Shown here in pieces: positions 1-17,107 of a stretch of DNA of 17,107 nt (positions are counted from its first letter, which is position 1; each line of letters starts with the position of its first letter). Below the pieces are notes generated by a model. It saw nothing but the letters and a program-made list of their open reading frames with translations, searched no databases and had not been told where the DNA came from. The translations under genes and the position numbers were made by a program. Source of the DNA: Verrucomicrobiota bacterium (GTDB lineage Bacteria > Verrucomicrobiota > Verrucomicrobiia > Opitutales > Cerasicoccaceae); the NCBI GenBank assembly GCA_039818205.1, contig JBCBUK010000029.1, positions 1 to 17,107 of the forward strand, read 5' to 3'.

Positions 1-346
1 GTTCATCGCTGAGCTGGGCTATTGCCTCCTTTGCAATATCAACCTTCTTTTCCAGCTCGGCGTTCTCGCGCTCAAGCTCGCGGTTCGATTCCTTCAGCTT
101 AACCACTTGGTGCTGAACCTTCGCCAGGTGCATAATCGCACCCACTGCGGTTAATTCCATATCTCCATCAAGATACTGCGCTACATCTGGGCACGCTCTT
201 GTTTGTTCGCTCATTGGTTCCTTTGGTTTGGTTTCCGGTATTTGGTCGTTCCAGATATATCCGCATTCGACACACCGGTTTGCTGTTGGTGAAAAAGGAA
301 TGCCGTCGTAACTGGTGCTTCCACATGCTGGGCATTCGTCGCTCAT
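1..346 (-). CDS. Hypothetical phage protein, N-terminal Zn-ribbon plus coiled coil (partial; runs off the window edge)
   Basis: Not in the ORF track. ATG at 346 overlaps the upstream TGA (ATGA). Reads MSDECPACGSTSYDGIPFSPTANRCVECGYIW...MSEQTRACPDV...KLKESNRELERENAELEKKVD with no stop before the edge. Two CxxC motifs. An internal ATG at 214 also has an AAGGA RBS. Confidence 0.75.
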   Translation of the reverse strand, partial: MSDECPACGSTSYDGIPFSPTANRCVECGYIWNDQIPETKPKEPMSEQTRACPDVAQYLDGDMELTAVGAIMHLAKVQHQVVKLKESNRELERENAELEKKVDIAKEAIAQLSDE

Positions 347-1422
347 TTCGCTCCCGCCATTTTCTCCGCCTCTCTGGGCGAAGGGGTTAACATCGGCACC
401 TCTCGAATCTGCAGTTCATCTGGCCATTCGAGAAGATCGCCGCCTTTCTTGTTTTTGGTGACCAAGCGGCCAGCTGCGAACCCTTCGCCATGCTCAACTA
501 GCTTCGCGCTATCGGGGAATTCGTATAAGTTGGCGTTGCAGGTCGTGGACAGTGCGCCGAGCTGCTTGACAAATACGGGAACATCTGCGGATTCGCATTG
601 CTGAACAATCGACTGTATCCAATCTATCGAGCATTCGCGGGCGTTTGGGCCACTCTCACCCCCGACTATCAGCCAATCGAGTTTTTCTTGAGTCCATGCT
701 GGTGCACTATACCAATCGCCAAAAACATCACCCTCCAAGGGCCGAAGTAAGGCTTCTCCGATCCCCTGAATCGGCATCTCGTCTATGTGAAGCGGCCCTA
801 ACAGGGGCTCGCATGACAGGAACCGCACCCGCGCTGGTATCTTCAGCAGTTCCGGTATGCGCTCATCGGCGCGCTGTTGATCTTCTACGCTCGTACCTAT
901 CCAAACGTTATGCGGAGTCCCCGATTGAACACCCTTGCGAAGCCCATGCCACTCATCGAGCCAGGCCGCTAGCCACTTACTTAAAGCACGATTTAGAGGC
1001 TTTAAGCGGGTATGGGCCTCATCGACCCACAATCGAGCCTCAGCTATGCGATCATACCACAGTTCAGGCCGCTTCGTGAGCAGCAGCCAGTCAAGGTGGG
1101 GCGTGCTGCAGATCAAATCCAACAAGTCAGCTAGCCACTCAATCGGTACCTCCGGATCAAGCCAATCGGCTAGCGATGCGCAAAACACTCGCGGCCTTGG
1201 ATTCATAGGAAAGCAACCCGCGATCTTGTTCCACCGAGTCGGCTTCTTCCAGTTCGCCTCACTGGTGCGCTGCCGAGGGTTGCCCTTGCCCCAGTTGACT
1301 TTTCCCAGGCGCTTATCCATGAGCGATTCGGCGTAGCAGTTGGCGCAGCCAGGGCTTACCTTCGTGCATCCGCTCCAGTGGTTGAACGTGTGGTCGGTCC
1401 ACTCTATTTTGCTATTCTCCAT
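343..1422 (-). CDS. DUF5131 / phage Gp37-Gp68 family protein (radical-SAM-like Cys motif)
   Basis: Family motifs SKIEWTDHTFN, GCTKVSPGCANCYA, LLLTKRP, NVWIGTSVEDQ, RFLSCEPLLG, DWLIVGGESGP, VPVFVKQLG. Start moved to ATG 1422, which follows a GGAGG RBS. Confidence 0.92.
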   Translation of the reverse strand: MENSKIEWTDHTFNHWSGCTKVSPGCANCYAESLMDKRLGKVNWGKGNPRQRTSEANWKKPTRWNKIAGCFPMNPRPRVFCASLADWLDPEVPIEWLADLLDLICSTPHLDWLLLTKRPELWYDRIAEARLWVDEAHTRLKPLNRALSKWLAAWLDEWHGLRKGVQSGTPHNVWIGTSVEDQQRADERIPELLKIPARVRFLSCEPLLGPLHIDEMPIQGIGEALLRPLEGDVFGDWYSAPAWTQEKLDWLIVGGESGPNARECSIDWIQSIVQQCESADVPVFVKQLGALSTTCNANLYEFPDSAKLVEHGEGFAAGRLVTKNKKGGDLLEWPDELQIREVPMLTPSPREAEKMAGAK

Positions 1423-1753
1423 CGCTCTGCCCTCCTTTCGCCTTCTGGATAGCTTTCTCGGCCTGCCGATGCGCTTCATGCTTGCGGGTGGCCCAAGCGT
1501 CCTGCGCTTCCATGCCCTCCTCCTCCAGCGGGAAATAGGATTGATGTGATGATAGTAACTCCTCCAGCGCCTCCAGTAGGTCCGGCGCGGCTTCTATGAG
1601 AGGCTTATCCCTATCGCGAACCTTGATCCTGCCCCCATCCTTTGTATCCACTACAAACAATATCGATTCTTCGGTGCCAGACTGAACCAGCCACTCAGGG
1701 TCTATGCCATCCCATTTCCACGGTCCCGGCGTGTGTTTCGTTTCTTCGCTCAT
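1412..1753 (-). CDS. Conserved hypothetical phage protein (HTPGPW...LIEAAPDLLEAL type)
   Basis: KHTPGPW and LIEAAPDLLEALEELL are motifs common in small phage early proteins. GAGGA RBS upstream. Confidence 0.8.
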   Translation of the reverse strand: MSEETKHTPGPWKWDGIDPEWLVQSGTEESILFVVDTKDGGRIKVRDRDKPLIEAAPDLLEALEELLSSHQSYFPLEEEGMEAQDAWATRKHEAHRQAEKAIQKAKGGQSDGE

Positions 1754-1797
1754 GATTCGTTCCTCGGTGTTGGTTAAATGTTAAGCGGTGCCGCATA

Positions 1798-2613
1798 TTA
1801 TCCGTTAGCAAACATTGCAGCCGAACCGAACGACTGCTCTTGAGACTCACGCGGTGAGCGGAGCCAGTTTCTTACAAAAGGTTCGCGGGCCCGAATAGAA
1901 GCCAGGTCCTCGTTCCAGTTGTTCAAAAGCGTGGAGAACTGGGAGCGGGTCCAATAGTTGAGCATCTTCGCTTCGGCGGGGGGTATTTTATTTTTTTGCT
2001 CATACCACCAGACGACCAAGTCCCTTTCCTCCTGGGTGGAACTTGCGGCACCATGTCGCATCCATGCCGTCTCGGCCTTCTCTACCCGCGTTTCGTCACG
2101 GTGTTTGAACAGACGCTTAAGCTGAAGATACCCTTCATCATCGAGGCCACAAATAACATCTTCCTTCTCCCTCTCTACGATCTTCCCTTCTAGGTTAGTC
2201 GTGGGCAGTTCGGGTTGGGATTGTGGTGGCTTCGTGGGGCCTTCGGGGGCAGTTCGCGGAGGCTTCGCGGAAGGTTCGCGACGGTCTTTCTTTTCCCAGT
2301 CATAAACCCTTGTGCTAAGGATGGTTACGACCGTGCCGCGCTTCGTGCCATCGAATAGGCAAAGGCCCGCTGCAGTGAGGAGTTCCTTCGCGGTCCGGTA
2401 ATGGTGCTCGGTGAGACCCGCTTTTTTGAAATCACCAACGCCGATAAAGCACTGACCGGCCTGCAGTCGATCCTTAGCTTTGTCAAACAAAGTTGAGTTC
2501 TTCCGACGGGCACGTAACGCAATCAGCGTCAGAAGCCAGAACGCATAGGGATACTCCTCAACCAGCTCCAATGCCTCCGGAGTTTCCATCAACTTGATGA
2601 AATACTCGTCCAT
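1798..2613 (-). CDS. Phage replication initiator / replisome organiser-like protein
   Basis: N-terminal winged-HTH-like segment (AFWLLTLIALRARR...GQCFIG...GLTEHHYRTAKELL...GTVVTI...YD). Pro-rich linker encoded by periodic DNA repeats, then a separate C-terminal domain. This is the layout of lambdoid O-like initiators. Confidence 0.7.
   Translation of the reverse strand: MDEYFIKLMETPEALELVEEYPYAFWLLTLIALRARRKNSTLFDKAKDRLQAGQCFIGVGDFKKAGLTEHHYRTAKELLTAAGLCLFDGTKRGTVVTILSTRVYDWEKKDRREPSAKPPRTAPEGPTKPPQSQPELPTTNLEGKIVEREKEDVICGLDDEGYLQLKRLFKHRDETRVEKAETAWMRHGAASSTQEERDLVVWWYEQKNKIPPAEAKMLNYWTRSQFSTLLNNWNEDLASIRAREPFVRNWLRSPRESQEQSFGSAAMFANG
2198..2281. repeat. 11-bp-period iteron-like array inside the initiator gene (putative origin)
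   Basis: TTCG starts at 2209, 2231, 2242, 2253, 2264 and 2275, with GTCG at 2198, giving an exact 11-bp register. Example units: GGCAGTTCGCG, GAGGCTTCGCG, GAAGGTTCGCG. Confidence 0.7.
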
Positions 2614-2997
2614 CTACGCCTTCGCCTCCTCGATGCGTTGCAAGCGTTCGATCTCGGCCGCTATCAGTGCGCCCGCTTTCACCAGGTTCCGGATGGGATC
2701 CTGCGAGGGTTTCCAAGATTCGATCTCCCAAGGCCAAATTCCACCAGGACCGGCAGCCCAGTGCGGAATCTCGATCTGAGGATGTAGCATATTCATACGA
2801 GCCGCATGAACATAGCACTCGGCCGCTAGTCCTAACTCACACTCATCGTGTAGATCGTCGTGCTCGGGGGAATAATCCTCCTTGTCTATCTGCCGGTTGC
2901 GCTCGTCGACAATCAGCTGGATTGCATCGTTGGTGTCTTCACTCATGCGGTAGGGTTTGCGGGGTTTGCGGTTCAAGTGGTCGGATAGGAATTCCAT
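2614..2997 (-). CDS. Conserved hypothetical phage protein
   Basis: ERNRQIDKEDYSPEHDDLH...ELGLAAECY...WPWE..WKP...RNLVKAGALIAAEIERL, a widespread phage domain. Start uncertain (2997 or 2946). Confidence 0.8.
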   Translation of the reverse strand: MEFLSDHLNRKPRKPYRMSEDTNDAIQLIVDERNRQIDKEDYSPEHDDLHDECELGLAAECYVHAARMNMLHPQIEIPHWAAGPGGIWPWEIESWKPSQDPIRNLVKAGALIAAEIERLQRIEEAKA

Positions 2998-3002
2998 GAC
3001 GA

Positions 3003-3560
3003 TTACCATTTTCCACGATACCGTGGGCACCGGCCCAACATGCTCCATGTGCCATTGTTCTGGAGCTGGGCTTTGAAAGTCATCCCACGGACGAAATTCT
3101 CATTGCTCCGCACACGCACACGCACCGGGTCGTGCTCTGGCTGATCAACGATCTCCGCCGTCAACCACTTCGGGTTCTTGTCGAAAACGCGGGCGACGCG
3201 CAGGGACAACGTGAGGGGGGGCTTTTTTTCGCCGTCGACAGAGCTAGGCTCGCCGTCAACGGCCTTAACGGGGTCCACCGGCACTACGCTGGCCGTTGAC
3301 TCACACAAGGAATCCGCGGGGGTTTTTTCCGCGGGGGACTCAACAGGGACTTCGTCGATCAACACGGTGGCTAGGACAGCTTGACCCGCTGGGGTCAACA
3401 TGATGACTCGATGCGACTTCTGCCAATGCGTTCCTTCTTCCAGGAGCTCCTTCCGCAGCTCACGAAGGGTGTCGCGAGTAATGCCAGTTCTCTCGGCAAA
3501 ATCCTGCTCGCTGATGGGTCGTGCGGCATTCTCCGCGGGTCCGATAGTTTCCTTAGTCAT
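3003..3560 (-). CDS. Hypothetical phage protein with an N-terminal HTH-like segment
   Basis: Likely start ATG 3560 after AAGGGG. ISEQDFAERTGITRDTLRELRK is HTH-like. Beta-rich C-terminus ending GRCPRYRGKW. Confidence 0.7.
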   Translation of the reverse strand: MTKETIGPAENAARPISEQDFAERTGITRDTLRELRKELLEEGTHWQKSHRVIMLTPAGQAVLATVLIDEVPVESPAEKTPADSLCESTASVVPVDPVKAVDGEPSSVDGEKKPPLTLSLRVARVFDKNPKWLTAEIVDQPEHDPVRVRVRSNENFVRGMTFKAQLQNNGTWSMLGRCPRYRGKW

Positions 3561-3574
3561 CCATTCCCCTTTTG

Positions 3575-3665
3575 TTGAAAAAATTTCTGAGGCTGGACCC
3601 ATCGCGGTCCTGGCACCCCCGTACCAACGAGCGCACCCCCTCCCCCCCCTCGAGGCGCAAAAACA
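3575..3665. other. G/C-run-rich non-coding region; possible packaging-initiation (pac/cos) region
   Basis: GAAAAAATTTC, GCACCCCC twice (3613, 3633) and CCCCCTCCCCCCCC (3636-3649), just downstream of a TerS-like gene. Confidence 0.4.
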
Positions 3666-3764
3666 GGTAAACATTTGACCACACAATCGGCTCTTTCTGA
3701 CGGCATCCTGACGCCAATATCGTCGCCAATTCGCAGCTTGCACCTGCACAACAACGACTTACAG

Positions 3765-3792
3765 AACTCGGACACTTGCTATTATAGCAACT
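3765..3792 (+). other. Degenerate dif-like (XerC/XerD) site
   Basis: 11-6-11 layout AACTCGGACAC-TTGCTA-TTATAGCAACT, compared with E. coli dif GGTGCGCATAA-TGTATA-TTATGTTAAAT. Also contains the palindrome TTGCTA-TTA-TAGCAA. Confidence 0.35.
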
Positions 3793-3802
3793 GAAGGCCA
3801 AT

Positions 3803-4459
3803 TTATGCATCGGATTGCCCTTTCTCCTGGTCGGTTGAGTTCGAGCTGGCATCGATCGGAGATGGTTCGCCCTTTTTGTCTGGTTTGTTCTCCGCGCCCA
3901 ACCGGTCTACAGGCACGTCTTGAAAGTCTGCGTCAACCGTCGGTCCGTTGAGCTTCGCCAATGCATCGATCGCATCAACCAGTTGCTCACCGGATGATTC
4001 GAAGCGAGCGGTTGCACCACCCAGAAGCAACTCGCCCTTCTCGGTCGCAATCCCGGCCGCGATCATTAACTTCTGAATATCTGCGGTGCTTTCGATCTTG
4101 ATCTCGTCAATGGCTTCGGCAATGCGCTCAGCAATTGCCAAACCGTTCGCCCGGTGAAGCATGCCTAATGCTTTCTTTTCCGCTTCGATAAGCTCGGGTT
4201 TCTCGGCCAATGCAAGCTGCCATACAGCCTTCAGCGTATAGTGATGAACTGACTGTCCGAGAGCGCCCGAAACAAGCTTTTGAATCTGACGCCAAGTGAC
4301 GTTTTCACAACGCAGAGAAACAACCCCCTCAGCGAGCTTTGGATACAGGGCCTTAAATCGCTCGCCGGTGTAGCGACCTTCCTTTTCTTCCGGCGCAAAA
4401 AAATCGCCCCCCAATTCAAGGGCCGTTTGAGTCAACGCGGAATCATCGGACGGTGGCAT
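3803..4459 (-). CDS. Putative terminase small subunit-like protein
   Basis: N-terminal HTH-like region (VTWRQIQKLVS...HHYTLKAV), helical oligomerisation-type segment KLMIAAGIATEKGELLLGGATAR, disordered tail. Adjacent to the G-rich non-coding region. Confidence 0.5.
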   Translation of the reverse strand: MPPSDDSALTQTALELGGDFFAPEEKEGRYTGERFKALYPKLAEGVVSLRCENVTWRQIQKLVSGALGQSVHHYTLKAVWQLALAEKPELIEAEKKALGMLHRANGLAIAERIAEAIDEIKIESTADIQKLMIAAGIATEKGELLLGGATARFESSGEQLVDAIDALAKLNGPTVDADFQDVPVDRLGAENKPDKKGEPSPIDASSNSTDQEKGQSDA

Positions 4460-4470
4460 ATCAGCGGAGA

Positions 4471-4713
4471 TTACGAAATTATATCTACGTGGTGATTATC
4501 GCAAAATTTGATAAATCCTGATAACGGAATGCGATACTCACCTCCAGGCAACCGCATGTAACCCTCGAACTCACCCTTCGGTATCCAATCTTGCGTAATG
4601 GTTTTCGGTGTCACACACAACGCCGCTGCAACTTGACTCGGCGTCAACATAAGCGGCAAGGCGCGTGGTCCCGTGCGGCGGCGCGGGGTTTCTTTATTTG
4701 CAGTTCTAGGCAT
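4471..4713 (-). CDS. Excisionase-like HTH DNA-binding protein (HTH_17/MerR-like)
   Basis: MLTPSQVAAALCVTPKTITQDWIPKGEF...RLPGGEYRIP is a typical Xis/HTH_17 pattern. Start ATG 4713 overlaps the upstream stop. Confidence 0.8.
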   Translation of the reverse strand: MPRTANKETPRRRTGPRALPLMLTPSQVAAALCVTPKTITQDWIPKGEFEGYMRLPGGEYRIPLSGFIKFCDNHHVDIIS

Positions 4714-4954
4714 CGTTGGCGGCCAATGTAGTCTTTGGCGATTCAAGGCGATCCTCCATGCGAGCAATGGCGCGCTGGTGTGCGGCTATGTCGCATAGAA
4801 GTTGCCCTCGTTGATCAAAGGGCGCTTTTTCCATTTCCAACTGGGTCTGCGTCAACCAGCGACGCCGATTTTCTAGATAAGCTCTAATCTCCATTGGTTT
4901 AAGCTCCGCGTTGGGTGTTGTGTGTGGACTAACAATCATGGTCTGCACCATCAA
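4706..4954 (-). CDS. Hypothetical helical protein
   Basis: In the operon, overlaps both neighbours, helical-hairpin-like composition. Start uncertain. Confidence 0.6.
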   Translation of the reverse strand: MMVQTMIVSPHTTPNAELKPMEIRAYLENRRRWLTQTQLEMEKAPFDQRGQLLCDIAAHQRAIARMEDRLESPKTTLAANDA

Positions 4955-5111
4955 TTAGGCGGGAAAAACTCTCATCCAGGCTAGCAAGACGGCGCTCTGT
5001 TGAGTGTCTTACTACTGATAGTCGAATCCAGGAAAAGACCCGGCAAATAGTTGCTACCGATAGCCCAACACTCACAAAAACGAGAATGACAATCACTAGC
5101 TGCGCGACCAT
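4929..5111 (-). CDS. Small single-pass membrane protein
   Basis: Hydrophobic N-terminus (LVIVILVFVSVGLSVATIC). GGAG RBS. Overlaps neighbours. Confidence 0.6.
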   Translation of the reverse strand: MVAQLVIVILVFVSVGLSVATICRVFSWIRLSVVRHSTERRLASLDESFSRLIDGADHDC

Positions 5112-5293
5112 AACTCCTCCTTTGGGAGTAAGACTCCCTTAACAGTTTCTAGGTGATGATTAAGCACTAGTGAAATGATCTGAGAGGCATCGATACCGGT
5201 TGCCGTCGATAGCTCGGCCAGTTCATCCCATTGGGCGCGCTCAAGCTGGATCGACCGGCGAACGCCGTCTTCGTAACGCTTGGTTCTAGGCAT
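5096..5293 (-). CDS. Ribbon-helix-helix DNA-binding protein
   Basis: MPRTKRYEDGVRRSIQLERAQWDELAELSTATGIDASQIISLVL: alternating beta strand, helix, G-turn, helix (CopG/Arc pattern). Start ATG 5293. Confidence 0.72.
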   Translation of the reverse strand: MPRTKRYEDGVRRSIQLERAQWDELAELSTATGIDASQIISLVLNHHLETVKGVLLPKEELWSRS

Positions 5294-5480
5294 CGGGATT
5301 TCGAGTTGGAGCGGCGGCCAGGTCAAAAACTTCAACCTCTTCGTGCGCGCTTAGTTCTTGTTCCAATAGGCATTTTGCCAGTTCCTCTGGCGATCTACCC
5401 AGCTTCGCACTCGTCTCCTCAAGTTGACACATCAACTCGGGACTCAATTCAAAATCGATAGAATTGTTTTTCCGGTGCAT
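5286..5480 (-). CDS. Ribbon-helix-helix protein in the Cro position (first gene of the early operon)
   Basis: SIDFELSPELMCQLEETSAKLGRSPEELAKCLLEQEL fits the RHH pattern. Confidence 0.7.
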   Translation of the reverse strand: MHRKNNSIDFELSPELMCQLEETSAKLGRSPEELAKCLLEQELSAHEEVEVFDLAAAPTRNPDA

Positions 5481-5562
5481 TATTACACCGCTAAAGGTTC
5501 ATTAAAGAACCGTCAAATGAAAAATTGACTTTGCACCAAAAAAGCGCATTATCGGTGCATAA
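5473..5562. promoter_or_regulatory. Divergent promoter/operator region of the genetic switch
   Basis: TTGACT (5525-5530, +) with CATTAT 16 bp downstream. TTGACG on the - strand (5516-5511). CGGTGCAT at 5473 and 5553, inverted TACACCG (5484) and TGCACC (5532), and palindrome GGTTC-N6-GAACC (5496-5511). Confidence 0.7.
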
Positions 5563-6156
5563 ATGGGCAGAAAAGCACGATTCAACAATCCCAAGCGATT
5601 CTCACTTTCCCTCGAAAGCGAGATGCTTGAACGCCTAGACTCCCTTGCTCAGGAATACAGATTAGAGCGCAATCAGTTGATCGAGCGTTTACTAAAGCGA
5701 GCTCTTGACGAGCTCGGAAACGAGGACCCGTTCGAACTGACCTCGTCAGAATCCCAGGAGCTACTGACTAAGTTGAGCGGCAGAACATCATCCGCTAATG
5801 CCAAAAACCTTAGTGCATTGAATGGAATGGAGTCAGATTCGCTTCCCGGCAAATCAACGCCTTATGCCCCTTACATTCGACCAGGCGAAAGCAGCGAAGA
5901 ATTTTCCGAGCGATTCCGCAACGAAAACACGCCGGAAGAAGCGGCACTCATTTGGAGTGTGCCCGTTGAACGCGCCGCAAAGCTACTCAAATACAAGGTC
6001 ATCCCGGACGATGTTTTCCTGTCCATCGAGCAGATAATGGAAGAACAACAGTGTAACGCAGAAACAGCCATGAAGTTCTTTTTGAACTATCGGGCATTCA
6101 AATCTAAGAAAAAGAAAAGTGCCTCGGCTGCATTGTCCAAGGCACTTGCGAAGTAA
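5563..6156 (+). CDS. Putative immunity repressor: N-terminal RHH plus unknown C-terminal domain
   Basis: RFSLSLESEMLERLDSLAQEYRLERNQLIERLLKRAL is RHH-like. Divergent from the early operon (CI position). No S24 autopeptidase motifs. Confidence 0.68.
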   Translation: MGRKARFNNPKRFSLSLESEMLERLDSLAQEYRLERNQLIERLLKRALDELGNEDPFELTSSESQELLTKLSGRTSSANAKNLSALNGMESDSLPGKSTPYAPYIRPGESSEEFSERFRNENTPEEAALIWSVPVERAAKLLKYKVIPDDVFLSIEQIMEEQQCNAETAMKFFLNYRAFKSKKKKSASAALSKALAK

Positions 6157-6170
6157 CTATTTATCAGCCC

Positions 6171-6290
6171 CTAGAATCCGCTCGGGAACGACGGCCACGC
6201 CTTTGTTTCGACGGTCGGCAGGTCTGGTGCCGAGCGGTAGCCGAGGTTATAGGTTGCGGTCTGAAACAACGCAGTGAGTATTTTTTTCAT
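6171..6290 (-). CDS. 39-aa small ORF coupled to the sensor kinase (candidate signalling-peptide precursor)
   Basis: Below the ORF-track cut-off. ATG (6290-6288) overlaps the kinase stop as TAATG. MKKILTALFQTATYNLGYRSAPDLPTVETKAWPSFPSGF, TAG at 6173-6171. Fills almost the whole gap to the convergent repressor gene. Confidence 0.55.
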   Translation of the reverse strand: MKKILTALFQTATYNLGYRSAPDLPTVETKAWPSFPSGF

Positions 6291-9200
6291 TATTGATGCT
6301 TTTGTGTGTTGGATGTTGATGTGGAGCCAATCTTATCAGGAACCTTCAAGATCAGCTCAAAGTAGAAAATCGCTCCGGCGGGCGTATTGTCTTTGATTTC
6401 CAAACGGCCGCCCATGCCAGTAACGAGCATTTGCGACAGATAGAGACCAAGACCGAGGTTTTTCTTGTCTTCACTGGTTGAAAAGTAGTCATCGAAAATC
6501 TTTAGTTTGAGGTGATCGGGGACGCCACCGCCGTTGTCGTGGACAGCAATCCGCAACCGCGCCTTATCCGCAGCGAGCTTCTCCGAGGAAAAATAAACCC
6601 TCACCAGTCCGAGATTGTCCATGAGGCTGGCGTGGCGGATTGCATTGCTGATAAGGTTGCTAACTACCTGGAAAATCTTGTCGCGGTCTCCACGAAAATC
6701 GCTCACCGGCAGCTGCTCCGCCTTCCACGGAATTTCAAATACAACGTTTTGTTTTTCCGCCTTTGGCTCATACACCTTCATGAGATCCAGCGCCAGGTAG
6801 TATGCATTGAAATCAACGTCGCGCAGCACCATTTTCCCGTCGACGATACGCGGAAACTGAATCATCCCGGAAACTAGCTGCATCGTCGTATCGAGCAGGT
6901 CTTGAACCTTTGCGCAATGCATCTGCGCCACTGGATCAGGCTTAACTATTTCATCAATCAAATAGACAGTCGCTCGAGCCGCATTGATCGGTTCCCCGAC
7001 CTCGTGCTTCAAGGCACGCAACATCCTGTTACCGGACTCTGAGGCCCGTTCGAAATTGCGATCATCCTGCTCGATCGTTTCCTTGAGTCGAGCATTCTCC
7101 AATCGGCGCGGAATACCGACCAAGAAGACCAACCCGACAAACCCACCAATGCCGATCAGACCTGCACCGGTTAGTGTGTACCATTTCAGATACCAGGGCG
7201 CGAGAATGGTTATTGCATAAGCCGAAACCTCGCTCAAGTTGCTAGAATCATCACGCGCCTGAAGCTCTAGCACGTATTCACCCGGCCAAAGACTAAAAAG
7301 GTTACTTGCGGGTTCAGAAGTAAATTCAGACCAATCTTGGCCGGCGATGCGCCAGCGATATGTGACTGGGCGATCAACCGCAGTTGAAGTAGGATGGTTA
7401 ACGGCTATGTGCTGAGCCGGAAACATCGTGACGATATTGTCTAGCGGTAAGAGTTCGCTGGAAGCCTCAACGGAAACGAGCCGCGGCGGAAGCGTCGTCG
7501 GAGTATCAAATACTTGCGGTGATTTGTATTCGATCATGCCGTTACCGGCGATCAAGAAAAGCTCACGCTCGCGATCATAGGTTACAAATCGTATCGGATC
7601 TGCTGCCTCAGCCTGCGGTAACGCATAGTCGGTTTTCCTAAACCCAGTTCCAATAAGCTCCAACCGCCTAAACCAGTAGAACCCCTCGCTGTCTGAGAAC
7701 AGGACCCAGGCCACGCTTTCACTTTCTACGGCGGCGTGAATTGTGTATGGGTTTGGATGGAAAAAATCTTCGTCGAGTGCGTTCGTTCGATAGAACGACT
7801 GTCGATTTGGGTCGTAAAAATAAAGGCCACGGTTGCACAGCACTGCCAATCGATCACCAAACATGAACGGGCGTGCCCAAAGCAACTCCTCCTGACCGAA
7901 ATTGTACGGCGAAACAATCACGAGGTCGATATCCTCCGCCGAATCCGGGTTGTCACTCGTAAGCGTTCCCCGCCACAACCCGTCCTTCGTTGACCCAAAA
8001 TAAAAGGTCTTTTCATTTACGCGAACAAAGGATGCCGGATTCTGCCAATCGACCTCAACGAATCGCCCAAGTTTCTCTATCTTGTCAGTAATACGGAAGA
8101 GTTGCATACCGGACACGCCGTAGCCGAGATAGATGCCAGGAAATTCGCTAAGCGGTAGCAACTGAATAATTCGAGCGATATTCGGCAGCTCGATCTTGGA
8201 ATTAGATCCTAACAACTCAACTTCCCAAAGGCGATTCACTACATAGGTATCGCCGACGGGCGCCATACCAACAAGGAAACCCTCGCAGATCTTCTCGACA
8301 TTTCCGTCTTCATAGCGAAATCCACCACTTTGCGCCGAAATGAGCGTTTGTCCATCGGCCCAGGGAAAAATCGAAGCGACCAAACCGATCCCGTGAAAGC
8401 GAGTATCCGTATCAATGCGAATCAACCCATTACTAAACGATGCCCACACAAAGCGGCCAGCGATCCGAGCGCTCCACATGTGCCCAGCACCAGGCTCAAC
8501 ATGATAAATACGCTCAAGCGACTCGCCATCTTGAAAGAACAGAGAATCAACACCAACGACCAAATACCCATCACGCCACGGTTTCACATCAAAGACGGTT
8601 ACACCGAGCGAATAATCCAGCTCGAAGCCATTACCACCAAGCGATAGCACGTTGCCTGAGAACGTGTAAAACTGGAGCTTACCATCAGTCAGCATGACCT
8701 CAATAATTCCTTCTCGGATCAGGTCATCATCAGGATATTCCAAAACAAATTTGCTCCCGTCCCAGCGGTTAAGACCGACCTTTCTTTGATGGACCCACAG
8801 CTCACCATCAATCACATATGATAGCAGTCGATACGAATTCGGCATCGGCCAAACCGTCACATCAGTCCCATCCCAAACAAACACATGCGTATCCCCAACC
8901 CAAAAAACTGATTCACCCAAAACATGGAGATTCCATACATTTGAGGGAATCGCTGGGCTATTTACGATGCGATCAATTAGCGACGTGTATGAAAAACTTC
9001 CGTCGACCATTCTTTCAACGTAGCCAATCTGACTCACCGCTCCGACCCAGATGCGACCATCCGGTCCAAGTACTAGCGACATAACCGTGTTGCCGTGATC
9101 AATATCAACCACCTCGAAAGATTCACCATCGTAGAAAAGCAACCCATCATTACAGCCTATCCAGACGAAACCGTCTGAGTCCTCGATCGTCATACGCACA

Positions 9201-9319
9201 TCATCCAAGAAAGGATGATCCTCACCGTCGAATGTCTTGGCTAAATAATCTGCTATCAATTCAGAACCAAACAAACACAAGACCATATTAACGACCCACA
9301 GTCGGAAAAAGAAACGCAT
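6290..9319 (-). CDS. Sensor histidine kinase with periplasmic beta-propeller and Y_Y_Y domains
   Basis: Signal-like N-terminus. Reg_prop-like repeats (IEDSDGFVWIGCNDGL; LGPDGRIWVG). Y_Y_Y (TYRWRIAG..WS...LWPGEYVLELQARD). TM after APWY. H-box LKHEVGEP, N-box NLISNAIRH, G1 DNGGGVP, F KIFDDYFST, G2 LGLGL. Confidence 0.95.
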   Translation of the reverse strand: MRFFFRLWVVNMVLCLFGSELIADYLAKTFDGEDHPFLDDVRMTIEDSDGFVWIGCNDGLLFYDGESFEVVDIDHGNTVMSLVLGPDGRIWVGAVSQIGYVERMVDGSFSYTSLIDRIVNSPAIPSNVWNLHVLGESVFWVGDTHVFVWDGTDVTVWPMPNSYRLLSYVIDGELWVHQRKVGLNRWDGSKFVLEYPDDDLIREGIIEVMLTDGKLQFYTFSGNVLSLGGNGFELDYSLGVTVFDVKPWRDGYLVVGVDSLFFQDGESLERIYHVEPGAGHMWSARIAGRFVWASFSNGLIRIDTDTRFHGIGLVASIFPWADGQTLISAQSGGFRYEDGNVEKICEGFLVGMAPVGDTYVVNRLWEVELLGSNSKIELPNIARIIQLLPLSEFPGIYLGYGVSGMQLFRITDKIEKLGRFVEVDWQNPASFVRVNEKTFYFGSTKDGLWRGTLTSDNPDSAEDIDLVIVSPYNFGQEELLWARPFMFGDRLAVLCNRGLYFYDPNRQSFYRTNALDEDFFHPNPYTIHAAVESESVAWVLFSDSEGFYWFRRLELIGTGFRKTDYALPQAEAADPIRFVTYDRERELFLIAGNGMIEYKSPQVFDTPTTLPPRLVSVEASSELLPLDNIVTMFPAQHIAVNHPTSTAVDRPVTYRWRIAGQDWSEFTSEPASNLFSLWPGEYVLELQARDDSSNLSEVSAYAITILAPWYLKWYTLTGAGLIGIGGFVGLVFLVGIPRRLENARLKETIEQDDRNFERASESGNRMLRALKHEVGEPINAARATVYLIDEIVKPDPVAQMHCAKVQDLLDTTMQLVSGMIQFPRIVDGKMVLRDVDFNAYYLALDLMKVYEPKAEKQNVVFEIPWKAEQLPVSDFRGDRDKIFQVVSNLISNAIRHASLMDNLGLVRVYFSSEKLAADKARLRIAVHDNGGGVPDHLKLKIFDDYFSTSEDKKNLGLGLYLSQMLVTGMGGRLEIKDNTPAGAIFYFELILKVPDKIGSTSTSNTQKHQ

Positions 9320-9698
9320 CTAACACCTCTACAAAAAATTGATCATAGGCATGATCCTTGGACCACACCGCCTCAAAACCCAAACCCAACAGACCATCCG
9401 CTTCACCGTCATGCGAAGTCAGTACAGCAAATCGGGGCATCTTCGGTATGCACGCTTCATCAAAAAAATACTTAGCCTTAAAGAAAAGACTACGCGCATC
9501 ATCCATGCCCAAACGGAAATCGGAAATAACCACGTCATATTGCCCATTTCGGACAAGGTCGACCGCATGATCGACCGTATAGCTCAAGTCAGGCGTTATC
9601 TCAAAGTTCCGCTTCAATAACAGCGCCACAAATTGCGCAAACTCCTTGCGGTCCTCTAAGATTAAAACATTCACGGCATAACGATGCGCCAATATCAC
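9288..9698 (-). CDS. Single-domain response regulator (REC only)
   Basis: VLILED acidic pocket, YDVVISD phospho-Asp, VLTS Thr, WSK Lys. No output domain. Start is GTG 9698 or GTG 9674. Confidence 0.88.
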   Translation of the reverse strand: MILAHRYAVNVLILEDRKEFAQFVALLLKRNFEITPDLSYTVDHAVDLVRNGQYDVVISDFRLGMDDARSLFFKAKYFFDEACIPKMPRFAVLTSHDGEADGLLGLGFEAVWSKDHAYDQFFVEVLDAFLFPTVGR

Positions 9699-9814
9699 GC
9701 CGTAATCACGCCTTCAAAACCCTCGAATTTGAGGGGGCATTATCATTGCCCCGTATCATCCTGTAAGCTACCGTCTCCGCGAGTTGTTTGGGGACGACTT
9801 ATCTTAAAATTACT

Positions 9815-9842
9815 TAACCCTCGGCTTTCGGGCCGGGGGTTA
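9815..9842. terminator. 12-bp hairpin with UUCG loop (terminator-like or RNA structural element)
   Basis: TAACCCTCGGCT-TTCG-GGCCGGGGGTTA. Two G.U pairs work only on the + strand. No strong U-tract. Confidence 0.5.
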
Positions 9843-9890
9843 TTCACAGCTACCCCACGCGCGCATACCAACCTTAATAAAGAAATTTTT

Positions 9891-10487
9891 ATGCCCAATC
9901 TCCTCTGGAACGGTCCATCAACCATTCAAAGCCGAACATATACCTGCGGAAACTGCGGGACCTATATCTCATCAAATCAAGGGTATAGCGCATACCTACC
10001 CGGAAGCCCAATGCAGTATGAAGACGCAGCTATTGCGATTTGCCATAGGTGCGCTTTTCCTACTTTCTTGGGTGTCAACGGAGAGCAAGTTCCTGGCGCG
10101 CGCTATGGCAACGATGTGGCACACATTACTGATGAAAAAATCGAGCAGTTGTATCAAGAAGCCCGTGATGCTACCGGTTCCGGCTCCTACACATTAGCGG
10201 TTTTAGCCTGTAGAAAACTACTGATGCATATCGCGGTATCCAAAGGTGCAAAAAAAGGGGAATCGTTCGCACAATACGTAGATTATTTATCTGAAAACAA
10301 TTTTGTGCCACCAGGTGCTAAGCCGTGGGTTGATCACATAAGAAAGAAGGGGAACCAGGCAAATCACGAGATTGTATTGATGGAAAGAGAAGAAGCCGAA
10401 GATCTCATCACATTCATACATATGCTTCTTACAGTGATCTTTGAACTTCCAGGCACCATGCAAAGTAGATACCCTTCCACTGATTAG
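9891..10487 (+). CDS. DUF4145 (HEPN-family) protein with N-terminal Zn ribbon
   Basis: CGNCG...CHRC. LYQEA...SYTLAVLACRKLL. HEPN Rx4-6H motif in IRKKGNQANHE. Start moved to ATG 9891. Confidence 0.85.
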   Translation: MPNLLWNGPSTIQSRTYTCGNCGTYISSNQGYSAYLPGSPMQYEDAAIAICHRCAFPTFLGVNGEQVPGARYGNDVAHITDEKIEQLYQEARDATGSGSYTLAVLACRKLLMHIAVSKGAKKGESFAQYVDYLSENNFVPPGAKPWVDHIRKKGNQANHEIVLMEREEAEDLITFIHMLLTVIFELPGTMQSRYPSTD

Positions 10488-10506
10488 AACAAATAGATTT
10501 CCCGGG

Positions 10507-10908
10507 CTATTTGTATACAATAACCAGGGCCCGCGTCAGCTCTCGCGCATTCGAACTGTAGTAGTATTGGCTGTCCTTGGGCGCGTACGGCCCGTAACCA
10601 GGGCTCTGTGTAGAAAAGCCGCGGCCGATACTCTCTTTGCCCGCCAACACAATAGCGTCGCCGCCCATCTCCCGTGCCTCGGACTTAAGAGCGTCAATTG
10701 CTTCTTGGTCGTCAGTCCATTGCCCGATATCAGCCGATGCCTCCCCCACAATATCGAACTGGCGATCGATCAACTCAGGGGCGGGGTAAACGTCAATAGG
10801 ATAGTCTGCCGGTTTTGGCGGGCGCGCTTCGCCAAACTGTATGCTGTCAGAGTTCACGCACCCGACCAGGAGAAGCACCAGAAAAATTGAAGTATAAACT
10901 ATTTTCAT
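10507..10908 (-). CDS. Lipoprotein (YbjQ/RcsF-like small fold); possible superinfection-exclusion moron
   Basis: Lipobox LVGC after a hydrophobic stretch. FDIVGEAS...AIDALKSEAREMGGDAIV pattern. Confidence 0.75.
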   Translation of the reverse strand: MKIVYTSIFLVLLLVGCVNSDSIQFGEARPPKPADYPIDVYPAPELIDRQFDIVGEASADIGQWTDDQEAIDALKSEAREMGGDAIVLAGKESIGRGFSTQSPGYGPYAPKDSQYYYSSNARELTRALVIVYK

Positions 10909-10952
10909 GCCTTAACGATAACTGATCTCTATTTTTTTTCAAAATTAATTTA

Positions 10953-10991
10953 AAGTTTGTGTTGACAAACTTAAAACCCTGTGTTTATATA
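10953..10991 (+). promoter_or_regulatory. Sigma70-like promoter of the ardC operon with an operator palindrome over -35
   Basis: TTGACA at 10962-10967, AT-rich upstream tract, TTATATA at 10985-10991, inverted repeat AAGTTTGT-GTTG-ACAAACTT (10953-10972). Confidence 0.65.
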
Positions 10992-11055
10992 GCCCCATAC
11001 TCAACAAGAGTAGACCGCAGCCCGACGGATTCGGGCAAAATCAATAGATTGAAAA

Positions 11056-11973
11056 ATGGCAAACAAGAACTCAAAGACCGACGCTTACCAAATCGTAACC
11101 GACCGCGTAATACAGCTAATGGAGCAAGGAACCTGCCCATGGCATCGACCATGGCACACCTTAAATGCCGCTCCAAAGAACTTTCACTCAGACCATCAGT
11201 ATAGTGGAATCAACTGGATACTGTTGAATGCATTGGGATTCGAAATCCCGTTTTTCATGACGTTCAAGCAGGTAAAGGATCGCAAAGGCAGCATCCGGAA
11301 AGGCTCAAAGGGGCTCCCAGTGGTTTACTGGAACTTTGTAAAGCGCATCGATGAAAGCGGTGAAGAAAAGAAGATCCCGTTCCTAAAAACCTACAAAGTA
11401 TTCAACTGCGCTGATATTGAAGGAATCGAATTCCCCTGCCCTGAGTTACCCTCCCGAGAATTCAATCCGATTGAAGCCGCCGAGAAAGTGATTCAAAACT
11501 GGAAGGACTGCCCACCGATCAAACATGGTTCCAACCGCGCATGCTACCACCCCGACGACGACAAAATTGCCATGCCCAACAAGAGCCGATTCAAGAGCGA
11601 CCAAGAATACTATTCGGTCATGTTTCACGAAATGGCCCACGCCACCGGTCACCGCTCCCGCTTGAAACGCCTAAAGCCAGCAACTTTCGGTTCGAAAAAC
11701 TACGGCAAGGAAGAATTGGTGGCCGAAATGACAAGCGCCTTCCTTTGTGCTCACTGCGGAATTGATAATTCGGTTATCGAGAATCAAGCCGCTTACCTGA
11801 AGTGCTGGATCAACACACTAAAAGGCGATCCTCGTTTGATTATTACGGCCGCAACAGCAGCTCAAAAAGCTGCCAACTATATTCTCAACAAGACGCCTGC
11901 AGACCAATCCACCCCAGCCCAGAACGATAGAACGGAACCTCGAACTGAACAACTAGATCTGTTCGCTGCCTAG
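11056..11973 (+). CDS. ardC: ArdC-family antirestriction protein (ssDNA-binding DUF1738 plus zincin-like MPTase)
   Basis: YQIVTDRVIQLMEQGTCPWHRPW, YSGIN, FMTFKQ, IRKGSKG, YKVFN, FHEMAHATGH (HExxH), YGKEELVAE, AAYLKCWI. Confidence 0.95.
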   Translation: MANKNSKTDAYQIVTDRVIQLMEQGTCPWHRPWHTLNAAPKNFHSDHQYSGINWILLNALGFEIPFFMTFKQVKDRKGSIRKGSKGLPVVYWNFVKRIDESGEEKKIPFLKTYKVFNCADIEGIEFPCPELPSREFNPIEAAEKVIQNWKDCPPIKHGSNRACYHPDDDKIAMPNKSRFKSDQEYYSVMFHEMAHATGHRSRLKRLKPATFGSKNYGKEELVAEMTSAFLCAHCGIDNSVIENQAAYLKCWINTLKGDPRLIITAATAAQKAANYILNKTPADQSTPAQNDRTEPRTEQLDLFAA

Positions 11974-11976
11974 AAC

Positions 11977-12037
11977 GTCGAAACGGGGCTTGAGCCCCGT
12001 CTGCCAGGGTGGCATCCTGACACTGACGAGACTGCCA
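11977..12037 (+). ncRNA. Type II hammerhead ribozyme with pseudoknot
   Basis: GTC-GAAA-CGGGGC(TTGA)GCCCCG-TC^-TGCCAGG(GTGGCAT)CCTGACA-CTGACGA-GAC-TGCCA. Intact GAAA and CUGAnGA core, GUC cleavage triplet (11999-12001), stem II GTC/GAC. The 3' tail TGCCA is complementary to loop I TGGCA. Confidence 0.92.
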
Positions 12038-12065
12038 ACTGAATACAAAGCAAACATATTTCGCC

Positions 12066-12315
12066 ATGAAATCGAAAGACGCAGAACAAATAGCCCGGGA
12101 GCTAAAATCCAGCTTGGACTTTGAATTCACCCCAGGAACTACCGTCAATGAAATGGTAAAGATCTACTCAGATTGCAAAACCCCCTCGCGAATTGGCCGC
12201 CGCTTTATGGGATGAATGGGATGTAGGCGGCCGAGAATGGATTTCCCAGGATGGCCATTTCGACTACGAAAAATGGATAGCGATTGCGCTAGACTTCGCT
12301 CATCAAAAGAACTGA
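12066..12315 (+). pseudogene. Small gene apparently split by a +1 frameshift at an A4C5 run
   Basis: ATG 12066 gives MKSKDAEQ...YSDCKTP and stops at 12215. The +1 frame from 12184 continues PRELAAALWDEWDVGGREWISQDGHFDYEKWIAIALDFAHQKN to TGA 12315, 4 nt before the next ATG. Confidence 0.5.
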
Positions 12316-12319
12316 CAAC

Positions 12320-12571
12320 ATGCCAGCACCAGAAAATAACGATTACGCCGCAGGCATCCCGGGTCAGAACCGGGATGCTAATTGCCACTTTCGAACCTAC
12401 AGAACGCGAAAGGGAGCTTACAAATTGGCCAGCGAACTAGTAGGCGAAAAACTCACACCTTGGATTGAGCATCATCTCGACGACCCGGCGATTCGCATTC
12501 TCAGAGAGCGCGGCCGGGATGATGTAGCTGACGCGCTCCAGGCCATTATCGACGCTGAAGCCTCACGCTGA
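12320..12571 (+). CDS. Small putative RHH-like DNA-binding protein
   Basis: NCHFRTYRTRKGAYKLASELVGEKLTPWIEHHLD resembles the strand-helix-G-helix pattern. Last gene of the ardC operon. Confidence 0.55.
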   Translation: MPAPENNDYAAGIPGQNRDANCHFRTYRTRKGAYKLASELVGEKLTPWIEHHLDDPAIRILRERGRDDVADALQAIIDAEASR

Positions 12572-13759
12572 ATTGGCACTTCTCCGAACGGCCACCGGAG
12601 CGCGCGCTGGGATCGCCTTGACTAGGCTTGCATAGTGTTTCTCCGCTACTGCCACACTGTCACGAAGCGCCGTTGCGGCCGCATAGATCCCGTGATCCGT
12701 CGCTATCTCTGCCCCGAACTGCTTGCGTAACTCATGCAGCTTCTTCCGGCGCTCTGGTAAAAATTGAGCAACCCACTGGCACGCATCCCGGGCAATCAGG
12801 TTGTGCCGTTCGGTCTTCGTCTTGCCAGGAATCACGTATGCCGTTGGGCTCTCCGGCGGGCAAAGTTGTTGCCAACGGGCGAAAAGACCACGGTCGACCG
12901 CAACCCACCCCTCAGTTGCTTTTGGTTCATACTCCTCAAGCTCGCGCTCAACATCGGCCGCACGGTAAAAAATGCCGAGATGTAGCCCCGCGTCGCCGCG
13001 ATCGTCGAACCAATGCCACCGCAACCCCTCTATTTCACTGGCTCGCAGTCCACAATAGCGGGCCAGCTCAATCACAACTAGCAACCGCACGTCGTCGGCC
13101 TGGTTCGTAGCCAACGATTCATCAAGCTGAGCCATCAGGTCTGGCGGGATGGGGCGAAAGCGTTGATCATGCTCCTCTAACCGAGGAACCGCCAGAAAAT
13201 CGTCAATGAAAGGCAGGTTGAAACCATGATAAAGCTCCCGCCGAGCGACCTTAGAAAAAACATGCTGTGCACTGGCCAGGGCCGAATTCAGGCTCGCATT
13301 CAGCCTTTTGCCCGCCTCGGGTTGTTCACCCCGCTTGCGGCGCCGCCAGTCCAGCACAAACTCTTTACTCAAAACATCGGCCTTTACCTCAGTAGGTTCT
13401 AGCTTCGGATACATCACCTTAACGGCTCGCAAGAGCGCCTGAGCATTATCTAGAGCGGTCTTGGGCTTGATGTTGCTATGCTGGCCAACCTCCGCGACAT
13501 ACCGGTCAACAACTTCACCAATCGTCGGCACACCGTCGAGACGTTTTCGCTTCGGCGTGCCGTCTGTCGCCATCCCCATTTCATCTAAATAAATCTGATA
13601 GCCGATATCGCGCGCCGTGGGCTCATGAGTAGAACCTGTCGATCTACGAATTTTTCTCTCGACACGACGCCCAGCTTTTTCTTCATAGATCCTTTCCTCA
13701 ACATAGAAGACACCCTTCTTACCACGTTTTTGGAGATGCAACTCTTTCTTACCTTTCAC
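12563..13759 (-). CDS. int: Tyrosine recombinase / phage integrase
   Basis: N-terminal arm-binding-type region (VFYVEER...RRSTGS). Catalytic R (CGLRASEI), K (EPKAT), HxLR (LHELRKQFG), Y (EKHY). GTG start. Adjacent to the att site. Confidence 0.92.
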   Translation of the reverse strand: MKGKKELHLQKRGKKGVFYVEERIYEEKAGRRVERKIRRSTGSTHEPTARDIGYQIYLDEMGMATDGTPKRKRLDGVPTIGEVVDRYVAEVGQHSNIKPKTALDNAQALLRAVKVMYPKLEPTEVKADVLSKEFVLDWRRRKRGEQPEAGKRLNASLNSALASAQHVFSKVARRELYHGFNLPFIDDFLAVPRLEEHDQRFRPIPPDLMAQLDESLATNQADDVRLLVVIELARYCGLRASEIEGLRWHWFDDRGDAGLHLGIFYRAADVERELEEYEPKATEGWVAVDRGLFARWQQLCPPESPTAYVIPGKTKTERHNLIARDACQWVAQFLPERRKKLHELRKQFGAEIATDHGIYAAATALRDSVAVAEKHYASLVKAIPARAPVAVRRSANSA

Positions 13760-13805
13760 AATCGTCCCTTCGCCGCTGGTTCAACATTCGGACCTGTCCT
13801 TGTCC

Positions 13806-14132
13806 TTGGCGACAAATTGGCGGCGGATTTGGCGACAAAGTCAAGGTTAAAGAACCGCCTCCAGGTTACAGTGGATCGCTCAGGAAAATTCGTTGACGAA
13901 GCAATAAACGCTAAATATCAACGACTTACATCACTTTTATAAGTTTCGGGTCGGTAGCTCAATCGGTAGAGCAGTTGCCTTTTAAATAGGTATCCCGTTT
14001 ACGACGGATTGCGAGCATTTACCAAGTTATCGCTATATCAACGACTTATGAAATTGCAATTCCCAGAAGGATGCGAGGAATTGCGACGAAACTATCCATT
14101 ATTCGCCAAAAGGTGTATAAAAAGGTGTCCAA
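13806..14132. other. attP: arm-type repeats, two IHF sites and tRNA-derived core
   Basis: TTGGCGACAAA at 13806 and 13829 with TTGGCGGCGGA between. IHF consensus WATCAANNNNTTR matched as TATCAACGACTTA at 13916-13928 and 14036-14048. AAAAGGTGT at 14108 and 14120. tRNA fragment in the centre. Confidence 0.85.
13948..13985 (+). tRNA. 5' half of tRNA-Lys(UUU), nt 1-38 only (att identity block, not a complete tRNA)
   Basis: GGGTCGG-TA-GCTC-AATCGGTA-GAGC-A-GTTGC-CTTTTAA: acceptor 5' strand, full D arm, anticodon 5' strand and 7-nt loop with TTT. Similarity stops exactly after the loop (ATAGG instead of GCAAY). No T-arm follows. Confidence 0.9.
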
Positions 14133-14265
14133 CTAATTCACTTTTGACCTGAGCGCCTTCCAGGTCTCCCAAAGAAAAAGCTGCCCGTGTTTGAGGCAGC
14201 ATTGCAAGTGGACGCACGCATTCGGCCAGTGCTCTCCGGCGGCTATTCTTTCGGCGGTCTTGGCA

Positions 14266-14808
14266 TCATTCTTCACTGGCTTGGACTGGCACGGCTCGGT
14301 TCCAGACGCGAGACCCCTGGTTATCGATCTCCGCAGCCCAGCGTTCAACACTGGCAATGCGAGCGTCCTGCTTGCCATTGACGTAGGCCTGAGAGACCTC
14401 AGCCTCTCTGAGTCGGTCAGTTTGTAGTTCAATAAACTCCAGCCATTTGGAATCCCAGGTCGTCTGGATCGCTGCCTTTCCCCGCTCTTCAGCCGACTGG
14501 ATTGCCTGCTCAAGCACTATTTGGTTCAAGTCGGCCCGTTCCTTGGCGGCTTCTTCTAATGTCGTTGCAAGCGGCTCGATCGAACTCTGCAGCATCCAGA
14601 CCAGCGCGCCGCCAACGATAGCCATTCCAGCGAAGATTGTTGCATATTCGGGCTTACGGTTCTTTTGCTCAGAGACCAACCAGGCCTTAATTTCACCCAG
14701 TGAGGCTTCGACGCCGGTCATTCGAGATCCGATTGCTGCGACATCAGTTTTTAGTGACCCTAGGTCCTCCTCAACGGCTTGCAAGCGGGTCTGGTGATCT
14801 TCAGTCAT
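14266..14808 (-). CDS. Coiled-coil single-TM membrane protein (lysis-region, holin/XhlA-like position)
   Basis: Heptad N-terminus (RLQAVEEDLGSLKTDVAAI), TM IFAGMAIVGGALVWML, coiled-coil C-terminus. Near the end of the late operon. Confidence 0.65.
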   Translation of the reverse strand: MTEDHQTRLQAVEEDLGSLKTDVAAIGSRMTGVEASLGEIKAWLVSEQKNRKPEYATIFAGMAIVGGALVWMLQSSIEPLATTLEEAAKERADLNQIVLEQAIQSAEERGKAAIQTTWDSKWLEFIELQTDRLREAEVSQAYVNGKQDARIASVERWAAEIDNQGSRVWNRAVPVQASEE

Positions 14809-14812
14809 TAGT

Positions 14813-14974
14813 TCAATTGATTACTAGTCGTGCCTTGACTGGCTTGTCGCTCTTGCACAGTGAACGCACCTTCCAGTTGTCCGCCTGTGTGTGAACGCGA
14901 ATACTTTGAAACCCGCCAGGCTGATCCAGCTTGGCGAGTTCCTTTGGGCATAGATAAACCACCTTCTCGATCAC
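14813..14974 (-). CDS. 53-aa hypothetical protein
   Basis: Not in the track. GTG overlaps the upstream TGA (GTGA), GGAGG upstream. MIEKVVYLCPKELAKLDQPGGFQSIRVHTQADNWKVRSLCKSDKPVKARLVIN. Ends 4 nt before the next ATG. Confidence 0.65.
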   Translation of the reverse strand: MIEKVVYLCPKELAKLDQPGGFQSIRVHTQADNWKVRSLCKSDKPVKARLVIN

Positions 14975-15600
14975 AGTTCGCCACCCTCCCGAGCTTGGGT
15001 AATGATCGTCTTACCCTCTTCGGTGCCGCTGAAAAAATCCATTTGGCTATCCGTAAGCGGCTTGGTTAGCTGATTGGTTCCGGCGGTGAAGTAGGTAATG
15101 GCGCCCTCGGCCATGATCTCGGCTATATCGGCCGGCAGTTGGAAGGCTTGCTCATAATAGCTTTTGGCCAAGTCTGTTTGCAGCGCCAGTGCTTCGACGT
15201 TTGCCGTTCCGCTCGCTTTCTTCGCCGTGAACAGCAATCCGCCATTGTAGATCTGCGTTGGGTTGTTCACGTCTTTGATGTCGATGTTCTGGCCCGTGCT
15301 GTGAGCGTGATTCGAAAACAGTCGCGGATTGCCGGGATCAACCAAGATCGAAACTTCTTCGTATTGGCTATCCTTCGGATTCTGCCACGAGGCATCAACT
15401 TGCGCTGTCTGGTAGATGATCTCGCCGTTCTGGTCGGTTGCTGGAACATAACCGCCTCCAGGCCCGACAACCATCACAGGCGTTTTGGTCGTGTTCTTGT
15501 AGGAGGATTCACTGGCAAGATAGTTATCTACCCCACAGCCCGTTAACATCAGCGCTGATACCGCCAACGTGAGAAACAATAATGCTTGAATGCGTTTCAT
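14971..15600 (-). CDS. Phage lipoprotein
   Basis: MKRIQALLFLTLAVSALMLTGC lipobox. ATGA overlap with the upstream gene. Confidence 0.8.
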   Translation of the reverse strand: MKRIQALLFLTLAVSALMLTGCGVDNYLASESSYKNTTKTPVMVVGPGGGYVPATDQNGEIIYQTAQVDASWQNPKDSQYEEVSILVDPGNPRLFSNHAHSTGQNIDIKDVNNPTQIYNGGLLFTAKKASGTANVEALALQTDLAKSYYEQAFQLPADIAEIMAEGAITYFTAGTNQLTKPLTDSQMDFFSGTEEGKTIITQAREGGEL

Positions 15601-16076
15601 GCTATTTTCGTATTTTTGATTAGTTTCTTTGAGAAAAATTTGGCGTTCAAGGGGTTCGGAGTGAGCTCAACAATATCCTTAATTTCATTATATTTTAGAG
15701 CGGCCTCCGCATAGGGATACATGCCATCGGTCGTGCCGAAGACTAAGCCTACATACTGGCTTTTCTTCACAGTCCACGGATCCCAGCTGAGCATGGGATT
15801 AACGCCACGAGTCGAGAGCGTCCACTTGTGCGGCGGCAGTTTCTTAGCTCCAAGCAAACGGGCAAAGAAACTAGGGTATCGATTGATCTTTTTGACCTGG
15901 TGGCTGACTTGGCCAATCCCCTCGATTTCGAACAAAACGACCATATCAGGTTGGACAAATTCAAATGGCCAGTGAGTGACCAGGGTCCAGCCGTAAGGGC
16001 TGTTCAAGGGCTTCATGCTGACGCCCGAACTTGGAAGCTCGTATGTCTCCCCACGCTTAAGAGTTTCGCGAATCAT
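15597..16076 (-). CDS. S24/S26-family serine peptidase-like protein (Ser/His, signal peptidase S26B-like)
   Basis: SSGVSMKP, PDMVVLF, VSHQV, STRGVN, WDPWTV...YVGLV follow the S26 boxes SGSMxP / GD / HRV / TKGDN / DP...VG. No TM anchor and no HTH. Confidence 0.65.
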   Translation of the reverse strand: MIRETLKRGETYELPSSGVSMKPLNSPYGWTLVTHWPFEFVQPDMVVLFEIEGIGQVSHQVKKINRYPSFFARLLGAKKLPPHKWTLSTRGVNPMLSWDPWTVKKSQYVGLVFGTTDGMYPYAEAALKYNEIKDIVELTPNPLNAKFFSKKLIKNTKIA

Positions 16077-16560
16077 CTTGGTGTTCCGTTATTAAGTTGC
16101 TCAATTCCATAGGCACCTCGCCTGCGCGGATCTTCTCGCTCAGAACTTGGTAAACCTCGCTCGAAGGGCTGCCGTTAAATCCGGTCAGCCATCCCCATTG
16201 GACGCCGAGAAAGCACAGAACCGCCCGCAAGCGTGCCCGTGGAATGCCTTGAGATAGCATCTCGGACCCTGCCCAGATAGCGAAGCGCACATCGCTCAAG
16301 ACCGCTGCCGGCCAAGTCTCGCGATCCGATTGGTCGTGACCCCCTGCCGATTTGTTGATCCAGTCCTTTTTGACTCCAATAAAAGGAACCGCTTCGACCC
16401 ATGAAGGAATGCTAGCGCGGTCGGTAATCTGTGGCTTTACCTGGATCCGCGATCGCTCAACGCCCTTTGAATCGAATCGGACGATGACATAGGAATTCTG
16501 CTGCAAGTAATAGTCTCGCCACAGGTGCACATAGTCCGCGTTTCCTTCAAATTCGATCAC
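16057..16560 (-). CDS. DUF1353-like phage protein
   Basis: ITDRASIP...SAGGHD...SDVRF...FLGVQWG parallels the TDxASIP / AxxHD motif. Likely start GTG 16560. Confidence 0.65.
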   Translation of the reverse strand: MIEFEGNADYVHLWRDYYLQQNSYVIVRFDSKGVERSRIQVKPQITDRASIPSWVEAVPFIGVKKDWINKSAGGHDQSDRETWPAAVLSDVRFAIWAGSEMLSQGIPRARLRAVLCFLGVQWGWLTGFNGSPSSEVYQVLSEKIRAGEVPMELSNLITEHQDDSRNS

Positions 16561-16588
16561 ATAGGCAATGATAATGCCTGTGGTTAAA

Positions 16589-16897
16589 CTATGAGTCTGA
16601 GATGATAGCGGCCCCGCCGGTCTCTTGCAATCGATCCCGCAGCTGCTCAATAATAATAGTCTGATTCGCTATCACGTCACGCATATCCTCAACAAGGTCT
16701 CGTAATGCTTCGCATTCGGCCTGAGTTGGAGTCGCCGAGAACGAAATCGCTGTCACTGCCCCATCCACGGGAAGGCTCGCGTCATCCACATCAGCAACCG
16801 CGGCCAGAGGTTCCAAGGGCTCAACCTCGAATGTTCCGTTGTCGGATCCCGATCTTACTTTTACGATTTTTCCTATGTCTGATGCTTCGATTGCCAT
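16589..16897 (-). CDS. Small virion fibre-like protein
   Basis: AAVADV...FSATPTQAECEALRD...IANQ...LRDRLQETG resembles trimeric head/tail-fibre C-terminal motifs. Confidence 0.55.
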   Translation of the reverse strand: MAIEASDIGKIVKVRSGSDNGTFEVEPLEPLAAVADVDDASLPVDGAVTAISFSATPTQAECEALRDLVEDMRDVIANQTIIIEQLRDRLQETGGAAIISDS

Positions 16898-16902
16898 GAT
16901 AC

Positions 16903-17107
16903 TTAAGTTTGTGGTTCAATTGCGACATTGCCCGCATCGTCAACCATAGCGTTTCCGGCTGCGTCAACGGCTTGATTTACGCCTACGATTCCAACCCAAT
17001 ATGAATATTGGCCACGGGCTCCGAAGCCGTTGTTCCTGCTCGTTACTGCTACTCTCAGGTCTAGGCGGCCCGGCGTGATAGTGAGATAGTGAAAGAATGC
17101 GGCGGTG
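16903..17107 (-). CDS. C-terminus of a probable tail protein (partial)
   Basis: Open frame from the edge: TAAFFHYLTITPGRLDLRVAVTSRNNGFGARGQYSYWVGIVGVNQAVDAAGNAMVDDAGNVAIEPQT, TAA at 16905-16903. FN3-like end. Confidence 0.6.
   Translation of the reverse strand, partial: TAAFFHYLTITPGRLDLRVAVTSRNNGFGARGQYSYWVGIVGVNQAVDAAGNAMVDDAGNVAIEPQT

Follow-up and report, generated by a model that had tools for sequence, protein, structure and literature searches.

The closest described counterpart of the locus reported here is that of Clostridioides difficile phage phiCDHM1, which carries Agr-like agrD, agrB and agrC genes and thus combines, in a temperate phage, a homologue of a host-type precursor and a membrane histidine kinase with an otherwise incomplete host pathway; as the source portrays it, the host is Gram-positive, AgrC is polytopic, the maturase AgrB is phage-encoded and the response regulator is missing (PMC7790227). 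In the arbitrium system of Bacillus phages (AimP, AimR and AimX), a small phage peptide gene lies beside the lysis-lysogeny genes, alleles differ, and density sensing is the proposed function; in the same account a cytoplasmic transcription factor serves as receptor for a peptide that Sec exports and Opp imports, and no kinase figures (PMC7790227). Vibriophage VP882 carries VqmA-Phi, a phage copy of a host quorum-sensing receptor that hears a host-made signal (PMC10426928). That receptor is a cytoplasmic receptor-transcription factor, and VP882 is not known to carry a signal gene or a two-component system. Among chromosomal systems, the Reg_prop/Y_Y_Y hybrids of Bacteroidetes, as reported, have a periplasmic propeller region, a Y_Y_Y-like domain, a transmembrane (TM) segment, a kinase core, a fused receiver and an AraC output, bind oligosaccharides and adjoin a TonB-dependent receptor (PMC3243724). 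YcaO RiPP pathways (microcin B17 McbBCD, cyanobactin LynD/TruD, archaeal thioamidating YcaO) place a YcaO-fold enzyme beside a peptide with a conserved leader and a hypervariable, sometimes repeated, core.

We analysed a 17,107-nucleotide stretch of DNA from a Verrucomicrobiota bacterium (GCA_039818205.1, JBCBUK010000029.1:1-17107), hereafter the window, in which a prophage-like element carries genes for a stand-alone receiver (REC), a sensor histidine kinase and a 39-aa peptide (pep39). It shares with phiCDHM1 the pairing of a precursor homologue with a membrane kinase; here, however, the polytopic AgrC form is replaced by a kinase with two TM segments and a large propeller sensor in the periplasm, the host is diderm, the receiver is phage-encoded, the likely maturase, a YcaO, is not, and the module abuts a repressor with a dedicated extra domain. 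Its YcaO-associated precursor family and two-component pair set it apart from arbitrium; the cassette may work like arbitrium, yet it is not a member. The kinase resembles the Bacteroidetes hybrids in domain order, but the phage kinases, whose genes adjoin a peptide gene, have neither a receiver nor an output domain fused to them. Among the window ORFs scanned (those of about 60 aa or more, together with pep39), none matched AgrB, AgrC or AgrD in Pfam, and none matched an AimR or TPR family.

Results

Layout of the cassette

ORF calls agree with a first-pass annotation of this DNA in giving a minus-strand set of three overlapping genes (REC, a 1009-aa kinase and pep39) that ends next to the stop of a convergent repressor-like gene, RHH197. 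The cassette and the landmarks around it in the window are as follows.

5096-5335, leftward: RHH_4 protein, one of the early leftward genes
5286-5480, leftward: 64-aa ORF, one of the early leftward genes
5336-5562: divergent switch region between RHH197 (plus strand) and the early leftward genes
5563-6156, plus strand: RHH197, repressor-like, with RHH at residues 12-49, a linker and a C-terminal domain (RCD)
5845-6156, plus strand: RCD, the orphan helical C-terminal domain of RHH197
6157-6170: 14-nt spacer separating the pep39 stop from that of the convergent repressor-like gene
6171-6290, minus strand: pep39, 39-aa peptide gene
6290-9319, minus strand: sensor histidine kinase, 1009 aa, with a propeller-type periplasmic sensor and no fused receiver
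9288-9698, minus strand: REC, stand-alone receiver; longest ORF 136 aa, likely start GTG 9674
9680-9843, minus strand: conserved non-coding 5' region of the cassette (blastn among elements C29, C13 and C1)
9767-9739, minus strand: sigma-70-like promoter match in the 5' region, after the hairpin
about 9817-9841, minus strand: GC-rich hairpin in the 5' region, ahead of the promoter match
12563-13759, minus strand: tyrosine integrase (phrog_1 at E 5.8e-16)
13948-13985, plus strand: 38 bp that repeat the 5' half of tRNA-Lys(UUU), likely the core of the attachment site

REC and the start of the kinase gene overlap by 31 nt, and within TAATG the pep39 start and the kinase stop have one base in common. 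The stops of pep39 (6171) and RHH197 (6156) leave the 14 nt between them that had been claimed, a distance too short for a terminator; the C13 element has an identical 14-nt spacer. As for the span first given to the cassette (6171..9712), its 6171 end stands and its 9712 end is some 14-38 nt too long, lying just inside an upstream in-frame stop (9714-9716). The longest REC ORF begins at GTG 9698, and the true start is probably GTG 9674 (128 aa), set there because of homology with the C13 copy. The 5' region is 70-87% identical at the nucleotide level among the elements on C29 (the window), C13 and C1 by blastn, with a mean column identity of 79%, whereas the adjacent REC and kinase proteins share only 25-50% identity; these three genome copies are the only ones, and no Rfam family matches the region.

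The two-component pair

The description of the sensor as an intact propeller/Y_Y_Y kinase holds for its integrity, for HATPase_c (66.9 bits, Pfam cut-off 26.4) and for Reg_prop (24 bits, cut-off 20.4; three of five phage copies match), but Y_Y_Y reaches only 14.8 bits (E 0.028, residues 652-704; cut-off 26.6). The homologous host kinase scores 31.5 bits for Y_Y_Y, and most of the remote homologues listed for kinase residues 30-720 carry both PF07494 and PF07495, nearly all of them at least one. NCBIfam kinase models align over residues 755-1002. The N, G1 and G2 boxes of the ATP-binding domain are invariant in all five phage copies, as is His772, about 30 residues past the second TM segment; Pfam HisKA gave no match at E<=1. 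Since TM-like segments lie at residues 4-23 and 714-740, about 690 aa are predicted to be periplasmic, and the order of parts is an N-terminal TM/signal segment, the propeller/Y_Y_Y-like domain, a second TM segment, a putative DHp domain with His772 and the catalytic domain.

In a quick tree the five phage kinases form one deep clade apart from host hybrid kinases (SH-aLRT 100), which suggests that the module is old in phages. Outside these five, 12 of the best 15 kinase matches adjoin a YcaO gene, two adjoin a TonB receptor and a regulator, and one stands alone. Propeller kinases as a class were matched in 72 of the 401 genomes of the order, often several times in one genome.

Single-domain response regulators without an output domain, such as CheY, Spo0F and DivK, act by protein contact or as a step in a phosphorelay. 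The phage REC is likewise devoid of an output domain, as claimed in the first-pass annotation. The acidic Asp, the phospho-Asp (within ISDF), the T/S position and the Lys are conserved; in an alignment of three phage and two host receivers, D8, D52 and K106 never vary, and T or S is retained at its position. What sets it apart from CheY, Spo0F and DivK is some 10 extra residues inserted behind the phospho-Asp region. Pfam Response_reg gives it 18.4 bits against a cut-off of 30.2; the paralogue on C1, 28% identical to it, scores 34.7 bits.

The peptide gene and its chromosomal relatives

The pep39 family has seven copies in the assembly and further copies in genomes of the same family. The window peptide is 79% identical to a chromosomal host peptide on C3; the two genes differ at 29 nt, of which third codon positions account for 21, and among the changed codons 15 are synonymous and 8 non-synonymous. 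Judged by this third-position bias, pep39 is a real gene and not a chance ORF, its 39 codons being under purifying selection, and together with the conserved copies the bias upholds the proposal of a coupled peptide gene. The peptide has a conserved leader part, YNxGxRS, and a C-terminal motif, P-[ST]-x-P-[CST]-x-x, in which the third-last residue is C, S or T in all Cerasicoccus-type copies. It has no signal peptide, TM segment or signal-like hydrophobic stretch, and no exporter gene was found in the cassette. The C29 and C13 peptides are identical and their sensor domains only 47% identical, which speaks against strict pairing of peptide and sensor.

Cerasicoccus and further genera of its order have a chromosomal peptide gene between a hybrid propeller/Y_Y_Y kinase, transcribed divergently from it, and a gene for a small YcaO-fold enzyme, often accompanied by a TonB-dependent receptor, as in the Bacteroidetes hybrids, and a LuxR-type regulator. 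The host enzyme is short (about 300 aa) and scores 23.2 bits for Pfam YcaO (cut-off 25.7); it has no sequence-level PDB match, and its structural model (pLDDT 91.7) has 39 Foldseek PDB matches listed at E<=1e-3, all of them YcaO enzymes, including those of the three pathways named above. It differs from these pathways in its length and in that no E1-like, dehydrogenase or TfuA partner gene was seen in the loci inspected. By inspection, 28 of 30 YcaO loci have a small upstream ORF whose leader is hydrophobic and whose tail is hypervariable; cores are repeated in at least 4 of the 30 loci of other genera, and a propeller kinase starts within the 1.5-kb flank in 23. None of the papers that our searches found links a YcaO system to a propeller kinase. 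The host locus looks like an undescribed RiPP-type signal system, and on comparison pep39 is a homologue of its putative precursor, with modification and release as predictions.

The host hybrid kinase has a fused receiver; the phage kinase has none, and REC is a separate gene. The assembly has a single YcaO gene, on C3, and the phage elements have none, so that the signal is probably host-matured and host-shared. The suggestion that the phage senses a peptide of its own making is thus changed in one half: the linkage of this peptide to this kinase subfamily in host chromosomes of several genera makes peptide sensing a reasonable reading, but the signal is probably not purely self-made.

The repressor and the exchanged block

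RHH197 matches RHH_1 (22.9 bits) and the phrog_876 'transcriptional repressor' family (E 4e-4). Its place is taken, in the syntenic position of the sister elements C13 and C30, by a gene for an S24 cI/LexA-like repressor, so the N-termini differ between elements (RHH vs HTH plus S24). The RCD is nevertheless common to all five repressor-like proteins and to a sixth fragment, on C28. It occurs in one of 16 genomes of the family, namely the source genome, and a search of 1.84 billion protein representatives gave nine matches, six of them the copies in the assembly and three repeat proteins; the domain was thus not found outside the source assembly in that library. Between C29 and C13, a block covering the RCD and pep39 (about 5850-6300) is 86-100% identical per 50-nt bin, mostly 92-100%, with diverged flanks on both sides and with REC and the sensor outside. 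The RCD and pep39 seem to travel together as one recombination block. The RCD is the candidate receiving end of the cassette, and the first-pass suggestion of contact with the repressor's C-terminal domain gains indirect support from the presence of this orphan domain on all the repressors, of whichever DNA-binding type.

The phage setting

The element has the parts of a temperate, lambdoid-like prophage: an integrase with an attachment-site core, a repressor/early-gene switch, and replication, recombination and tail genes. The tRNA-Lys copy adjoins the integrase and is 100% identical to the C5 tRNA-Lys gene and to a site on C11; an excisionase-like HTH is present, and past the window the contig carries minor tail genes that match phrog_396 (E 1.9e-44) and phrog_329. 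No capsid or terminase gene was seen in the stretches examined. Near the cassette are a PD-T7-4-like defence gene, an ArdC gene and a lipoprotein gene.

Kinase and peptide genes occur in all five prophage-like elements examined in the assembly, always convergent on the repressor gene, with spacings from a 1-nt overlap to a 25-nt gap between kinase and peptide and 14-74 nt from stop to stop between peptide and repressor; the accessory genes around this convergent module differ between elements. REC is present in all three elements whose kinase 5' end is assembled. This distribution supports a conserved phage module over a lone capture or one-off moron. The repressor beside the module is of either RHH or S24 type. 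Phage and metagenome databases, in which the first-pass annotation had advised a search for homologues, yielded nothing: no relatives of the elements were found in IMG/VR, GenBank phages, JGI metagenomes or the 401 genomes of the order. A single assembly has supplied all the elements, the sequencing run in which it is best represented being a metagenome, and co-residence in one cell is certain for C13 and C1 only, which are joined to chromosomal DNA.

Discussion

The best reading, which we would place just short of probable, is that the phages carry a signalling module of their own, an offshoot of the host peptide-signal system, of which they keep the precursor gene, a kinase of the same subfamily minus its fused receiver, and a separate receiver. 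We suggest, with the same reserve, that a peptide matured by the host is sensed by the phage and the message passed on to the phage's own repressor, where both ligand and output are inferred. In favour of this reading are the intact, overlapping genes with conserved catalytic residues, the recurrence of the module beside the repressor in all five elements, the RCD on every repressor, the YcaO-linked kin of the kinase, the purifying selection on pep39 and the conserved 5' region with its promoter-like site. In such a scheme pep39 would be made in the lysogen or infected cell and matured by the single host YcaO, probably at the invariant C/S/T near its C-terminus, and release would follow. The mature peptide, phage- or host-made, would enter the periplasm and be read by the propeller domain of the kinase, from which phosphate would pass to the stand-alone REC. 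Because REC has no DNA-binding part, it would act by contact, and the best candidate target is the RCD carried by every repressor of the phage group. Lysogeny maintenance or induction could in this way be tuned to the density of the host or of kin lysogens. In a sub-variant, the peptide itself would be the ligand of the RCD; the C29/C13 block, which holds the RCD and pep39 without REC or the sensor, fits a peptide-RCD pairing better than a REC-RCD one. The identical C29 and C13 peptides, set against such divergent sensors, count against the best reading: these sensors either read a conserved feature of the peptide or do not read pep39. Further points against it are that pep39 has no signal peptide and the cassette no exporter gene that we could find, that the ligands reported for this sensor class are glycans, that temperate phages also place genes unrelated to the switch between integrase and repressor, and that the elements come from a single assembly and had no relatives in the collections searched.

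Another explanation, unlikely though deserving of attention, is lysogenic conversion, in which the cassette would target the host instead of the phage switch, as an extra sensor and precursor for the host peptide circuit. REC might then be a phosphate sink or connect the cassette with the hybrid kinase and the LuxR-type regulator of the host. The interval between integrase and repressor in temperate phages is also home to accessory genes unrelated to the switch, and a place beside the repressor is the usual spot for accessory genes expressed in the lysogen; the neighbours here (defence gene, ArdC, lipoprotein) are of that accessory kind. The phage parts are moreover a subset of the host system and presumably need the host YcaO, and a kinase without a fused receiver next to a separate REC has the look of a split phosphorelay entering a host pathway. 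What lysogenic conversion leaves unexplained is the orphan RCD on every repressor of the group, found nowhere else, the joint movement of RCD and pep39, and the convergence on the repressor in five of five elements amid differing accessory genes.

It is rather improbable that the kinase senses another ligand altogether, for example an oligosaccharide or an envelope cue, with pep39 serving as a cytoplasmic, arbitrium-like ligand of the RCD or as a small kinase modulator. The ligands given for the propeller/Y_Y_Y class in the Bacteroidetes account are glycans (PMC3243724), the order has many propeller kinases, an unchanged peptide accompanies the diverged C29 and C13 sensors, and the exchanged block is exactly RCD plus pep39. 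On the other hand, the nearest relatives of the phage kinases are linked to YcaO and peptide genes (the 12 of the best 15 matches outside the phage copies), and the peptide gene has a kinase gene as its neighbour in 23 of 30 host loci, as it does in all five phage elements. Least credible, and very improbable, is a decaying or selfish passenger without present function: knowledge of the elements from one assembly only would suit it, but all five copies, diverged as they are (24-49% identity), have kept the long kinase ORF intact and its catalytic residues unchanged, the codons of pep39 are under purifying selection, and the cassette has its own conserved 5' region.

Taken to its full extent, the best reading would amount to a new build of phage communication in a diderm host, a larger claim that we consider possible yet doubtful: Cerasicoccus phages would encode a precursor and a periplasmic kinase, the host YcaO would make the signal, and the receiver or the peptide would act on the RCD, above an underlying quorum-type system of the host. 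If this is true, several co-resident prophages would each have an allele set of their own, with the peptide/RCD pair exchangeable as a unit, and the host system beneath would be an undescribed quorum-type circuit of Opitutales-like verrucomicrobia in which a RiPP signal works with a TonB receptor, a propeller kinase and a LuxR-type regulator. Phages of a marine verrucomicrobium may heed a host-type peptide signal in choosing between dormancy and killing.

Results

Organization of the cassette

The first-pass annotation had described a receiver, a kinase and a small peptide encoded by a phage beside its lysis/lysogeny switch, and proposed them as a candidate communication system. These genes lie on a 21.9-kb contig (C29) of a 4.85-Mb assembly, the window being its first 17,107 bases, and the coordinates assigned to them proved right to within a few bases, as the ORF calls indicate together with the single base common to the kinase stop and the pep39 start (TAATG) and the stop-to-stop distance of 14 nt between pep39 and RHH197, a repressor-like gene on the plus strand (5563-6156).

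Features of the cassette and of the phage attachment region in the window
6171-6290, minus strand: pep39, a 39-codon ORF
6290-9319, minus strand: kinase, a 1009-codon ORF
9288-9698, minus strand: receiver (REC), a 136-codon ORF
13948-13985: 38-bp sequence that matches the 5' half of tRNA-Lys(UUU) without a mismatch, beside the integrase gene

Receiver and kinase ORFs overlap by 31 nt at the kinase start, and the start of the receiver itself is most likely the GTG at 9674, which by homology with the paralogue on contig C13 would give a protein of 128 aa. The receiver keeps the acidic Asp, the phospho-Asp, the T/S and the Lys residues and has no output domain; the window copy scores 18.4 bits against the Pfam model, below the cut-off, and the copy on contig C1 passes with 34.7 bits. 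In the kinase, the ATP-binding domain lies above the Pfam cut-off, Reg_prop matches with 24 bits and Y_Y_Y (residues 652-704) with a sub-threshold 14.8 bits. Pfam returned no HisKA match for the window protein, and an alignment of all five phage copies shows no variation at His772 or in the N, G1 and G2 boxes. Transmembrane-like segments at residues 4-23 and 714-740 enclose about 690 residues predicted to be periplasmic, and most remote homologues of this part carry both PF07494 and PF07495, nearly all of them having at least one of the two. No transmembrane or signal-like stretch was found in pep39.

A region of about 165 nt located 5' of REC (9680-9843) is 70-87% identical among C29, C13 and C1 by blastn (mean column identity 79%), the adjoining proteins being far more diverged than the region itself. 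It holds a GC hairpin and a sigma-70-like promoter match, and occurs three times in the genome only. It belongs to no Rfam family, has no 8-mer in common with the host peptide/receptor intergenic regions and has only one in common with the phage switch region.

Divergent from the cassette is a DUF4145 gene (9684-10487, plus strand, with a likely start near 9891) that matches PD-T7-4, a one-gene model of anti-phage defence (PADLOC, E 1.2e-8), and phrog_1305 and is a candidate prophage-borne defence gene; the first ~70 codons of the long ORF overlap the conserved 5' region of the cassette and are probably non-coding. The cassette itself was also considered as a defence system, an idea dropped when PADLOC gave no match for REC, kinase, pep39 or RHH197.

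Phage context and sister elements

The window and the contig remainder encode a tyrosine integrase, an excisionase-like HTH protein and small RHH proteins at a divergent switch, along with DUF5131, ArdC and lambda-like minor tail proteins. The 38-bp tRNA-Lys sequence is found again at C5:2252-2289 and C11:70304-70341. Since the integrase lies on one side of the window copy and phage-like lysis and tail-side genes on the other, the gene order of the contig is of the attP type (excised or circular), unlike the end of a prophage that is integrated. Rfam also gave a match to the type II hammerhead ribozyme (RF02276, 40.3 bits for a gathering threshold of 37, E 2.5e-5) at 11976-12040 on the plus strand, directly 3' of the stop codon that closes the ArdC-like ORF (11056-11973).

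When the cassette proteins served as queries against the assembly, the same arrangement unexpectedly came to light on C13 and C1, connected there through an integrase with genes of the chromosome, and on C33 and C30, both broken at contig ends inside the kinase. The early genes of these sister elements encode exonuclease VIII, RecT, RusA, a sliding clamp, a clamp loader and a primase, as well as a replication O-like protein, methyltransferases and S24 cI/LexA-like repressors. In all five elements a small peptide ORF follows the kinase, with a spacing between a 1-nt overlap and a 25-nt gap; in all five, too, the operon converges on a repressor-like gene (14-74 nt from stop to stop), and REC precedes the kinase in the three copies with an assembled 5' end. 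The peptides of C33 and C30 (L006 1841-2014; L007 17016-17189) have 57 aa; in them the conserved F-P-C-E-V motif is internal and continues into a tail rich in Pro, Lys and Asp, whereas the 39-aa forms stop at the motif. Window positions 1-77 and 1594-1789 match contig ends elsewhere in the assembly (C13 end, C58, C11, C1, C33) at 94-100% identity. Such matches indicate that the assembly broke at sequences common to related prophages, which makes it uncertain how many elements there are and how complete each one is.

Searches of phage and metagenome databases, proposed as a check of the communication hypothesis, yielded no relatives. In IMG/VR neither the kinase protein, the peptide nor RCD (the C-terminal domain of RHH197, 5845-6156) had a match, and a kinase alignment retrieved only 6 loci, matching the generic catalytic domain. 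A tblastn search of GenBank phages with the kinase gave 33 records, none covering more than 39% of the query; RCD had no match in JGI metagenomes; and among 5.8 billion proteins the only close matches to the sensor part were the window protein and its C13 copy. As no relatives of the phage group were found among 401 genomes of the order either, the group is so far known from this assembly alone.

A repressor domain exchanged together with the peptide

The N-termini of the five repressor-like proteins differ (RHH-like on C29, C1 and C33; HTH and S24 on C13 and C30), and RCD, of about 100 residues, is their common C-terminal end. A sixth RCD, a fragment, lies at the start of contig C28 and forms the tail of another S24 repressor. 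Among 16 family genomes this is the only one with RCD, and a profile search of 1.84 billion representatives found nine proteins, six of them the copies of this assembly and the other three repeat proteins, which we regard as spurious. The structural model of RCD (pLDDT 74.9) has about six helices and no significant fold relative in PDB (best Foldseek E 1.2), BFVD (best E 0.54) or VIA-align (best Z 2.6); the top non-significant rows are HTH/repressor-like.

Comparison of C29 with C13 over approximately 5850-6300 shows 86-100% identity in 50-nt bins, mostly 92-100%, in a block made up of RCD, the 14-nt spacer and pep39, whose flanks fall to 32-50% on the left and to 74%, then 50-68%, on the right. 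C28 carries the same RCD allele (93% nt). RCD and the peptide are thus exchanged as one unit between phages whose DNA-binding domains and sensors differ.

The host counterpart of the peptide

Seven pep39-type copies are present in the assembly, five in phage elements and one each on chromosomal contig C3 and short contig C54, all with a YNxGxRS segment and a C-terminal P-[ST]-x-P-[CST]-x-x motif. Between pep39 and the C3 copy there are 29 nucleotide differences, of which 21 fall on third codon positions; 15 of the codon changes are synonymous and 8 non-synonymous. The third-position bias rules out a nucleotide-level repeat in place of a gene. In both C29 and C13, the final ~30 nt of the kinase ORF show homology to the leader, itself untranslated, that precedes the peptide gene of the host; the gene was therefore captured with its leader and fused behind the kinase. 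The peptide profile is present in 6 of 41 related genomes; copies occur in four of the five other genomes of the genus and in one other genus of the family, and in none of 26 genomes from other families. The C54 copy (C54:31-851, on an 894-bp contig) is a host-type peptide, 74% identical to pep39 and divergent from a propeller-kinase N-terminus; it stems either from another locus of the chromosome or from a strain variant.

Chromosomal locus with the host peptide
C3:249453-258059 (L004 6454-15063): host locus, conserved in Cerasicoccus relatives

On C3 the peptide gene (39 aa) is flanked by the divergent gene of a hybrid kinase of 1311 aa (Reg_prop, Y_Y_Y, HisKA, HATPase_c and receiver domains) and by that of a 306-aa protein with a borderline Pfam YcaO match; next come a TonB-dependent receptor and a response regulator of the LuxR/GerE type. 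All five fetched loci of relatives keep the kinase-peptide-YcaO core in synteny, with receptor and regulator adjacent in two and located elsewhere in a third. The names that homologues bear assign the genus to Cerasicoccus. A sequence-profile search of PDB with the alignment of the 306-aa family gave no match, so that the YcaO assignment needed a fold search: the high-confidence model (pLDDT 91.7) has 39 listed Foldseek PDB matches at E<=1e-3, all of them YcaO enzymes, among them McbD, archaeal YcaOs, LynD, TruD, E. coli YcaO and a YcaO peptidase.

Of 401 genomes sampled from the phylum, 31 have this mini-YcaO family, and all 31 belong to one order. In 28 of 30 fetched loci, by reading of the flanks, a small same-strand ORF ends within ~145 nt upstream of the mini-YcaO gene, and in 23 of the 30 a propeller kinase starts within the 1.5-kb flank. 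The small ORFs combine a hydrophobic N-terminal leader with a hypervariable tail, and at least four of the 30 loci have tandemly repeated cores, a hallmark of RiPP precursors. In other genera (L060, L068, L059, L066) precursor-like ORFs have 2-4 tandem repeats of a short core, which in L060 is a 9-residue Cys-containing unit present four times, and many precursors there have a Sec-signal-like N-terminus ending in an Ala-x-Ala-like site. The host locus thus looks like a RiPP signal system, and is in itself a candidate for a system of signalling or uptake, based on a RiPP, that has so far not been described.

By profile comparison, the phage kinases can be placed in the YcaO/peptide-linked subfamily of host kinases. 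A profile of the membrane-proximal sensor half gives 380-444 bits for the five phage copies and at most 101 bits for everything else, and its top 15 matches outside those copies comprise 12 YcaO-adjacent kinases, two with a TonB receptor and regulator, and one alone. A quick tree groups the phage kinases in a single clade, separate from six kinases of the host type (SH-aLRT 100). The only YcaO gene in the assembly is on C3, and the assembly search found none in the phage elements; the phage peptides, if they are matured at all, would thus rely on the host for this step.

Discussion

The reading that we tentatively prefer is that the phage senses a host-matured peptide and relays this to its own repressor: the host YcaO would mature the peptide, the propeller domain of the kinase would read it in the periplasm, the kinase would phosphorylate REC, and REC, or the peptide itself, could act on RCD and so tune repressor activity. 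Several observations speak against it. The peptides of C29 and C13 are identical and their sensors only 47% identical, no export route is evident for the peptide, and all copies of the element come from one assembly, possibly metagenome-derived. The block in which RCD and pep39 are exchanged excludes REC, which also counts against this relay. That the cassette is instead a host-directed conversion module seems rather unlikely to us. Among the elements seen, the association of the cassette with RCD-bearing repressors is exclusive. The known ligands of propeller/Y_Y_Y sensors, as given in excerpts of PMC3243724, are glycans, another point against a peptide signal. That the kinase reads a ligand other than a peptide, and that RCD or the kinase is the direct target of the peptide, is in our judgement unlikely; the YcaO-adjacent kinship of the sensor half speaks against it. 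A functionless passenger is highly improbable, as the phage kinases are only 24-49% identical to each other and the module has thus survived long divergence.

To our knowledge, phage decisions governed by chemical signals comprise a handful of systems, nearly all from Firmicutes (arbitrium, Agr-bearing phages) or based on cytoplasmic receptors in vibrios. The nearest precedents are phiCDHM1, which carries agrD/agrB/agrC, and arbitrium, both as described in excerpts of PMC7790227, and the VP882 phage receptor, as described in the abstract of PMC10426928. As portrayed there, none combines a periplasmic propeller kinase, a stand-alone receiver, an enzyme-less precursor of a YcaO-linked family and a dedicated extra domain on the repressor, and by the domain scan of window ORFs the cassette is a member of neither Agr nor arbitrium. 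Literature searches, which covered main texts, turned up no account of either the phage module or the YcaO/propeller-kinase system of the host. Phage-borne signal sensing is a known kind, and the underlying host system appears to be undescribed.

If the preferred reading is true, two-component sensing can be wired to a phage repressor, signal maturation can be outsourced by a phage to a host RiPP enzyme, and a new repressor-attached domain would be the input point. The diverged copies in one assembly, with their cleanly bounded peptide/RCD block, amount to natural allele swaps for specificity. The module would also offer a first functional handle on the set of mini-YcaO, precursor and propeller kinase, which is widespread but undescribed in marine and soil Verrucomicrobiota.

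Follow-up and report, generated by a model that had tools for sequence, protein, structure and literature searches.

A tRNA-Lys(UUU) 5' half between phage genes in a marine Verrucomicrobiota bacterium: probable inner junction of two tandem prophages with reversed tRNA polarity

A 5' half of tRNA-Lys(UUU) with phage genes on either side probably marks the inner junction of two prophages inserted in tandem in the tRNA-Lys(UUU) gene, both with reversed polarity; the probability of this reading is put at roughly two in three. Reversed tRNA targeting is a rare but already described kind of integration. The window, which is the whole stretch of 17,107 nt that was analysed, corresponds to positions 1-17107 of contig C29 (21,865 nt, with a run of N at C29:17108-17205) in the 4.85-Mb genome of the organism (G000). 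C-numbers refer to contigs of this genome and other G-numbers to other genomes. The prophage to the left of the fragment is called W and the one to the right V, and their integrases Int(W) and Int(V).

The fragment occupies positions 13948-13985 of the plus strand (GGGTCGG...CTTTTAA) and comprises nt 1-38 of the tRNA: the 5' strand of the acceptor stem, the D arm, the 5' strand of the anticodon stem and the loop CTTTTAA (13979-13985, plus strand), the presumed crossover region. It is identical at 38 of 38 positions to nt 1-38 of the organism's own tRNA-Lys(UUU) gene (C5:2252-2324), and a blastn-short search of the 4.85-Mb genome with the 38-nt fragment gave an E value of 4e-15. Past nt 38 the window reads ATAGG and the tRNA GCAAT, so that the copy breaks off right after the last base of the anticodon loop. 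A first-pass annotation, made from the letters of the DNA, had described a half with this very end point, and the gene on C5 bears it out. By itself, the fragment is not a tRNA gene. ARAGORN called no tRNA genes in the window, and the Rfam tRNA model scored the fragment at 15.8 bits against a gathering score of 29, aligning the 5' part alone.

To the left of the fragment lies the gene for Int(W), a divergent tyrosine integrase of 398 aa (12563-13759, minus strand) that is transcribed away from the tRNA fragment and starts 188 nt from it. A tyrosine integrase thus stands at the end of the element that adjoins tRNA sequence. Int(W) matches the PHROG_1 integrase family over residues 10-348 (E 5.8e-16). 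Its score against Pfam PF00589 is 24.5 bits, below the cut-off of 27.1, and reaches 27.5 with neighbouring stretches in the genome search. The Arg of GLR, HELR and the Tyr of HY are kept in an alignment with seven homologues, and the third His/Trp position is Asp throughout the clade. These account for R, HxxR and Y of the catalytic set R-K-H-R-H/W-Y. Int(W) represents a divergent subfamily barely recognised by Pfam. It is the only gene of its type in the genome at E<=1e-10. Further left, the prophage early region encodes an ArdC-like antirestriction/metallopeptidase protein (11056-11973, plus strand), a histidine kinase of 1009 aa with Reg_prop repeats (6290-9319, minus strand) and a DUF5131 protein (343-1479, minus strand), together with a DUF4145 protein and RHH and HTH regulators. 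Homologues of the histidine kinase occupy the same place in sibling prophages on C13 (49% amino-acid identity) and C1 (24%), and others are encoded on C33, C30 and C3.

To the right, an arm designated X (13986-14147), read here as the far arm (P') of prophage V, is followed by a conserved module on the minus strand (14148-14275), consisting of the 3' end of a small gene and a terminator-like hairpin (14180-14200). This module starts the tail-side block and is 92-94% identical to C24:30150-30277 and C22:856-971. The late tail-side genes of the right-hand prophage (14266-17107, minus strand), small ORFs among them, all read towards the core, and the block is collinear with C24:30150-36764. Past the N gap, C29 continues with a tail module that includes a minor tail protein (phrog_396, E 1.9e-44). 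The 98-N run itself falls inside an ORF of 1036 aa (C29:16903-20013, minus strand) whose product shares 68% identity with one encoded on C24. With Int(W) on the left and the minor tail protein on the same contig to the right, phage or mobile genes do lie on both sides, as the first reading of the sequence had it.

The genome holds three copies of the 5' part of this tRNA: nt 1-42 on C11 (C11:70341-70300), nt 1-38 in the window and the intact gene on C5. All three match from nt 1 onwards, and the sequences that precede them are unrelated. The integrase-side arm of W, P(W) (13760-13947, 188 nt), is wholly unlike the sequences upstream of the other two copies up to tRNA nt 1 and would lie upstream of the rebuilt tRNA if W alone were integrated. 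Upstream of the C11 half are host PEP-CTERM and acyltransferase genes; downstream of it is a converging gene for a virion protein of 1653 aa. Two PEP-CTERM genes flanking the C11 prophage were compared as possible duplicates and are not duplicates. The intact gene has Int(V) (C5:821-2180; PF00589, 68.1 bits) divergent and 71 nt upstream, and host efflux genes downstream. Int(V) and Int(W) are unrelated by BLASTP. Each copy lies on a contig of its own, and their order and orientation come from 77-mer links alone. The identity from nt 1, and the 5'-half repeats of relatives described below, support the claim that the element adjoining Int(W) carries the 5' part of the tRNA, the reverse of the usual 3' arrangement.

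Short motifs in the arms tie each flank of the fragment to a different partner. Three tandem TTGGCG(A/G)C.. repeats in P(W) (13806-13839, plus strand) are candidate arm-type integrase sites. Clusters of at least three TTGGCG.C within 70 nt occur only three times in the 4.85-Mb genome, and two of the three adjoin tRNA-Lys 5' halves, at 13806-13839 of the window and at C11:70193-70232. Right arm X has no TTGGCG cluster. It has instead the motif AAAAGGTGTA.AAAAG..GTCCAAC (14108-14135), which recurs at C5:2173-2198, between Int(V) and the intact tRNA; the pattern AAAAGGTGTA.AAAAG..GTCCAAC has only these two hits in the genome. Other short motifs common to the window and C5, such as CAATTCCCA (window 14057, C5:2355), are within chance (blastn-short E of about 7).

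The contigs themselves can be linked, since their ends overlap by exact 77-mers. The path runs from rc(C29) to C58 and on to either C31 or rc(C32), C58 being common to C13 as well. C31 leads into C11:58493-58569, from which tail genes run to the nt 1-42 half, which then forms a direct repeat with the half in the window, and C17 starts at C11:58754-58830. The 338-bp repeat C11:58493-58830 can thus be entered from C11-left or C31 and left towards C11-right or C17. This repeat lies inside a tail gene of about 930 aa and is common to C11, the right end of C31 and the left end of C17. In the assembly, the prophage on C11 is bounded by a tRNA-Lys 5' half on one side and by a tRNA-Phe 3' part on the other, a hybrid that is probably an unresolved or chimeric join at the 338-bp repeat.

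Only one pairing of the contigs gives matching att ends to every prophage. On C17, tail genes run up to the 3' end of an intact tRNA-Phe, and on C11-left a displaced tRNA-Phe segment (nt 30-76) adjoins its integrase; C11-left and C17 together give the Phe prophage. C13 has tRNA-Pro followed by an integrase gene, and 3' remnants of tRNA-Pro are found on C24; C13, C58, rc(C32) and rc(C24) give the Pro prophage. Because these remnants lie on C24, C32 is left for the Pro prophage and C31 for W. C11-right, C31, C58 and C29-left then give W, of about 45.2 kb, between two tRNA-Lys 5' halves in direct orientation. C31 encodes a primase/helicase and structural proteins, C11-right encodes virion proteins and C29-right has a tail module of its own. 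Therefore W has no need of the right-hand genes of the window. The TTGGCG.C clusters support the pairing for W independently of the assembly graph. Each member of the array would thus have its own integrase and its own tRNA fragment: W has Int(W) and the fragment on C11, and V has Int(V) and the fragment in the window.

Read in the orientation of the tRNA, the proposed array would begin with the host flank (C11 above 70341) and the 5' half of nt 1-42. W would follow, from the tail genes C11:70299-58570 through C31, C58 and window 13947-1 in reverse, ending in Int(W) and its arm. After the second 5' half (nt 1-38), V would extend from window 13986 onwards through an unassembled middle to C5:1-2251 with Int(V). 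The intact tRNA-Lys (C5:2252-2324) and then the host efflux genes would close the array. Strand exchange by each integrase would take place within the 7-nt anticodon loop or beside it. The 5' half that belonged to the host would be left at the far end of the element, and the working tRNA would be rebuilt from the 5' half of the element and the 3' half of the host. Transcription of the tRNA would then have to start in the integrase-side arm of the element. The five 5'-half repeats that were found all end 0-4 nt past the anticodon loop, which supports a crossover at or near the loop, as had first been suggested.

Several observations sit less easily with two tandem prophages. The array is not contiguous in the assembly: two repeats, C58 and the one of 338 bp, lie on the path for W, across the second of them the assembler left C11 in one piece, and the middle of V is missing. 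Five genomes of the same genus yielded no empty site; in them tRNA-Lys does not adjoin homologues of either G000 flank, and in G001 it adjoins a region whose G000 counterpart (C4:164.5 kb) is without a tRNA. Also on this side of the balance are four relatives whose divergent integrase comes without a 5'-half repeat in the sequence read, a promoter scan that came out negative, and the TATCCCG of arm X, all described below. The arms also hold an exact direct repeat of 14 nt, ATATCAACGACTTA, at 13915-13928 and 14035-14048 (both plus strand), each copy about 60 nt from the centre of the loop and one on each side of the core. It fits WATCAANNNNTTR, the E. coli IHF consensus. Two such sites around the core would be the look expected of one functional attP.

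The first-pass annotation had indeed taken the site for an attP, with both flanks belonging to one phage. C29 would then come from a temperate phage genome that is free, circular or plasmid-like, or else from a copy that has been excised. A lambdoid genome in its vegetative form has the order seen here, tail genes, core, integrase and early genes, and the 14-nt IHF-like repeat is symmetric about the core. In addition, the arms of G070 and G095, whose integrases are the two closest homologues, have repeats like the TATCCCG of X (13990-13996), and this motif could reflect Int(W)-type binding on X. The right end of C29 has no recorded neighbour or overlap, so that closure is possible; no circular closure was seen. 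However, the two arms of the fragment lack the shared arm-type sites of a single element, with the 14-mer speaking the opposite way: the only partner of the left-arm TTGGCG cluster adjoins the C11 half and not the right arm, and the right arm shares its twice-only motif with the arm of Int(V). There is no second gene of the Int(W) type to which the arm of the C11 half could belong. From the left end of C29 through C58, the choice of C31 gives W a complete tail module elsewhere, whereas with C32 the proline and phenylalanine prophages would be left with att ends that do not match. The 14-mer itself could be a host-factor site whose strong consensus is shared between elements. Thus, an attP is unlikely, and another prophage is the most likely owner of the right flank; the matching 3' half of the tRNA is in effect found at the far end of another insertion, on C5, an outcome that the first-pass annotation had itself named as telling against its reading.

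Homologous recombination among related prophages could also have made the junction, in which case the neighbours of the fragment would say nothing of either attP. At least five related prophages are present in the genome, with common segments that are 70-100% identical and with swapped int/att modules, and C11, if correctly assembled, would itself be a hybrid of this kind (tRNA-Lys 5' half and tRNA-Phe 3' part). Yet the break coincides exactly with the end of the anticodon loop, where five independent 5'-half repeats also end, and does not lie inside shared phage genes. Moreover, if two prophages in direct orientation recombined reciprocally, the chromosome that carries both would be expected to split, and the unresolved 338-bp repeat explains the hybrid C11 more simply; recombination is accordingly quite improbable. 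Least probable of all is that C29 falsely joins two loci across the 38-nt repeat. The core is present three times in the genome, and unitigs in the k=31 contigs of DNA run X1 (Logan; depths are per contig) break there. The 77-nt overlaps of the contig ends indicate k=77, longer than the 38-nt repeat, and the join would therefore have needed real 77-mers spanning both flanks.

Integrated forms of the same polarity occur in other genomes. Matches to the 5' half were sought in 41 genomes, and homologues of Int(W) in 301 genomes of the order (E<=1e-10). Matches confined to the 5' half were found in four of the 41 genomes, and Int(W) homologues in 22 of the 301, the own genome included in both counts. 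The homologues define 23 other loci. At five of them a full tRNA is divergent from the integrase gene, with the 5' ends facing: Lys-UUU in G095, Lys-CUU in G070 (both integrases 40% identical to Int(W)), Leu in G186, Asn in G121 and Thr in G146. Seven loci have the usual order, tRNA then integrase, and at 11 a tRNA is absent from the 1.5-kb flanks. A 5'-half repeat near the tRNA is missing at four of the five divergent loci, within the sequence available or read: 60 kb in G095, 17 kb up to the contig end in G186, and 40 kb each in G121 and G146.

The fifth, G070, has a 41-nt 5'-half repeat 45.3 kb upstream of the tRNA on a single contig. The island between repeat and tRNA is non-phage, with IS elements, a methylase and a TIR protein. 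Another tRNA lies 20 nt upstream of the displaced half, and the island parts it from tRNA-Lys(CUU)-tRNA-Thr; therefore an internal transcription start would be needed, and of all the cases this one makes the strongest argument for a start carried by the element. In G013 and G012, likewise on single contigs, 40-nt 5'-half repeats bracket elements of 10.4 kb and 4.5 kb. The arms upstream of the intact tRNA are nearly identical in these two genomes, whereas the host flanks differ. The integrase of G013 is divergent, 80 nt from the tRNA, and unrelated to Int(W). The integrated form that the first-pass annotation had asked for is thus seen whole in G070, G013 and G012; in the own genome it is spread over three contigs. 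Broader searches were of no help in deciding between attP and junction. Among genome contigs there was one distant relative of Int(W) (34%, a Chthoniobacter MAG), and among metagenome contigs there were five distant or short matches. IMG/VR gave seven Int(W)-like loci (33-35% identity over the catalytic half); ARAGORN found a tRNA in none of the seven, and Rfam, run on five of them, found no partial tRNA at E<=1.

Within the own genome, nine integrases are adjacent to tRNA sequence. Four have the reversed and four the usual arrangement, and one lies beside a displaced 3' part. The tRNA-Ala(GGC) genes (C44:1-1500 and C9:18570-18670) have two alternative upstream sequences, both ending in a near-identical stretch of 24 nt, and on C44 an Int(V)-like integrase is divergent from the tRNA. 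This is another reversed-polarity site, perhaps polymorphic or duplicated. On C7 (95003-104929), the tRNA-Arg(UCU) gene is preceded, at a distance of 9.8 kb and in its own orientation, by a 38-nt 5' half that is 97% identical. The interval is without an integrase and contains an RND efflux system (AcrB, HlyD, OEP).

A phage promoter driving tRNA-Lys(UUU) is plausible and unproven. The first-pass annotation had proposed TTGACG (13893-13898, plus strand) as its -35 element. The position of this hexamer, at -55 from tRNA nt 1, is within the native range: TTG[AC]C occurs between -35 and -75 in 19 of the 50 native tRNA genes of the genome, and the typical upstream region has an A/T-rich tract, TTG[AC]C at -40 to -58 and then a weak T-rich -10. 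An acceptable -10 is lacking: TATCAA stands 17 nt downstream, and the site fails the consensus scan. In the region 13600-14300, a sigma-70 consensus scan found no promoter-like site, with 0.8 expected in shuffles, and the V arm on C5, which precedes the working tRNA-Lys gene, has no -35 of the TTG[AC]C type. A further consequence drawn at first, that the prophage would control an essential tRNA, is weakened by a second tRNA-Lys(UUU) gene of other sequence (C16:13079-13150), which lies within a cluster of eight tRNA genes. That cluster (C16:13079-14107) also includes a tRNA with the anticodon ATT, and it looks like a mobile-element tRNA cluster.

The 14-nt repeat has counterparts near other tRNA genes. 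Read on the opposite strand, as TAAGTCGTTGAT, it is similar to a motif found at -24..-10 of five other tRNA genes, and a TAAGTCGTTGAT-like motif is also present in the G070 arm that follows the 5' half. TAAGTC (AAAGTC on C9), whose reverse complement is part of the window 14-mer, stands exactly at -24..-19 from tRNA nt 1 and is followed by a T-rich stretch in five of 50 tRNA genes, on C5, C44, C48, C17 and C9. The TAAGTC motif may be a candidate host-factor or integrase site.

An attP of the lambda type consists of a core, arm-type Int sites and IHF sites. The arrangement here is similar in having clusters of short repeats 110-140 nt from the core near the start of int and 70-110 nt beyond the core in the partner arm, with IHF-consensus-like sites between arms and core, all of them candidate sites read from the letters of the DNA. 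It is unlike lambda in that Int(W) belongs to a divergent subfamily and that the HU/IHF-family hits of the host stay below the curated himA cut-off (60.6 bits against 120.25). Closer in kind are the organism's own tRNA-Pro (C13) and tRNA-Phe (C11/C17) prophages, which also target tRNAs and share early and tail genes at 45-98% amino-acid identity. Unlike W, they carry the 3' part of the tRNA (nt 30-76 of tRNA-Phe; nt 52-76 and 57-78 of tRNA-Pro) and leave the host promoter in charge. The tRNA-Phe repeat begins just 5' of the anticodon loop, and the tRNA-Pro remnants comprise the T arm and 3' end only. The integrases of both have no BLASTP similarity to Int(W) beyond an active-site patch.

Integrative elements with reversed tRNA target orientation were reportedly described by Zhao and Williams in 2002, in J Bacteriol 184:859. 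As in those elements and in the 5' class of Islander, a tyrosine integrase is found together with an element-borne 5' part from nt 1, a displaced 5' fragment upstream, an anticodon-centred crossover and an element arm that serves as the upstream region of the tRNA. Unlike them, two elements with unrelated integrases are apparently stacked at one tRNA, and the window holds an inner junction and not an attP or a simple attL or attR. Table 1 of the Islander report lists 3919 islands, 3760 with a 3' fragment and 159 with a 5' fragment, in keeping with the rarity first assumed for 5'-carrying elements; the report also gives 2083 anticodon-centred sites and 125 tandem arrays of two or more (PMC4383910). 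As in such arrays, each member has its own integrase and fragment, the repeats are direct and an intact gene stands at one end. The usual arrays have 3' parts downstream of the gene; here the 5' parts lie upstream, and the upstream region therefore comes from whichever arm stands last before the gene, at present that of V.

These comparisons bear on how prophages of this kind are recognised. A tRNA half with phage genes on both sides need not be an attP, since tandem arrays look alike, and draft contigs that cross short repeats of sibling prophages can yield mismatched att ends. The site adds a well-documented bacterial example of reversed tRNA targeting, with an internal contrast in sister prophages of the same genome that have the usual 3' polarity at tRNA-Pro and tRNA-Phe. 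Its local twists are the tandem stacking, an integrase clade that holds both polarities, and the high reversed share in the genome (four of nine tRNA-adjacent integrases, against about 4% of the islands in the tabulated Islander counts). It is conceivable, if rather doubtful, that elements of this marine bacterium and of its order commonly integrate by taking over the 5' half and the upstream region of tRNA genes, with an integrase clade that switches polarity freely and with stacking integrants, where the promoter of tRNA-Lys(UUU) belongs to the one that came last next to the gene. From where the rebuilt tRNA is transcribed matters only if the tRNA is under prophage control. If so, and if its promoter is coupled to that of the divergent int gene or to regulators of the prophage, the state of the prophage would set the supply of this tRNA in the host.
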